From Anaerohalosphaeraceae bacterium (GTDB lineage: Bacteria > Planctomycetota > Phycisphaerae > Sedimentisphaerales > Anaerohalosphaeraceae): a stretch of DNA of 64,000 nt. The translations under genes were made by a program, and so were the position numbers. The notes under the pieces were generated by a model. The model had not been told where the DNA came from and made no database searches. It worked only from the letters and a program-made list of their open reading frames with translations. The stretch spans positions 1-64,000 of the forward strand of contig JBNRMN010000073.1 of the NCBI GenBank assembly GCA_050309605.1. Direction: 5' to 3'. Positions 1 to 64,000 of this stretch are shown piece after piece; position 1 is the stretch's first letter; each line of letters starts with the position of its first letter.

Positions 1-1
1 C

Positions 2-1554
2 GTAAGATTTTAGCCATTTGAAGCAGTGAACTCTTTCAATGCCGGCAGCTGGCCGGTTTTGAGATAGATTTTCAGCGCCTCTTTTACTGTATTCACGGGG
101 TTTAATCCGCGTTGTTTGAGCGTAAAAAACACACTCATCAGCACCGACTGCGTCGAGGCCCCTTTTTCACTGCGATTGTTAAAGCTGTTTTTTCGCATAA
201 TCACCGCACCGCGAATACTGCGTTCGCCAAAATTGTTTTCAAACGGCACCTCCGCATGATGCAAAAACGTCAGCACCTCGGCCTGATGGCGAATCAGCCG
301 TTTCAGGAGGCGTTTAGCCTCTTTGTTCGACCAGCCATGTGACAGAATCAACTGCAATCGCTTTTCCATCCGCTCGCACCGCCGCTGATAGGTGGCCGCT
401 TCCAACTCATCTTTAGACTTCCGCAGCCGGATCGCATCCCGGATCAGTCGTTTGAGCTTCTTGCTGAACGCCGGCCAGTCGCCGCCGTGGTCTTTGTATT
501 GGGCGACCCGTTCCAACTCCCGCAACAGATGCACCAGGCACTTCTGTTTGGCGCAGGTCAGCACATTGTAAGCGTACCAGAAGTCGCTGACAAACACCCC
601 GTCAAAACAGTCTTTGATAAACTGCAACACCACCGGCCCGGCGCGGGACCGCTCAATCGTAAAGATCGTCGCTGTTTTGCTGGTAAAGCACCACAGCCAG
701 TGTGTTTTTCCGTTGACCCGCCAGCCGGTCTCGTCGCCGTGCAAAACCCCGGCCTGTTGAATGTCTTCGGTAATTTCTTCATACCACGCCAGCAGGATAT
801 CCGCCAGCCGATGCCACATCTGCACCAGTCCGCCGGCCGACATCTGAAACTGAAGGTGAAAGTTAAACACCGACAGAATCTGCGAAATCGTATTGCCCAG
901 GGCATAATGCAGCCAGGCGCTTAAGACCAGTATCCCGTTGCCGATGGAACTGCTGGGCAAGGCCTCGGTGATGACCGGCTCGACGGCCTTACGGCAGGCC
1001 GGACACCAGTCCCGATGAATGATGTGCCGGACGGTCTCTACACGCACCTCGGCGGGCACATCTTCGATATAGCGATCCCGCTGCTGCGTACACCGTTTCA
1101 GAGAGCCGCCGCAGTCCGGGCAACAGTCCGCGCGATGCTCCACCGTCCGGTCAATCTGCTCCGGGCGACCCCGGCGAGCCCCGGCGTGGCCTTTTTTACG
1201 TCCCGGCCGTTTGCCGCGCTTGCCAGTACCCTTGCTGTCCTTGGTGAACACCGGCTTCTGAGCCGACGGCGTCGAAGGATCCGCCGCAATTGCCGCAGGC
1301 AGATTATTTCGTTCGGCCAGCATCTGGGCCTGTTTGAGCAAAGCAAACACAACCGCTTCTTTGCCTTGCTCAAAGATCAACTCAGCCTGGTATTTCGTCA
1401 GGCCAGGCCCCAGCGGCACACCGTCAGGGACAGATTGTTCCGTGCGTTGTTTCATTACACGAAACAATACTCAAAATACAGGATGGCGCAAGTCTAAAAT
1501 ATGAATTTTTCAAAGAATTTTTAAAATTTTTGCTTCAAACGGCTAAAATCTTAC
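2..1554 (-). mobile_element. IS66-family insertion sequence (single-ORF, ISBst12-like group), complete
   Basis: 24-bp terminal inverted repeats beginning GTAA: 2-25 GTAAGATTTTAGCCATTTGAAGCA versus the reverse complement of 1531-1554 (1 mismatch). They enclose one transposase ORF; no tnpA/tnpB. Confidence 0.93.
10..1452 (-). CDS. IS66-family DDE transposase
   Basis: PSTPS...GRKKGH, zinc finger CPDCG...CPAC, DETGW, SDF, CLVHLLRE and NNFGERSIR motifs. Stop codon lies inside the terminal repeat. Start ATG 1452 (ORF open to 1467). Confidence 0.93.
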   Translation of the reverse strand, partial: KQRTEQSVPDGVPLGPGLTKYQAELIFEQGKEAVVFALLKQAQMLAERNNLPAAIAADPSTPSAQKPVFTKDSKGTGKRGKRPGRKKGHAGARRGRPEQIDRTVEHRADCCPDCGGSLKRCTQQRDRYIEDVPAEVRVETVRHIIHRDWCPACRKAVEPVITEALPSSSIGNGILVLSAWLHYALGNTISQILSVFNFHLQFQMSAGGLVQMWHRLADILLAWYEEITEDIQQAGVLHGDETGWRVNGKTHWLWCFTSKTATIFTIERSRAGPVVLQFIKDCFDGVFVSDFWYAYNVLTCAKQKCLVHLLRELERVAQYKDHGGDWPAFSKKLKRLIRDAIRLRKSKDELEAATYQRRCERMEKRLQLILSHGWSNKEAKRLLKRLIRHQAEVLTFLHHAEVPFENNFGERSIRGAVIMRKNSFNNRSEKGASTQSVLMSVFFTLKQRGLNPVNTVKEALKIYLKTGQLPALKEFTASNG

Positions 1555-1556
1555 CT

Positions 1557-2432
1557 TCATTCAAACAATGGCGAAAGCCGCTGGTGTGTTTTCGGATCAA
1601 TTGCGTCCGGTTTAGTCCACACCGCCAGTTCAAGACTCTTGCGACAGGCGCAGTTTTCATCGCACAAAGCGTTGTCGGACTGGAGCGTTTTTTCAATCAG
1701 GGCGGCGGCGTTTTGTGTCGCCTGATTCAGATTGCCGATAATCTCCTGCAGAAGCGTCTGTTTTTCGACAGTTGAATCGTGCTCGCGCCAGCAGTCGTAA
1801 TCGCTGACCAGTGCCACCAGCGAATAACACATTTGCGCCTCGCGGGCCAGCTTGGCTTCGGGCAGGGCGGTCATCCCGATTACATCGCCGCCCCAGGTCC
1901 GATGCATCAGCGATTCGGCCCGCGTGGAAAACTGCGGCCCTTCCATACACACATACGTCCCGTCGGAGTGGGTAACGGTCTGGATTGATTCGGCCGCGAC
2001 CATCAGGCGTTCACGCAGACGCGCACAGCACGGCTCGGAAAACTCTGCGTGGACTGCCCCCAAATCATCAAAAAAAGTAGTCTGCCGACGCCAGGTCTTG
2101 TCGATGAATTGATCCGGCAAGACCAAATGGCCGGGATGGATGGTTTCGCGCAGCGAGCCAACCGCGCCGCTGGCGATGACCGTTGTAACACCGAGCGATT
2201 TGAGGGCAAAGAGATTGGCCGCGTACGGCACCCGGCTGGGACTGAAACGATGTCCTGTTCCGTGGCGGTTCAGGAAGGCCACTCGATGTGCGCCGATCCT
2301 GCCGAGCAGTACCGGTGCGCTCGGCCTGCCGAAAGGCGTGTCCATCTCTTTGGACACGGCATCCTGGATTTGTTCGGCAAGGGCATCGCCCAGCCCCGTG
2401 CCGCCGATAAGGCCGATCATGGGATTTTTCAT
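1557..2432 (-). CDS. mtnP: S-methyl-5'-thioadenosine phosphorylase
   Basis: GLIGGTG, TPFGRPS, RHG..H, EGPQFSTRAES, GMT..PEAKLAREA and SDYDCW motifs. Confidence 0.93.
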   Translation of the reverse strand: MKNPMIGLIGGTGLGDALAEQIQDAVSKEMDTPFGRPSAPVLLGRIGAHRVAFLNRHGTGHRFSPSRVPYAANLFALKSLGVTTVIASGAVGSLRETIHPGHLVLPDQFIDKTWRRQTTFFDDLGAVHAEFSEPCCARLRERLMVAAESIQTVTHSDGTYVCMEGPQFSTRAESLMHRTWGGDVIGMTALPEAKLAREAQMCYSLVALVSDYDCWREHDSTVEKQTLLQEIIGNLNQATQNAAALIEKTLQSDNALCDENCACRKSLELAVWTKPDAIDPKTHQRLSPLFE

Positions 2433-2493
2433 CTTGTGTTCTCCAATTCGTCTTATGAGCCTTCCGATGTCGGATTATATCGGTCATGTCCCC

Positions 2494-2531
2494 AAAAAAC
2501 AAGCCGTCGATACCCAGGTATCGACGGCTTG
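2494..2531 (-). terminator. Rho-independent terminator downstream of the omcB-like gene
   Basis: Perfect 14-bp stem (2500-2513/2518-2531), 4-nt loop, T6 tract on the minus strand. Confidence 0.85.
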
Positions 2532-2553
2532 CATTAAACTTCTCAAATCGTGT

Positions 2554-4092
2554 TTATTCGAAGAACCGTGTCGCTTCTGTTTCCATTACTTCGCGCTGCA
2601 GTTCTCCTGTATTCATTACAACACGGAAGCGGGCATCATCGGGCTTGACCGCCTTGACTACCACACGCCATTCGGCTTTTGCGCCTGGGGCCAGCGATGC
2701 CAGCGGTTCGAACGTCACTACACCGTTGGCGTAGGAGCCTCGTGTTGCGCCGCTGTTGGAGACGTACTCCATTGAATCCTCAAGATAAGCCTGGATTCGA
2801 ATGTTGGTGTCCGGCGCGGAACCCTGGTTGGTAACGACAATCACGTAGGTCTCGTTCCGACCGACCTCAATCGGGTCTTCCAGATCGATCACTTCCAGCA
2901 GCACGGCCGGGATACCTTCGATCCGGGTGGCTGCGGCGGCGGCGACCGCCTCGGCACAAACCGCCGTGGCGCGGGCTTCGTTGCGATAGTTCCCCGCAGA
3001 CGTCGGGCGATAGCTGACGGTCAGCTTGCGGCTGGCATCAGGCGCCAAGGTGCCCAGATTCCAGGTGATCCGTCCGGCGGCAACCTGCCCGTTGTGGCTG
3101 ACCTGGACTTGATCGACATTGGCCGGGATGCTATCGGTAACGACCGTTTCGGTGGCCGGTGCATTGCCTTTATTGGTCACGACAATGTCATAGGAAATCG
3201 TACGGCCGAGCCAGTCGCGTTCCGGACCGGTCTTCTCGACCGTCAGTACCGGCTGAGTGACGACCGTGCGGGTTTCGCCGGATTCGGCTTTCAGATCGCC
3301 GTCGGCGACTGCCGTTGCGGTATTGGTATAGCTGCCGGTCTTGTCGGCGCGAACAATCACGGTTCGGCTGACGGACTGACCGGGCGCCAGATTCCCCAGT
3401 GTCAGATCAATGGCGGTTCTGCCGTCGGCGGTTTTGAGACCCTCAGGAAGCCGATCCGACAGCTTGACGTTGGTTGCCGTGCCGGTTCCCTTGTTGGTAA
3501 CGGTAAACTGCAACGGGATATTGTCGCAAATCAGTACACGTTCCGGGGCCGTCTTGACCAGCGCCAGCGCCGGCTGTACGACTTCGGTCTGGGCACAGGC
3601 GGGAATGATGTAGGTGACATCGGCACAGGTTTGAATCGTACCTACCCGTTCAGCGGTTCCGACAACGACGATTTTTTCCGACGCCTTGGGACCCAGGGAA
3701 TCCATCGTCCAGGATAATGTCCGGCCGTCCAGTTTTCCGGCGGGTGTGGAACGCTGATACTTGAATCCATCCGGCAGATTTTCCTTGATGACGACCTGAT
3801 GAAGCATCATATCCGTCAGATTGGTTGCTGTGATCGTATATTCGAACGGCTGGTTGAGCTGTACCTTTTCGGGCATCAGCTTTTCAAGTTTGACCGCTCC
3901 GCAACAGGAACAATCATAGGTTCGAATCACATGATTGGGGCCTCTGGACAAAACCGGCGCCGGCGCCGGCGCGGGAGCGGGAGCCGGTTCTCTTACCACT
4001 GGCTGCGGTTCGGGGTCACAGTCGCCCTGAAGACATGCGCAGCCCGACATAAATAACCCCATCACTGCACACACAAAAAGTAGTTTTCTCAT
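2554..4092 (-). CDS. OmcB-like lipoprotein with repeated DUF11 Ig-like domains
   Basis: Signal peptide with lipobox (FMSGC), Pro-Ala linker, four repeats of 'Y.I.VTN.G...AT.V...D.LP....W.LG.LAPG'. GGAG RBS before ATG 4092. Confidence 0.8.
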   Translation of the reverse strand: MRKLLFVCAVMGLFMSGCACLQGDCDPEPQPVVREPAPAPAPAPAPVLSRGPNHVIRTYDCSCCGAVKLEKLMPEKVQLNQPFEYTITATNLTDMMLHQVVIKENLPDGFKYQRSTPAGKLDGRTLSWTMDSLGPKASEKIVVVGTAERVGTIQTCADVTYIIPACAQTEVVQPALALVKTAPERVLICDNIPLQFTVTNKGTGTATNVKLSDRLPEGLKTADGRTAIDLTLGNLAPGQSVSRTVIVRADKTGSYTNTATAVADGDLKAESGETRTVVTQPVLTVEKTGPERDWLGRTISYDIVVTNKGNAPATETVVTDSIPANVDQVQVSHNGQVAAGRITWNLGTLAPDASRKLTVSYRPTSAGNYRNEARATAVCAEAVAAAAATRIEGIPAVLLEVIDLEDPIEVGRNETYVIVVTNQGSAPDTNIRIQAYLEDSMEYVSNSGATRGSYANGVVTFEPLASLAPGAKAEWRVVVKAVKPDDARFRVVMNTGELQREVMETEATRFFE

Positions 4093-4382
4093 AAGACATC
4101 TCCGGTTAAAATTCATTCTTGACTTCCTTTCTTGACATTGCATTTGGCAAATAGAACAACTCACCTATGACGTGAAGATCATAGTGCTATCAAGGCGGGC
4201 TTTTATTTGTAATTTTCGACACATCCATGTTTTGTTTCTCCACCGCCGGAATTTTTTTAGGGCTTCCATACTTTAGCGATGCGTTAATTCCCATTAATTG
4301 TAGCCCCCTTGGGAAGTCATTGCAACTATATTTCGTCAAAAATAGTAAAAATCAAAATTACCGTTTTATGCCTGTTGAGGCC

Positions 4383-4410
4383 TTGACGCCTCCAGATGGT
4401 TCGTTACAAT
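4383..4410 (+). promoter_or_regulatory. sigma70-type promoter for rmuC
   Basis: TTGACG-N16-TACAAT. Confidence 0.55.
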
Positions 4411-4447
4411 ATCCACAATCAATTGAATTTACTGGACCTATAGCAAA

Positions 4448-5470
4448 ATGCTCGAAATTATTGCAACCATTACACTTATACTACTATTAGGCCTGCTTGT
4501 AGTATCCGGGATGCTGATTCAGTCGCTCTCGGCGGCCCGACGCGAAGCGGCCGCCCAAGGCGCTACGGTCACCCAGCTTTCCGCCCAGCTTGAGCAGGTA
4601 CGCAGCCGGCAGGATGTGCTGTCCCAAACACTCGACAGCAAGCTCAGTTCCGGCCAGGAACACCTCAATCGCTATCTGAGCGACAGCGGACGCACGCTGG
4701 GTGAACTGAAAGAGCAGATCGGCAAGCTCAAAAGCGACAGCGAACGGCTCCTTCAACTGGGCGCCGATGTGCGCAGCCTGCAGCATATCTTAACCGCTCC
4801 CAAGCTTCGCGGCCAGTTGGGCGAGCACTCGCTGGCCGGCCTGTTGCAGACCATTCTGCCGAGCGGCGGCTATCGGCTCCAGCACGGTTTTCGCAGCGGC
4901 CGCGTGGTCGATGCGCTGATTACCCTGCCCGATTACAGCGTCTCGGTCGATGCCAAATTTCCGCTGCCGAGTTTTGAGAAAATGGCCGCCGCCCAGACCG
5001 ACGACGAAAAACAGCGGCTGCGCCGACAATTCCAGGGCGACGTCATCAAGCACATCGACAAAATCGCCGCCGACTACATTCGTCCTGAAGAAGGAACGCT
5101 GGATTTTGCCCTGATGTATATCCCGGCTGAAAATGTCTATTATGAAACCGTCATTCGCTATGACAGCGACCGAACGGACCTTCTCGAACACGCCCTGGCC
5201 AAAAAGGTCATTCCCGTCTCGCCGAATCTGCTGTATGCGTATCTGATGACCATCGTGATGGGACTGCACGGGTTGCAGATCGAACAGGAAGCGGCTGCCA
5301 TTCGCGTCAAACTCCAGGAACTGGCCAAAGGACTCGGCGCCTTTCAGAGCAACTGGGATACCCTCGGCCGCCACCTGCGAAACGCCCAAAACCAATACGA
5401 CGAAGGCCACAAACGACTGACCCAATTTTCCACCCAACTCGAACTGCTCGACCGGCAACAACCCGAGTAA
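4448..5470 (+). CDS. rmuC: DNA recombination protein RmuC
   Basis: N-terminal TM plus coiled coil; PKLRGQLGE, VDAKFP, KHI..IA..YI.P.EGTLDFALMYIPAE, VSP motifs. Confidence 0.9.
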   Translation: MLEIIATITLILLLGLLVVSGMLIQSLSAARREAAAQGATVTQLSAQLEQVRSRQDVLSQTLDSKLSSGQEHLNRYLSDSGRTLGELKEQIGKLKSDSERLLQLGADVRSLQHILTAPKLRGQLGEHSLAGLLQTILPSGGYRLQHGFRSGRVVDALITLPDYSVSVDAKFPLPSFEKMAAAQTDDEKQRLRRQFQGDVIKHIDKIAADYIRPEEGTLDFALMYIPAENVYYETVIRYDSDRTDLLEHALAKKVIPVSPNLLYAYLMTIVMGLHGLQIEQEAAAIRVKLQELAKGLGAFQSNWDTLGRHLRNAQNQYDEGHKRLTQFSTQLELLDRQQPE

Positions 5471-5565
5471 AATTATAACGTGAGAGATCGTTAAGAAAAA
5501 AAAGACTGATTTACGAATCATTGAACCACGTAGGCCGCGCTAAGAGCTTCGTCGTGAAAAAATAG

Positions 5566-6963
5566 TCAACTTATTACGGTCCCTTCTGTCAGCGTCAGAC
5601 GGACCAGTTGGCCTTTTCTGAGTTTGTCGGCGTTGGGCAGGCCGGTTAGATCAACCATAAAATAGCGTTCGCAGCGTCCCTTTGGCGGGCGGGCGCTTTC
5701 GACGATGACCTCGACCGATTGGCCGACAAACTGCCGACGAAATGTTGCCTGAAGCTGCCGGTCAAGGGCTTGCAGCCGCGAGGAACGCTGCCGAATGACC
5801 GAAGCGGGCACTTTCGGCTCAAACTCCGCGGCGGGGGTGTTTTGCCGCGCACTGAAACTAAAGACGTGAATCTTGGAAAACCCCACTTGTCGCGATACCT
5901 CCAGCGTCTGTAGAAAATCCTCTTGGGTTTCCCCCGGAAAGCCCACAATGATATCAGTTGTAATAGCAGGGCGGTCAAGGGCGGCTTTGACGCGACTGAT
6001 TACATCCAGAAATTCGTCAATTGTGTACTGTCGAGCCATTTTTTTAAGAATACGTCCCGACCCCGACTGCAATGGCAGATGCAGGTGAGGTGCAATATTG
6101 GGATGCGCCCTGAAAACCTCTAAAAGCCGGTCGGTAACATCCGCCGGTTCGAGTGAGCTAAGACGCAGACGCCCCAATCCGGGCAATTGAGCCACCTGAG
6201 CAACCAGCTCGGCCAAGCTGTCCCGTAAGGCCGGATCCCAGCGCCTGCGTCGGGCCGTGGTTTGCCCGTATGCCCCGAGAAAAATTCCCGTCAGGACGAT
6301 CTCCCGATGCCCGGCGGCAATGAGATTTTGAGCCTCAGTGAGTACATTTTTTACGGCCTTGTTACAAACCTTCGTGCGGATTTTGGGTATAATACAATAG
6401 GTGCAATAGGCGTCGCATCCGTCCTGGACTTTGAGAAAGGCACGACTGTGGCCGTGGTACGAATTCAGCAAGGGCAGTCCTTGTGCGTCGCAAGCGGCAG
6501 CGTTGCGGTCACGTTGTTCTTCGAACGAATCCGTGGGGGCAATCTGTCGCGCGTTTTTAGTTTTGTCCTTGATTTTACAGGAGTTCGGTGGTTTACTAAG
6601 GTGTTGAGCATGGCTTTGATTGTGGCGGCTGAGTGTCCGTTTTAGCAAAGCCGGCAGGTGTTCTTTCTCTTTGACAATAAGGCATTTTTCGTCCAAATCG
6701 CTCAGTTCGTGTTCCTGGCCGACGGGCAGACAACCGGTAACGACCATCAAGGCGTCGGGGTTTTTGCCCAGTGCTCGGCGAACGGCTTGACGGCTTTTGG
6801 ATGAGGCGATGTGCGTTACGCAACAGGTGTTGACCACGACAACATCGGCGCGGCCGTTGGGCGGTGCGGCGATCAGGCCGGCCTGTTCGAGGCACTGACG
6901 GATTTGGCGGCTTTCGTATTGGTTGACTTTGCAGCCAAGCGTATGTAACAAAAATGTTTTCAT
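5566..6963 (-). CDS. mtaB: tRNA t6A37 methylthiotransferase MtaB
   Basis: TLGCKVNQYES, NTCCVT, radical SAM CDAYCTYC, RLRLSSLEP, TTDIIVGFPGET. Confidence 0.9.
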   Translation of the reverse strand: MKTFLLHTLGCKVNQYESRQIRQCLEQAGLIAAPPNGRADVVVVNTCCVTHIASSKSRQAVRRALGKNPDALMVVTGCLPVGQEHELSDLDEKCLIVKEKEHLPALLKRTLSRHNQSHAQHLSKPPNSCKIKDKTKNARQIAPTDSFEEQRDRNAAACDAQGLPLLNSYHGHSRAFLKVQDGCDAYCTYCIIPKIRTKVCNKAVKNVLTEAQNLIAAGHREIVLTGIFLGAYGQTTARRRRWDPALRDSLAELVAQVAQLPGLGRLRLSSLEPADVTDRLLEVFRAHPNIAPHLHLPLQSGSGRILKKMARQYTIDEFLDVISRVKAALDRPAITTDIIVGFPGETQEDFLQTLEVSRQVGFSKIHVFSFSARQNTPAAEFEPKVPASVIRQRSSRLQALDRQLQATFRRQFVGQSVEVIVESARPPKGRCERYFMVDLTGLPNADKLRKGQLVRLTLTEGTVIS

Positions 6964-7059
6964 TAAAATACTATAGCGAAAAACCGGCCTCTGATACAAG
7001 TTTTTTCGGCGGCCGGATCAGTGGTTTAACAAATTGGATTTGAACAGGAGTGTGTAGTT

Positions 7060-9447
7060 ATGGCAGCAGCACACGGCGTTTGGGCAATTGACATTGGAAC
7101 CAATGCACTCAAGGCGCTTCGGATGCACGAAGGCGAAGAAGGCCTTGAAGTGATCGGCTTTGATTATATTGAACACCGCAAAATCCTGTCTTCCGGTGAG
7201 GTGGACATGGTGGAAAGAGACGAGATTGTCGTCGATACACTGCGCAAATTCCTCACCCAAAACGACGTGGATAAAGAAGAGGTGGCCATTTCCGTTGCCG
7301 GTCAAAACAGCTTTGCCCGCTTTATCAAATTGCCCCCCGTTGAACCCAAAAAAATACCTGAAATTGTACAGTTTGAGGCCGTTCAGCAGATTCCATTTGA
7401 CATCAACGAAGTGGAATGGGACTGGCAGTTGATGGACAATCCCGAAAGCCCCGATACGGAGGTGGGGATTTTTGCAATCAAAAATGAACTGATTGCCGAA
7501 GTAATGGATCACTTTACTCATGAAAATCTGCGCGTCACCTGCGTTCAGATTTCGCCCATGGCCCTGTACAACTACGCCTGTTACGACCGCAAAGAAATCG
7601 CCAATGCACCCAACAAAGCTGTCGTCATTATGGATATGGGGGCGGAGAACACCACGCTGGTGATTTGCACGCGGGATACGGTCTGGCAGCGGAGCATCCG
7701 CATCGGCGGCAACACGTTTACGCAGGCGATTGCCGATGCATTCAAACTGAACTTCCAGAAAGCCGAAAAGCTCAAACGTACCGCTCCGGTCAGCAAATAC
7801 ATGCGGCAGATTTATACGGCCATGAAGCCGGTTTATACCGAGCTGGGCAGTGAAATCCAGCGCAGCCTGGGCTTTTACAGCAGCAGTTCGCAGGGGCGGG
7901 ACAAGACCTTCAGTCATATGATCGCCACCGGCGGCGGAACCAAGTTGCAGGGATTGGCCAAATACCTCCAGCAGACTCTGGGGATGCCGGTCGTGAAGCC
8001 GGATTCATTTGAGCAGCTCAAATTGTCGCCGGATGTGTCCAGCGCCAAATTTCATGAAAATGTCTCTGACTTTGCAGTGGTGTACGGCCTGGGCGTCCAA
8101 TTGCTGGGCCATGCACGCATTCAAACGAACCTCCTGCCGCGAAAGATCGCCCGTGCCATGGCGTGGACACAAAAGGCGCGCTTCTTGACCATTGCAGCCG
8201 GTTTTCTTGTGCTGGTCATGCTGCTGGGGTTGGGGCGGGCATTTCGCGAAAAACAGTTGTATGAAGCCAATGCGACGCCTCGAAACGAGGTCGCTTCAAT
8301 CATCCGCCAGGTGCAGGAGGTCAAAAACAAGGTCTCTGAACAGGAAGCCCGCAAATCGCCGCTGCTGGATCGTGTGGAAAAATACAAAGATATGTTTGCG
8401 TATCGCGATGTGGTACCGCGATTAAATGAGATGGTGCTTAAATGTCTGCCGAACGCGGAGAATACACCTGACCAGGCGGAACTGTTTGAGGCCTTTCAAA
8501 GCGGCGATGCGGCGACGGTGGCAAGCATTCCCCGCAACGAGCGCAAATTGGTGTTCATCACTCGGTTGATGATCGAATCGGCCGAGGATGTGTCTCAAAA
8601 GGCGTTTCCGCGTTCGGATGATTCAGCCGGACGGTATCGCACGCCGACAACGCCGACACGCGGCAGAGAGGCGGCGCCGCCGATGCCGATCGAAATGGAG
8701 AGGATGGAAATGATGCCCGGCCGCGATCCGGCCATGATGGGCCGGGGAGGCATGATGGGCACGGCGGGCACGGCTGAGCAGACGGAGGAAAACAAAACCG
8801 GTTTTGTAATGCTTATCGAAGGGTACAGTCCTTATGAACGGATCGCCGACTTGCTTGACCCGCCCGGCGTCGGCGACGATCAGAGCCGATGGGGCGTCAT
8901 TACCCGATTGAACAATCTGAGCCAACTGATGCCCGATATGCCGTTTGAATTGTTTCAAAAAGGCGATATTAACCATTTCAAGGTGGAGACCGGACGGGTT
9001 GACTTGCAGTCCTCCAATATGCCCTCCGGCATCGGCATCCTGAAAGAAGTGGAACGGGTTCCCCGCGAAGTGGTCCAGCCGACAACACGGGGCGACGGAC
9101 GCATGCCGGTGCCCATGCGGGACGGGATGATCGACATGATGGGGCGGGGCGGGGGCGACACGCGCCTGCGCGAACGCATTCTCACAGAGCAGGTGCTGGT
9201 GGATCCGATGACCCAGGAAGAAATCAGCAGAACGTATGATATTTATACGCTTGAGGATATCAACCGGGATCCTGAATTGACCGAACGCGATCTGGGACGA
9301 ATCAAACTGACGCCGTTCGGCGAACCGCGATACATCGAACGCGATCAGTGGTTCCGCATTCAGGTGAAGTTTATCTGGACCGAGGCGCCTCAGGATACGG
9401 CGGCGCCGGGCCAGGAGGCCGGTATGTATGATATGATGATATTTTAA
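7060..9447 (+). CDS. pilM: Type IV pilus assembly protein PilM with a fused TM and long C-terminal (PilN-like) region
   Basis: Actin-fold motifs IDIG, FEAVQQIPF, MDMGA, IGGNTFT, EIQRSLGFY, TGGG; then NLLP + TM helix (PilN-like N-terminus) and about 400 aa extracytoplasmic part with Met/Gly-rich tracts. Confidence 0.85.
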   Translation: MAAAHGVWAIDIGTNALKALRMHEGEEGLEVIGFDYIEHRKILSSGEVDMVERDEIVVDTLRKFLTQNDVDKEEVAISVAGQNSFARFIKLPPVEPKKIPEIVQFEAVQQIPFDINEVEWDWQLMDNPESPDTEVGIFAIKNELIAEVMDHFTHENLRVTCVQISPMALYNYACYDRKEIANAPNKAVVIMDMGAENTTLVICTRDTVWQRSIRIGGNTFTQAIADAFKLNFQKAEKLKRTAPVSKYMRQIYTAMKPVYTELGSEIQRSLGFYSSSSQGRDKTFSHMIATGGGTKLQGLAKYLQQTLGMPVVKPDSFEQLKLSPDVSSAKFHENVSDFAVVYGLGVQLLGHARIQTNLLPRKIARAMAWTQKARFLTIAAGFLVLVMLLGLGRAFREKQLYEANATPRNEVASIIRQVQEVKNKVSEQEARKSPLLDRVEKYKDMFAYRDVVPRLNEMVLKCLPNAENTPDQAELFEAFQSGDAATVASIPRNERKLVFITRLMIESAEDVSQKAFPRSDDSAGRYRTPTTPTRGREAAPPMPIEMERMEMMPGRDPAMMGRGGMMGTAGTAEQTEENKTGFVMLIEGYSPYERIADLLDPPGVGDDQSRWGVITRLNNLSQLMPDMPFELFQKGDINHFKVETGRVDLQSSNMPSGIGILKEVERVPREVVQPTTRGDGRMPVPMRDGMIDMMGRGGGDTRLRERILTEQVLVDPMTQEEISRTYDIYTLEDINRDPELTERDLGRIKLTPFGEPRYIERDQWFRIQVKFIWTEAPQDTAAPGQEAGMYDMMIF

Positions 9448-9459
9448 TCGGAGAGTACC

Positions 9460-10797
9460 ATGGGATTTATAAAGGCTTTTCTGAAGAAATATTCAGCGCT
9501 GCTGCCGCCGATCGGTTTGCTGCTTTTTGCCCTGCTTCTGCTGCCGCCGACATTGTGGGTCGGCGGAAAAGTCAAAGCCCAGATGGCCCAAAGCGTTAGT
9601 CAGGCTCAGACGATTCGTTCGTTGATGGCGGATGTCCCGCCGCGCGGCACGCCAGCACAAATACAAGACTATATGGATCGGCTGGACAATGAGGTGACGC
9701 AGATCGATGCGTTGATTGAGCAGAGCAGCCAGCGAGAACTGATTGCTTACAATATATTTCCCGAACCGAAGGATACCTCCTCACAGATTTTTGTGGAATA
9801 CGGCAAACGGTATATGGACGCCGTTGATACCATGCTCACATCGCTGAACGCACTGGATGCGCCCAGTGAAGCTGAAATTCGCGCTCGCACCGGAACGGGA
9901 CGGACGGCCACCCCCGCAGTGCGCGGCGGAATGGACTTCTACAACCAAACCGGCTCTCGTCGCCCGGCGGCACAGGACCCGATGGTCGATGCCTTATGCA
10001 TCGCCCGAGCGGAAAGCATCTCCGTTTACGCCAATCCCACAGTGTTTGCCTGGCACGATTTCTGGAAGGATTTTAAGTTTGAGGGGACGGAATCGGCACT
10101 CAGAGACTGCTGGAATTCCCAGATTGCGTTGTGGATTTATGAGGATATCGCCAAGAGTATTGAGGCCATGAATGTCGGCTCCGAGAAGGTATCCGCCTCA
10201 CCGGTCAAACGCTTGCTGGGAGTCAGTTTCACCGGGCCGGTACAGGTTGGCGACGCCCGGCAAGGTGCGATGTATCGGGAAATGATGGGCGGACGAGCCG
10301 GTCAAACGAGCGGGCGCGATAACCCGAATTATGTCACGGCGACCTTGCCCAGTATGTTTATGGACAAACCCTGGACCGGCAGAATCGGAGGGCCGGATAA
10401 CGATGTTATTCATTTTGCGGTCTCGGTCATTATCGACAACCGCTATGTGCTGGCTTTTATGCGGGAGCTGTGCAGTGAAAAGGAGCACACCTTTTATGAA
10501 AACTTCGATCCGAGCGGTCGTTTGAATCGGTCCCGCCACAATCAGATTTCGATTTTGCACAACGCCGTCCATGTCGTGGACAAGGACAGCGCTTTACACG
10601 AATTGTATCGTTACGGCAGCGGCGCTGTGATGCGACTCGATTTGGTGTGTGAATATCTGCTGAGTCGCAAAGGGTATGACAGCATCAAACCGGAACCGAT
10701 TAAGAAGTATCTTGGTCAGCTTGATGAACAGCAGACCGACACCGGCGGAACGATGCCCGGTGCGCCGGCCGGTCGTGGGGGCTTCTCGGATTTCTGA
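9460..10797 (+). CDS. Membrane-anchored hypothetical protein (PilO-like position in the pilM operon)
   Basis: GGAG RBS, 12 nt after pilM, single N-terminal TM followed by coiled coil. Confidence 0.75.
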   Translation: MGFIKAFLKKYSALLPPIGLLLFALLLLPPTLWVGGKVKAQMAQSVSQAQTIRSLMADVPPRGTPAQIQDYMDRLDNEVTQIDALIEQSSQRELIAYNIFPEPKDTSSQIFVEYGKRYMDAVDTMLTSLNALDAPSEAEIRARTGTGRTATPAVRGGMDFYNQTGSRRPAAQDPMVDALCIARAESISVYANPTVFAWHDFWKDFKFEGTESALRDCWNSQIALWIYEDIAKSIEAMNVGSEKVSASPVKRLLGVSFTGPVQVGDARQGAMYREMMGGRAGQTSGRDNPNYVTATLPSMFMDKPWTGRIGGPDNDVIHFAVSVIIDNRYVLAFMRELCSEKEHTFYENFDPSGRLNRSRHNQISILHNAVHVVDKDSALHELYRYGSGAVMRLDLVCEYLLSRKGYDSIKPEPIKKYLGQLDEQQTDTGGTMPGAPAGRGGFSDF

Positions 10798-10853
10798 GTG
10801 CCGAATGAACAACGGGATGACAGTTTAACAGATGCAATAATGGAAAGATCGGT

Positions 10854-12767
10854 ATGAGTAAGAAAAAAAATATACAGGCGGTTCTTGAGGCTCATGTGGA
10901 CAAGATTATCCTCGGTCTGATAGGGCTGATCGGATTATATCTGCTGTGGGCATTTGTGATCAGCAACCCTTACGGAGCGACGGTACAGGGCAGAAAAGTC
11001 GGCCCCGGCCAAATTGATCAATTCAATCGACAGCAAGCCCGTATGCTTGAAGAGGCGCTGGACAGATCCGCCGAACCGATCGCTTATGATCTGCGGATTA
11101 GTGCTGAATTTGAAGACATTTTGAGAACGTCGCTGCCTCAGCTTGCCATTGATCTTTCCGTTCCCTATCCCGGCATCGGCGAACAGGTCTTTGACGACGA
11201 TCGTGTGTATCCGATTCCCGATGTGGCGCCGCCGACTGAGGTACGGGTGGCCTGGGTGCGCGGGGCCGTTCACAAACCGACCGAAGAAGTCGGTCCGGAT
11301 ACGCCGTACGAGGTGGTTCAGACGGAGTTGGGGGATTTGGACTTTGTAACCGTCTCGGCGCGTATCGATGTGCAAACATTGTACCGCAACTTTCAGCAGG
11401 CCTTTATGGGGCCGCGCCTCAATGCAGCGTGGCGCGAGCCGGCGTTTGCCAGGCCTGTTTTTGCCCGGGTGGAACTTCAGCGGCGCCAACAGCTTGATGA
11501 CGGAACGTGGAGTCAGTGGGCGACGCTGCCGCGTCCCCGCACCGATGCGTTCCGCAAGTTGATCGAACAAACCCCGCTGACGACTGAAGAGATGGAATTC
11601 GGCGGTGTGATGATGTGGCTCAAGCAATATGAAGAGCCGCGCGTTCAGGTCAGCTTATTGCAGCCGCCGGCTTACGATTTTGCGTCGTTGCAGACGGCCT
11701 GGCTGCCGCCCAGGTATCTGGACGAGGCGCAGGTCATTCTGAAGCGTCAGGAAGAAGAGTTGCGTCGCCAGGCGCGTGAAGAGCGGCTCCGTGCACGCAC
11801 CGACCGAGAAGACCTTGGCGGCGGGCGTGCGACCCCCCGCGACACCCGGACTCCGACACGGCCTCAGCCCCAGCGCGGGCGCGAAACCATGCCGGACATC
11901 CTGTCGCCGACCCAGCAGACGCGCACCGCCGCACAGCGGCGAGAACGGACGCTGGATGATATTATCCGGGATATGGAACGGGAACGCCTGACCGAACAAA
12001 CCCGTCTCGACAGTCTGCGTGAGCCGCTGCTGGTCTGGGCGCATGACGATACGGCTGAGCCGGATCGGACTTACCAGTACCGAATTCGTCTGGGTGTCTT
12101 TAATCCGATTGCCGGGCGCGATTGGTTTCGCCAGGACCAGCAGCAGTATAAAAATCAGGTGGTGTTGTGGAGCGGTTTTTCTGAACCGACGCAGACAGTC
12201 GCTGTCCCGAAGATGATGCATTTGTTCCCGCTGGAGGTGCTTGCCAGAGAGGATAACAAGGTCAAGGTAGATGTCGCGCGATATTACCTCGGTCAATGGC
12301 GCACCCAGGAATTCGAGGTCTTCCCCGGCCAGGTCATCGGCAAGAAGGTCGAGTACACACCGCCGACCTCTCCGACGATGCCGACGGCGCGGACGCTGAT
12401 GATGGACATGATGCCAATGGATATGATGATGGAAGGCAGAGGCGGCGGCATTGCCGGCGAGTCGCAGCCGCAGACGGTGGATTTCGCCACGCCCTATCTG
12501 TTTGTGGACATTGCTAATCGTATCGAGTGGCGCGGGACGACCCGCTCGGAATATTCCCAGATGCTCTGTTTTGGACCGGAAGAGACGTTTCTGGGCATGG
12601 CCATCGGCAGTGGTAACTGGCCGTCGGGGATGAGCCGCGAGTATCGAGAAATCAAAGACGCTGAGCAAAATGCTGTGCCGTTGAATATGAGTCGTACCCT
12701 GACACCGGGTGGTGGAATGATGCCTCGCGATCTCGGTCGAATGATGCCCCGTGATACTGGCGCTTAG
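10854..12767 (+). CDS. Membrane-anchored hypothetical protein, third gene of the pilM operon
   Basis: 637-aa ORF, N-terminal TM (HVDKIILG), FnIII-like 'DDTAEPDRTYQYRIRLGVFNP' segment, Met-rich tracts. Confidence 0.75.
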   Translation: MSKKKNIQAVLEAHVDKIILGLIGLIGLYLLWAFVISNPYGATVQGRKVGPGQIDQFNRQQARMLEEALDRSAEPIAYDLRISAEFEDILRTSLPQLAIDLSVPYPGIGEQVFDDDRVYPIPDVAPPTEVRVAWVRGAVHKPTEEVGPDTPYEVVQTELGDLDFVTVSARIDVQTLYRNFQQAFMGPRLNAAWREPAFARPVFARVELQRRQQLDDGTWSQWATLPRPRTDAFRKLIEQTPLTTEEMEFGGVMMWLKQYEEPRVQVSLLQPPAYDFASLQTAWLPPRYLDEAQVILKRQEEELRRQAREERLRARTDREDLGGGRATPRDTRTPTRPQPQRGRETMPDILSPTQQTRTAAQRRERTLDDIIRDMERERLTEQTRLDSLREPLLVWAHDDTAEPDRTYQYRIRLGVFNPIAGRDWFRQDQQQYKNQVVLWSGFSEPTQTVAVPKMMHLFPLEVLAREDNKVKVDVARYYLGQWRTQEFEVFPGQVIGKKVEYTPPTSPTMPTARTLMMDMMPMDMMMEGRGGGIAGESQPQTVDFATPYLFVDIANRIEWRGTTRSEYSQMLCFGPEETFLGMAIGSGNWPSGMSREYREIKDAEQNAVPLNMSRTLTPGGGMMPRDLGRMMPRDTGA

Positions 12768-12815
12768 CATCGGATCAGAGAGCAACGACCAAACGTATCA
12801 GGCCGGGGGGAGGCA

Positions 12816-15353
12816 CTATTGATTGTGCGGTTCTAATCCGCATGGAATGGACCGCAAGAGAAAGGGGGTACGTGTTGAGGGCGCGTTGCCTGTAAAGTGG
12901 AGGTCTATTTGAGCGGGCCGGCTGGGCAGAATATCAAAGAAGTTATCTGACAGAACCGCTTTTTCGGGCGGGGTGACCGAAACGTCCCGCAGCAGCGTTT
13001 GTGAAGTGATGCACATACGCTGACGGAACGGGTCGATGGGATGGACTTGCACATCCAAATGAGCAGTCGGCCAATCGATGAATTTGTCCGGAAGATAAAA
13101 AAAACGGTTTTCGGCGATCACGCCCGATGCGGTTTCAATCTCAAGCTGCAAGACGCAGCGATTCGGCGCAGCCGGCGACGCCAGGGCGCGCGGCAGGGCG
13201 CGCGGCGGCGACTTGGAAAACGGTCCAATCGCGATGGGATAGTCGATGTGGTCCAGGCATCGCCCGTAAAAATCCATACACCGGCAGCGCACCTTGCCCG
13301 TCAGCGGCAGTGCGGTGTCGTTGACAACCACCACGCCATTGCCTTGGAGATGACCGGTCAGATAGGCATTTTTGTCCGTTTCGAGCGTGACCAGAACAGG
13401 GGCGAAAAAACGTCGGGCGTAATAGTAGAGGGCCTTGGGACAGCCGGCATAGTCAATCGCGGAAAACCCCGCTGCCGCCGCACAGTCATTGGCGGTCCAA
13501 AACAGCAGGCCGCCGTTGATGTGATTGTTGGCGCGTAGATGCTCTGCGCAGAGTTTTATCGCGCGGGCCTGAGCCAGTTGGGTCTGCTCGATCTGAGCAT
13601 CGGGGGTGTGCGGCGGACGAAATAAATCGGCGCCGTACCGGGCCAATCGTGCATGGCCTCCGTCCTGATAATTATGTTTTTCGATGGCCGCCGAGCCGCA
13701 ATAAAAACGATGGGGGGGGCAAATCCGTTCGAGACACTCCCGTCCCGGCAGCGATTGCAGTCCGAACTCGGCCAAAAAACGAGGAAGCTCCGTCGCGTCG
13801 AATAGATAATCACTCGTCGGCGCAAAATCATTCCAGACCCGCCAATTATGAGACGTGCTGTCAGTCGGCACATCGTGTTCTTTGGCCTGTGCGTCCGAGT
13901 CCGGCGTGGTAGGGGTATATTCCCGGTCGGGGTCCAGCTCGCCCAGCAGTTTCGGCAGCAGTTCATGATAAATCGCACGACCGTAGAATTTACGTCCCTG
14001 GCCCAAACGGCCGGTTTCGTGCAGATGGTCGATGCGGCTGTTTCCGCACCACAACGCCAGGCAGGCATAATTGCGCAGTCGCCGCACCACGGCCTGCGTT
14101 TCGGCCTGAACGCTGCTTAAAAACCACCGCCGATCCGGATAATAGGCGCTGGCAAATGCGAAATCCTGCCAGACAAGAATCCCCAGTTTGTCGCACAGCC
14201 GATAAAAGATGTCGTCTTCATAGTATCCGCCGCCCCAGACACGCAGCATATTGAAATGCGCCTCCTTCAATTGGGTCAGCCGCTGTTTGTAATCGGCCGG
14301 GGTGAGTGAGCCGGGAAACATCGACAGCGGAATCCATGAAGCTCCTTTGATATAGACGGGTCGGTCGTTGACCTCAAAGCGAAACCCGCCGTCCGGGGCG
14401 TCTTTGCCCCGAAGAAGCCGAATGGTTCGTACGCCGACGTCGGCTGAGTGCGTATCCAGAGGCGTGCCGTCCCGATCGCACAGTGAAATCTCCAGGTGAT
14501 AGCAATGCGGCACCCCATAGCCGACCGGCTGCCAGAAAACAGGCCGTTCAATTCGGATCACGGCGGTATTCCGGCTCTCCTCGACCTCAAAATGCAGCGT
14601 CTGTTGCAGCATTTGCCCTGCGCCGCTGAGCGTGATTCGTCCGGTCAACGGCCCGGCCTGTCGAGAGGCGGCTCGCCGAACGGCAACCGCCACACGCACA
14701 TCGGCGTAATGTTCGTTGCAGTCAATGGTACGGATGTGAACGTCCTCGATGCGCGCCGTGTTCCAGGCTTCCAGCCGCACGGGACGATAAATGCCGCAAC
14801 CCGGCAGCGCCGGCCCCAGTACCGAGCCGAACTGATATTGAGCTTTGCGAATATAAGAACGCCGCGGATCGCCGTAGTGATGATCGCTCATCGCACCGTA
14901 TCGCTGAAGCAGCCGTTCGGCGTAAGCCGTTGCCGAAAGAAATTTCACCATCAGCGTGTTTCGCCCCGGATGCACACGATCCGAGACCGAAAAGCGATGC
15001 GGCATAAACATATTTTCCGTCTTGCCGATCAGTTTTTCGTTGAACCAGATGTGCGTTACCGTATCCAGTCCATCAAAAACCAGATCGACTTCGTCGCAGT
15101 TGCAAACGTCCTCAGCCAGGTCAACGTGTTTACGGTAAACCCATGCCCGTTGCGCGACCCAGCCAAAATCTTCGGGATTGGCCTCCAGATCAAACCGACT
15201 GAAACAGCCCGCCTCCATCAGACCGGTATAAATGGACGAAGGAACCGATACGGACATCCAGCGCCCTTCCTCCAGATCGCGCATCCGTCGCGCCGCTTCG
15301 GGATATTCTTTACATTCCCAGCTTCCGCCTAAATCCAGCGTCCTTTTTTTCAT
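12816..15353 (-). CDS. GH2 beta-mannosidase-like protein with degenerate active site
   Basis: LVFDGLDT, NMF.PH, RKAQYQFG, YIKGASWIP, NMLRVWGGGYYE, GILVWQDF, AEFGLQS. Acid/base motif reads WCGNSR. Confidence 0.85.
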   Translation of the reverse strand: MKKRTLDLGGSWECKEYPEAARRMRDLEEGRWMSVSVPSSIYTGLMEAGCFSRFDLEANPEDFGWVAQRAWVYRKHVDLAEDVCNCDEVDLVFDGLDTVTHIWFNEKLIGKTENMFMPHRFSVSDRVHPGRNTLMVKFLSATAYAERLLQRYGAMSDHHYGDPRRSYIRKAQYQFGSVLGPALPGCGIYRPVRLEAWNTARIEDVHIRTIDCNEHYADVRVAVAVRRAASRQAGPLTGRITLSGAGQMLQQTLHFEVEESRNTAVIRIERPVFWQPVGYGVPHCYHLEISLCDRDGTPLDTHSADVGVRTIRLLRGKDAPDGGFRFEVNDRPVYIKGASWIPLSMFPGSLTPADYKQRLTQLKEAHFNMLRVWGGGYYEDDIFYRLCDKLGILVWQDFAFASAYYPDRRWFLSSVQAETQAVVRRLRNYACLALWCGNSRIDHLHETGRLGQGRKFYGRAIYHELLPKLLGELDPDREYTPTTPDSDAQAKEHDVPTDSTSHNWRVWNDFAPTSDYLFDATELPRFLAEFGLQSLPGRECLERICPPHRFYCGSAAIEKHNYQDGGHARLARYGADLFRPPHTPDAQIEQTQLAQARAIKLCAEHLRANNHINGGLLFWTANDCAAAAGFSAIDYAGCPKALYYYARRFFAPVLVTLETDKNAYLTGHLQGNGVVVVNDTALPLTGKVRCRCMDFYGRCLDHIDYPIAIGPFSKSPPRALPRALASPAAPNRCVLQLEIETASGVIAENRFFYLPDKFIDWPTAHLDVQVHPIDPFRQRMCITSQTLLRDVSVTPPEKAVLSDNFFDILPSRPAQIDLHFTGNAPSTRTPFLLRSIPCGLEPHNQ

Positions 15354-15424
15354 GTTCAATAATCATTGTCTCAAGACAGCAAAGGAACCGATAACAGCCG
15401 AAGGGATTGACGAGCCGCCATCAC

Positions 15425-16072
15425 TCACAGCGGGCGTTCGGCAAAATCAGCGATCAGATTTTGAGAATGCTGATGCCACCGATCCGAGCCATGCCGCACA
15501 AAATAGTCAAACGATTCGTCGCCGGCCAGCCGACCGAGAACCGCTTTGCGCTGGTCTGGATTGTCAATCGTCTGGATTGCCCGCCGGCGCGCCTGCTCCA
15601 GTGCATCAACAAACTGCCCGTGTGCCTCGGTAATCAGTTCTTCCAGTTTCTTGCGAAGATGCCCCGCGTACGCCGGACAGTGGCCGTCGGTGCTGATGGC
15701 AATCTGCAAATCGCCGCGTTTGACGACCGCCGGCACAAAGAAATCGCACAATTCCGGCTGATCGACCACATTGCACAAGGTTTCCAGTTCCTGGCAGTCT
15801 GCAAAAATTCGCCGGTTCAATTCCATATCCTCAGTTGCGGCAATGACGATTGTCGCACCGACCAGATACGCTTTCTCATAGGGGCTAAGCACCAGTTCCA
15901 CGCGCGGCAGATGAAACGCCTCTTCCAGAATGGGCTGCACCTGCTCGGCCACGACCGTCACACGCGCCCCGGCCTCCTGGAGCGACTGCACCTTGCGAGC
16001 CGCGACCGGCCCGGCACCAATGACCACCGCACGACGTCCATTCATTTCGAGATAGATGGGGTATTTTGCCAT
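15425..16072 (-). CDS. Precorrin-2 dehydrogenase / sirohydrochlorin ferrochelatase (CysG N-terminal/SirC/Met8 family)
   Basis: YPIYL, GAGPVAARK, AAT, NVVDQPELCDFFVPAVV, IAISTDG.CP motifs. Confidence 0.9.
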   Translation of the reverse strand: MAKYPIYLEMNGRRAVVIGAGPVAARKVQSLQEAGARVTVVAEQVQPILEEAFHLPRVELVLSPYEKAYLVGATIVIAATEDMELNRRIFADCQELETLCNVVDQPELCDFFVPAVVKRGDLQIAISTDGHCPAYAGHLRKKLEELITEAHGQFVDALEQARRRAIQTIDNPDQRKAVLGRLAGDESFDYFVRHGSDRWHQHSQNLIADFAERPL

Positions 16073-16220
16073 AACCATAGTCTATCACATTTAATGTCCG
16101 TTGACAATTTTATTATCTTTGGACTTACTATACACGAAATAAAGCCATTCGGTGTATCCGTTCGAACCTACCGGCAACCGTTGTCTAATCAGTGCGGCAG
16201 TTGGAATTGAGGCCGGCCTA

Positions 16221-17063
16221 TCAATTGTCGGTCAGGGATTTGTACCAGACGTTCATACTTTCGATTCGGCCGCAGATGTTGGTGTTATTGGTCAGCGTAC
16301 CGGCAAACTGGTAGCCGTGTTTGGCAAACGTGATATTCATCCCCGCTGACAGCGCCCGGGCGATGGTATAGCCGGTTTTGATGCCGCGGTCGCGCATATG
16401 CTGTTCCATCGTATCCAATAACTGTTGAGCCAGTCCCCGGCCGCGATAGTCCGGCAGAGTGGCAAAATCGGTCATTTCCGCGTTCTGGGCGGAGACATCC
16501 ATCTCCGCCGAACCGGCCGCGACAAGACGCTCTTGATCAAAAGCCCCGAAATACTGCACATGCGAGGCCATCGTCTCCCGCAGATAGTCCGGCTCATGAA
16601 TCGGAAACGGATAGCTCTCAAAAACCTGTTGATACACCTCTGCCAGTGCCTCGACGTCGTCTTCTTCCGCCGGGCGGATGGTCAGCGGTATGGCAGCCTG
16701 GTTTGTTTCGGGCAGGGCAGCCTTTGTTTCGGCCAGATCGATTATATCTTCGATTTTCTTTTGCGCCGGGTCAAGCTCACGCTGCGGGTCAATGTATTTG
16801 GCCAAAAAGACGCCGTCTGTGTCGCCGTGATAGAAACAGGGCACCACCGCCTCCTCAACATAATCGTGTGCTTCAAACAGTCCTTTGACCTGAAGCGGTG
16901 CTTTGGCAAAAATCTTGGAATAGTCCCGCTGCTCGGCCAGCGCATCGAGCTTGCCCAGCAGATCGGGCAAGTCCTGACCGCTGAGCTTCATCAGGTAAAT
17001 CCGGTCGCTGATCGGCCCGTGCTGAACCAGTGAATGATCAATTTTTTCAATCGTGTCAAACAT
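16221..17063 (-). CDS. ablB: Beta-lysine N6-acetyltransferase
   Basis: [82 protein letters not shown]. Confidence 0.9.
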
Positions 17064-18528
17064 CTTGATCTCCGCAGTGGTCTGTGGTTTTCGGATTTTT
17101 GAAAATGATGGATCCGAGGACAAATACAACGGCTGACAGTCCCATACCGAATACGACCGGATCCAACTCATACGGCAGCGGCAAACCGTCGTCCAAATGG
17201 GTTTGCAGTCCGATCAGCACCAGTGTCAATCCGCCGCCGGTGATCATTGCCAGCAACGCGCCGACGGAACTGGCGCCGCGCCAGAAATAAGCCCCCAGCG
17301 TCGGCACAAACAGCCCCGACACCAAAAAAGCGTAAGCGTACAAAATCGCGTCCAGGACCGTTTGAAACCGTCCTGCCAGTATCACAGCGATAATGCCCAG
17401 TGCCAGCGTAACCGCCTGCGAAAGCCGAACAATCTGTTTATGCGAGGCTCGAGGCATCAAATACCGCTGGATTAAGTCATTGACCAGATTGCCCGATGAG
17501 GCCATCAGGCAACTGTCGGCCGTGGACATAATAGCAGAAAAATAGGCCGCCGCGACAATGCCGGTGATCCCCACCGGCAGGATGTCGTTAATCAGCATCG
17601 GCAGGCCGCGTTCCCGGTCGGCAATATCCAGCTCCGGATACAGCGCCCGCGCACACATCCCCAAGAATACCCCCATAAACGCCATCACGGGATATTCAAA
17701 CAGCCCGGCGATATACCATGCTTTGCGCGCCTCTTTGACGCCTTTGCACGAAAACATCTGCTGATACAGCGTCATCCCGACCAGCCAGATCGGCACAATG
17801 GTGACAAACCAGTTGATAAACGTCACCGGTTTGATATGGGTCAGTGAAAAGAAGTTCGGCGGCAGCGCTTCGCGCAGTGCATCGATGCCGCCGATTTCAC
17901 GCACCGCCAAAGGAATTGCCAAAAAAATCAAGCCGAACAGCAAAATAAGCCATTGCACAAAGTCGGTATAAATAACCGCCTTGATGCCGCCCATGACCGT
18001 ATAAATGACGATAATGGCCCCCATCGCACAGAGTGCAAACGTAAATGAGTCCATTCCGAACGGCGCCACATTGCGCAGGGCCGTTTCCGAGGCCAGCTTG
18101 GCCCCGGCCAGAATTTGTCCGCCGGTAAACAGCAGATACCCGCCGCCGGAAATCAGCGCTGCCAGCAGTGCTACCCGACCATCGTACCGCTGTCGAAGAA
18201 AATCCGGATACGTCAGCATCTGATGCTTGACGTCCAGTTTCTTGATCCGCGGAATAATAAACACCGCGCTGAGCCACGCCCCGGCAAGTCCCGTAAACAG
18301 CAGCCAGCTTCCCGACAGGCCCATCAGGAATCCAACGCCGCCCAGTCCGATGGAAAACCCGCCCCCCACATCGGTGGCAACAATCGACAGGCCCAGCACC
18401 GTCGGCGGAATTCGCCGCCCACCGACATAATAGTCGTCGGCGCAGCGGTTGCGTCGGAAATGGTAGTAACCGATTCCCAGCAATCCCGCCATATACAGGA
18501 TAAACAAGATGTAATCGAATGGATGCAT
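17056..18528 (-). CDS. Sodium:solute symporter (SSS family)
   Basis: About 13 TM helices; [33 protein letters not shown]. Confidence 0.92.
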
Positions 18529-18534
18529 TGGAGT

Positions 18535-19848
18535 TTATTGACCGTTGCGCCGCTGATGCCGTTCGTTGGAGGCCGGAACCAGCGATATTGCCTTATCGTA
18601 GTCGGCCAGCAGTTTGTGAATGCCCACTGCCTTCCACTCGTCGGCGCCTTCCAGCTTGAGCGTCAAATGGCAGTTTGAGCAATTTCGATCGCAAAAATAC
18701 TTCGCGTAAGAATCCGGCTCCTGATACGTCGTGATAACCCCCTCAAAGTTGCGCAAAATCACCTTATTGGTGGACCAGCTCACAATGTAGTTGGGCAGGA
18801 CGGGAATTTTGCCCCCGCCGCCGGGCGCATCTACCACATAAGTCGGACGGGCAAAACCGCTCGTATGGCCGATCAGGCTTTCCATGATCTCGATGCCCTT
18901 GCCGATAGGCGTGCGGAAATGGGCCAGTCCCTCGGATAAATCGCACTGATACAGATAATACGGACGCACACGATTGATCACCAGCTTATGCATCAGAGAT
19001 TTAATAATCCGCGGGCAGTCGTTCACGCCTGCCAGCAGGACCGATTGATTGCCCAGCGGGATACCCGCATCGGCCAGTTTGGCCAGCGCCTCGGATGACG
19101 AGCGGGTGATCTCACGCGGGTGATTGAAATGCGTATTCAGCCACAGCGGATGGTGCTTTTTGAGCATTTGAACCAGATCGTCCGTGATGCGATAGGGCAG
19201 TACCACCGGCATACGTGAACCGATACGAATGATTTCCAGATGCTCAATCGACCGAAGCTCGGTCAAAATCCAGTCCAGATACTCATCCGAGAGCATCAGC
19301 GGATCGCCGCCGCTGAGCAGCACATCCCGCACCCGAGGCGTGTTGCGGATATAGTCGATGCCGGCCTGGATGGTCTCTTTATCGGGGATAAAATCCACGT
19401 CCCCGACCCGGCGTTTGCGTGTGCAATGGCGGCAGTACATCGAGCAGATGTTGCTGACCAGAAACAGCACGCGATCCGGATACCGATGTGTAATGCCCGG
19501 CGCCGGACTGTCTTTGTCCTCGCTGAGCGGATCGGCCATTTCGCTGGTGCAGGTGTCCAGTTCATAGGGCATCGGAAACGCCTGCTTGAAAACCGGATCA
19601 TTCTGCATCTCTTCAATATCGATCAGCGACAGATAGTACGGCGTAATGGCAATCGGGAACCGCGCGGCGGTTTCCTCGATCTGACGCCGCTCCTCCGGCT
19701 CAAATTCGACGCCAAGCAAATTTTCAAACGTTTCAATATCGCGTATCTGGTGGCGAAGCTGCCACTTCCAGTCGCGCCATTGGCTGATACCGGCCGGATC
19801 ATCAATTTTGCCGAATATGTCTTTTTGGCGTTTCGTAAGATGTATCAT
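18535..19848 (-). CDS. ablA: Lysine 2,3-aminomutase
   Basis: [58 protein letters not shown] (PLP Lys), C-terminal CDRNCSNC. Confidence 0.94.
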
Positions 19849-19911
19849 ACTATCTCTCCTGTCAAAGGATTTTAAGATTGAAACTGCACAACTTAACAAC
19901 AAACCGTTGAC

Positions 19912-20400
19912 TTAACGGTCAGCAAGGGCGTCGAGTGCCATCAACTCAACCACGGTATCCAGTGCGCGGGCGATGGCAATCTGTTCCGATTCCGGCAGAG
20001 CAGCCAGACGCTCGGCAAAAGCCTGATGCAGCAATTTGTGTGCATTGCCCACAAGCTCAATGCCAAGCGATGTCGGCTCAAGCCAGACTTTGCGGCGATC
20101 GTCGCGGTCGCGACGCCGCTGAATCAGCGATTTGGCCTCCAGTCGGTCGATAATACCGTTAACTGTCCCGCCGCTGAGACTCAACTGCTTGCTGACGCCG
20201 GACAGCGTAGTCGGCGAATTCTTTGAGATATAATAGAGGCACAAAAGCTGCGGCCCCGTGATGTTGTAGTCCACTGCCAGCTTGCGCGAATGCGTGTCCA
20301 TGGCGTGAGCGATTCGACGCAGCGCAAGCAGAATACGGTAGCCGACGCCAACATAAAAATCATCACCAGTCAACAATATCTGTTTTTCTGTGTTTATCAC
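19912..20400 (-). CDS. MarR-family regulator (EctR/CosR-like)
   Basis: ILLALRRI..A.D.HSRKL...ITGPQLLCL, winged helix DRLEAK.LI.R..DRR; first gene of the abl cluster. Confidence 0.88.
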   Translation of the reverse strand: MINTEKQILLTGDDFYVGVGYRILLALRRIAHAMDTHSRKLAVDYNITGPQLLCLYYISKNSPTTLSGVSKQLSLSGGTVNGIIDRLEAKSLIQRRRDRDDRRKVWLEPTSLGIELVGNAHKLLHQAFAERLAALPESEQIAIARALDTVVELMALDALADR

Positions 20401-20460
20401 GTTTTCCTAAAAATCTAATAATAGTTGAAAAAGCGGCGACAAATACTTCTAACAAGAAAC

Positions 20461-20488
20461 ATTCTAATCGAAAATTGTTTCCTGTCAA
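20461..20488 (-). promoter_or_regulatory. sigma70 promoter of the marR-ablA-SSS-ablB cluster
   Basis: TTGACA-N16-TAGAAT on the minus strand. Confidence 0.7.
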
Positions 20489-20614
20489 GCTTTTTTTTTA
20501 TCAATCGATCTTGTTTTTTCTCCGTAACACAATATAATAGCGTCAGATACATTCAAAATACACGAGCCGCATTCGAGTCGCTAATGACACTTTTGAAAGG
20601 ATATAGGTGAGTTT

Positions 20615-21574
20615 GTGATGAACGATGGAATGGAACAGCTCAATGAATGGATGTGGAGTTACCGGGCGGCGCGGGTAGTACACGTGCTGGCGGGGCTGAA
20701 GGTCTTTACGCGGCTGGAACAGGAACCGATGACGGCAGAGGCGTTGGCCTCGGCCTTCGACGTCGAGGCTGGATTGCTCGAAAAGCTGCTGATTGCGGGC
20801 ACGGCAATGGGACTGCTGAAAAAAGACGACTCTGCGTATCTCAATACCCCCCTGAGCAGCGACTATCTCGTCGAAGGCAAGCCGCTGTATCAGGGTCATA
20901 TCATTGCCCATGCGGCCAATGTGTGGGAGGTCTGGACGGAACTGCCGGCCAAGGTCGGTCTCCAAACGGCTGAACAACAGAACACCGATTCCCATCAAAA
21001 CTTCATCCTCGGAATGCACAACATCACGATGGCCGGGCGAGGTTCACTGTTTCTGGAGGCGGTTGACCTGTCGGGTCGAAAGTCGCTGCTGGATGTCGGC
21101 GGGGGGCCGGGAACCTATTCAATTTTAGCCTGCCGACACTATCCCGACTTAAAGTCCACCGTTTTCGACTTACCTGAAACCATCGCGATTGCCCAAACCG
21201 TCATCGCCCAACACGGTTTGTCCGAGCGCATCGCAGTGCGCCGGGGAAGTTGGGACAAGGACGAGTTCGGGCAAGGTTATGACGCGGCGCTGTTGTCCAA
21301 CGTCCTGCACGGCCCGACAAGTCAGGCCGGAATGAAACTGCAAAAGACATTTTCAGCTCTCCGGCCGGGCGGCCTGCTGGCGGTGCAGGAATTTTTGCTC
21401 ACCGACGACAAAACCGGGCCGCTGATTCCGGCATTGTTTAATGTGATGGTCGGTGCCTACAGTCGGGACGAGTTGACCGCAGAAATCGAACGCGCCGGTT
21501 TCACAGATGTTCGTCTTGCCGCCCGCAACGACGCGGTTGGCGGCGCGTGGCTAACAGCCGCCAAACCCGCTTAA
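20615..21574 (+). CDS. SAM-dependent O-methyltransferase (dimerisation + Methyltransf_2 domains)
   Basis: N-terminal wHTH dimerisation region, LLDVGGGPG, VFDLP, SNVLH, LRPGG. Confidence 0.88.
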   Translation: MMNDGMEQLNEWMWSYRAARVVHVLAGLKVFTRLEQEPMTAEALASAFDVEAGLLEKLLIAGTAMGLLKKDDSAYLNTPLSSDYLVEGKPLYQGHIIAHAANVWEVWTELPAKVGLQTAEQQNTDSHQNFILGMHNITMAGRGSLFLEAVDLSGRKSLLDVGGGPGTYSILACRHYPDLKSTVFDLPETIAIAQTVIAQHGLSERIAVRRGSWDKDEFGQGYDAALLSNVLHGPTSQAGMKLQKTFSALRPGGLLAVQEFLLTDDKTGPLIPALFNVMVGAYSRDELTAEIERAGFTDVRLAARNDAVGGAWLTAAKPA

Positions 21575-21643
21575 ATCACAGCCAAAGCCCAAAAACTTCG
21601 GAAAGGTCTTGTCCGTTGAGGTGTTCGGTTTTACAATGCCGCC

Positions 21644-22612
21644 ATGGTCATCTTGGCGGGAATTGATGAGGCCGGTTACGGACCGCTGTTGGGTCCCCTG
21701 GTGGTATCGGTGGCGGCACTGGAAATGCCCGAACGCTTGCTGCGCGCTGATTTGTGGGAGCTGTTGGGCAAGGCCGTCGCAAAAGAAAAAAAGCATCTCA
21801 AGGGCCGCCTGCTCATCACCGACAGCAAAAAGGCCTATACTCCTTCAAGCGGTCTGGCCCATTTGCGCCGGACGGTATTATCGTGTCTGGCTGCGTCAGA
21901 CCCAGACAGTTTGTCCCCTGAAACCGCCGGTCAACTGCTTTGCCGGCTTTGTCCGGACGCAGCGGGTCGATTGACGGCCTATCCCTGGCATCTCAATCTG
22001 GACCGCCTGCCGCTGGGGGACAACCCGCAGGCCGTCCGGGTTGCTGCGTCGGTTCTGGATAAAACACTGGCCGAACACGATATACGCCTACACACGCTTG
22101 CCGCCCGTTGTCTCGATGTTGGTTTTTATAATCAGCGGGTCGCCGCCGTTCGCAATAAATCCCGTGTTCTGTTCGGCGAGCTGTGCGGCCTGATCAGCGA
22201 TCTGGTTTGCGGCGACGGTCCGGAGTCGTTCCAGTTCATCATCGATCGGCAGGGCGGACGGGTCCGTTATGAACAGGAATTGCTTCGCATGTTCCCGCAG
22301 GCCCGTCTGGTCGTGATTCGGCAGGACGAGAAAATAAGTTCCTACGAAATGGGTATTCAAAACAAACAAATTCGCCTTCACTTTGCCGCCGGCGCTGACG
22401 GACGCTTCCTGCCGGTTTGTCTGGCTTCGATGCTCAGCAAATATATCCGCGAAGTGGTGATGCAATCCCAAAACGCCTATTTCCTGGACCTGTGCCACTC
22501 CCTCAAACCCACCGCCGGCTACTGGCAGGACGGCCAACGCTTCATCCGCGATCTCTCGGAAAAACTTCCGGATTTTACCTTCGAATCCCAACAGCTCATC
22601 CGCTCCCTCTAA
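21644..22612 (+). CDS. Ribonuclease HII-like protein (long form)
   Basis: GIDEAGYGPLLGPLVV, DSKK, IDRQGG, AD...V.LASM.SK, GY motifs. Confidence 0.8.
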   Translation: MVILAGIDEAGYGPLLGPLVVSVAALEMPERLLRADLWELLGKAVAKEKKHLKGRLLITDSKKAYTPSSGLAHLRRTVLSCLAASDPDSLSPETAGQLLCRLCPDAAGRLTAYPWHLNLDRLPLGDNPQAVRVAASVLDKTLAEHDIRLHTLAARCLDVGFYNQRVAAVRNKSRVLFGELCGLISDLVCGDGPESFQFIIDRQGGRVRYEQELLRMFPQARLVVIRQDEKISSYEMGIQNKQIRLHFAAGADGRFLPVCLASMLSKYIREVVMQSQNAYFLDLCHSLKPTAGYWQDGQRFIRDLSEKLPDFTFESQQLIRSL

Positions 22613-22799
22613 AACCGATGGTCGATTCCGAAACAACAGGGGCAGGCCTGCGTATCCGCCTTAAAAACGTTCATAGGTGCATCGTTTTTTCGAAAATGCT
22701 GATTTTTTCCGTCAACAAGAAGGCATGTCATGTCAAAAATATGTAATTTTTCGGGTTTGCGGGTTGCCAAAAAATTTTTGAAAAATCGTTCGGTTTTTG

Positions 22800-22827
22800 T
22801 TAGGTTTTTTTGACGGAATGCCGATAA
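22800..22827 (+). promoter_or_regulatory. sigma-28 (FliA/WhiG)-like promoter upstream of orf177-lexA
   Basis: Exact GCCGATAA at 22820-22827; TTAGGTTT/TAGGTTTT at -35 spacing (consensus TAAAGTTT-N11-GCCGATAA). Confidence 0.5.
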
Positions 22828-22876
22828 TCTAACAGACAGAGGTTTTGGATGGACCCAAAATTAAGGAATCCGTACG

Positions 22877-23410
22877 ATGGAACGAGAACATTCAGACATG
22901 AGCAAGTTGCCTTTATGCCGATTCGGCCCGGGCGGTGATTTCGTCCACAACTGGCACGGCGCGCCGAACGAATCAGCCGAGCAGGCCCCCGGTACGCCAT
23001 TGACCGGCGTACTGACGACGATTGCCGGGCTGCTGGGCGTAACGGTGCAGCCGGAGCTGCTGACGGAGATTGCCTGTATTCTGCCCGCCGACGCGGCCAA
23101 ACAGGATCAGCCCGCTTCAGTGGATCACAAACAGGAGAGTACGTGCAATGACTTACCCCGACCGACCGATCGACATCACGCCGCGTCAACTGGACGTCCT
23201 GGCACAAATCGCGGCCTTTCAAAGCAGCCGCTGCTATTCAGCGACGATTGGGGAGTTGGCCGAGGCGCTCAACATAAGCCGACCCACCGCGTTCGAACAC
23301 GTCGCCGGCCTGCGCGAAAAAAAGCTGATTACGCAGTCGAACGGCAGGGCACGCTCTTTGCGCTTAACGGCAAAGGGAAAACGCCTCATCGACAGGGTTC
23401 GGCGGCTTAA
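22877..23410 (+). CDS. Hypothetical 177-aa protein overlapping the lexA 5' end in an alternative frame
   Basis: AAGGAA RBS at 22863-22868; fills otherwise empty DNA before lexA; protein-like N-terminus LPLCRFGPGGDFV; two QxxLF motifs. Confidence 0.5.
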   Translation: MEREHSDMSKLPLCRFGPGGDFVHNWHGAPNESAEQAPGTPLTGVLTTIAGLLGVTVQPELLTEIACILPADAAKQDQPASVDHKQESTCNDLPRPTDRHHAASTGRPGTNRGLSKQPLLFSDDWGVGRGAQHKPTHRVRTRRRPARKKADYAVERQGTLFALNGKGKTPHRQGSAA

Positions 23411-23831
23411 ATCCCGACCGACACCGCCCCCCGCGGCTGGGTCGAATCCGGAGCAGTCTCCGTGGCTTGTGGCCGGACGCATCAGCGCGGGTTACGGCAT
23501 CGAGGCGATTGAGAATCCTCAATTATTTTCTGTGACGTCGTTTTTGGGCAGTGGACACGGCGAGTTTCTGCTCCAGGTTGTCGGCAGCAGCATGATCGAT
23601 GCGGGCATATACGACGGAGATTATATTGTATGTCGTCCTTCTGCTGCTGCGGATAACGGCCAAATCGTCGTTGCCTTGCTGAGAGATCAGACCGCGACGG
23701 TGAAGCGTTTTTATAAAACTCGAAAGGCGGTACGGCTTCAACCGGCCAATGACGCCTTTGAGCCGATTATGGCGACCGATTGCATCATCCAGGCCATTGT
23801 TACCGGCGTTATTCGCAGACTCACTCACTGA
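23148..23831 (+). CDS. lexA: LexA repressor
   Basis: AGGAGAG RBS; TPRQ..L HTH, ARSL wing, SAG cleavage site, GSSM catalytic Ser, TVKR catalytic Lys, LQPAN. Confidence 0.92.
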   Translation: MTYPDRPIDITPRQLDVLAQIAAFQSSRCYSATIGELAEALNISRPTAFEHVAGLREKKLITQSNGRARSLRLTAKGKRLIDRVRRLKSRPTPPPAAGSNPEQSPWLVAGRISAGYGIEAIENPQLFSVTSFLGSGHGEFLLQVVGSSMIDAGIYDGDYIVCRPSAAADNGQIVVALLRDQTATVKRFYKTRKAVRLQPANDAFEPIMATDCIIQAIVTGVIRRLTH

Positions 23832-23843
23832 CAAGGAAAGACC

Positions 23844-24680
23844 ATGCCCAGACCCGCTGTACAACCCGATGACGGTATTCTTGTGGTTCAGAATCTGACC
23901 AAACGATTCGGCCGGGCGCTGGTGCTCGACGGCATTTCAATGGCCATCGAGGAGGGCAAGACCACCGCCGTCATCGGCCCCAGCGGCTGCGGCAAGACGG
24001 TTTTTATGAAACATCTGATCGTGCTCGAACGCCCGACTGAAGGGAGGGTCTTTTTCCGCGGACAGCGGATGGACCAACTGGACGAAAAAGAGCTGGCCGG
24101 TATTCGCACCCGTTTTGGATTTTGTTTTCAGATGAGTGCCTTGTTTGACAGTCTGACCGTCTATGAGAATATCGTGTTCCCTGTTCGCCAGCATGTCAAA
24201 GCGATCAATGAAAAAGCCCTTGATGAGCTGGTCAAGCAGAAACTGGCGATGGTCGGCATGGACGGGTATCAGCAGCATTATCCGGCCGAGCTGTCCGGCG
24301 GACAGCGAAAGCGCGTCGCCCTGGCGCGGGCGATTGCCCTTAATCCCGAAGTCATTCTGTACGATGAGCCGACCACCGGTCTGGATCCTATCACGTCGGA
24401 TGTCATTAATGAATTGATCATAAAACTTCAAAGAGAGCTGAAGATAACCAGTGTCGTGGTTACTCATGATATGAATAGCGCCTACAAAATCGCCGACCGC
24501 ATTGTGATGCTGCACAAGGGAAAAATCATTGCCGACGGCGACGCCGAGCACATCCGCAACCATCCCAACGACCTGGTCCAGCAGTTCATTCAGGGCAAAG
24601 TCGGTCAGGCCGAGCTGGCGGCCCTTCGACTGGGCGGTACCCGACTGGAAACCCAGTTCACGCCGGACGATTTCCGCTAA
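23844..24680 (+). CDS. ABC transporter ATP-binding protein, MlaF/Mkl family
   Basis: GPSGCGKT, FQ.SALFDSLTVYEN, PAELSGGQRKRVALARA, YDEPTTGLDP, VTHD. Confidence 0.9.
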   Translation: MPRPAVQPDDGILVVQNLTKRFGRALVLDGISMAIEEGKTTAVIGPSGCGKTVFMKHLIVLERPTEGRVFFRGQRMDQLDEKELAGIRTRFGFCFQMSALFDSLTVYENIVFPVRQHVKAINEKALDELVKQKLAMVGMDGYQQHYPAELSGGQRKRVALARAIALNPEVILYDEPTTGLDPITSDVINELIIKLQRELKITSVVVTHDMNSAYKIADRIVMLHKGKIIADGDAEHIRNHPNDLVQQFIQGKVGQAELAALRLGGTRLETQFTPDDFR

Positions 24681-24787
24681 TTGATTGATAACCGTCCACC
24701 GTTTTTGGAAACATTCAAATGATGAGCCGCCTCATCGACTTGTCGAGAAACCGCACAAGACGGGCCAGGCCGTGAGAAAGCAATGCG

Positions 24788-25174
24788 TCAGCGTATGTCG
24801 ATGCGATAGTCCTGTTCAAAGACTGTATCAAAATCAAAGACATTGTCAAAATCGTCGATGGTGTCGGTTTCCTGCGAGGTCATCCATTCGTGCGCGATCA
24901 TTAAATAGACAATCTCGCCGAAATCCCGCGTTTGGCGCACGCCCCATTGGGCCAGCACCATATTGGCCAGACGCCCCCATCGCTGCATCGCCAGGTCCGC
25001 CAGTCCCCAGGCCAGTTCCTGACCGGTAATATGTCGGGGATGCTCGGCGTCTTCATTTTGCCGCAGTTTCTCAATCGTCCCGGCCAGCCCCTCATACACA
25101 AACTTCAGCGCCCGCACATCGTATCGTCCGTCGGTCCGTGCAATCTCTTCCAGCGTTTCTTTCATCGCACTCAT
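24788..25174 (-). CDS. Minf_1886-type (Verrucomicrobia/Planctomycetes-restricted) protein
   Basis: D.RY...A..FV, RHITGQEL, WG.LA..VL..WGV..T.DFGEIVY, D..DDF..VFDF motifs. Confidence 0.8.
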   Translation of the reverse strand: MSAMKETLEEIARTDGRYDVRALKFVYEGLAGTIEKLRQNEDAEHPRHITGQELAWGLADLAMQRWGRLANMVLAQWGVRQTRDFGEIVYLMIAHEWMTSQETDTIDDFDNVFDFDTVFEQDYRIDIR

Positions 25175-25202
25175 CCTGCACACTCTGACTTCAGAATACC
25201 GA

Positions 25203-27215
25203 TCAATGGACGCGCTGGCCGGGCTGGGCGCCGACGTCGGGGCTGATCAAAAAGACCTCGCTGCCGCCGGGGCCGGCGGCACAGACCATGCCTTCGGACA
25301 GACCGAACTTCATTTTTCGCGGTTTGAGATTGGCCACACACACCACCAGCCGCCCGACCAAATCTTCGGGCGTGTAGGCCTTGGCGATGCCCGCGAAAAC
25401 ATGCCGGCTTACGCCGCCCAGATCCAGCTCCAGGCTGAGCAGCTTGTCGGCTCCCTCCACCGACGAGGCCTTGACGATCTTGGCGATGCGTAAATCCACC
25501 TTCATAAAATCCTCTATCGTACATTCCTCGGCCAGCGGCTCGTCGAGCGTTGGTGTGGTCGTCTCTGCGGCCGGCGGGGTTGTGTTCTGTTTGCTGTCTT
25601 CAATCATGGCATTTACCTTTTTCTTGTCAATGCGTTCAATCAAGCGTTCAAAGTCGTTAATCTGGTGCTCTTGAAGGGTCGTCTCGGCGTCCGCAAACGT
25701 CAGCGGCCCAATATTCAAAAACCGCTCCATTTTTTCGGCAAATGCCGGCAGCACCGGCTTGAGATAAATCGTCAGCAGCCGGGCGGCGTTCAGCACCGCC
25801 GTGAGCACCATCCTGGTTTTTTCCGGATCGGTTTTGATCAGCGCCCATGGCTGATTGTCTTCCACATACTTGTTGCATTGATCGGCCAGGGCGCAGGTCC
25901 GACGGATGACCGCGGCGTAATTCAGGGCTTCATAGTTCTGTATCATCGTGTTTTTCGCTTGACGCAGCGTTTCCAGCAGCTCCGCGGCCGCCGGATCCGG
26001 ACGGCCGAGCCTGCCGCCGAAATGTTTGGACAGCATCGGTCCTGAACGGCTGGCCAGATTGGCCAGTTTGCCCACCAGATCGGCGTTGACGCGGCTGACA
26101 AAATCATCGACATTCAAATCAATGTCTCCCACGTCGCCGCTGAGCTTGGTCGCATAGTAATAACGCAGATATTGCGGATCCAAATGCTTCAGATACGTGC
26201 GTGCCATCACGAAGGTGCCTTTGCTCTTGCTCATCTTCTGCCCGTTGACGGTCAAAAACCCGTGAACAAACAGCTTGTCCGGACGGCGCATCTTCGCGGC
26301 CATCAACAGGGCCGGCCAGAACAGCGCGTGAAAATACATAATATCCTTGCCGATAAAATGATAAATTTCATATTCGCCGCTGTTCCAGACATGCTCAAAG
26401 TCCAGCCCGTTGCGTTCGCAGTAGTTCTTGCACGAGGCCATATAGCCGATTGGCGCATCCAGCCAGACATAGAAATATTTGTCATTCTCGCCGGGGATTT
26501 TGAAGCCGAAGTACGGTCCGTCGCGCGAAATATCCCAGTCCTTCAGACCCGCGGCAAACCATTCATCCAGCTTGTTCCGAACCGAGTCCTGGACATAACC
26601 GGCGGCGAACAACTCTCTCAGTGCGTCGGCGTAATCGCCCAGCTTGAAGAAATAGTGGGTGCTTTCCTTCAGCACCGGCCGCTGACCGCTGACGGCGCTG
26701 ACGGGATTGATCAGTTCCGCGGCCTGATAATGCGCTCCGCACACATCGCACGAATCGCCGTACTGATTCTCAGCCTTGCACCGCGGGCAGGTCCCTTTGA
26801 TGTATCGGTCGGGCAGCCACATTTGCTCCTGTTCATCGTAGGCCTGCTGAACGGTTTTCTTGACAATGGAGCCGGCTTCCAGAGCGCCGGTATAGATGCG
26901 CTCGCTGAGCTGACGATTTTCTTCTGAGTGGGTCGTATAGTAGTTATCAAACACGATCTCAAAATCGCTGAAATCCTGCATGTGTTCGCGATGAACCCGT
27001 GCGATCAATGCTTCCGGCGTCGTGCCCTCGCTTTTGGCCCGAATCATGACCGGTGTGCCGTGTGTATCGTCGGCACAGAAATAATAACAGGTATTTCCGC
27101 AGGCTTTTTGAAACCGCACCCAGATATCCGTTTGCAGATATTCGACCAGATGGCCGATATGAATCGGGCCGTTGGCATAGGGCAATGCGGATGTTACAAG
27201 TATTTTGCGTGTCAT
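25203..27215 (-). CDS. metG: Methionyl-tRNA synthetase
   Basis: ALPYANGPIHIGH, Zn knuckle CPRC..CDVC, KMSKS, C-terminal tRNA-binding domain. Confidence 0.97.
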   Translation of the reverse strand: MTRKILVTSALPYANGPIHIGHLVEYLQTDIWVRFQKACGNTCYYFCADDTHGTPVMIRAKSEGTTPEALIARVHREHMQDFSDFEIVFDNYYTTHSEENRQLSERIYTGALEAGSIVKKTVQQAYDEQEQMWLPDRYIKGTCPRCKAENQYGDSCDVCGAHYQAAELINPVSAVSGQRPVLKESTHYFFKLGDYADALRELFAAGYVQDSVRNKLDEWFAAGLKDWDISRDGPYFGFKIPGENDKYFYVWLDAPIGYMASCKNYCERNGLDFEHVWNSGEYEIYHFIGKDIMYFHALFWPALLMAAKMRRPDKLFVHGFLTVNGQKMSKSKGTFVMARTYLKHLDPQYLRYYYATKLSGDVGDIDLNVDDFVSRVNADLVGKLANLASRSGPMLSKHFGGRLGRPDPAAAELLETLRQAKNTMIQNYEALNYAAVIRRTCALADQCNKYVEDNQPWALIKTDPEKTRMVLTAVLNAARLLTIYLKPVLPAFAEKMERFLNIGPLTFADAETTLQEHQINDFERLIERIDKKKVNAMIEDSKQNTTPPAAETTTPTLDEPLAEECTIEDFMKVDLRIAKIVKASSVEGADKLLSLELDLGGVSRHVFAGIAKAYTPEDLVGRLVVCVANLKPRKMKFGLSEGMVCAAGPGGSEVFLISPDVGAQPGQRVH

Positions 27216-27221
27216 GGGCGT

Positions 27222-28532
27222 TTACTCTCCGGAAGGCTTTCCATCGGTGTTTTCGGTCTTGGGGGAACGATTTTGAGGTCCGTTCTTAGTGCCGCCCCGA
27301 CGTTTTTTGCGGCGATTTTTGCCGCGTCGATTCGTCCGTGCGTCCTCGGCGCCGGCTGCGCTCTTGGCGGCGCGTTTCTTTCGCGGTTTTCTGCCGCTGC
27401 GCTGGGAGACGTTGCGATTTTTCTGACGGTCGTCGCGCGGGTCAGGCCGCGAGTCTTTTGAGTTGTTATCGCGTTTTGTTCCGGCGTTCGGAGCCTGGCC
27501 CGCAATCAAATCGTCAACCGACGTAATCGCGGCGTCCTGTTCCTGTTGGGCTTCGTCCTCGACTTCTTCGACAACATTTATTTCCTCGTTAAGCGGATGG
27601 ACAGGGCGGTTCGGGTGGGTTTCTTTTTCTTCAGTTTGATCCATCGGCAACAGTTCATCGATCGGCCAGGCCTGACGGTCGCCCAGCGCGTCCTGCACCA
27701 CCACCAGTTGGGTCAGAATCTGAACGTCGATCACGCGGCCTGTGCCCTTGGGTGTGCGCACCATGGAGTTGCGCTGCGGGAGATTATCCTTTAGTTCCGT
27801 ATAAGTCAGGTCTTCATATCGAAGACAACATTTCAGCCGCCCGCAATGCCCGCTGATCTTCGATGGATCGAGCGTGGCCTTTTGCAGCTTGGCCATCCGC
27901 ATATTGACCGGCTCAAGAATCTTCAGAAACCGGCTGCAGCAGCACTGCTGGCCGCATGTCTCGTAGTCGCTGACCAGCCGAGCCTCGTCGCGCGCTCCGA
28001 TCTGGCGCAGTTCAATCCGCGTCTGGTATTCGCGGGCCAGTGTCTTGACCAATTCGCGAAAATCCACACGTCCCTCGCTCGTAAAGTAATAGATGATGCG
28101 CTCGCCGCCGAACAGATGCTCGGCATCGACGATTCGCATCGGCAGGCCCAGTTCCTTGATATACTTTTCGCAGCAGGCGATTTCTTCCTGTTCGGATTGA
28201 ACAAGGTGTTCCTGCTCGCGAAGGTCCTCATGGGTGGCGAATCGGACAAATGTCCCGCCGGGGCCAACGGGCGAGCCGACACCGAGATTGCCGTAATAGC
28301 TTTCGACTTGTTCCGGCGTGCTGCGAAACTGTCCCCCGCGGTAGTTGTGGATACCGACCACTTCACCCAGTTCCAGACCGCGTTCGGTCTTGATGATGAC
28401 CTTGGTATTGAGTTTGGGAAGGGTGTTTTCGTTGTGCTCAAACCATCCCATCAGCCCCATCCGGCCGTAACTGACCAGCATATATTTATTATTTTTAGCC
28501 CCTTTGGGCTTTGTTGTTTCAGGTTGCGTCAT
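27222..28532 (-). CDS. PSP1/YaaT (RicT)-domain protein with a basic disordered tail
   Basis: TERGLELG, RVDFRELVK.LA..Y.TRIELRQIGARDEA, CGQQCCC, KISGHCGRLKCCLRYE. Confidence 0.9.
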   Translation of the reverse strand: MTQPETTKPKGAKNNKYMLVSYGRMGLMGWFEHNENTLPKLNTKVIIKTERGLELGEVVGIHNYRGGQFRSTPEQVESYYGNLGVGSPVGPGGTFVRFATHEDLREQEHLVQSEQEEIACCEKYIKELGLPMRIVDAEHLFGGERIIYYFTSEGRVDFRELVKTLAREYQTRIELRQIGARDEARLVSDYETCGQQCCCSRFLKILEPVNMRMAKLQKATLDPSKISGHCGRLKCCLRYEDLTYTELKDNLPQRNSMVRTPKGTGRVIDVQILTQLVVVQDALGDRQAWPIDELLPMDQTEEKETHPNRPVHPLNEEINVVEEVEDEAQQEQDAAITSVDDLIAGQAPNAGTKRDNNSKDSRPDPRDDRQKNRNVSQRSGRKPRKKRAAKSAAGAEDARTNRRGKNRRKKRRGGTKNGPQNRSPKTENTDGKPSGE

Positions 28533-28593
28533 GGATTTCGACATCTCCGCTGCACTACATTTCACATTCCGGGCAAGACGCTCGACGTTGTTC

Positions 28594-29730
28594 TTAGCTC
28601 ATAGAAAGGCTAATTATATCCGATTGCGTCAGATTTAACAAGACCTGCTCAAAAATCAGTTTTTCGTTGGCGTTGTCTTCCACCCAGCGGCGCAGCGCAT
28701 ACATCCGTGAGACCATCAAAGACAGCAATTCCGGCTCATATTTACCGGCTAATCGGCGAATAACCGGCATTTGATCGACGTTGACCAATTGCCCGGCCGC
28801 ACCGACGTGCAGTTTCAGTGCATCGGCCAGCGCCAGGGCGGCCATTTGTATCACTCCCGTTTGTGCCCGGCGATTGATGTCTTTGGTGCTGACATTTTCC
28901 ATCGACGCCGACCAGGCCGCGGCGATGTGTTTGGCCGCCTTGCTCATCCACTCGGCCTGCTCCAGCACATCCGGCAGGGCGGCGCCGGCCAGCCGTTCAA
29001 GCAATTCGCATTTAATCTGATAGGGACGGTCGCCTTTGGGCGCAAGCGACGCCCACTCAAGTGCCTGGCCGAGCCGACCTTCACTGAAGTTGGCCCAATA
29101 CACGCTTTCCGGCTCGCGGATCCCGATCGCGGCCAGTTTGCGAACAATGGTCTGCGAATCAACCGGCCCGAAACGCACCGGATGACACCGCGACAGCGTC
29201 GTCGGCAGCATTTTTTCCAGTCGGCTGCAAATCAGGATAATCACACAAAACGTCGGCGGCTCTTCCAGAATCTTGAGCATCGCGTTCTGACTGGAACGGT
29301 TGACCTTCTCGGCTTCCTGAACCACATAAACCACGTGCTGGCTTCGTTGCGGGCGGGTGGTGATTTTATCGATCAGAAATTCACGAATCACGTCCACCGG
29401 CATGTCAAGGGGGGCGGTTTTGTTTTTTCCGTCTTTGGTGAACGTGACCAGCTCTTTATAAATCGGCTGAAAATCAGGATGCCCGCCGCTTTCAAACAAC
29501 CGGCAGGAATCACATTGCCCGCAACTGTCGAAAAACACCGGCTCACCGGCTCGCTGAAGGCGGTGTTGACACAGCAGCATTTTGGCCCACGCGCGAGCGG
29601 TGGTGAATTTGCCCACGCCGTCTTCGCCGCAAAACAGGTAAGCGTGCGGCATACGCCCCGCGGCATACGCCCGCTGAAGCGAGCCGATGGCCTTGTCCTG
29701 GCAAACAATATCGCTTAACCGCTCTGCCAT
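28594..29730 (-). CDS. holB: DNA polymerase III subunit delta'
   Basis: HAYLF.G..GVGK, CGQCDSC, HPD, NAMLKILEEPP, LPTTLSRC; follows tmk. Confidence 0.9.
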   Translation of the reverse strand: MAERLSDIVCQDKAIGSLQRAYAAGRMPHAYLFCGEDGVGKFTTARAWAKMLLCQHRLQRAGEPVFFDSCGQCDSCRLFESGGHPDFQPIYKELVTFTKDGKNKTAPLDMPVDVIREFLIDKITTRPQRSQHVVYVVQEAEKVNRSSQNAMLKILEEPPTFCVIILICSRLEKMLPTTLSRCHPVRFGPVDSQTIVRKLAAIGIREPESVYWANFSEGRLGQALEWASLAPKGDRPYQIKCELLERLAGAALPDVLEQAEWMSKAAKHIAAAWSASMENVSTKDINRRAQTGVIQMAALALADALKLHVGAAGQLVNVDQMPVIRRLAGKYEPELLSLMVSRMYALRRWVEDNANEKLIFEQVLLNLTQSDIISLSMS

Positions 29731-30347
29731 CCCAACACCGTTTTTAGATGTTCACGAACCGCCTGATGTATCATCTCGACCGATGCCCGCGCATCAATCA
29801 CCGCCGCATTGGGGCAGTGTTCCAGCATCGCTAAAAAACCCTCACGCACACGAGTATGATACTCAGCGCCTTTCTGTTCCATCCGATCCAAATCCCGATT
29901 CATCCGCTGCCGTGCGGTTTCGACATCCACGTCCAGAATAATTGTCACATCCGGCCAGACTCGTTCCAGGGCCGCCTCGGCCACAGCCAGCACCTTCTCT
30001 ACACCGACCCCGCCGGCGTATCCCTGATACGCACAAGTACTGCTCAACCACCGATCCATCACCACAAACCGTCCGTGTTTCAGATCCGGTCCGATATGTT
30101 CGGCCCAAAGCTGCGCTCGCGCGGCCATATACAGCAGGACCTCAACCGTATCCGTTATTGCCGTATGCGACGGATCCAGCAGAATCTCGCGAATTTTTTC
30201 CCCGATCGCGGTTGTCCCCGGATCGCGATAAGAGACCACCTCCCATCCCTGCTGGGTGATCCACTCGGCCAGCAGCCGTGTCTGCGTACTCTTTCCGCAG
30301 CCGTCCGGCCCGTCGAGCACAATAAAATGTCCCGTTTGGTTTATCAT
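29715..30347 (-). CDS. tmk: Thymidylate kinase
   Basis: DGPDGCGKSTQ, LLYMAARAQ, DRW..ST.AYQG, DRMEQ. Confidence 0.95.
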   Translation of the reverse strand: MINQTGHFIVLDGPDGCGKSTQTRLLAEWITQQGWEVVSYRDPGTTAIGEKIREILLDPSHTAITDTVEVLLYMAARAQLWAEHIGPDLKHGRFVVMDRWLSSTCAYQGYAGGVGVEKVLAVAEAALERVWPDVTIILDVDVETARQRMNRDLDRMEQKGAEYHTRVREGFLAMLEHCPNAAVIDARASVEMIHQAVREHLKTVLGWQSG

Positions 30348-31120
30348 CTTTTTTCGGTTTCAATCGCGATAAACAATACCGTCGCCAGCATCAATGTCAG
30401 AATCGTCAGACTCTGGATCAAATGACCTGCGGTCAACGCGATATAATACACCGGGCCGTCTTTCGGAGCAAGCGATACAATGATCCCTATGACTGCCATC
30501 ACCGCCAGTCCCGACCCGTAAAATCTCGGCAGTATGCCTAAATTGCTTAGATGCACTTGCCGTATCATGGCAAAGGCCTCAACCGCCTTATAATCCAGCA
30601 CCAACATAAACGACGGAATCAGGAACAGGGGTTTGACCAGCAGGGCGACAGCGCCTGTCATCATCAATGTCATCAGCCACGGGGGAAACGATTCGGCCTG
30701 CTTATAGCCTGTCGCCGCGACGATCAGGATGGCCAAAACACCGGAAACGACCCAAACGGCCAATCCCAATAGAATCTGGACGCCCAGTATCCGCCAGAAA
30801 TACGGACGTCCCGTCCTGAGCAGGGTACTCGGTTCCTGCGGTTTGGCTCCATCGGTCGCCGCTGTCCGCAAAAATCCCAGATACAGCATCTGCCACACAA
30901 TCGCCAGGATCATACAACCCATGCCCAGCACAAACATCGTCCAGTCCGGCATCGTGGCCGGGCGCGATGGATCCATCCCGCTGCGAAGCATAATTTGATC
31001 CAGAAGCACCATCAGTCCCGCCTGAAATACAACGACCAGAGTGATCTCTGGCCGCCGAAACTTGAAGATGTCGCCAATTTGACTCAATAATATCTCTGAA
31101 TTTCTTTTCATTCCGCGCAT
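30344..31120 (-). CDS. Hypothetical integral membrane protein (about 6 TM)
   Basis: Hydrophobic ORF whose stop overlaps the tmk start (ATGA). Confidence 0.75.
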   Translation of the reverse strand: MRGMKRNSEILLSQIGDIFKFRRPEITLVVVFQAGLMVLLDQIMLRSGMDPSRPATMPDWTMFVLGMGCMILAIVWQMLYLGFLRTAATDGAKPQEPSTLLRTGRPYFWRILGVQILLGLAVWVVSGVLAILIVAATGYKQAESFPPWLMTLMMTGAVALLVKPLFLIPSFMLVLDYKAVEAFAMIRQVHLSNLGILPRFYGSGLAVMAVIGIIVSLAPKDGPVYYIALTAGHLIQSLTILTLMLATVLFIAIETEKR

Positions 31121-31264
31121 TGAACCGCCTGTAGAATTGTAAATCCTATACGGTTAAGTATGATACAGCAAAATCAACACAAAAGAAAGCGTTTTACACA
31201 ATACGGCGTCAGAGATAGCAGCAGACCGTTTTTCGGATATCAATACGGTTTTTGCGCATAACAA

Positions 31265-32179
31265 TTATGACCCAACACTGTTTTTGCGGTATTGTTGGGG
31301 GGTAACGCCGAAGGTTTGTTTGAAGAGCCGGTGAAAAAAGTGGATATTTTCATAGCCGCAGCGAGCGGCAATCTCCGAGCATCGCAGCGCCGTGGCCCGC
31401 AGCAGCGTCCGGGCTGCCTCCAGGCGAAGCTGTTTTTGATACTCCAGCGGGGCGATGCCGAACGCCTTCCGAAATGCTCGAAACAAATACCCCTTCGAAA
31501 ACCCTGCCAACTGCGATAATTCTTCAATCCGGATGGGTGTATTATAGTGCTGCTCGATGTATTGCCGAACACGAATTACTCGCTCATCGGCAATGCCGCC
31601 GGACGCGGCCGGTTTAACGCACGCCTGCACGATAAAATGCAGGAGCTTGAGCAGGGCGTATTGCAGATAAAATTCTGATAGCGGATGTTCAACCCCCGCC
31701 AAATCGGCAATTTCGGTCAACAGGGCGTTCAGCACGCTGATCTCGGCGTCCGGCAGCCGCATCGGATTATGCAAATCGATTTGTGCCCCGGCCCATTGCT
31801 CAAGCAGTTCTTCAAATGGCAAGGTCAGAGGCTCGCATTGTTCATTTTCAAATGCCAGCGTCAGTTCTGAATAAACGGCATTGCCGAACCGTGTGATAAA
31901 ATCGTGCGGCTGGCCCGGCGAAACGAGAATGACCGTGCCGGGTTTGGCAGGATATTCCAGGCGATTCAGCAGGCACACTCCGCTGCCGGCGGTATAAAGC
32001 ACAATATGATACAGATTGTGTCGATGTTCTCGGAACGTGTGGATGTCGCCGACAGGTCTGTCCTGAGCAATTGTAGTATGCAGAACAACCGGTCGATATA
32101 CATCTTTATCATGGAGGATGCGAAGCACATTGCACCCCGACACTCCGTTTTTGTTGCGTACATAGCGATACATAGTCAT
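31265..32179 (-). CDS. AraC-family regulator with cupin sensor
   Basis: HRH..YHIV...PGQPH cupin; C-terminal double HTH (IAARCGYENIHFFHRLFK..GVTP..YR). Confidence 0.92.
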   Translation of the reverse strand: MTMYRYVRNKNGVSGCNVLRILHDKDVYRPVVLHTTIAQDRPVGDIHTFREHRHNLYHIVLYTAGSGVCLLNRLEYPAKPGTVILVSPGQPHDFITRFGNAVYSELTLAFENEQCEPLTLPFEELLEQWAGAQIDLHNPMRLPDAEISVLNALLTEIADLAGVEHPLSEFYLQYALLKLLHFIVQACVKPAASGGIADERVIRVRQYIEQHYNTPIRIEELSQLAGFSKGYLFRAFRKAFGIAPLEYQKQLRLEAARTLLRATALRCSEIAARCGYENIHFFHRLFKQTFGVTPQQYRKNSVGS

Positions 32180-32303
32180 TATTGTGCAATAAAAAGCGAT
32201 AAATAACTAAATAATCTTTTATCCTAAAGTATTATAGTATAATAGCTACAGGACGTCAAAGCAGTTTTGCTTTGTGAAAGCCAATGAAAAGCGGCGAGGG
32301 ATT

Positions 32304-33341
32304 ATGACAAACGAACAATGGCAGATGTTACTCAAGCTTATCGAGGGCAAGGCAATCCGGCCCTTGCCGGTCGGTTTTATTATTGACAGTCCCTGGCTGC
32401 CCGGCTGGGCGGATATCTCCACACTGGACTATTTTTCCAGCGACGAATGCTGGTTCGAGGCCAACAAAAAAGCCGTCCGGACCTTCCCTGAGGTCATGTT
32501 CCTGCCGGGTTTCTGGAGTGAGTTCGGAATGTGCACCGAGCCGAGCGCCTTTGGCGCCAAATGTTCGTTCCACCGAAACGATCTGCCCTATGCCGACAAA
32601 ATCATTCATCAGCCGAGTGATATTGACCGGCTGGGCGCCCCGAATCCCCAAACCGACGGCCTGGCTCCGTTTGTACTGAATCGGCTGGTGCTCAATCGCC
32701 GCCGCATCGAGTCGCTGGGGCATCACATTCGATTTGCCGTCGCCCGAGGGCCGCTCAATATCGCCTCTTTTTTGATGGGGACAACCGAGTTTCTGATGGG
32801 CCTTCGCACCGACACGGAAAAAATCCACAAACTTCTCGATATGATCACCGACTACACCGTCCGCTGGCTGGAGCTGCAAAAGAAAACCATTGACACCATC
32901 GACGGGGTGTTTATCCTTGATGATATTGTCGGGTTTTGCGGTGAGCCGGATTTTCGGGAGTTTGCCGCTCCGTATTTGAAACGACTCTTTGGATGTCTCG
33001 ATGTGCAGGTCAAGTTCTTTCATAACGATGCCGACGGACGCGGCTGTGCGGGGCATTTGTCCTCCCTGGGGGTCAATCTGTTCAATTTCAGCTTTCTGCA
33101 CTCGCTCGAAGAGATGAAGACCTGGACGACTAATCAGGTAACACTCGTAGGCAATATTCCGCCGCGCGATGTGCTGGCCCTTGGCTCACCCGATGCGGTT
33201 CGTCAAAGCGTCCGGCAGGCGCTGGCGCCGCTTTCGGACAAACGCCGTGTTCTCTTGTCCTGCGGCGGCGGAATGCCCGACGGCGTATCAACCGAAAACA
33301 TACAATCCTTTATTCAGGCCGCTCAGGAGATCAAACAATGA
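32304..33341 (+). CDS. Uroporphyrinogen decarboxylase/MtaA-CmuA superfamily protein
   Basis: EPSAFG, GPL..AS.LMG, F.EF..PYLK, FFHND, GNIPP.DVL..G, LSCGGG...G...ENI. Confidence 0.85.
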   Translation: MTNEQWQMLLKLIEGKAIRPLPVGFIIDSPWLPGWADISTLDYFSSDECWFEANKKAVRTFPEVMFLPGFWSEFGMCTEPSAFGAKCSFHRNDLPYADKIIHQPSDIDRLGAPNPQTDGLAPFVLNRLVLNRRRIESLGHHIRFAVARGPLNIASFLMGTTEFLMGLRTDTEKIHKLLDMITDYTVRWLELQKKTIDTIDGVFILDDIVGFCGEPDFREFAAPYLKRLFGCLDVQVKFFHNDADGRGCAGHLSSLGVNLFNFSFLHSLEEMKTWTTNQVTLVGNIPPRDVLALGSPDAVRQSVRQALAPLSDKRRVLLSCGGGMPDGVSTENIQSFIQAAQEIKQ

Positions 33342-34615
33342 CATACAGTACACGCACCTTCACATCGGCAATGGGTCTTGCGGGGTTTCTTTTCGTCATT
33401 TTTGCCGCGCCGCCCCTCGGTGCTGCGCATCAATTTACGCTGACCGCCGAAAACGCGGCAATTCTGCCGGTGCCGTTGTCGCTGGATCTGGAAGGGATTG
33501 CCGTTCCCGACACCCACACGCCGCGGTTGTACCGCATTGACGGCGGCAGGAAAATCCCGCTGGCCAGTCAACTGGATCTTTCGCGCGCCGCTCGATTGTG
33601 GTTCATTCCCGATCAGACGATTCAGCCGGGCCAAAGCGTGCAGTTGGAACTAACGATGGAACAGGCATCTGCCTCCTCGGTTCCGCTAAGCGCGACGGTC
33701 GATGAAAAAACAATAACCCTGCTCTATCAAAGCAAGCCCATTCTCAGTTATCACCACGCCGAACATCCGGTTCCCGAAGGCGTCAATCCCATCTTTCGAC
33801 GCAGCGGTTTCATTCATCCGCTTTACACGCCCGATGGGATGGTGGTTACCCGCATTCAGCCGCCCGATCACTATCACCATTACGGTATCTGGAGCCCCTG
33901 GACGGTTACACAGATTGAAGGACGGCAGGTCGATTTCTGGAATCTGGCCAAAGGCGAAGGGCGCGTCAGGTTTGCGGGCTTGCTGTCCACCGTTGCCGGC
34001 CCTGTTTATGCCGGTTTTCAGGTGCATCAGGAGCACGTGATGTATCTCGGCGAGGAACAAATCGAAAAGGTTGCGATGAACGAAGTCTGGGATATCCGCG
34101 CCTCAGCCGTTCGTCTTGACGGGCGTACTGCCTGGCTGGTGGATTATACCTCGACGCTGAATAACGCCTTGTCAAGTCCCATTGAATTGTCGGCCTATCG
34201 GTACGGCGGGGGGGTGGGGTTTCGAGCCACCGATGACTGGACCAAAGACAACGTGACGGTTCTGACCAGCGAGGGCAAGGCCCGCAATGAAGCCGACGGC
34301 ACGCGCGCCCGCTGGGCGGATCTGCGCGGCGTCGGACGCAATAAAACCGGCACGGCCGGCGTCTTGTTCTTAAGCCACCGCGCCAATCGGGAACACCCCG
34401 AACCGATGCGCGTCTGGCCGGACAACGCCACCGGTAATGGTCTGATGTTTTTTGAATTTTGTCCGATTCGGCATAATGACTGGATACTCCGGCCTCATCA
34501 AAACTATGTCCTGCGGTATCGGATGCTCGTCTATGACGGTCGGATAGCGCCGGAACGTGCAGAAACGTTATGGAATAATTTTTCTCAACCTCCACTCATT
34601 AAGGTGCAGCAATGA
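33338..34615 (+). CDS. Secreted 'PmoA'/DUF6807-family protein (not methane monooxygenase)
   Basis: Signal peptide; RSGFIHPL.TP.G, PPDHYHHYGIW, YGGG.GFR, HPEPMRVW. Confidence 0.8.
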   Translation: MTYSTRTFTSAMGLAGFLFVIFAAPPLGAAHQFTLTAENAAILPVPLSLDLEGIAVPDTHTPRLYRIDGGRKIPLASQLDLSRAARLWFIPDQTIQPGQSVQLELTMEQASASSVPLSATVDEKTITLLYQSKPILSYHHAEHPVPEGVNPIFRRSGFIHPLYTPDGMVVTRIQPPDHYHHYGIWSPWTVTQIEGRQVDFWNLAKGEGRVRFAGLLSTVAGPVYAGFQVHQEHVMYLGEEQIEKVAMNEVWDIRASAVRLDGRTAWLVDYTSTLNNALSSPIELSAYRYGGGVGFRATDDWTKDNVTVLTSEGKARNEADGTRARWADLRGVGRNKTGTAGVLFLSHRANREHPEPMRVWPDNATGNGLMFFEFCPIRHNDWILRPHQNYVLRYRMLVYDGRIAPERAETLWNNFSQPPLIKVQQ

Positions 34616-35418
34616 AAAAACAAATATGGGCGGGTCTATTGATCTCGGCGGTCGTGTGCCTGGGCCAAAGCGCGAAAGCGGAAGGCCGCATCCTGATTTA
34701 CACGCGAAACAGCGAAGGCTACATTCACGACAACATTCCCGCCAGTGTCGAATGTCTCAAAGCCATTTGTCGGACAAACGGCTGGACGTTTGAGACCACG
34801 GCGATTGACGATTCATCCATTTTCAATGACGCGGAAAAAATTGCCTCGTTTGATGTGCTGGTCTTTGCCAATACCAACAACGACGCCTTTGATAATGATG
34901 ACCAGCGTACCGTCTTTCAAAACTACATCCGCAACGGCGGGGCGTTCGTCGGCATTCACTCGGCCTGCGGTTCCGAGCGCAACTGGCCGTGGTTCTGGGC
35001 CAACCTTGGCGGCAAGTTTGTTCGCCACCCCCCGTTTCAGAAATTTGAAATCAAAGTCATTGACCCCAGGCACAGCTCAACTGCCCACTTACCGACGATA
35101 TGGCACTGGGAAGATGAGTTCTACTATATGAATGAATTGAATCCCGGTATCAAGGTCCTGCTGGCCGGCGACCTGCGCACGGTCGATGACAATCAGAAAG
35201 ACCGTTATCCCGGCCGCACCTTCGGCGACTATTTTCCGCTGGCCTGGTGTCAGGAATTTGACGGCGGCCGCCAGTGGTACACGGCGTTGGGGCATAAAAT
35301 TGAGCATTACCGGGATCCGAACTTTATCAAACACCTTGAAGGCGGCATCCGCTGGGCCATGGGCATTGAGTCAGCTCACAACCAGGCAAAACATAATAAC
35401 GAAAAACAAGGCGATTGA
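34612..35418 (+). CDS. Secreted ThuA-domain protein
   Basis: Signal peptide; GYIHDNIP, GGAFVGIHSA, GGKFVRHP, DEFY, GGRQWYTALGH, GGIRWA. Confidence 0.88.
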   Translation: MKKQIWAGLLISAVVCLGQSAKAEGRILIYTRNSEGYIHDNIPASVECLKAICRTNGWTFETTAIDDSSIFNDAEKIASFDVLVFANTNNDAFDNDDQRTVFQNYIRNGGAFVGIHSACGSERNWPWFWANLGGKFVRHPPFQKFEIKVIDPRHSSTAHLPTIWHWEDEFYYMNELNPGIKVLLAGDLRTVDDNQKDRYPGRTFGDYFPLAWCQEFDGGRQWYTALGHKIEHYRDPNFIKHLEGGIRWAMGIESAHNQAKHNNEKQGD

Positions 35419-35463
35419 ATTGTTATAGACAGAATAAAATAAGGTTAAAATTGAGGCGTGATT

Positions 35464-36314
35464 ATGAGAAAGGCATTTACTTTAATTGAGTTGCTGGTAG
35501 TGATCGCAATAATTGCGTTACTCCTGTCAATCATTGTGCCTTCCCTTCGGCTGGCGAAAATGAAGGCCTCCTCGGTGGTGTGCATGACCAACACCAAGAA
35601 TATGTCGTTGGCGTGGTACAGCTATCAATCCGATAACAACGGTCGGATTATGAGTGCTCAGATGGACGGAGTGGCTGACAATACCTATGTCGGCTGGATC
35701 GGGGCGCCCTATCGCAATACACCGGGCGATCTGTACAATACCGCGGTCAATACTCCGCCGATTACTGACCAGGATGCCATCCGGGGGATCAAACGCGGAC
35801 GGCTTCATGAGTATCTCAAGTCCCCGGAATCGTATCATTGTCCGGGGGATACACGGCGCAAAAGTATTTACGATCAGGTGACACCGTTTGTAACGTATTC
35901 TATGGCGCGGTGTCTTTACTGGCAACTGAACCGATCAGCGGATTCGTATCGGTACCAGATCACCAAATACAATGAGATCACCTCACCATCCAGCCGCTAT
36001 GTGTTCATCGAAGTGGCGCAGGAGCGCAACTGGAATCAATCGGGTTGGTTTTCGTTTGGTGCTCCGGAATATTCGGACGGTGTGGATGGGGCTGGTGGGA
36101 TCCGCTGGCCATCAATCACGGCGACAGCAGTATCATTGGCTATGTGGACGGTCATGCCGAGACACGCCGCTGGCGCGATTCGTTTACGCGGGAACGCGTT
36201 GAGAAGTTGAGCAATCAGAATGCGGATATGTATAATATCGAGTATCCGCCGGACGACCAAATCGAAGACATTCAGTATATGGCTCGCGGTTGGGCCTATC
36301 GCTATCGGCAATAG
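35464..36314 (+). pseudogene. Prepilin-type N-terminal / H-X9-DG (DUF1559-like) gene split by a frameshift
   Basis: AFTLIELLVVIAIIALL and C..N, CPGD in one frame; WWD.LAINHGDSSIIGYVDGHAE in another; frame switch near 36080-36095. Confidence 0.75.
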
Positions 36315-36409
36315 CATGAATATCAATAGGTCAAAAGGGAACAGAGTTGACGAAAATGACTGTGTTTTTTTGGAAACGAACAAAAAATGTATCCTGAATT
36401 AAGGGAAGT

Positions 36410-37804
36410 ATGATGAAACGAAGAGAATTCCTGAAAGGTTCTGTTGTTGCGGCGACGAGTGTGTTTGGAATGCCGACACTGGTGTCCTCGACCGCCGTGG
36501 CCAAGGCGCCGTCCTCGCCCAACGACAAGATTAACATTGCCCAGATCGGCTGCGGGCGGATTGCCAGAGATATGGATTTGCCCGGTGTGCTGCGTCATGA
36601 TCTGTGCCGCGTTGTTGCGACAGCGGACGTGGATATCAAACGCGCCCGCGACGGCAAGAAGCTGATTGAGGACTTCTACGAGAGACGAAAAGGCGATCGC
36701 GGCTATGTCGATGTCAAAGTCTATCAGGACTATCGCGAAATGCTGCGCGATGAAAGCATCGACGCCGTCGTTATCTCAACGCCCGATCACTGGCACGCCC
36801 GCCCGACCGCCGAGGCGGCACTGCTGGGTAAAGACGTCTTTTTACAGAAACCCGCCGCACTGACGATTGCCGAAGGCCGGATGATGAGCGATATCGTCAA
36901 TCGCACCGGCTGTGTCTTTCAGCTGGGCAGCCAGCAGCGCGCCAACAGTCCCTGGCCTCAATTCAAATGGGTCTGCGAGCTGGTTCGCAACGGCGCCATC
37001 GGACAGGTCAAACATGTCGAAATCGGCCTGCCCACCGATCCGTCCGGCAGACACTGGCCCGAAATGCCCGTCCCGGAAAACCTCAACTATGACATGTGGC
37101 TGGGTTCGACGCCCGTTGAGCCGTACACCGAAAACCGCGTCCATCCGCAGAACGGTTACGGGCGTCCCGGCTGGCTGCGCATTGAGGCTTACGGCGCCGG
37201 AATGATCACCGGCTGGGGCACGCACCACGTCGATACCGCGCATTGGGGCATGGGGACAGAATATACCGGTCCTATAGAGATTGAAGGAACCGCCGAGTTT
37301 CCCCAATCCGGTTTGTGGGATGTCCATGGCCCTTATGATATACGCAGCAAATACGCCAACGGCGTTACGATGCACATTAGCGACAAGCACCCCAACGGCG
37401 TCCGGTTCATCGGCGAGGAGGGCTGGATCTTTGTGTCGCGCGGCAGCGCCGGCGTGACGGCCTCCGACCCGACTTCCGGCGATCCCAACACCCAGGCGCT
37501 GCGAGTCAGCGACCCGAAGATTCTCCAGATGGAAATTGGTTCCAATGGTATCCATCTATACGAAAGCCCCGACATTCATTTGGACTGGCTTCGCTGTATC
37601 CGAACCCGACGCCAGGCGGTCGTGCCGGTTGAGGTGGCTCATCGCTCGTGCAGCGCGTGTTTGATCTATCATATTGCGATGAAAGTGCCCGGAACACTTC
37701 ATTGGGATCCGCGCAAAGAGCGATTCATTGATAACGACCAGGCCAATGCGATGCTCTCGCGTCCTCAGCGGGCGCCTTATGGTCTGGAGCATGTACGAAT
37801 ATAA
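36410..37804 (+). CDS. Tat-exported Gfo/Idh/MocA oxidoreductase
   Basis: KRREFLK Tat motif; IGCG, DAVVISTPDHWH, QKP, GSQQR, WLG. Confidence 0.92.
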   Translation: MMKRREFLKGSVVAATSVFGMPTLVSSTAVAKAPSSPNDKINIAQIGCGRIARDMDLPGVLRHDLCRVVATADVDIKRARDGKKLIEDFYERRKGDRGYVDVKVYQDYREMLRDESIDAVVISTPDHWHARPTAEAALLGKDVFLQKPAALTIAEGRMMSDIVNRTGCVFQLGSQQRANSPWPQFKWVCELVRNGAIGQVKHVEIGLPTDPSGRHWPEMPVPENLNYDMWLGSTPVEPYTENRVHPQNGYGRPGWLRIEAYGAGMITGWGTHHVDTAHWGMGTEYTGPIEIEGTAEFPQSGLWDVHGPYDIRSKYANGVTMHISDKHPNGVRFIGEEGWIFVSRGSAGVTASDPTSGDPNTQALRVSDPKILQMEIGSNGIHLYESPDIHLDWLRCIRTRRQAVVPVEVAHRSCSACLIYHIAMKVPGTLHWDPRKERFIDNDQANAMLSRPQRAPYGLEHVRI

Positions 37805-37842
37805 ATGCTCGACGGTCTCGACGACAGACAATGTATTTATTC

Positions 37843-37878
37843 AAGCCCGTTTCGGTTTAACCCAAACGGGTTTTTTTT
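37843..37878 (+). terminator. Rho-independent terminator
   Basis: CCCGTTT...AAACGGG stem followed by T8. Confidence 0.8.
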
Positions 37879-37890
37879 ACGGCAGGGGAC

Positions 37891-37919
37891 TTGCAACGCC
37901 GTGTGGTATCCGGTAGAAT
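37891..37919 (+). promoter_or_regulatory. sigma70 promoter for tRNA-Ser
   Basis: TTGCAA-N17-TAGAAT. Confidence 0.6.
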
Positions 37920-37970
37920 GCGCCGTCTGTGGCAGTTCCGGGCAGTCCGGGCCGTATAAAACTCAACAGT

Positions 37971-38057
37971 GGAGAGGTGTCGGAGTGGCTTATCGAGCTG
38001 GTTTCGAAAACCAGTGTACTCGTCAGAGTACCGCGGGTTCGAATCCCGCCCTCTCCG
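37971..38057 (+). tRNA. tRNA-Ser (anticodon CGA), CCA not encoded
   Basis: GGAGAGG/CCTCTCC acceptor stem, CTGGT-TTCGAAA-ACCAG anticodon arm, long variable arm, GGTTCGAATCC T-arm. Confidence 0.97.
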
Positions 38058-38295
38058 TTATTTTCTTTTATCCTGTCGCTGTCTCTGTAAATTTCAGTCA
38101 TTTTTCGCCGGCCTGCGCACAAAACCGCAGCAGTCAGCACCAAGGTTAAAGTGCAAACGGATGTCTTTTGTCTTAAAACAAGAAAAATGTTGAAATTTTC
38201 GCTTGCATTTTTACGATCGATAGATACAATACGACGTTCTCTTTGGTAAGAAAATATGCAGTTTATCAATAATCACTGGGAAGGTTTGAACTTTT

Positions 38296-38496
38296 ATGAT
38301 TAAAGTGAAATCTCGTGCGGGTGAAAGCATCCAGCAAATGGTCAAGCGGTTTAAGAAGATGTGCGAAAAAGAAGGCCTGATTCGTGACATCAAGCGAAAT
38401 GGTTATTATGAAAAGCCATCGGAGAAGAACCGCCGTAAACGCCGAAAATCTCAGCGGATGGCCCGCTTGGTCAGCAGCGGCACGCCCCGCATCTAA
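38296..38496 (+). CDS. rpsU: 30S ribosomal protein S21
   Basis: ESI...KRFKK.CEKEG...YYEKPSEK.RRK. Confidence 0.93.
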   Translation: MIKVKSRAGESIQQMVKRFKKMCEKEGLIRDIKRNGYYEKPSEKNRRKRRKSQRMARLVSSGTPRI

Positions 38497-38522
38497 ACCT
38501 TTCCGTCTTGGAACACCTCCTT

Positions 38523-38557
38523 CCGGACAGACGTGATGACGTTTGTCCGGTTTTTTG
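38523..38557 (+). terminator. Rho-independent terminator after rpsU
   Basis: CCGGACAGACGT/ACGTTTGTCCGG stem plus T7. Confidence 0.8.
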
Positions 38558-38604
38558 CGCGCAACTAAACACCCGTACACATTGCAAACGGGCGCCGGTA
38601 TGGA

Positions 38605-39153
38605 TTATTGATGCAAATCAAAGAGCGACTGGGTCTTGATTATCGTCAATTGGTCCGGGTACGCATGGAATGCATGGATATGCAGTTCGTTGCGTCGGGC
38701 TTCAAAATCGACATAGCTGAACGGCTCCAGGCTGCCGATAGACAGTTCCGGAAACGTTACGAACATTCCCCGATTGCGGGCGAACCGCTCCAGATCGTAA
38801 TGGCTTTGCCGATAGAGATTCGGACTCATTTTTTCGACCTGAAAATCGGTCATATAGCTCAGTCCGCGGCTGAGAGTACACTTGTGGGTGCGCTGCCCGC
38901 GGAACTGGAAACGCTCGATCAGGCCGCGTTTGGGAAGCATCTGCCCCGGCGGGCTGATCAGCTCGCTCAGACAGACATCGCCCACGAACACCGTGACCAC
39001 ATGTGAGCCGCCGGTAGCCCAGATCATCGTCTCATAAAGATCGGTCTTTAAGTGCCGTCGGGCGTATATAGTAAACAGCTCCGGATGGAGCGGGCGCTGG
39101 AAGAGTGAGAAAACCAGTTCACTGACAGCCAAATTGCTTCTGGGCGAATCCAT
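38605..39153 (-). CDS. DUF2617-like hypothetical protein
   Basis: L.F..F.RPLHPELF, SH, FH.YP....I.KTQSLF motifs. Confidence 0.7.
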   Translation of the reverse strand: MDSPRSNLAVSELVFSLFQRPLHPELFTIYARRHLKTDLYETMIWATGGSHVVTVFVGDVCLSELISPPGQMLPKRGLIERFQFRGQRTHKCTLSRGLSYMTDFQVEKMSPNLYRQSHYDLERFARNRGMFVTFPELSIGSLEPFSYVDFEARRNELHIHAFHAYPDQLTIIKTQSLFDLHQ

Positions 39154-39349
39154 AGTGTCTGTCCTGTCCAATAAAGATGCCGTTGCTCTGTTCTTATATA
39201 AGTGATTATACCGCAATCAGCTTGATTAAATCAACCCCCTTGTTAATACTGGAAACGGGAATACATCGGGCTTATCGGACGATTATTTTGCAAGTCCGGA
39301 ATTTGCAAGCAGTAAACAGGAGCGAAAAAAATGGAAAAATGTTCAAGAT

Positions 39350-40228
39350 TCAGACCGGTCGGACAAAAAAGACCAGCATTTTCAGGATGGCTGCAAGGAT
39401 ATTGTAAAACGCATGCGTACCGGCGGTAATCCCGAAACCGCGGACGGCGTACAGTGCGGCAAAATAAATACCGGCCAGGGTGCGAAAGACAAATCGGCCC
39501 ATCGTGAACGGATCGCCGCGGAAAAATCGCCCGTTGGCAAAGAAGAAATGATGGTGGGCACTAAACAGCAAGGCTGAAATCAGCACCGAGGCGAAAATTG
39601 CGTTGTTCTTCTGCAAGCCGAGCACATCCTGGAAGAGCATCATCAGCAGGCAGATGAGAACCAGCCGAAACACCAGCTCTTCGTATATGCCCGCTCCGAT
39701 GCCGGTGATAATATCGACCATCAACATCCGCTGGGTCTGGGGGTCGATGATCTCCTGGAGCGGGATCAGCACGGCGGCCGAAGGCGGTCCGGTTGGGCCG
39801 TTGCGGTTCAGCAGCAGACTCAGGACAATCAGCGGCACCGCCAGCATGATGCATTCAAGGGTCATCGGGATAAAATCGCCGACGCGGACCTGCCATCGGG
39901 TGTTGGATGTGATTTGCAGAGCCAGCAGGATGACGATAACCACCAGCGGTGCAGTAATCCAGGTCATGCGAGGGCTGAAACCGATAAATTCAAGTAAGTT
40001 CTGCACCCAGACAAAGGCCACGACACGCACCTGGGGTTGGGCCAGGGACTGAGTGAGCGTTTCAGGATGAATCAGAAACGTGCCGATCTCATAAAACAAC
40101 ATAAACCCGAGCAGATACGTCAGCGCATAAATCGGGCGGCTGGTTCGATCCAGATAGGAATCCGGCAAAAACGAGACGAGCTGTCCCGTTGATCGCGTTG
40201 TTCTGTTGTGTCTGGAGCGTTTGGCCAC
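39350..40228 (-). CDS. CPBP-family intramembrane glutamic protease
   Basis: GAGIYEELVFR, FSAHH, THAFYN; multiple TMs; start uncertain (ORF open to 40327). Confidence 0.85.
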   Translation of the reverse strand: MAKRSRHNRTTRSTGQLVSFLPDSYLDRTSRPIYALTYLLGFMLFYEIGTFLIHPETLTQSLAQPQVRVVAFVWVQNLLEFIGFSPRMTWITAPLVVIVILLALQITSNTRWQVRVGDFIPMTLECIMLAVPLIVLSLLLNRNGPTGPPSAAVLIPLQEIIDPQTQRMLMVDIITGIGAGIYEELVFRLVLICLLMMLFQDVLGLQKNNAIFASVLISALLFSAHHHFFFANGRFFRGDPFTMGRFVFRTLAGIYFAALYAVRGFGITAGTHAFYNILAAILKMLVFFVRPV

Positions 40229-40525
40229 GTTCTGAGCCTTCTTGATATAATCTAAACCATCCGGTTTTTCGTACTTTGGTCGTACAAGAATTTGTTTTTT
40301 CGGCACGGTCATCCCGGCCGTGCTCACGGCCTGCCAAGCCTATGCCGCGTGAACTTGTCGAGTTGGTGTGGATTTTCACGCAATTTTGCCCAAAATGCAA
40401 TAAAATCTGTAATAAATTCCCTGCCGGAGCGGCGTTTGCCGATTTTTTGAAGTCAAGAGATGAAAAGTTATCGGGCGTCCTTGCGCTGCCGCGCTGTTGT
40501 GTTCGCGGTTTTGTTACGGGGCGGA

Positions 40526-41500
40526 CTATCCTTTCAGTCTGTTCCAGTCGGGCTGGATGATTTCGTCCTGTTTGAGCATACAAACGCCGTCGGGACAGGC
40601 GCCGATATCGGGGCAGATCGGCTCGCCGCGGCGCAGTGCAAGAATTTTTTTCGGGAACGCCGCGCCGGCCAGGTGAGAACAGGGGTATCCGCCGCCGAAT
40701 CGCGGGTTAATCTCAAGTAGTTTAGGGCCGTCCTTGTCCACCATCACATCCACGTCCGCCGGGCCGACGAGGTTGAGGTGTTCCAGGAGGGTTTTGCCGA
40801 ACTCAATCAGTTCCGGATTGTTTGTGCTGACGGCCTTGTCGGTTTCGCCGGCGCGCATTGCCAGCTTCCGTTTGCAATAGACGCTGATCGGGCGCGACCG
40901 GGTATCGGCAAACAGATCATACCCGTATTCAGCGCCCTTGATGACCTCCTGAATCATCGGGGTCGGACAGGCCTCGAATGCTCCTTCCAACTGAATTTTG
41001 TCGGCGCAGTACGTCAGATTCATCGAAGCGCTGCCGCGTCGAGGCTTGACCAGCAGCGGCCATTGGACCGTGCCGGAGTCAATATGCGACAGGGCGTCTG
41101 CAATGGTGATAAAGGTCTGCGGTGCGGCGATGCCGTGCTGTCGGGCAAACTGCCATGTCTGATATTTGTCTGAGGCTGTTTCAATGGTGTGCGGCGGTGA
41201 GAGCAGCAGCAGGATATCATGCCGCTCAAATTCGCTTCGAAAGGCCGATAATATCTCCAGTTCGGGGTCAATCAGCGGGATGACGATTTGAATCTTGTTA
41301 ATCCGACATAATTCGAGCACATGGTCGAGATAATCGGGATGGGTAATTTCCGGGATGATGACGCGATGGTCGCAATAGGCAAAGGCCGGCGCATAACGGC
41401 TGTTGTCAGCCCCCCAGACCTGACCATCCGCTGCCAGTGCATCCTTGAAGTAACGCACCAGATAGCCGCGGCGCCCCACTGAAGTCAGCAATACATTCAT
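40526..41500 (-). CDS. ATP-grasp domain protein (carbamoyl-phosphate synthase-like)
   Basis: MNVLLTSVGRR, IPLIDPEL, DK, VKPRRGSAS, QE, EY..D, EINPRFGGGYP. Confidence 0.88.
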   Translation of the reverse strand: MNVLLTSVGRRGYLVRYFKDALAADGQVWGADNSRYAPAFAYCDHRVIIPEITHPDYLDHVLELCRINKIQIVIPLIDPELEILSAFRSEFERHDILLLLSPPHTIETASDKYQTWQFARQHGIAAPQTFITIADALSHIDSGTVQWPLLVKPRRGSASMNLTYCADKIQLEGAFEACPTPMIQEVIKGAEYGYDLFADTRSRPISVYCKRKLAMRAGETDKAVSTNNPELIEFGKTLLEHLNLVGPADVDVMVDKDGPKLLEINPRFGGGYPCSHLAGAAFPKKILALRRGEPICPDIGACPDGVCMLKQDEIIQPDWNRLKG

Positions 41501-41663
41501 TGTTTGATCACTCGCGTCAATGATTCCCTCATATTTCGTCATTATTATACGGCAGGTCAAGCGCAATTCACAGGATTTTTTCCGTCCGGAAAATGAATCG
41601 GTGGACATCGGCAGTTAAGCCCGCTACAATGACGCGCCGATACAATCTGAGGAGGCCGCTATC

Positions 41664-42824
41664 ATGCTGTTCGAACACTTTGTCGGGCCGGAACGGCCTG
41701 TGAGTTGGACATTTCGTTTCTGGCCGGTGCTGGTCAGCGCGTGGACCTTTGCGCTGGCGGCCACGTGGCTGTGCAAGAAGATCGCCATCCGGCTTAATAT
41801 TGTGGATAAGCCGGACGATTTTGTCAAGACCCACAAAGAACCGGTCGCCTATCTGGGCGGCATCGGGATTTTGGTGGGGCTGACCGTCGGGATACTGGCC
41901 GGCATCGCCTTGATTCAGGACTTCACGTCGTTCGGTCAGGTGTTGTCTCAACTGCTGGGTATTCTGGCCGGTGGTGCGGTCGCGTGTTTTGTGGGGCTGG
42001 TGGATGATATTCTGGATATTCGTCCGTGGCAGAAACTGCTCGGTCAGTTTATCGCTTCCGGGGCGCTGATTGCCGTGGGGATTTTGCCGAATCTGACCTA
42101 TTTTGCGACACCGCTGGGAGTGACACTGCCAGAGCCTGTGCATTATGCGCTGGGGGCGATGGTGGTGGTGTTTTTTGTATTGGGGGCGTCCAATTCGCTG
42201 AATTTGCTGGACGGGCTGGACGGACTGTGCGGCGGGGTAACGGCGATTATCACTATCGGGATGCTGATTTTGTCGATGCATCTGGCGACGTGGGGCTTCA
42301 GCGAGGTCGGCGATCCGGTGCGAATTATTATAGGCCTGAGTCTGGTCGGCGGGGTGCTGGGATTTTTGCCGTTTAATCGCTATCCGGCCAAGATTTTTAT
42401 GGGGGATGCGGGCAGTATGCTGCTGGGGTTTGTCACCGCGGCGCTGATGATCCTGTTTGCCGAGACGATTCCCCGCTGGTGGATGGCCTCGATTGTGATT
42501 TTCGGGCTGCCGATCCTCGATACCGCCACCGCGCTGGTACGTCGGCTGATTAACCGCCGTCCGCTGATGGTGTCCGACCGGGGGCATATTTACGACCAGC
42601 TTATCGACCGCGGGCTTGGGCTGAAACACACCGTCGCCCTGAGTTATGCACTGGCGGGGATGTATGCCCTGATCGGCATCACAATGAGCCAGATTCGCAC
42701 GCGCTATGCGCTGCTGATTTACGTCCTGGTGGTCGTCGTTTCCGGGGCGGTGGTTTGGGCCAAAGGGTTTTTGAAGATGGAAGGCCACCGCGGCGCGGTC
42801 CACAAAAACGGCCTTCCGGAATAA
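41664..42824 (+). CDS. MraY/WecA/TagO-family polyprenyl-phosphate GlcNAc-1-P transferase
   Basis: D.P...K.H..P...LGG, GLVDD, NSLNLLDGLDGL, PAKIFMGDAGS, DRGHI. Confidence 0.92.
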   Translation: MLFEHFVGPERPVSWTFRFWPVLVSAWTFALAATWLCKKIAIRLNIVDKPDDFVKTHKEPVAYLGGIGILVGLTVGILAGIALIQDFTSFGQVLSQLLGILAGGAVACFVGLVDDILDIRPWQKLLGQFIASGALIAVGILPNLTYFATPLGVTLPEPVHYALGAMVVVFFVLGASNSLNLLDGLDGLCGGVTAIITIGMLILSMHLATWGFSEVGDPVRIIIGLSLVGGVLGFLPFNRYPAKIFMGDAGSMLLGFVTAALMILFAETIPRWWMASIVIFGLPILDTATALVRRLINRRPLMVSDRGHIYDQLIDRGLGLKHTVALSYALAGMYALIGITMSQIRTRYALLIYVLVVVVSGAVVWAKGFLKMEGHRGAVHKNGLPE

Positions 42825-42854
42825 CCGCCACCCCATATTTTTCAGGCAAGGCGT

Positions 42855-44105
42855 TTACGCTGCGCCGAAGACCGGCAGAATATGCCGACGATAGATGTTG
42901 TCGGTCACATGCGGGCCGATCTGCTCGGCAAAGCGTGTGAGCCGGTCAGTATAGCGTGTTCCCATCTGAGCGGCGATCTTGTAGCCGACGTGGATGAGCT
43001 GGCGAAAATCGGGATTGTACTCGTTGCAGGTCGGATCATGGCGCAGTGCGGCGGCAAACTGCTGTCCATCCCACTCGGCGGCGGTTTGCTCAGACGGAAG
43101 GCGGGTCTTGTCGATATCAATTACCGCCGCATAGGGCGCGCAAAGATCGTCAAAATGCGCCAGCGACTCGGTATAAATCGCTTTGGCCAGGGCCAGCCCC
43201 TCCGCATCGGCCAGGGCCAGACCGATCAATTCCTCCAGCCAGGTGGTGCCGGCAGTCTTAAGATGTACGCCGGCATTGAAATCACGCACGGCTTGCCGAA
43301 TGGCCGGGTAGATGGAAAACTTGTCGCTGCCGGAATGAACGCTGAGCTTGAGGTTGTCCGGCAGGCCGAAGGTCTTGACGGCGTGGGCAATGACCGCCAT
43401 ATCAGCCCGAAACTCGGCCTCGAACTGGGCTGGATCACCGACATAATCGACGCCTTTGTTGAAGCGTCCGCTGAACCGCGGGGCAATCGTCTGGGCGGGG
43501 ATGCCCTCGGCGGCAATCGCCGACAGAATAAAGAACATCTCCGCCGGCGACTGAGGAATGTCGGTTTCGTCCATGGAGACTTCGGTGACGAACGCATCGG
43601 CGGGCCTTTGCTCAAGAATACGGCGATAGATGCGTCCGGCCTCTTTGACAGCGAACAGGAATTTCTCTGCAATGCGTTTGATATCCTGTCGGGTAACAGT
43701 AAAGGGCGTATCGAGTCCGGGAATCTCAAGCGTTCCGATGAAACGTTCATTCCGACGACAAAACGCCTCAATGTCGTCATCGGGAGCCGCCTGTCCGATG
43801 GCCTCGGCCACATCCAGCGTGAAAAAGTCGCTGCACTCCAGAAATCCGTCGATGGTCTTCAGGTGCACATGGTCGGCATCGACAAAATACGGCCTGTCCC
43901 ACTGCAACGCCGCAACAGCCGCATCCGCCTGGCGGCGTACGTCCGCCGGCTGAGTGCCGATGATGCTGTGTTCGCGGTATGACTTGTTCCACACCGGTGT
44001 TACGTCAATGCCTTCGGTCTGTGCCAGCCGCATCGCCTTCAACTGAGCGACGCCCTGACAGCCGAACCGATCGCCGATGCCCATCGAAAATTTCGGCAGT
44101 TTCAT
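42855..44105 (-). CDS. uxaE: Tagaturonate/fructuronate epimerase UxaE family
   Basis: SMGIGDRFG, DADH, EVSMDET, APRF.G.F.KGVDY, KLSVHSGSDKFSIY, HLKTAGTTWLE, RQLIHVGY. Confidence 0.88.
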   Translation of the reverse strand: MKLPKFSMGIGDRFGCQGVAQLKAMRLAQTEGIDVTPVWNKSYREHSIIGTQPADVRRQADAAVAALQWDRPYFVDADHVHLKTIDGFLECSDFFTLDVAEAIGQAAPDDDIEAFCRRNERFIGTLEIPGLDTPFTVTRQDIKRIAEKFLFAVKEAGRIYRRILEQRPADAFVTEVSMDETDIPQSPAEMFFILSAIAAEGIPAQTIAPRFSGRFNKGVDYVGDPAQFEAEFRADMAVIAHAVKTFGLPDNLKLSVHSGSDKFSIYPAIRQAVRDFNAGVHLKTAGTTWLEELIGLALADAEGLALAKAIYTESLAHFDDLCAPYAAVIDIDKTRLPSEQTAAEWDGQQFAAALRHDPTCNEYNPDFRQLIHVGYKIAAQMGTRYTDRLTRFAEQIGPHVTDNIYRRHILPVFGAA

Positions 44106-44140
44106 TTGTGTCCTTTCACCTTTCCCGTTTTGATATGGAT

Positions 44141-44902
44141 TCAAACCTTGCCGACAGCGGCAAGATAAATGACAAACTCATCGTTTCCGTCCAGTCCTGC
44201 GAGCTGATCCATCTGTGTCTGGTCATACGCCGCCACCGCACACGCCCCGGCGCCGATGGATTCGGCGGCCAGATATGTATTTTGGCAGGCGTGGCCGGCG
44301 TCAAGAGCAATTAACTTGGGCCAGGCCGGGCCGTAACGCCATTCCATGCGATACGGCACCGCTGAAAAGATCAGCACCGCCGCGGCCTGCGCCATCCAGT
44401 GCTGGTCGAAACAGGCCCGGGCGGTCTTCTCCAAAATCGCATCATCGGCTTTCAGTGCGACCAATGTATGATCCGTCGCCCGATAGCGATACAGGCCTTT
44501 GGGCAGTTTCTCGACATTTCCGATGGCGATATAAAGCTGAATCGCGTGGCGCGCCCCGGCCGAGGGAACGGTGCGAAAAACCGCCCGCCCGGCGCCGATA
44601 ATCTTCTGTATGCCCAGCGTCGCCCAACTCACATACGCCAGCTCATCGAGCGTCATCGGCGCAGCAGCGAAACGACGTCGGCTGCGGCGTCGGTCGATAG
44701 CCGTTCGCACCGACATATCGCCGCACATCCGTGTTTCAGGCGACGGCAGGACAATCCGTTCGGCTCCCTGGGGCGGTGATGTTTCGACCGGACTGTCGGG
44801 CAGTCCTTTTTGCTGGTCGGATACAAACGGCTCAAAAACGGCCTTGAGGAACCGTCGCGAAGAAATCGGATTTTCAGTTTTCGGCTTTTTCGGTTTTCGC
44901 AT
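44141..44902 (-). CDS. SagB/ThcOx-family FMN nitroreductase
   Basis: SDQQ.GLP, RRSRRRF, RTVPSAGARH, WRYG, DAGH..QN.YL, GACAVAAY. Confidence 0.88.
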   Translation of the reverse strand: MRKPKKPKTENPISSRRFLKAVFEPFVSDQQKGLPDSPVETSPPQGAERIVLPSPETRMCGDMSVRTAIDRRRSRRRFAAAPMTLDELAYVSWATLGIQKIIGAGRAVFRTVPSAGARHAIQLYIAIGNVEKLPKGLYRYRATDHTLVALKADDAILEKTARACFDQHWMAQAAAVLIFSAVPYRMEWRYGPAWPKLIALDAGHACQNTYLAAESIGAGACAVAAYDQTQMDQLAGLDGNDEFVIYLAAVGKV

Positions 44903-46346
44903 TGGCGGTGATTTTATCGATTTTGAAACATCCCAGCGTGTTGACCAGACTGAAAAAATCCGAGGGATTGCCGTCGCCGACGGCCAGTGAGATATGCCCC
45001 GGACCGAAGCCGTCGGGCGCCCGGGTGGCGTCCAATCCAAGCCATTGACCGGCGACATACACTTCGGTCCACATGTGGCCGCCAAAGACGCTCTTTTGGC
45101 CGATGAATGAATCGACATAGACCACGCCGCACACGACCCGCGCCGGGATGCCGACGGCTCGGCACATCGCCGCGGCCAGCACGGCATGTTCGCTGCAATC
45201 ACCCTGACGGCTTCGCGCCACTTCGGCGGCTGAGGCGTACCCGATAGAAAGGTCTTTGGTGGTAATATAGCCGTTCACGAACGATTCGATCTGGCGAGCG
45301 GCTTTGAGCGTCTCGGTGGTCGAACCGATGGCGGCCGCGGCCAGTTCCTGAACCTTTTCGTCGTCGCTTTGCAGGTATTCGGTCGGCTTGATCGCCGCCA
45401 GTGCTTCGGCGTCATCGCCGCTATAGGGCAGGGTCGTGTCCGACGCGGGCACTGCCGGCTGAACGGTGACCACGATCCGTCCATTGTCCTTTCTGACGGT
45501 TTGGTTGGAGGTGGACGGAATCGTCAACGGCCCCTCGCAGGTTGGCGTCAATTCATATTGAATCGACGCTTTTTGGCCGATGCCGGTCAATTCAGCCGGA
45601 CTTTTTATGCTGAGCCGATCGAGGAAGTCCACTACATCGTCATCGCGCAGGGCAAACGCCTTGTCGCACTGAATCATCTCGAGGGTCATGCCCATCATCG
45701 GCACCAGACTTTTGAGGGCTTTTATTTCGTTGTCCACGTAACTGGTTACGGTAATCGGCTGGCCGGGCACATGCATGGTCACCTTCACGTCGGTCAATTC
45801 CACCACCCGCCCGAACAAATCCACGTTTGTTTTGGCGCCGACCTGAACCGACGCTTTGATTGCCCTTCGCATATCAGGGCGAAAGATTTCAACCTCATAC
45901 GTATGCCCTTCGGCCAGGCCGTGCTGCTCCTGCAGCAGCCGCATTCCCTGGCTGAGCAGCGCTCCGGCGGGCCAATCCATCACAACCTGCTGCTGTTGTG
46001 CCATGGCTTCGGTGGTGATGGTGACTTTGCCGTCGGCGATTTGGCCGATGTGGGTTTGTTCAATGCCGCTCATATTGAGCCGCATCTCAAAGCCCAGCGG
46101 CTTGCCGTCGAGGGTTTCGTAGTGGATTTCGGTGGATTCGATTTTGACCGCCTGTCCGCCTCGCCCCAGCGTCATCGTCAAACGTTCGCTCGTGGTTACT
46201 TTGGTGCCTTCGATGGAACGGGTGTGCTCGGCGTGACCGATCTTTTTGCCTTCGAGCAAAATCGCCAGATAGTCTTTTTCTTCCTGGGTCTGTGCCGTGC
46301 CAATTGCCGACAGACAAAGACTCAACGCGATAAACAGCCTGATCAT
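44874..46346 (-). CDS. Secreted transglutaminase-like domain protein
   Basis: Signal peptide; GDCSEHA..CRAVGIPAR, GHMWTEV, LDAT (intact Cys-His-Asp triad). Confidence 0.88.
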   Translation of the reverse strand: MIRLFIALSLCLSAIGTAQTQEEKDYLAILLEGKKIGHAEHTRSIEGTKVTTSERLTMTLGRGGQAVKIESTEIHYETLDGKPLGFEMRLNMSGIEQTHIGQIADGKVTITTEAMAQQQQVVMDWPAGALLSQGMRLLQEQHGLAEGHTYEVEIFRPDMRRAIKASVQVGAKTNVDLFGRVVELTDVKVTMHVPGQPITVTSYVDNEIKALKSLVPMMGMTLEMIQCDKAFALRDDDVVDFLDRLSIKSPAELTGIGQKASIQYELTPTCEGPLTIPSTSNQTVRKDNGRIVVTVQPAVPASDTTLPYSGDDAEALAAIKPTEYLQSDDEKVQELAAAAIGSTTETLKAARQIESFVNGYITTKDLSIGYASAAEVARSRQGDCSEHAVLAAAMCRAVGIPARVVCGVVYVDSFIGQKSVFGGHMWTEVYVAGQWLGLDATRAPDGFGPGHISLAVGDGNPSDFFSLVNTLGCFKIDKITANAKTEKAEN

Positions 46347-46551
46347 TCGCTCATTCTTCACTATTGTACCCTTTCATTTGATGCCGCCGGATACTGCCGG
46401 CCGCAGTGATTACGGTTTTTGCATTACACCTGTTTTGTACGTACAGACGTTTGACCCTCTTTGTCTATTGTACCTTTTAGCGGACAAAACTCAATGAAAA
46501 GCGAAAAGAAATAAGCTTTTCAAGAGCAGGAACTTGGGGTATTGTTCATTG

Positions 46552-47721
46552 ATGGACACACAACCGCACATATCGACGACGCCTTTGCCGCCGCTGAGCG
46601 TCAGCGTGCTGACGGGCGGCGGTCCGTCGGCAATCGCCAGCGTGGCCCTTTGCGGACGGGATGCCGAGCGGATCGTTCGGAATCTTTTCAGGCGATCTTT
46701 GCCGGCTTGCGGCCGACTGGCCTTTGGGGCGCTTCAAGACGGGGATACGGTGATTGACAGCATTGTCCTGGGGCGTGAACGGGCGGATTGCTTTGTGGTG
46801 CACTGCCACGGCAATCCGCTGTTGGTTGAGCATATTGTGCGGGTTTGTCAGCGTTATGGCGCGCAGCTTCAGTCGGCCGATGAATGCCTGTTTGGGCAAT
46901 TGCAGGGCGCCTGTCGCACGCGGATTGAGGCCGAGGCCCGTCTGGCAATGACACGAGCGGCGACGCGGGAGGGGGTCGAGCTGATTGCCGGACAAATCGA
47001 GGGCGGCCTGTCGGCCTGGGCGAGGGACTGGATTGAATCCAAGTCATTTGAAATCAATCAGTTACACAAAGAATGTGCGACCGTTCTTCGGCGGAGCAAA
47101 ACAGCTCGACTGCTCATTGAGGGCGTGCGGATCGGGTTGCTGGGTCCGCCCAACAGCGGAAAAAGTACGTTGTTGAACCAGCTGGCCGCCGAGAATGCGG
47201 CGATTGTATCGGATTCGGCCGGAACGACGCGGGATTGGGTCTCGACGACGTGTCGAATCGGGCCGCTCAGAGCGGAGGTGATTGACACTGCCGGCCTGGA
47301 TACGACATTGGCGGTGGACAATGTACTGGATCGAGCCGCTCAACAAGCGGCTGTTGAGGCTGCCAAGACGTGCGATCTGGTTCTTCATATACGGGATTGC
47401 ACGCAGCGGCATCCTTTGGTTGTGCCGATGACGGTCTCAGCGGCTGGTCTGACTGTCTATACCAAAAGCGATCTGCTGCCGAATCAAAAGGCCTTTTCGC
47501 CCGACACGTCCGAACCGTGGGTGCTGGTCAGTGCCCTGACCGGCCGGGGGGTGGAGGCGCTATGCCGGGCGATTCTTGCCGTGTTAAAAATCGATTCACT
47601 TGAGCCGCACTTGCCGATTTGTTTTACCGACCGACAACGAACCTGCCTTCAAACCCTTGCGGCAAGTGATTGTGAAGTTATTATAAAAAAAGAACTTACA
47701 TCGCTTATCGGGGCGGGCTGA
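46552..47721 (+). CDS. MnmE/TrmE-like GTPase, C-terminally short
   Basis: HCHG in the N-domain, GPPNSGKST, GTTRD, DTAG, TKSD, VSALTG; no terminal FCxGK. Confidence 0.8.
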   Translation: MDTQPHISTTPLPPLSVSVLTGGGPSAIASVALCGRDAERIVRNLFRRSLPACGRLAFGALQDGDTVIDSIVLGRERADCFVVHCHGNPLLVEHIVRVCQRYGAQLQSADECLFGQLQGACRTRIEAEARLAMTRAATREGVELIAGQIEGGLSAWARDWIESKSFEINQLHKECATVLRRSKTARLLIEGVRIGLLGPPNSGKSTLLNQLAAENAAIVSDSAGTTRDWVSTTCRIGPLRAEVIDTAGLDTTLAVDNVLDRAAQQAAVEAAKTCDLVLHIRDCTQRHPLVVPMTVSAAGLTVYTKSDLLPNQKAFSPDTSEPWVLVSALTGRGVEALCRAILAVLKIDSLEPHLPICFTDRQRTCLQTLAASDCEVIIKKELTSLIGAG

Positions 47722-47860
47722 AATTGATTTGTACGCCGCGGCCCTGCCGGTTAGCCTCTGCTGCACGACGGCGGGGGGATAATGTGAAAGTTATTGCATC
47801 GTTTGGTCGAAAACAGTATGATACGACTTTACGAGTTTATTTATGGAGATGTGAGCTATC

Positions 47861-49261
47861 GTGATGCAAGACGACACTTTTGATGCCGGACTTGAGAAGG
47901 CCCGGGCTTTCTTTGCTCGTGCAGAGGAAGTGGCCTCAACGGACAATTTTGACTATGCGATTGATCTGTACCTTGAGGGGTTGCGGTTTGCGCCCGATGC
48001 GCTGGAGGATGGACACGCGCCGCTGCGCAGACTGTCGCTGATTCGTCAGGGCAAGGGCGGCAAGAAGCCTTCAATGCTGGAAATAATCCGGCATAAAGGG
48101 GGCAAACTGCCGCAGGATGAGATGCTCAACGCCGAGTTTCTGCTGGCCAAGGATCCGGATAATCTGGGCTATGCCGAAGCGATGCTCAAGGCGGCGGTCG
48201 CTGGCGGGCATCACCGTACCGCGGAATGGATTGCCCATCTGATTTTTGAGGCGAACAAGGCGTCTCGAAAACCGAGTTTTTCGACCTTTATTTTACTGAA
48301 GGATTCGTACGCCAAACTGCAAATGTTTTCCAGAGCCGTTGCGGCCTGTGAGGCGGCGCTTCAGGTGCGTCCCAATGACGATCAGTTGCGCAACGAATTG
48401 CGGGATTTATGTGCCAGTATGACGATGGAAAAGGGCAAATACGGCCAGACCGCCGATTTTCGCGGGTCCATTCGCGACAAAGAAGCCCAGGATCGACTGC
48501 ACAGTCAGGAAGCCGTGGTCAAGTCCGCCCAAACGCGACAGGATGCGGTGGAAATGGCTCGAAAACGTCTTCGGGAGGGTCGTGTTTCGTCGGTCAATGT
48601 GCTGGATCTGGCTGATGCACTGGCGGATTTGGAAACCGAAGAGGGCTATCAAGAGGCCTTTGGTGTGTTGAATCAGTATTATGAGCAGACACGCGATTTT
48701 TCGTTCAAACGGCGATTAGGCGAGTTGAAACTGCGCCAACTGCGGTACGGGATTCGGGCGATTAACGAGCAGCTCAAAAGTGAGCCTCAAAACGCCGAAC
48801 TGAAGGAAAAGCAGGCTCAACTGGTCGCGGCGATGGAGCGGGAAGAGCTGGAACATTATCGGCTTTGTCAGGAAAACTACCCAACGGATTTGCGGTTCAA
48901 ATACGAATATGGTCGTTGTCTGGTGCGCGCTCAGCAGTTTGACCAAGCCATTCCGCTTTTCCAGGAGGCTCAGCGTGATCCCAAACTGCGGCTGATTTCG
49001 ATGGATAAAATCGGATTGTGCTTTCTTTTGAAGGGTTGGTATGAGGATGCGATTGATATTTTTCAAAAAGCCCTCTCGGAGTGCCCCAACCAGGAAAGCC
49101 CGGTGGCAAAAGACATAAGATACAATCTGGCAAGAAGTTACGAAGCTTTTGACAGAAAAAAAGAAGCCCTGGAAATGTACCGCAAACTGGCCCAGGTGGA
49201 TTTTGGCTATAAAGATGTCGGACAACGTATTGACAATTTGCGAAAAGATGTTACAAAATAG
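47861..49261 (+). CDS. Tetratricopeptide-repeat protein
   Basis: Repeated TPR-like helices; C-terminal RYNLARSYE...DFGYKDV..R. Confidence 0.85.
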   Translation: MMQDDTFDAGLEKARAFFARAEEVASTDNFDYAIDLYLEGLRFAPDALEDGHAPLRRLSLIRQGKGGKKPSMLEIIRHKGGKLPQDEMLNAEFLLAKDPDNLGYAEAMLKAAVAGGHHRTAEWIAHLIFEANKASRKPSFSTFILLKDSYAKLQMFSRAVAACEAALQVRPNDDQLRNELRDLCASMTMEKGKYGQTADFRGSIRDKEAQDRLHSQEAVVKSAQTRQDAVEMARKRLREGRVSSVNVLDLADALADLETEEGYQEAFGVLNQYYEQTRDFSFKRRLGELKLRQLRYGIRAINEQLKSEPQNAELKEKQAQLVAAMEREELEHYRLCQENYPTDLRFKYEYGRCLVRAQQFDQAIPLFQEAQRDPKLRLISMDKIGLCFLLKGWYEDAIDIFQKALSECPNQESPVAKDIRYNLARSYEAFDRKKEALEMYRKLAQVDFGYKDVGQRIDNLRKDVTK

Positions 49262-49353
49262 CGTTTCGTCTGTCGGCCCGGGTTGATGTCCGGGTACGGA
49301 TCTGACTTAACTAAGAACCAGATATAAACGTAACGCGAATACAGGAGTTAAAC

Positions 49354-49629
49354 GTGGCACATTCATTATCGGCCCAAAAACGTGTTCGTCAGAACGCCAA
49401 AGCACGGCTTCGCAACCGAGCGCGCAAGAGTATGGTTAAAACCCAGGTCAAACGGTTTGAGCAGACGCTGGCGTCAGGTGATCTGAACGCGGCCCAAGAG
49501 CAGCTTCGGCTGCTGACAAAGAAGCTCGACAAAGTGGCATCCACCAGTACGATGCACAAAAACACCGCCTCGCGGATGAAATCCCGCTTGACGCGGCGTT
49601 TGAATGCCCTGCGTGAAAAGGTCAGTTGA
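49354..49629 (+). CDS. rpsT: 30S ribosomal protein S20
   Basis: SAQKRVRQ..K.R.RNR..KS, LDK, HKNTASR.KSRL; AGGAG RBS. Confidence 0.95.
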   Translation: MAHSLSAQKRVRQNAKARLRNRARKSMVKTQVKRFEQTLASGDLNAAQEQLRLLTKKLDKVASTSTMHKNTASRMKSRLTRRLNALREKVS

Positions 49630-49659
49630 TATTACGGACTGTGTGAATCAGAAGTTTCG

Positions 49660-49699
49660 GCGTCTTGGCGATGGGGTCATATCGGCAAGACGCTTTTTT
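49660..49699 (+). terminator. Terminator-like hairpin after rpsT
   Basis: GCGTCTTG...CAAGACGC stem plus T tract. Confidence 0.65.
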
Positions 49700-49720
49700 A
49701 TTGACCCCGGGTTCTGAAGC

Positions 49721-51922
49721 GTGGAACTGCTGAAACGACAAATCTTGACGGCGCTGTCGCGTCGGGACTATTCGCCGCAGCCGGCGCGCCGTCTGGCCGA
49801 GAGCCTGGGGCTGGGCGGTGATGACTATCCGGCGTTTCAGAAGGCACTGGAAAGCCTGCGTCAAAACAGTCAGATTGCGCTGGATGCCAAGAAGAACGTC
49901 ACGCTGCCGCCAATGGGCAACCGCGTGATCGGGACGTTTCGGGCCAATGCCCGCGGGTTCGGATTTATCGTGCCGCTGGAACCGAATGCGTACGGTGATT
50001 TGTATGTGGCGCCGACGGATACGGCCGGGGCGATGAGCAATGATATTGTGGTGGCGCGGGCGGTCAAGAAGGGGATGCGCGACGGCCAGAGACGGTATTC
50101 GGGCGTCATTCTTGATATTGTCGAACGCGGAGGGGCGCGGTTTGTCGGCACGCTCCAGCGCAATGCGGACACGTGGTTTGTCGAACCGGAAGGCAGGGGG
50201 TATTTCGCTCCGATTTTGGTGGACGACGCCGCATCCAGCGGCGCCCGCGAGAATGACAAAGTGGTGCTGGAGATTGTCAGCTATCCCCGTCGCAATGAGC
50301 CGGCCACCGGCGCGATCGTGGAGGTCATCGGCAAGGCCGGGCAGTACGATTCGGAGCTGCAATCGATTATCGCCCAGTATGATTTGCCCACGGCGTTTCC
50401 CGAAAGCTGCCTTGAGCAGGCCCGCCGGGTGACACAGGACTACAATCCGGACGCGGCCCAAAATCGGGCGGATTTGACCGAAGAAGTCATTGTTACGATT
50501 GATCCGCCGGACGCGAAAGATTTCGATGATGCCATCAGTCTGCGCAAAGACCGCGACGGCCACTGGCAACTGGGCGTGCACATCGCCGACGTGAGCGGCT
50601 TTATTCCGATGGATTCGCCGCTGGACATTGAGGCGCGAAAACGCGGCAACAGCGTTTATTTGCCGCTGAAGGTGCTGCCGATGCTGCCGGAGGTGCTCAG
50701 CAACGGGATATGCAGTCTTCAGCCGCAGCAAAAGCGGTTTGTCAAAAGCGCTTATATTACGTATGACGCTGAAGGCAACGTCTTAGGCACGGAATTTGAC
50801 AACAGCGTGATCCACTCTGCGGCGCGACTGACCTATCAGCAGGCCGACCGGATTCTCAAAGGACACGCGGCCGGTTTTTCGGGGCCGGTCGTGGCGCTGC
50901 TGAAAGATATGGAGACGCTGGCGCGGGCGATTGAACACCGTCGGCAAAAGCAGGGAATGCTGCATCTGGATCTGCCGGAGACAGAACTGGTCTTTGACAA
51001 GGCTGGTCGGGTGGTCGATGCCGAGCCGGCCGATACGAGCTATCCGCATACGATTATCGAGATGTTTATGGTCGAGGCCAATGAGGCGGTTGCGGCGCTG
51101 CTGGATCGGTTTGGCGTCCCGTTTATGCGGCGGATTCACCCGGCGCCGGATGCCTTTACCACAAAGAATCTTGCGCGGTTTGTCAAGCTGTGCGGACTGA
51201 AGGTGCCGCGGCATCTGGATCGGGCGGCGATTCAGGATTTGCTGGAGGCCGTTCGGGGGACGCCGGCGGAATACGCTGTTAATAGGCACGTGCTGCGCAG
51301 TATGCAGCGGGCGGAGTATTCGCCGTTGCATATCGGACATTTTGCACTGGCTTCGAAACATTATTGTCATTTTACCAGTCCGATTCGGCGGTATGCGGAT
51401 TTGATGGTGCATCGGCTGCTGAATTGCTATATCGAAGGACGGCTCAATAAGATCGGGCTGGAGGAGGTGCTGCCGGAAGGCGAGTTGATCGAGATCGGAA
51501 AGCATATTACTTTTTCCGAGCAGCAGGCCGAGGATGCCGAGAATGAACTCAAGACGGTGCTGATTTTGCAAATGCTCAGCAAACGCATCGGCGACGAGTT
51601 GAATTGTGTGGTGTCGGGGCTGACCAATTTCGGGGTGTTTGTCCAGTGCCTGAAATTCGGCATTGAAGGGATGATCGAGCCGGGGGATTTGGGGATGGAT
51701 GAGTGGAAGTATGACCAGCGTGCCCAAGCGGTCATCGGGCGATGGTCGGGACAAAGCGTGCATTTGGGTCAGCCGATGAAAGTCCGCATCGCAGCGGTGA
51801 ATCTGCCGAGTCGGCAATTGTTTCTGACGCCGGCTGAGCCGCTTGTCGCGTCACGGCCGGGACGATCGAGTCGTAAAAATATGCGAAAGTCCGGTCGAAA
51901 GCCCAAACGATCAAAACGCTGA
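49721..51922 (+). CDS. rnr: Ribonuclease R
   Basis: GFGF cold-shock domain, TIDPPDAKDFDDA, HIADVS, HFTSPIRRYADL, S1 domain, basic tail. Confidence 0.95.
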   Translation: MELLKRQILTALSRRDYSPQPARRLAESLGLGGDDYPAFQKALESLRQNSQIALDAKKNVTLPPMGNRVIGTFRANARGFGFIVPLEPNAYGDLYVAPTDTAGAMSNDIVVARAVKKGMRDGQRRYSGVILDIVERGGARFVGTLQRNADTWFVEPEGRGYFAPILVDDAASSGARENDKVVLEIVSYPRRNEPATGAIVEVIGKAGQYDSELQSIIAQYDLPTAFPESCLEQARRVTQDYNPDAAQNRADLTEEVIVTIDPPDAKDFDDAISLRKDRDGHWQLGVHIADVSGFIPMDSPLDIEARKRGNSVYLPLKVLPMLPEVLSNGICSLQPQQKRFVKSAYITYDAEGNVLGTEFDNSVIHSAARLTYQQADRILKGHAAGFSGPVVALLKDMETLARAIEHRRQKQGMLHLDLPETELVFDKAGRVVDAEPADTSYPHTIIEMFMVEANEAVAALLDRFGVPFMRRIHPAPDAFTTKNLARFVKLCGLKVPRHLDRAAIQDLLEAVRGTPAEYAVNRHVLRSMQRAEYSPLHIGHFALASKHYCHFTSPIRRYADLMVHRLLNCYIEGRLNKIGLEEVLPEGELIEIGKHITFSEQQAEDAENELKTVLILQMLSKRIGDELNCVVSGLTNFGVFVQCLKFGIEGMIEPGDLGMDEWKYDQRAQAVIGRWSGQSVHLGQPMKVRIAAVNLPSRQLFLTPAEPLVASRPGRSSRKNMRKSGRKPKRSKR

Positions 51923-51986
51923 AAACAACAATAGCGGATTAAAAATCCGCGTGTCCATATGAACCTCAGACAGCAAGGACGTAATA

Positions 51987-52181
51987 ATGGCAAACAAAAA
52001 CTGCAAAGGACATGAATACCATTTGTGTGAACTGCACCGACAGGAATTGCATAAGAAGGACCCGAACGCTTACGCGCATCTGGTGCGCGAGCCGAAATAT
52101 GTCTGCAAAAACTGCGGGCGGGTCGCCGCCGGACAGGCCCATCTCTGCGCGCCGGTTCTGCTGGGTACATGGGACGATTAG
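51987..52181 (+). CDS. Small His/Cys-rich putative metal-binding protein (64 aa)
   Basis: AAGGA RBS; HEYHLCELH...PKYVCKNCGR.A....LC.P. Confidence 0.7.
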   Translation: MANKNCKGHEYHLCELHRQELHKKDPNAYAHLVREPKYVCKNCGRVAAGQAHLCAPVLLGTWDD

Positions 52182-52381
52182 GCTCGACGTTACATGACGG
52201 TGAAGCGTTGAGCACTGCACAAAGGTGCATTTGATGCGTAGAGGAGAGAGCGGGGCCGGTTAAACAAAACAAAAATGGCCTTAAAAGACAGTTTTTTCTG
52301 TTTTGGGGGTTGTTCCGAGAAGCGGTTTTTGTATAATAGTAGGTTTGAATCGAATATGACCCTAATTTGAGGAGAATAGCG

Positions 52382-52639
52382 ATGTGTGATACATGCGGCT
52401 GCGGCGAAAAAAGCTTTGAAGCCAAAGTAAGCGAAGTGATTGATTCGATTCGTCCGATGCTTCAAAATGACGGCGGCGACATCGAATTGGTCGGCGTGGA
52501 TGCGGACAAAACCGTCAAGGTGCGTCTGCAGGGCGCGTGCCGGGGGTGTCCGGGCGCCCAGATGACCTTGAAAATGGGCGTGGAGCGTCTGCTGAAGCAG
52601 AAGATCTCCGAGGTCAAGGAAGTGGTTGCGGTGAACTGA
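52382..52639 (+). CDS. NifU/NfuA C-terminal-domain protein with N-terminal MCDTCGCG
   Basis: GAGGAG RBS 7 nt before ATG; IRPMLQNDGGDIELV, LQGACRGCP. Confidence 0.92.
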   Translation: MCDTCGCGEKSFEAKVSEVIDSIRPMLQNDGGDIELVGVDADKTVKVRLQGACRGCPGAQMTLKMGVERLLKQKISEVKEVVAVN

Positions 52640-52667
52640 GTCGGCCTTTTAGTGTTGATCAGCTGCT

Positions 52668-53609
52668 ATGTCTGAAATATCAAACGCCGAGACAGCGCGC
52701 CTCAGACACGTCATTGTGATTATTCCGGCTTACAATGAGCAGGAACAAATCCAACAGACCGTTGAGGGGATCAAGTCCCTGTCGGCGGAGTTTGAAAACC
52801 GCGGGCTGAGTCTTCAGACGTATGTGATTGACGATGGGTCGTCGGATCAAACGGGTCAACGGGCCAAAGCGGCCGGCTGCGACCGGCTGCTTCGACATAA
52901 GACCAACCTCGGACTGGGCGCGGCGGTGCGGACGGGGCTGTATGCCGCCGCTCGCGACGGGACCGACATCGCCGTTAAATTCGACGCCGACGGCCAACAT
53001 AACCCGGCCGACATCCTGCCGCTGATTGCCCCTATCCTGGACGACGAGGCCGAGGTGGTCTATGGCAATCGGTTTGCCAAAATTGAATACACGATGCCGT
53101 TTGTGCGGCGGATGGGCAATCGAATTTTTACCTGGCTGATGCGGACGCTGACCGGCTGGCCGCTGCGCGACAGTCAGCCGGGCATCTTCGCCGTCAGTAA
53201 AGATTATCTCCGTGTGTTTCATCTGCCCGGCGATTATAACTATACGCAGCAAATTCTCCTGGATGCTTATCATAAGGGGATGCGGTTTGCGCATGTGCCG
53301 GTGTCGTTTCGCCGGCGAACGACGGGCAGTTCGTTTGTTTCGCTGAAGTATCCGTTTAAGGTGCTGCCGCAACTGCTGATGGTGTTAATCAGCGTCAAGC
53401 CGTTCAAGATATTCGGACCGGTCGGCGGCGGTTTTCTGGCGGTGGCGGTGCTGATCGCGGTGCTGGAGATGGGCCTGTGGCTGGGCGGGCGGTTGACCAA
53501 GCCGGTTGAGCATGTGAATTTCGTGATGGGGTTCGGTTTGTTCGGCCTGCAAACACTGTTTTTCGGGTTGCTGGCTGAGCTGATTGTACGGCAAAACAAG
53601 CGGCCGTAA
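52668..53609 (+). CDS. Glycosyltransferase family 2 (polyprenol-phosphate sugar synthase-like)
   Basis: IPAYNE, DDGSSD, N.GLG, DADGQH, two C-terminal TMs. Confidence 0.92.
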   Translation: MSEISNAETARLRHVIVIIPAYNEQEQIQQTVEGIKSLSAEFENRGLSLQTYVIDDGSSDQTGQRAKAAGCDRLLRHKTNLGLGAAVRTGLYAAARDGTDIAVKFDADGQHNPADILPLIAPILDDEAEVVYGNRFAKIEYTMPFVRRMGNRIFTWLMRTLTGWPLRDSQPGIFAVSKDYLRVFHLPGDYNYTQQILLDAYHKGMRFAHVPVSFRRRTTGSSFVSLKYPFKVLPQLLMVLISVKPFKIFGPVGGGFLAVAVLIAVLEMGLWLGGRLTKPVEHVNFVMGFGLFGLQTLFFGLLAELIVRQNKRP

Positions 53610-53639
53610 GTGTCAGCATTTTCGGACTGACGGAGTGTC

Positions 53640-54578
53640 GTGAGCGTCAACCACAAATACCTGCGTGTGCTGTTTCAAGTGCTCGTGTTTGCCGCGTGCG
53701 CATATTATCTGGTGCGCTGCGCGGCGCAGTTGGATGCGTCGCAGCTTCGCCTTGTCTTTCTGCCGGCGGCGCTAGGCGCGGGGGTGTTGTATTTTTTCTG
53801 TACGCTGCTGATGGCGCAGGCGTGGCGGCTGATTGTGTTGGCGTTTCATCCGGTGAATCTTTCGTTTTCGGCGCTGGCGGCGGTGTACTTTCGCTCAGCA
53901 CTGGCCAAGTATATCCCGTCCAATGTGATGCACTATGCGGCACGGCATTATTTGTGCCGGGATCTGGGCATTTCGCAAAAGACGGTACTGGCCGGCAATT
54001 TGTTTGAGATTGCCGTGGTTTTGGCTGCGGCGCTGACGCTGCTGGCGGGGTTTGTTTTTTTTGAGCCGGGGCTGCTGCCGGAGGCGGTCGGGGCGCATCG
54101 ACTGTTTTTGCGTGCGGCGGTCATCATTGCCGCTGCGGGTGCGCTGGCGGTGCTGGCGGCGGTGGTTCGGGGAAAGTCAAAGCAGCTTGAGGCCAGGCGA
54201 TTTTCGCTCAAGGGCCTTGCGGCTGCTTTTGGGCTGGATGCGGTGTTTTTGCCGCTGACGGGGCTGGTGCTGGGCGCGCTGTTTTGGGCAATGCGAGTGG
54301 GGGTTGTGTTTGACGGCGGGCTGGTCGTACGCATCGTATTCGGATACATCGGTGCCTGGACACTCGGATTTGTAACGCCCGGCGCACCGGGGGGATTAGG
54401 CGTGCGCGAAGCGACGCTGACAGCGATTCTCGGCCCGACGCTTGGACACGACACGGCGCTGCTGGGGGCGCTGCTGTTTCGCCTCTGTACGCTGTGGGGC
54501 GAGGTGCTGGGCTATGGGCTGGCGCTGGTGCTGGAGCGGCGCGATGCAGTGCCGCAAACGGAAGCCTCTTCAACCTGA
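53640..54578 (+). CDS. Lysylphosphatidylglycerol-synthase TM (flippase-like) protein
   Basis: KYIP, PGAPGGLGVRE, FR motifs; multiple TMs. Confidence 0.82.
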   Translation: MSVNHKYLRVLFQVLVFAACAYYLVRCAAQLDASQLRLVFLPAALGAGVLYFFCTLLMAQAWRLIVLAFHPVNLSFSALAAVYFRSALAKYIPSNVMHYAARHYLCRDLGISQKTVLAGNLFEIAVVLAAALTLLAGFVFFEPGLLPEAVGAHRLFLRAAVIIAAAGALAVLAAVVRGKSKQLEARRFSLKGLAAAFGLDAVFLPLTGLVLGALFWAMRVGVVFDGGLVVRIVFGYIGAWTLGFVTPGAPGGLGVREATLTAILGPTLGHDTALLGALLFRLCTLWGEVLGYGLALVLERRDAVPQTEASST

Positions 54579-54600
54579 GATGCGTCTTTGCGACCGGACT

Positions 54601-56061
54601 CTATCTGCGTTTTGGCCTCTCCCGTTTGGGCGTATCGGATTGGACTTTGGTCAAGCGGCGACGGAGGATCAACTCAAGACTCATCGAAAACAACACCGCC
54701 AGCAGGGGCAGCGCGGGTTGATTGTAACGGGGGATATTGTGTGAGAAGAACGAATTCAGACCAACCAGATACACGCACAGCAGCACGACGCCGAAGATTT
54801 CCCATTGCCGCGTGCGAAGGCTGCGGACCAGCCAGAAAAACAGGCTGGCAAAATACAGCAGGCTGACGACGATAATGCTGCGAATCATCATCATAAACGG
54901 GGCGCTGACCAGATAGCCGTGTTCGATAAACATACCGCGCCAGGCGAACGGCAGCGTGGCGACCAGATGCCGGAACGGATGGCGCAGAAGCCGGCGGACC
55001 GCTCGTTTCTGAATGGTCTTGTCGCGATGCGAGGCGTTTTCAAATTGTTCGTCCGGCTCGATGAAATGCGTCAGCGCTTTGGCTACGGCATAATAGCCTT
55101 CGGGGTTGCTGCGGTGCAGCTTGACCCAGCGGCCTTGTTCCTGCATGACCTGCATAGCCTTTTTTTGAAAGAGCGGGTCGGGTGTCCACCACAAGAACGC
55201 CCCGCAAAATTCGTCGGCGGTCATGTTGTTGTATTCAGCGCGAATGGCCATCACATCGCCGGCGCGATCGGTGATGTACAACCGTCCGAAGAGCCGTTCG
55301 TTGCGGATCATCCAGGCGCCGGTCGGCACGGCATAGCCGACCAGCAGCAGCACCAGGCACATCAACAGCCGCTTATTATCAAACATCTGCCGTCGGAATA
55401 AGACTATCCATCCGCCGACCAGGATAACAATCAAATACTGATAAATCGCATTGGTCAAGACCAGTCCGCCCAGGGCAAGGCCGAGCAGAGCGAACAGCAC
55501 CGGCTTTCGAGTGCGCAGCGCCAGAACCAGCATAATGGCCACAATCAGCAAAATGACCCCCATAAACAGCTCGCGAAACAGCGAATTCATCGTGAGGATG
55601 GAGGCCTGGCTGAAACCGACCAGCAGCATCGCGATGTAGCTGTAGGTCAGCCGTCCGGTCAGCAGATAGGCAAGCAGCCAGGCGCAGACCGCCGCGACAG
55701 GCAAGAGCGGTATCTGGAGCCTTCGCAGCAGCGTTGCGCCGCGGTCTTTGGTGAAATCAGTCAGCTCGATGGTTTGCAGTTCAGGGCTGAAATGCATCAT
55801 CAGGGTCAGATAGCTTGAAAAGCCCGGCTCACGGCGATTGCCCGGCCGCGGCGGTTCGGTGAAGCTTTCGGAAATCACCTTGTGATGAAAGAGATGATAT
55901 GTCATTCGCGCGTAGGAACTGGCATCCTGAAAATCGGGGATGGCCTCGGTGCTGAGGTTTTCTTTGGCCGTCCAGACCACACAACTTAAAATGACCGACA
56001 CAAAGACAAGGTGCAGAAGCACAATCGCAAAACGTTTTTTTTTCGCATCGTCGCAGCTCAT
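54601..56061 (-). CDS. Polytopic membrane protein, ArnT/GT-C-like glycosyltransferase
   Basis: DA..Y, R.PG, E, W.IRN, PRY motifs; about 11 TMs. Confidence 0.65.
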   Translation of the reverse strand: MSCDDAKKKRFAIVLLHLVFVSVILSCVVWTAKENLSTEAIPDFQDASSYARMTYHLFHHKVISESFTEPPRPGNRREPGFSSYLTLMMHFSPELQTIELTDFTKDRGATLLRRLQIPLLPVAAVCAWLLAYLLTGRLTYSYIAMLLVGFSQASILTMNSLFRELFMGVILLIVAIMLVLALRTRKPVLFALLGLALGGLVLTNAIYQYLIVILVGGWIVLFRRQMFDNKRLLMCLVLLLVGYAVPTGAWMIRNERLFGRLYITDRAGDVMAIRAEYNNMTADEFCGAFLWWTPDPLFQKKAMQVMQEQGRWVKLHRSNPEGYYAVAKALTHFIEPDEQFENASHRDKTIQKRAVRRLLRHPFRHLVATLPFAWRGMFIEHGYLVSAPFMMMIRSIIVVSLLYFASLFFWLVRSLRTRQWEIFGVVLLCVYLVGLNSFFSHNIPRYNQPALPLLAVLFSMSLELILRRRLTKVQSDTPKRERPKRR

Positions 56062-56124
56062 CCATCCAATTCCTTTTTTATCGATACGTTAATTATCAAC
56101 CCAATACGTAATACGCTTAAACTC

Positions 56125-56158
56125 GGCACCCGCAAGCTGCGCTTGAAGGTGCCACCCG
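56125..56158. repeat. Intergenic GC-rich imperfect palindrome (REP-like)
   Basis: GGCACC..CAAGC-TGC-GCTTG..GGTGCC hairpin with no U-tract directly at the stem base; single copy in the window. Confidence 0.35.
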
Positions 56159-56237
56159 TTTTCAACTGCCTATTGATAATTGTCTATTGATTATTTTCTG
56201 TCTTTGCAGAGGTCACCCGTCGGTCATCTCCTTTTAT

Positions 56238-57317
56238 TTAGTCGTGCAGAGATCTTTGAGTCGTCTCCTGCGGGATCGTTTGTGCGATGGACTCGGCAAA
56301 CGGCGGTCGCAGGATGCCGTGTTCGGTGATAAAGGCGGTGATGTATTGAGCACCGGTGACATCAAAGGCCGGATTCCAGGTCTCAACTTGCGGCGGTGTG
56401 ATCAACGTCTCATTGAAGCGGCGAATCTCGTTGCCGTCGCGCTGCTCAATGGGAATAGCCGCGCCGTCGGGCAGGCTCCGATCAAAGGTGCTTGACGGTG
56501 CGGCGACATAAAACGGGATGTGATAATGCCGAGCGAGGATGCTCAGGCCGAGTGTGCCGATTTTGTTGGCGGTATCGCCGTTGGCGGCGATGCGATCGGC
56601 CCCCACGAACACCGCCTGAATGCGCCCGGCCTGCATCAGCGCTGCGGCCATTGCATCGCAGATGACGACCGTTTCGATGCCCGCCTGCGTCAATTCCCAG
56701 GCCGTCAGCCGGGCGCCCTGCAACAGGGGACGGGTTTCATCCGCATAGACGGTAAATCGCTTGTGCTGCCGACGAGCGACATAGAACGGCGCCAGCGCCG
56801 TACCGATGCCCGTGGTGGCCAGGGCGCCGGCATTGCAATGGGTCAGCACCGCTTGGCCGTCCGGCACCAGCGGCGCACCGCAGCGGCCGATGGCCTGACA
56901 GTTATCCTGTTCCTGTTGATTAATGGTGTGCGCTTCGTCCAGAAGGCGCTGCTTGAATTCTGCGGTGCAGGTCAGCGACGCTTGCGCAGCGGCTTTCATT
57001 CGGTTCAGTGCGGCAAACAGATTGACCGCCGTGGGGCGGCTGGAAGCCAGATGCAGCGTGGTTTGGGCGACAAGCGTTTTGGCTTCCGCAAGCGGCGTCT
57101 TTTCGGGTTTGTTCCGCAGTGACAGACACACGCCGTAGGCTGCGGCAACCCCGATGGCCGGCGCACCGCGGACGGCCAGCGTGCGAATCGCTTCGTAAAC
57201 CTGCTGCGGGGTTTGACACTGTAATCGCTCAACGCGCTGCGGCAGCAGCCGCTGGTCGAGCAAGTCCAACACCCCGTCGGCGTCGCCGACCCATTTGACC
57301 GTTTTTACCGGCAGCAT
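56238..57317 (-). CDS. mtnA: S-methyl-5-thioribose-1-phosphate isomerase
   Basis: LDQRLLP, VRGAPAIG, RPTAVNL, THCNAGALAT, ETRPLLQGARLT, GADRIAANGD.ANKIGT, NPAFDVT. Confidence 0.95.
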   Translation of the reverse strand: MLPVKTVKWVGDADGVLDLLDQRLLPQRVERLQCQTPQQVYEAIRTLAVRGAPAIGVAAAYGVCLSLRNKPEKTPLAEAKTLVAQTTLHLASSRPTAVNLFAALNRMKAAAQASLTCTAEFKQRLLDEAHTINQQEQDNCQAIGRCGAPLVPDGQAVLTHCNAGALATTGIGTALAPFYVARRQHKRFTVYADETRPLLQGARLTAWELTQAGIETVVICDAMAAALMQAGRIQAVFVGADRIAANGDTANKIGTLGLSILARHYHIPFYVAAPSSTFDRSLPDGAAIPIEQRDGNEIRRFNETLITPPQVETWNPAFDVTGAQYITAFITEHGILRPPFAESIAQTIPQETTQRSLHD

Positions 57318-57324
57318 AAGGCTT

Positions 57325-58197
57325 TCAATACACGATGGCGGCATAGCCGACGGATTCGTCGCTGGTCTGATTAAAGCGTTTGAGCAGGACATCATTGCTG
57401 GTGGTATGGGCCAGCAGGACGCCGTGGCTGCGTCCCATTGCACGAACGGCGGCTGTGAGCGTGGCCACGGCCGCCGGGCCGCAGGCGTTGCCTTTGTGCA
57501 TCGCCTCAGCGACGATCTTGTCGGTCTCCATCCGCAGCGCCAAATCGATGAACTGCATATCGTTGACCTCGCTGGCCCATTGCAGGGCCGACGGGCCGAC
57601 GCCTTCAGGACAGAAACCGTAACGCGGGCCGTAATGGGTTAAATCGGTTGAGGCGATGCAGACAACGTGTTTGTCTTTGAGTCGGCTGATCATTTCACCG
57701 ATGCGCGTGCCGAACTGTGGATCAAAACCGGCTACCGGCACAATAATCGGCACAATTTTGGCCTTGGCAAACAGGTGCTGGATAAACGGGATCTGCACCT
57801 CGATACTGTGCTCATCGCGATGGGCCTCCGGATCGGAGCGTCCGCCGCAGCCGATGATCTCGGCCGCCAGCGGTTCATCGACCGCGGCCAGCCCCAGCGG
57901 TGTTTCCCAGGCGCCCCGATCATAGACTGCCGGAGCGCTGTCTAAATACCGGTGGGCGGCGCCGAAAATCACAAACGTATCGACGTCGGGGTTGGTTTGT
58001 CGCACGGCCTGAAACGCCAGCGCCGCAAGCTCGCCGCTGAAGATCCAGCCGGCGTGCGGCACCATCGCCCCAATGACGGGCGAAGGCAGTTCTGCCCCCG
58101 GCGGCTCGGTCGGCAGACATTGACGAATCTCTTCGAGGCATTCGGCCGCTGAAGCTCCATAAAACTGACCGGCGACAGCAGGTTTTCGTACCGTCAT
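57325..58197 (-). CDS. amrB: AmmeMemoRadiSam system protein B (MEMO1 family)
   Basis: RKPAVAGQFY, PHAGWIFSG, WETPLG, EHSIEVQIPF, ASTDLTHYG, ACG, VGYA; alternative start at 58230. Confidence 0.9.
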   Translation of the reverse strand: MTVRKPAVAGQFYGASAAECLEEIRQCLPTEPPGAELPSPVIGAMVPHAGWIFSGELAALAFQAVRQTNPDVDTFVIFGAAHRYLDSAPAVYDRGAWETPLGLAAVDEPLAAEIIGCGGRSDPEAHRDEHSIEVQIPFIQHLFAKAKIVPIIVPVAGFDPQFGTRIGEMISRLKDKHVVCIASTDLTHYGPRYGFCPEGVGPSALQWASEVNDMQFIDLALRMETDKIVAEAMHKGNACGPAAVATLTAAVRAMGRSHGVLLAHTTSNDVLLKRFNQTSDESVGYAAIVY

Positions 58198-58312
58198 TTT
58201 CAGTCTCCCTTTCAGCTTACCGTCTTGCATTATGACCTCCCGTAGAGTATAGTACCTTCGAATTTGGCTGATTTGTTCATTACTATTGTAACCCGAATGA
58301 AAGGAAAAGACA

Positions 58313-58822
58313 ATGCCGACTGCCGGAAAAAGCGCCCCGGTGGCCATTTTGATGGGTTCCGACAGCGATTTGCCGACCATGCAGAGGTGTATTGACCAAT
58401 TGAAGGCATTTGGGGTGGATCCGATTGTCCGCATCTTGTCAGCGCACCGGACGCCGCAGGCCGCGATGGAATTTGCCGCAAATGCTTCTGACAACGGGAT
58501 TAAGGTGATTATTGCCGCGGCGGGGATGGCCGCACATCTGGCCGGGGCGATGGCCGCGCATTCACAATTGCCGATTATCGGCGTGCCGATGCAGGCCAAA
58601 GAAGGTCCCTGTGGGCTGGATGCGCTGCTCAGCACGGTGCAGATGCCGCCGGGGATGCCGGTTGCCTCAATGGCGATCGGCAAGGCCGGGGCAAAAAACG
58701 CGGCTGTTTTTGCCGTGCAGATTCTGGCGCTGGCGGATACAGAACTTGCCAAAAGGCTCAGTGCATTTCGCAAGGCCCAGACCGAAGCCGTCCTGAAAAA
58801 AGACGCCGAGCTGAACACGTAA
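58313..58822 (+). CDS. purE: N5-CAIR mutase
   Basis: MGSDSD, SAHRTP, AGMAAHLAG, GLDALLSTVQMPPG.PVA. Confidence 0.96.
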   Translation: MPTAGKSAPVAILMGSDSDLPTMQRCIDQLKAFGVDPIVRILSAHRTPQAAMEFAANASDNGIKVIIAAAGMAAHLAGAMAAHSQLPIIGVPMQAKEGPCGLDALLSTVQMPPGMPVASMAIGKAGAKNAAVFAVQILALADTELAKRLSAFRKAQTEAVLKKDAELNT

Positions 58823-58906
58823 TTTGGTAAGCAGTTTGGTATGATAAGGCACAATTGACCCATCCCTGACGATGGTCAGAGGTGGGTTTCATGGCAGCCG
58901 TACGAC

Positions 58907-60013
58907 TTACTCCTTTTCCAGTTCGTTCAGGACTTCCAGATAAAGCTGCGCGGCGGCGACGACCTGACGAAAGGGGACGGATTCGTCGCGGGTGTGGGCC
59001 TTGGTGAGCTGGCCGGGGCCGAGGATGATGGGTTTGCATCCGGCTTCGCGGAGGAGATTGGCGTCGGAGTGGCTCTTGAAGGATTCCGGCTGCCAGTCCA
59101 TTTTTTGCCGGGCGTAGGCGTTTTCCAGCAGTTCCGGCAGCAGGCCGGTCTCTTTGAGCCGATACCCTTTGGCGATGACCGGGAACTGGACGGAATAATC
59201 GGTGACGCTTCCGCCGGTCAGGCACTCGGCGGCGACCGCCTCGAGTTTTTGGGCAAAGCGCTGGGCGTTGGCGGCGGGGGGGATATGCACGTCCACGCCG
59301 GCCTCGCAACTGCCGGGCACGGCAAAGCCGGCCTCGGAACTGTGAATGTCGCGAATGTTCAAAATCGCTTCGGGGTGGTCCGCTTCCAGCAGTCCGCCGA
59401 GCCGCAGCAGCATCCGCAGCATCGCCATAATGGCGTTGTATTCGCGTCCGGCCATCGAGGCGTGCCGACGGGTGCCCGAGGCCCGCACAAGCATTTCAAT
59501 ATACCCGTAATGCGCCAGGCACGGCATCAACTCGGTCGGCTCGCCGACGATGGCCCATGGAAACGACCGTGCTTCGAGCAGGGCGGTGGTACCGTCGCCG
59601 GATTCTTCTTCGCCAACGACTAAAAACAGGCCGGCGCGTTCGGGCCGGCCGCCGTTTTGGACATACGAAACGAATGCCTCGATCATCGCCGCGCAACCGG
59701 CCTTCATATCCGCCGTGCCCAGGCCGTAGATGTGGCCGCGTTTTTCCCGATATTCATAGCGTTCAATGTCAAAGGCAGCAACGGTGTCGATGTGGCCGAT
59801 GAAGGCGACCTCCGGCCGGGCGTCGGAGAAGACCACTTCGATATTGCGCCGGCCCTCGCTGACTTCACGCTGGGTAACGGGCAGGTCATTCTCATACAGA
59901 TACCCGGCCAGAAACTCGGTCAGTTCTTCTTCTTTGCCGGACGGACTGTAGATATCGACCATTTCCTGAACGAGTGTTTTCAGACGTGCGCGATTGATTT
60001 TGGGTTGTGCCAT
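58907..60013 (-). CDS. M20-family metallo-hydrolase (ArgE/DapE-like deacylase)
   Basis: GHIDTV, G..DMK.G, EE, GEPT, HAS, GPG...AH. Confidence 0.9.
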   Translation of the reverse strand: MAQPKINRARLKTLVQEMVDIYSPSGKEEELTEFLAGYLYENDLPVTQREVSEGRRNIEVVFSDARPEVAFIGHIDTVAAFDIERYEYREKRGHIYGLGTADMKAGCAAMIEAFVSYVQNGGRPERAGLFLVVGEEESGDGTTALLEARSFPWAIVGEPTELMPCLAHYGYIEMLVRASGTRRHASMAGREYNAIMAMLRMLLRLGGLLEADHPEAILNIRDIHSSEAGFAVPGSCEAGVDVHIPPAANAQRFAQKLEAVAAECLTGGSVTDYSVQFPVIAKGYRLKETGLLPELLENAYARQKMDWQPESFKSHSDANLLREAGCKPIILGPGQLTKAHTRDESVPFRQVVAAAQLYLEVLNELEKE

Positions 60014-60043
60014 TGCATCCTATTCCGCCCATTGAATTGGGCA

Positions 60044-60535
60044 TTACTGGTTTTCAATATTCAGCGTCATGTAAATATGATCAATCGGGTTGACAAAACC
60101 CTTGCTTTGAAAGAACTTGATGGCAGCATGATTATCGGCCTGGGTATCGACCATCAGCATGCGCACTTCAGCCTTTTCCATCAGACTGCGAAAGCGATCA
60201 AACAGCATTCCTGCCACGCCCATGCGTTTGTAGGCCGAGTCCACTCCCAGCCAGAGCAAATGGCCGTAGCTCCAGGCAGAGCGTCTTTTTTCGATCACCG
60301 TTCCCAATGCAAAACCGACCAGTTTTTTCTTGCCGATTGATGCGACCAGCATATACTCCGGCTCGGTGTTGAACAGGCTCGTTACCTCGTATTCATCCCA
60401 CGTTCGATAGAGGTTGGATACGTCTTTGGGGGTAAAGACCTTTTCACCGAGGTGAAATATGGCCGGCAGATCGTCAATCGTTGCCGATCGAATCTTAATA
60501 TTCGGTTCAGATGGTGCAGAACCATTCACTTTCAT
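60044..60535 (-). CDS. GNAT-family N-acetyltransferase
   Basis: LGV...YKRMGVA acetyl-CoA motif, N..AIKFF...GF. Confidence 0.88.
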   Translation of the reverse strand: MKVNGSAPSEPNIKIRSATIDDLPAIFHLGEKVFTPKDVSNLYRTWDEYEVTSLFNTEPEYMLVASIGKKKLVGFALGTVIEKRRSAWSYGHLLWLGVDSAYKRMGVAGMLFDRFRSLMEKAEVRMLMVDTQADNHAAIKFFQSKGFVNPIDHIYMTLNIENQ

Positions 60536-60742
60536 AATTCAACCTTTCATTATCTTTTGTTGCTTCATTTATATTCATATAGCGTAAAATCGCCCACAAG
60601 TCAAATATGGGCTGTCCGTTCGATCCCCGAAATTTCGGCCGCCGAGCCGGGAAATGTAGGTTGAACTTGATCTTAAAAGGCGTCTTTTGTCGCTGAGAAC
60701 TTGCCGCCTGACTTATCACTACCCGATGTTTGTTTCGGTGTG

Positions 60743-60779
60743 AAAAAAAAGGGCGGCTGTCAAATGACAGCCGCCCTTT
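60743..60779 (-). terminator. Rho-independent terminator
   Basis: Perfect stem AAAGGGCGGCTGTCA/TGACAGCCGCCCTTT, T8 on the minus strand. Confidence 0.88.
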
Positions 60780-60801
60780 GGATTTGCTCATTGCTTTGAG
60801 A

Positions 60802-61971
60802 TTATAACTTTTTGCCGGTTACTTCCTGGGTCACGGGTTGACCGTCAAAGCCCGACATGGTCATTTCACCGGACAGTCTGTCGCCGTCCACCGTGCCTTT
60901 GAAGGTGTTTTCGATGGTTCGATCGCCAAAACCCATCGTAAGGGTAAAGCTGACAGCATCGTCCTCAACAGTAATATCGTCCAAATCCATTGATCCATAC
61001 AGTCCGGTCAAGTCCGGTCTGACCACGAGCCGCTGTGTTCGTTCGCCCATTTGTGAACTGACGGTCAGCAGCCAAGTCCCCACGGCCGGCGCGTCGGCGC
61101 GCTTGCCCTCGATGGGTTGTTGTTCGCCCTGCGGCGAGGTGACCGTACCGGTCAGCACATCCCCTTTGGCCCGGAAGGAGTATCGTGTCACCCGATCAGG
61201 CTGCTGATCCTGCTGCTGGGGGCGTCCCCGGAATTGCCGCGTGAACGTCAGCACGCCGTCTTTATACTCAACATCCGACAATTCCAGACCACCCGCGAAT
61301 TGCCGCGCAGGCCGTTCGCCCTGATCGGGACGGTCGGGTCGTTCGCCCTGGCCGCGCTGCCTGTCAGGCCGTTCGCCCTGCGGGCGCTGCTGACCCTGTT
61401 CAGGCCGCTGGCCGGTTCTCGGCCCCCGCTGCGGCTGCCAGGAAGCGACAATCTTGCCGTCTTCGTCGGTCGTTACCGAGAGCACCGTAACCATCTGGCG
61501 GTCGCCGCGTGTGGTGGTGATTTCCCAGTTGCCGACAATATCCGGCAGAGCGGGCAATCGCTTCCCTCCCACCTGGACTTCGCCTTGCTGGCTGGTTTGG
61601 GTGCCGACGAGCTCGCCGTCTTCTGTGAGCTTGCCGGTAAACTGCGAGACGAATTGGTCTTGGCGAAACCGGGTACGCTGGCTAAAGGTCAGCGTGCGGT
61701 TTTCATATTTGAGATTTTCAAGGTCGGTAACTCCCCATAACCCGATCATTTGTCCGCTCAGTTTGCCGTCTTTATCGCGCGACAGCGACAGAATCGAGGA
61801 CATCATCCCGCCGCGGGGGCGCTGGGCTTGAGCGTTTTGCGCGCCGAGACGTTCCAGTCGCCAGTCGCCGACAATGTCCTCATTCTCCGCCAATGCCCCA
61901 ACAATCGACGTTACCGGCATCAAAGCCGACATCAGAATTGCCCATGTTCCCAGAATTGCAATCCGCTTCAT
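60802..61971 (-). CDS. Secreted hypothetical protein with three 'VG.W' beta-rich repeats and a QGERP insert
   Basis: GGAGG RBS; signal peptide; IVGDW/IVGNW/AVGTW repeat starts. Confidence 0.8.
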   Translation of the reverse strand: MKRIAILGTWAILMSALMPVTSIVGALAENEDIVGDWRLERLGAQNAQAQRPRGGMMSSILSLSRDKDGKLSGQMIGLWGVTDLENLKYENRTLTFSQRTRFRQDQFVSQFTGKLTEDGELVGTQTSQQGEVQVGGKRLPALPDIVGNWEITTTRGDRQMVTVLSVTTDEDGKIVASWQPQRGPRTGQRPEQGQQRPQGERPDRQRGQGERPDRPDQGERPARQFAGGLELSDVEYKDGVLTFTRQFRGRPQQQDQQPDRVTRYSFRAKGDVLTGTVTSPQGEQQPIEGKRADAPAVGTWLLTVSSQMGERTQRLVVRPDLTGLYGSMDLDDITVEDDAVSFTLTMGFGDRTIENTFKGTVDGDRLSGEMTMSGFDGQPVTQEVTGKKL

Positions 61972-62179
61972 AACACGTGCCTCCAAAAAAATGTTGATGA
62001 TTATCACTCGCTCAGCGGCGTCGCTGAGCCTGTTGACACACGATAGTTTGCCAAAAAAGACGAAAAAATCCTTCTTATTGTCCATGCATCCGTACGCAGT
62101 TTTCAATGGGTTTAGACGAATGCCGGTTTGGCAATCTTACAACAATTTTATTTTTTTGGACAAATCGTCTTGGGAAACC

Positions 62180-62989
62180 TTACGAGCAAGGCAGCATAAA
62201 GCGATAACGGACGATCTCACTTTCGGCGATTTTATCCCTGAGTGCGACGATTTGACGCACCTGCTTTTTTTGTCGGCAGGTGAGCGGCTTGTTGGCAGCG
62301 CATTGATAGGATTTGAAAAATCGCAGCCGTTCGGTGCGGGTAAAAAAGTAGGCTGCACAGACATCCAGTGTCGCCAGGTCGTACAGAGGACAGAACCATC
62401 GATACCGCCAACGCGAACTGGACGGGTCGATCACCTGGAACGCAAACTCGTCCTCTCGGCTCAGGACGAGGATATTGCGCCAGTGATACTGGCCGTTGAC
62501 GTAGCGGCCGGCGTTCATTTTGCGCGTAAATTCCGCCAATGTCGAAAGTAATTTCTTTCGTTTGCGCAGCGTCAGACACGACAGCGAGTCTGCGACAAAT
62601 TGATCCAGCGGCACGGCTCCTTTCACCTCTTCTGTGACCAGCAGCGACAAATGCAGCAGCCCCCAGGACCGCTGGTGTCCGAAGGCAATGACACGCGGTG
62701 CAAGCCCGCGTTTGTTCAGTCTTTTGAGGTTGCGGAATTCCGCTCCGGCTCGACTTGTGCCCACCAAACCGCCCCGAAACATGATTCGCATACGGTCGCG
62801 CCATCGTGGATAATGATAGACTTTGGCATAGCAGCCCGGCAGGGGCGCAGGCGGCTTGAGCCGGCAGAGCTGGGTGGTTCTGCCGTTGCTGACGGTTTGG
62901 ACGGAAAAATCAACCCAGCACTTAAAATTATCCAATTCAAGGTTGGCTATAGCCTCTTTGTATTCCTCTGCAATAAAGCCGTAATTCAT
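62180..62989 (-). CDS. InaA/WaaP/Kdo-type LPS kinase-like protein
   Basis: YAKVY, SRA..E..NL, APRVIAFG, LLVTEE, RNIL, ID, DLATLD, T.TERLRFFK.Y. Confidence 0.75.
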   Translation of the reverse strand: MNYGFIAEEYKEAIANLELDNFKCWVDFSVQTVSNGRTTQLCRLKPPAPLPGCYAKVYHYPRWRDRMRIMFRGGLVGTSRAGAEFRNLKRLNKRGLAPRVIAFGHQRSWGLLHLSLLVTEEVKGAVPLDQFVADSLSCLTLRKRKKLLSTLAEFTRKMNAGRYVNGQYHWRNILVLSREDEFAFQVIDPSSSRWRYRWFCPLYDLATLDVCAAYFFTRTERLRFFKSYQCAANKPLTCRQKKQVRQIVALRDKIAESEIVRYRFMLPCS

Positions 62990-63038
62990 TCCTAATCCGT
63001 TCTCAACACGCACTGTCTGTTAGATTGCTTAAAGGGTT

Positions 63039-63067
63039 ATCATAGCCGTACACCCCGCGGGATTCAA
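63039..63067 (-). promoter_or_regulatory. sigma70 promoter for the kinase-like gene
   Basis: TTGAAT-N17-TATGAT on the minus strand. Confidence 0.55.
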
Positions 63068-63250
63068 TGGAATTCGATTGTCTGTAATAATCGATGGATT
63101 TTGTCTCCGTTTAAGGTGTTCATTTGTTCCGGTTATTCGCCATTTTTTACACAGGGTGATCAAATTCAATCGCATCGTCATTTTTGACAAAATTATCTAT
63201 CCTTTTTCAAATCAAGAAGATAGGTATGTTGCGAAGAGGTGGACACAATG

Positions 63251-63267
63251 CTGGCATACTATTTGCT
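63251..63267 (+). promoter_or_regulatory. sigma-54 (-24/-12) promoter
   Basis: CTGGCATACTATTTGCT matches TGGCAC-N5-TTGC, with GG (63253-4) and GC (63265-6) correctly spaced. Confidence 0.8.
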
Positions 63268-63328
63268 ATTTCAATATCAGCGAGATAATCAGCCTACTTG
63301 ACCCGATTTGACTTTGGAGTCTTTGAGC

Positions 63329-64000
63329 ATGAATGCCGATATGGTCATAGCCGTACCGCACAGGGTGCCTGCCGCGGATTGCCCTCTGCCGAATGGGTCC
63401 GGGCGTCCGACTCATCCATCCCGACAGAATCCGACCGTCGAACAGGATAAAATCTATCGAGACCAACCGGCCGAACACACGGAGACGGAGAAAACAATGT
63501 CTTCGACTGACGCCGATGCAGCGGCCAGCGACAGCCGACGCACCCCGTGCGGGCAGCACAGTGATTTCAGGAAGACCCTGAAAAAACACATTGATAAAGC
63601 CGATTCCCGATCCGGCTCCGAGAAGGATAATGATAAGAATGCAACTCTTACTGCGGCGCAGGATGACGCTGCTCCGATGGCGGCCGTGATTCAGGTGCGC
63701 TGTGCGGGAATCGTTCGGTCCAAGCCAGGCAAAAACGGCTTTGTGCTGGAAAAACGCAATGCCGCCTTGGAAAAAAAGACCGGCAATGTTTCGGCTCGCG
63801 TGTCAATTTCATCTGATCCCCCCCCGCAAAAGAACCTGATTCAAAATGCACGTTTTTCTGCCGAAACGAACAACACAGCCGATTCGCCTCACCGCGACGT
63901 CGTTCGGGATAGCGCATCGCTTGTTGAAATGGCCGGCGAAAAGCAAACGTCCCGGCATGTTTTAAAAAACGAATCGGCATCGGACACGACAGCCGTTAAA
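63329..64000 (+). CDS. 5' part of a long, low-complexity protein (possibly flagellar hook-length control FliK), truncated by the window end
   Basis: 224 codons with no stop from ATG 63329 (MNADMVIAVP...SDFRKTLKKH...DTTAVK); GGAG RBS; sigma-54 promoter. Absent from the ORF track because it has no stop. Confidence 0.65.
   Translation, partial: MNADMVIAVPHRVPAADCPLPNGSGRPTHPSRQNPTVEQDKIYRDQPAEHTETEKTMSSTDADAAASDSRRTPCGQHSDFRKTLKKHIDKADSRSGSEKDNDKNATLTAAQDDAAPMAAVIQVRCAGIVRSKPGKNGFVLEKRNAALEKKTGNVSARVSISSDPPPQKNLIQNARFSAETNNTADSPHRDVVRDSASLVEMAGEKQTSRHVLKNESASDTTAVK

Follow-up and report, generated by a model that had tools for sequence, protein, structure and literature searches.

A very probable overlapping gene on lexA in the Phycisphaerae, with a product that may bind the beta clamp

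Introduction

Can the DNA that encodes the DNA-binding domain of LexA encode a second conserved protein in another frame? The question is raised by an open reading frame, here called ORF-X, which begins ahead of lexA and runs on across it in the 64,000-nt stretch of DNA that we analysed (the window; contig JBNRMN010000073.1 of an Anaerohalosphaeraceae bacterium, order Sedimentisphaerales, class Phycisphaerae). Small viruses supply textbook cases of long out-of-frame overlaps with both proteins conserved; in bacteria such overlaps are disputed, and this one sits in one of the best-studied bacterial regulators. A preliminary description of the locus, made from the sequence, proposed an overprinted, SOS-linked and largely disordered protein carrying two motifs like those that bind the beta sliding clamp (DnaN). 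In the following, the evidence for the gene is considered before the more doubtful matter of its partner.

Results

Organization of the locus

ORF-X begins 271 nt ahead of lexA and overlaps it by 263 nt (23148-23410), its codons beginning one base before those of lexA. The coordinates, ribosome-binding site, lead, overlap and separate frame in the preliminary description were all confirmed on the sequence. The features of the locus are the following.

22788..22804, + strand: conserved upstream box GTTCGGTTTTTGTTAGG, of the form GTTC-N7-GTTA; candidate operator or -35 region of the ORF-X/lexA unit
22819..22826, + strand: element TGCCGATA, with GATAAT at 22823-22828; candidate -10 region
22863..22868, + strand: Shine-Dalgarno-like AAGGAA of ORF-X, 8 nt before the ATG
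22877..23410, + strand: ORF-X coding sequence, 177 codons and a TAA stop
22910..22942, + strand: N-terminal motif PLCRFGPGGDF, residues 12-22, outside the lexA overlap; P12 and G17-G20 invariant
22997..23074, + strand: the only predicted helices, residues 41-53 and 59-66, with the pattern PL..VL..IA..LG
23133..23137, + strand: Shine-Dalgarno AGGAG of lexA, inside ORF-X
23148..23831, + strand: lexA, 227 codons, with the Pfam domains LexA_DNA_bind and Peptidase_S24
23148..23410, + strand: dual-coding stretch, LexA residues 1-88 and ORF-X residues 91-177, one base apart
23225..23248, + strand: motif 1, QPLLFSDD, over LexA R-C-Y-S-A-T; L120 and F121 invariant
23288..23323, + strand: basic stretch RVRTRRRPARKK; R140 invariant, R144 and K148 at least 90% conserved
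23345..23359, + strand: motif 2, QGTLF, over LexA G-R-A-R-S-L; L160 and F161 invariant, Q157 and G158 at least 90% conserved
23402..23410, + strand: C-terminal Ala-Ala and stop codon of ORF-X, a conserved end

ORF-X thus spans the whole LexA DNA-binding domain and ends just past it. QPLLF (residues 117-121, 23225-23239), the basic stretch (residues 138-149) and QGTLF (residues 157-161) lie where they had been placed, and the lexA codons TAT TCA, TCT TTG and TTA that had been pointed out there are present. The start codon of ORF-X stands in the aligned column in 23 of 26 loci, as ATG in all 23, and a Shine-Dalgarno-like purine run precedes the aligned start in 19 of the 26. The start codon of lexA itself was found in all 26, at most 12 nt from the aligned position, with a Shine-Dalgarno-like site ahead of it in 25. 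The ORF-X stop falls at +241 to +265 in 29 of 30 loci and at +226 in the other, and the final residue is Ala in 24 of 26 sequences. The size is about 150-190 residues within the order, and larger in other orders of the class.

The open frame in related genomes

Of 30 loci from 40 related genomes, 27 have a tblastn match to ORF-X residues 1-90 immediately ahead of lexA (E values from 4e-30 to 6e-3), in a search that the preliminary description had advised; the three loci lacking a match are cut at lexA by a contig end. The frame, which had been suspected to stay free of stops, is open to +226 to +265 in all 30 loci (4 of them partly covered). No stop interrupts it in any of 11 loci that represent other orders of the class, nor in any of 31 loci with lexA that come from named Phycisphaerae-type MAG records; over all these sets, the open stretch reaches +217 to +265. 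The search for further related loci used a 7-row alignment.

Of 2000 shuffles of synonymous codons in the window's own lexA, 0.4% left the ORF-X frame free of stops, the expectation being 4.0 stops. Shuffles of the related lexA loci gave 0.94-5.03 expected stops per locus and probabilities of no stop between 0.0005 and 0.34 for each; the log10 values sum to -42.7 over 25 loci, a combined figure that is overstated because the loci are related. In the remainder of lexA, 174 stops occur in 3443 codons of the ORF-X frame, and the other alternative frame contains 1-9 stops within the overlap.

For an outgroup control, we took 15 genomes from other classes of the phylum, with 17 LexA-like loci among them. 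At least one stop interrupted the first 243 nt of the ORF-X frame in 10 of the 17 loci. The other seven were stop-free; their lexA GC was 0.60-0.71, and in six the frame was open over most or all of the gene. This control is weaker than the shuffle test because such GC-rich outgroup loci are also stop-free. None of the 17 carried the ORF-X motifs.

Selection on both frames

The reduced synonymous variation anticipated for this part of lexA was found: wobble identity is 0.545 in the overlap, compared to 0.408 in the C-terminal part of the gene (19 loci, Mann-Whitney p = 0.004), and it reaches 100% at codons beneath the ORF-X motifs. Under motif 1, all same-residue pairs (100%) share the wobble base of LexA Tyr30 (TAT), and 89% share that of Thr33. 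Under motif 2, the wobble bases of G66, R67, R69 and S70 agree in every such pair (100%), whereas L71 has one that agrees in 88%. In the overlap, the ORF-X frame reaches an identity of 0.351 against 0.194 +/- 0.004 in the synonymous-shuffle null, i.e. 35 standard deviations above it, and 0.250 against 0.231 in the control region. In the non-overlapping part of ORF-X, differences at codon positions 1/2/3 are 0.53/0.46/0.69, and in the N-terminal motif the pairwise differences are 0.13/0.11/0.60. Judging from these patterns, ORF-X is under purifying selection in its free part and its overlapped part alike.

The open frame is kept, the protein is conserved and synonymous change in lexA is suppressed, which strongly supports the proposal of an overprinted gene. 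From this comparison, we consider it very probable that ORF-X is a real gene whose protein is dual-coded with the DNA-binding domain of LexA.

The predicted protein and its family

Conservation of the N-terminal GPGG[DE][FY] motif and of the amphipathic helix equals that of the C-terminal motifs. Motif 2 is kept as QG[TS]LF in other orders of the class. Outside the order, motif 1 has no Gln (PRLFADDAG and similar) and retains LF-x-[DN][DH]-x-G. In all 26 sequences, the net charge of the C-terminal 70 residues lies between +5 and +14. An AlphaFold2 model of ORF-X has low confidence and is mostly coil, with no secondary structure in residues 67-177 (pLDDT 50-65), and is compatible with the disorder proposed for the protein. 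A Kyte-Doolittle 19-residue mean of 1.6 is reached in 4 of the 26 sequences, in segments that hold charged residues; there is no conserved transmembrane segment across the 26.

A profile search found 445 clusters at E <= 1e-3 and 318 at E <= 1e-10; among the 150 listed of the 445, most have a length of about 165 aa and align as far as the profile's end. In a word-based search of 5.8 billion clusters, we found 14 proteins, all named 'hypothetical protein' or unnamed, in agreement with the view that the gene is unannotated. ORF-X is nearly always missed by gene callers. Pfam held no family for the window's ORF-X or for any of the 26 aligned members, NCBIfam gave no match, and neither did PHROGs and PADLOC for four members. 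A search of PDB sequences with the ORF-X profile gave nothing significant (best E 0.41), and the ESM Atlas gave no usable match. Some longer database proteins contain the ORF-X profile and were rejected as natural fusions. P0044, which links ORF-X with an S24 domain, nearly duplicates the protein of one of our loci (L011) and has garbled stretches elsewhere, as from sequencing indels; P0018 and five others have N-terminal extensions that belong to no Pfam family.

Upstream region and transcription

The upstream box, in the relaxed form GTTC-N7-GTTH, is present in 26 of 26 loci of the order, and it was found in none of 11 loci that represent other orders. Within the genome the box is unique: a weight matrix built from 24 loci scores it at 31 bits and the next best site at 21. 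Behind it, about 15-20 nt downstream by eye, an xxCCGATA element occurs in 25 of the 26 loci. Since a scan with the sigma-70 consensus gave no + strand promoter in 22600-23900, the -10 role of TGCCGATA is one that we infer. The same interval contains no terminator-like site, hence none between ORF-X and lexA, and the arrangement suggests that the two genes are probably co-transcribed. A simple dyad search of the upstream region returned A/T tracts only.

We do not claim the box as an SOS box, because the matrix finds the lexA site alone and nothing ahead of recA or the umuDC-like operon of the genome. The proposed SOS link of ORF-X is suggested by its position, ahead of lexA and behind a conserved box with no terminator-like site in between. 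In our search for RNA data, no run recorded as RNA was found to hold the stretch; two compost runs labelled 'transcriptomic' are probably DNA and cover only 151-237-nt pieces of the locus.

Possible binding to the beta clamp

In the accessible part of one report, the clamp-binding motif is given as Q-aliphatic-x-[L/M]-[F/L], and Gly or Ala in position 2 is said to reduce clamp affinity (PMC11139829). The ORF-X motifs fit Q-x-x-[LM]-F, and their Leu and Phe (L120, F121, L160, F161) are invariant in 26 of 26 sequences. Position 2 is non-aliphatic in both: motif 1 has P, A, T, S or Q there, and motif 2 has G or, rarely, A, S or P. In position 1, the Gln of motif 2 (Q157) is at least 90% conserved and is kept across the class, and that of motif 1 is usual in the order and lost in other orders. 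The two proposed clamp-binding motifs agree with the consensus in the invariant Leu-Phe and, for QG[TS]LF, in a class-wide Gln, but they depart from it in position 2 and, outside the order, in the Gln of motif 1.

Both motifs lie within the low-confidence, non-helical region of the AlphaFold2 model. Two Q..[LM]F sequences in 177 residues are unusual, because their frequency in long ORFs of the genome is 0.25 per 1000 residues. The usual clamp code is in use in this genome, as its UmuC-like polymerase carries the canonical QLNLF with D-N behind it.

Co-folding with DnaN, another check proposed at the outset, came out above its controls at a modest level. Two copies of the organism's own DnaN (encoded at 47378-48472 on the minus strand of contig C90) with ORF-X residues 105-177 scored 0.47 (runs of 0.49, 0.47 and 0.46), compared to 0.14 for the best of three controls; the runs share at least 50% of contacts, the pLDDT of the partner is at least 43, and the result is rated as 'weak support'. 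In the calibration, the mark is reached by 116 of 157 solved complexes and by 2 of 215 mismatched pairs. At scores of 0.60 or less, only 18 of the 157 solved complexes pass and both passing mismatches are found, so that a pass at this level is described as 'more often wrong than right unless the guess was likely beforehand'. The pass may also reflect mere likeness, because clamp-peptide complexes have already been solved. The clamp model assigns no role to the N-terminal GPGG[DE][FY] motif or to the helix. If the gene is real, we give it a nearly even chance of encoding a clamp binder, a reading that is plausible but weakly supported.

Discussion

Proposed mechanism

We propose the following scheme. 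ORF-X and lexA would be transcribed as one unit from the region of the conserved box and CGATA, so that the level of ORF-X would track that of lexA. The product would be a flexible, basic protein working through short linear motifs. Its C-terminal QG[TS]LF would dock in the peptide-binding cleft of DnaN, and within the order the Qxx[LM]F-x-DD motif might dock there likewise. After DNA damage, ORF-X could fill the clefts of the clamp, leading to slower replication or to a change of polymerase at the clamp, and the Ala-rich C-terminus may make the protein short-lived. The role in a replication checkpoint or polymerase switch that was suggested for it earlier is speculation. The whole explanation, a real lexA-overlapping gene with a clamp-docking product, seems to us possible but somewhat short of an even chance. 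It is rather doubtful that the lexA of the whole class carries its own effector in the form of a damage-induced, short-lived, disordered plug of the clamp clefts with tandem motifs, serving as a replication brake or polymerase-exchange factor.

Alternative explanations

Some constraint on the nucleotides or the RNA might keep the frame open with no second protein involved, for instance an mRNA structure or a regulatory upstream ORF that controls lexA by its translation alone. No expression or peptide evidence was found for ORF-X, and its ribosomes must cross the ribosome-binding site of lexA, so that, whatever the function of the product, the translation of one gene probably affects that of the other to some extent. 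However, the part ahead of lexA is conserved as a protein with free third positions, as the values for the N-terminal motif demonstrate. A regulatory upstream ORF needs no fixed length, motifs or C-terminus, whereas this frame stays open for about 80 codons past the lexA start in all of the 30, 11 and 31 loci. Moreover, the frozen wobble bases match conserved ORF-X residues and not paired stretches, and identity in the ORF-X frame far exceeds the synonymous-shuffle null. We regard this explanation as very unlikely. Even less credible is a programmed ribosomal frameshift that joins the upstream ORF to LexA and yields an N-terminally extended repressor, the open stretch over lexA being incidental. 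In favour of such a shift, a single base separates the two frames, many loci have 0-114 nt of open lexA frame ahead of the start codon, and P0044 does join ORF-X to an S24 domain. Against this stand the start codon that lexA itself keeps in all 26 loci and the Shine-Dalgarno-like site in 25 of them, the roughly 80 conserved codons and conserved end of ORF-X beyond any plausible shift site, and the garbled state of P0044.

A more serious competitor of the clamp reading accepts ORF-X as a real overlapping gene of the lexA operon and assigns its motifs to another partner, with the LF motifs as anchors. Among the candidates are LexA or RecA, by which repressor cleavage would be tuned, a protease adaptor, DNA or the nucleoid as contacted by the basic stretch, and the division machinery of these bacteria. 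All the evidence for the reality of the gene applies equally here. The motifs meet the clamp consensus only in part, motif 1 being LF-x-[DN][DH]-x-G and not Q-x-x-L-F across the class; the clamp model leaves GPGG[DE][FY] and the amphipathic helix unexplained, and the strong positive charge of the C-terminal 70 residues also counts in favour of this explanation. The lexA-adjacent genes yneA, chiZ and divS of other phyla are division inhibitors, which adds to the appeal of this explanation, but ORF-X lacks the conserved transmembrane segment of those proteins, and the co-fold with DnaN did beat its controls. We consider a non-clamp partner quite plausible, though not probable.

Significance

ORF-X on lexA would be a previously undescribed gene and a rare bacterial case of two conserved proteins from one stretch of DNA, kept throughout a class. 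Comparisons among dozens of divergent genomes underpin the case, which calls for no special pleading. Genes of this kind are hidden by standard gene callers, and ORF-X would give the DNA-damage response of this little-studied class a formerly unrecognized component. The pair offers a clean system for the study of codon sharing, since single wobble changes affect ORF-X and leave LexA as it is; a synonymous change of the Tyr30 codon, for example, converts ORF-X Phe121 to Leu. If the clamp reading is true, ORF-X would represent a new type of small bacterial clamp regulator. If it is an effector, repressor and effector would be inseparable by recombination and would have to co-evolve, because they share 80 codons, and the unusual LexA residues of the order (Cys-Tyr-Ser and Ala-Arg-Ser-Leu) may reflect what the hidden protein requires.

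Comparison with known systems

Small SOS genes beside lexA are known in Bacillus (yneA), Mycobacterium (chiZ) and Corynebacterium (divS). They are transcribed divergently, lie clear of lexA and encode membrane proteins. ORF-X resembles them in being small, lineage-specific, linked to lexA and presumably co-induced in the SOS response; unlike them, it is on the same strand as lexA, overlaps it and has no conserved membrane segment.

According to the accessible portions of two reports, overprinted genes are common in viruses (PMC8227390), and a few candidates have been claimed in bacteria, e.g. antisense pairs in Pseudomonas aeruginosa (PMC8850804). Like such genes, ORF-X is the lineage-restricted, younger frame, appears poorly structured and has no relatives, and synonymous change is suppressed in the older gene. 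In contrast to those cases, its overlap of 217-265 nt is on the same strand of a cellular chromosome and covers the DNA-binding domain of a global regulator, and it is conserved across a whole class in hundreds of sequence clusters. In the literature on lexA overlaps, on Phycisphaerae or Planctomycetes and on bacteria, judged on titles and the openings of abstracts, we found no report of an overprinted gene on lexA.

With the proteins that bear clamp-binding motifs (Pol II, Pol IV, UmuC of Pol V with QLNLF, Hda and others; for the motif, see PMC11139829), ORF-X shares Gln in position 1, Leu or Met in position 4 and Phe in position 5, a flexible region, one motif near the C-terminus and the context of DNA damage. 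It differs in position 2, which is Gly or Pro/Ala/Thr/Ser and not aliphatic, in its small size and in having two tandem motifs with no enzymatic domain, and it is a candidate binder on the strength of sequence and co-fold. Profile searches of Pfam, NCBIfam and PDB gave no sequence relation to any clamp partner. A functional analogy may be seen in Spd1 of fission yeast, which the available part of one report describes as a disordered checkpoint protein with tandem PCNA-binding motifs (PMC10939359). Spd1 is likewise small and disordered, with two clamp-binding motifs and a role in a replication checkpoint; unlike ORF-X, it is eukaryotic, binds PCNA and not DnaN, is not encoded by an overlapping gene and has no sequence relation to ORF-X.

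Layout of the lexA locus

The preliminary description had placed an open reading frame on lexA, and we found it there: ORF-X, with the motifs QPLLF and QGTLF and a basic run between them, as listed below.

Features of the ORF-X/lexA locus
22788-22804, 5' of ORF-X: conserved 17-nt box GTTCGGTTTTTGTT[ACT]GG, nearly invariant and present in 26/26 order-level loci
22819-22826, 5' of ORF-X: CCGATA element, about 15-20 nt 3' of the box (distance by eye)
22877..23410, + strand: ORF-X, 177 codons, AAGGAA 8 nt 5' of its ATG
23133-23137, + strand: AGGAG of lexA
23148..23831, + strand: lexA, 227 codons, Pfam LexA_DNA_bind at residues 10-69 and Peptidase_S24 at 108-218
23225-23239, + strand: motif 1, QPLLF
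23288-23323, + strand: basic run RVRTRRRPARKK in ORF-X, between the motifs
23345-23359, + strand: motif 2, QGTLF

ORF-X starts 271 nt 5' of lexA, and its codons start one base ahead of the lexA codons. The overlap of 263 nt covers LexA residues 1-88, including the whole DNA-binding domain. The 535-nt interval from the RNase HII-like gene to lexA has a two-part composition, AT-rich at 22650-22870 (GC 0.34-0.40) and GC-rich at 22900-23100 (GC 0.65-0.68), the latter being the non-overlapping part of ORF-X. The 5' neighbour (21644-22612) encodes a 322-aa protein, of which only the first 24 residues match the RNase HII profile, and the 3' neighbour (23844-24680), an ABC-transporter ATPase, starts 13 nt past the lexA stop.

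A near-identical strain (contig of DNA run X7, compared with 22648-24000) provided an anecdotal observation. It had only two changes inside ORF-X: one at 23039, which turns Val55 of ORF-X into Ile, and one at 23401, which is silent in ORF-X and turns LexA Arg85 into Gln. The AT-rich spacer of about 90 nt upstream of ORF-X (22678-22761) carried 12 substitutions and three small indels in the same strain, which is equally anecdotal.

Evidence for an overlapping gene

Searching for LexA in the window's genome and in 40 relatives from the same genus, family and order recovered 30 lexA loci. In all 30, the ORF-X frame was free of stops from about -190 to -330 up to +226 to +265 relative to the lexA start (26 loci were complete, and the four cut by contig ends were open over the whole part present). 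Most loci had the ORF-X stop at +244; for the window's genus its position was +262. Over the overlap, the second alternative frame had 1-9 stops, and the ORF-X frame contained 174 stops in 3443 codons over the remainder of lexA. When the LexA protein was held fixed and synonymous codons were permuted within each gene (2000 times per locus, 25 loci), 0.94-5.03 stops per locus were expected and the frame was stop-free in 0.05-34% of the shuffles. The log10 probabilities of the 25 loci sum to -42.7, a product that is overstated because the loci are related. Synonymous sites are largely randomised, because LexA identity is only 43-55% between most loci.

The part of ORF-X in front of lexA was also conserved as a protein. 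With residues 1-90 as query, tblastn matched 27 of the 30 loci immediately 5' of lexA, with E values from 4e-30 to 6e-3; at the other three a contig end falls at lexA. Among 20 loci, with six close relatives left out, the differences at codon positions 1, 2 and 3 were 0.53, 0.46 and 0.69 in this part and 0.13, 0.11 and 0.60 in its PLCRFGPGGDF motif, a pattern that marks translated sequence. Of 26 loci, 23 had the ORF-X ATG at the aligned column and 19 had a Shine-Dalgarno (SD)-like site for it; all 26 had a lexA start codon no more than 12 nt from its aligned position, and 25 had an SD-like site for lexA. Judged from these signals, ORF-X and LexA are probably made separately, because each has its own start codon and SD-like site.

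Selection on both frames was evident in the overlap. Where two loci share a LexA residue, wobble identity was 0.545 in the overlap (59 columns) against 0.408 in the C-terminal domain (108 columns; 19 loci; Mann-Whitney p = 0.004). The excess was localised, reaching 100% at LexA Tyr30, Ile43, Phe49, Glu57, Gly66, Arg67, Arg69 and Ser70, and 88-89% at Thr33 and Leu71; Tyr30 and Thr33 sit under motif 1, and Gly66 to Leu71 under motif 2. Translation of the overlap in the ORF-X frame gave an identity of 0.351, compared with 0.194 +/- 0.004 in 200 synonymous shuffles; the identical measure in the C-terminal part of lexA, as a control, gave 0.250 versus 0.231. At motif 1, LexA of this order has Arg followed by Cys-Tyr-Ser-Ala-Thr (residues 29-34, 23232-23249) with frozen codons, and the Tyr-Ser pair, through its fixed TAT codon, yields the invariant Phe of ORF-X. 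At motif 2, residues 66-72 (23343-23363) read Gly-[KR]-Ala-Arg-Ser-Leu in this order, again with frozen codons. In other classes of the same phylum, LexA mostly has Gly-x-[Ser/Pro]-Pro-Thr at the place of motif 1. It seems that LexA's own residues have been shaped by the overlapping frame. With an open frame, a conserved protein and suppressed wobble change in lexA, we hold with high confidence that the overprinted gene first proposed in the preliminary description is real.

Distribution

A profile of 26 ORF-X sequences matched 16 of 301 genomes across the phylum; 15 belong to the window's class, Phycisphaerae, and the remaining one was borderline (E 0.009, two stops). Three genomes of the window's order were without ORF-X, and LexA was likewise missing from them at E <= 1e-10. 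In other orders of the class, ORF-X lies inside open frames of 223-435 codons, and in 11/11 loci examined, which include one from the window's own order, the overlap with the LexA DNA-binding domain keeps its phase and ORF-X ends at +220 to +244. In the loci from other orders (L037-L046), a long, Ala/Arg-rich insert separates the GPGG motif from the C-terminal motifs, and the true ORF-X starts are uncertain because these genomes, from the translations, appear GC-rich. Outside the class, 17 LexA-like loci from 15 genomes showed no ORF-X motifs. Stops interrupted the frame in 10 of these; the seven stop-free loci had lexA GC of 0.60-0.71, and six of them kept the frame open along most of the gene or its whole length.

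Scanning one genome per species added 32 further loci, at least six of them from genomes already counted, and the frame was open to +217 to +262 in 31/31 lexA-bearing loci. Their labels were Phycisphaerae, Anaerohalosphaeraceae, Phycisphaerales, Planctomycetes and Planctomycetota, and some carried the automatic labels Pirellulales, Planctomycetaceae or uncultured bacterium. In a search of 1.84 billion representative proteins, the profile matched 445 clusters at E <= 1e-3, 318 of them at E <= 1e-10; the best 150 of the 445 were mostly of about 165 residues, with the match reaching the profile end. A word-based search of 5.8 billion clusters returned only 14 ORF-X proteins, all 'hypothetical protein' or unnamed. 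Gene callers that forbid long same-strand overlaps would usually retain lexA and lose ORF-X.

The ORF-X protein and its possible partner

No relatives of ORF-X were found in Pfam, NCBIfam, PHROGs, PADLOC, PDB sequences or the ESM Atlas. AlphaFold2, run from the ORF-X alignment, gave a mean pLDDT of 58; helices were predicted only at residues 41-53 and 59-66, the rest being coil. The N-terminal motif PLCxFGPGGD[FY], which shrinks class-wide to hydrophobic-x-GPGG-x-[FY], is followed by a helix pattern (PL..VL..IA..LG) and a variable linker. The C-terminal elements come in the order Q-x-[LM]-L-F-x-D-D-x-G, K-x-x-H-R-x-R-x-x-R-R-x-x-R-K-[KR] and R-Q-G-[TS]-L-F; in other orders the first is reduced to LF-x-[DN]-[DH]-x-G and the last is kept as [EQ]-Q-G-[TSA]-L-F. 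Net charge over the last 70 residues is +5 to +14, and no membrane segment is conserved among the 26 aligned sequences. ClpXP reads degradation tags that end in Ala, and the short tail of ORF-X, with a final Ala in 24 of 26 sequences, suggests by analogy a tag of this kind.

The preliminary description read the two motifs as possible ligands of the beta sliding clamp (DnaN). They match the outer shell of the clamp motif (Gln1, Leu/Met4 and Phe5), and the pattern Q..[LM]F is rare in the genome (0.25 per 1000 residues of long ORFs), but neither has an aliphatic residue at position 2. PMC11139829 defines the clamp-binding motif with an aliphatic position 2 and reports a loss of affinity with Gly or Ala there. 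The genome's UmuC-like polymerase has a canonical QLNLF at residues 356-360, then D-N; it belongs to a umuD-like (141 aa, S24 peptidase) and umuC-like (419 aa) pair outside the window (genome G000, contig C74, 29090-27409, minus strand).

Co-folding two copies of the organism's DnaN with ORF-X residues 105-177 scored 0.47 (runs 0.49, 0.47 and 0.46), compared with 0.14 for the best of three controls, and was graded 'weak support'; contact agreement between runs was at least 50% and partner pLDDT at least 43. For calibration, 116 of 157 solved complexes and 2 of 215 mismatched pairs passed the mark; at scores of 0.60 or less only 18 of the 157 complexes did so, and that range holds both of the mismatches that passed. 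Because many clamp-peptide structures exist, the pass may merely echo motif likeness. The alternative is that the motifs serve another partner, such as LexA, RecA, a protease, DNA or the division machinery; the non-aliphatic position 2 tells against the clamp, and the outer shell and the co-fold speak for it. Given a real gene, we rate clamp binding at slightly less than an even chance, and it stands as the leading, weakly supported idea for ORF-X function.

Upstream box and putative transcription unit

The box upstream of ORF-X has the form GTTC-N7-GTT[CAT], which we take to resemble the direct-repeat LexA site of Alphaproteobacteria. It occurs once in the genome, and none was found in front of recA or of the umuDC-like operon; we treat it as a candidate auto-operator only. 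The 11 loci examined for other orders, a set with one locus from the window's own order, lacked it. No terminator-like site was found between ORF-X and lexA, and ORF-X looks like the first gene of an apparently single transcription unit with lexA. Among sequencing runs registered as RNA, none was found to contain this region.

Comparison with known systems

In searches of open-access full text and bioRxiv, no description of an ORF overlapping lexA turned up for this class. Overprinting as a phenomenon and clamp-binding linear motifs are already known. What is new is that about 245 nt encoding the DNA-binding domain of the SOS repressor are dual-coding, class-wide and on the same strand, and that the ORF-X family is a protein family without known relatives.
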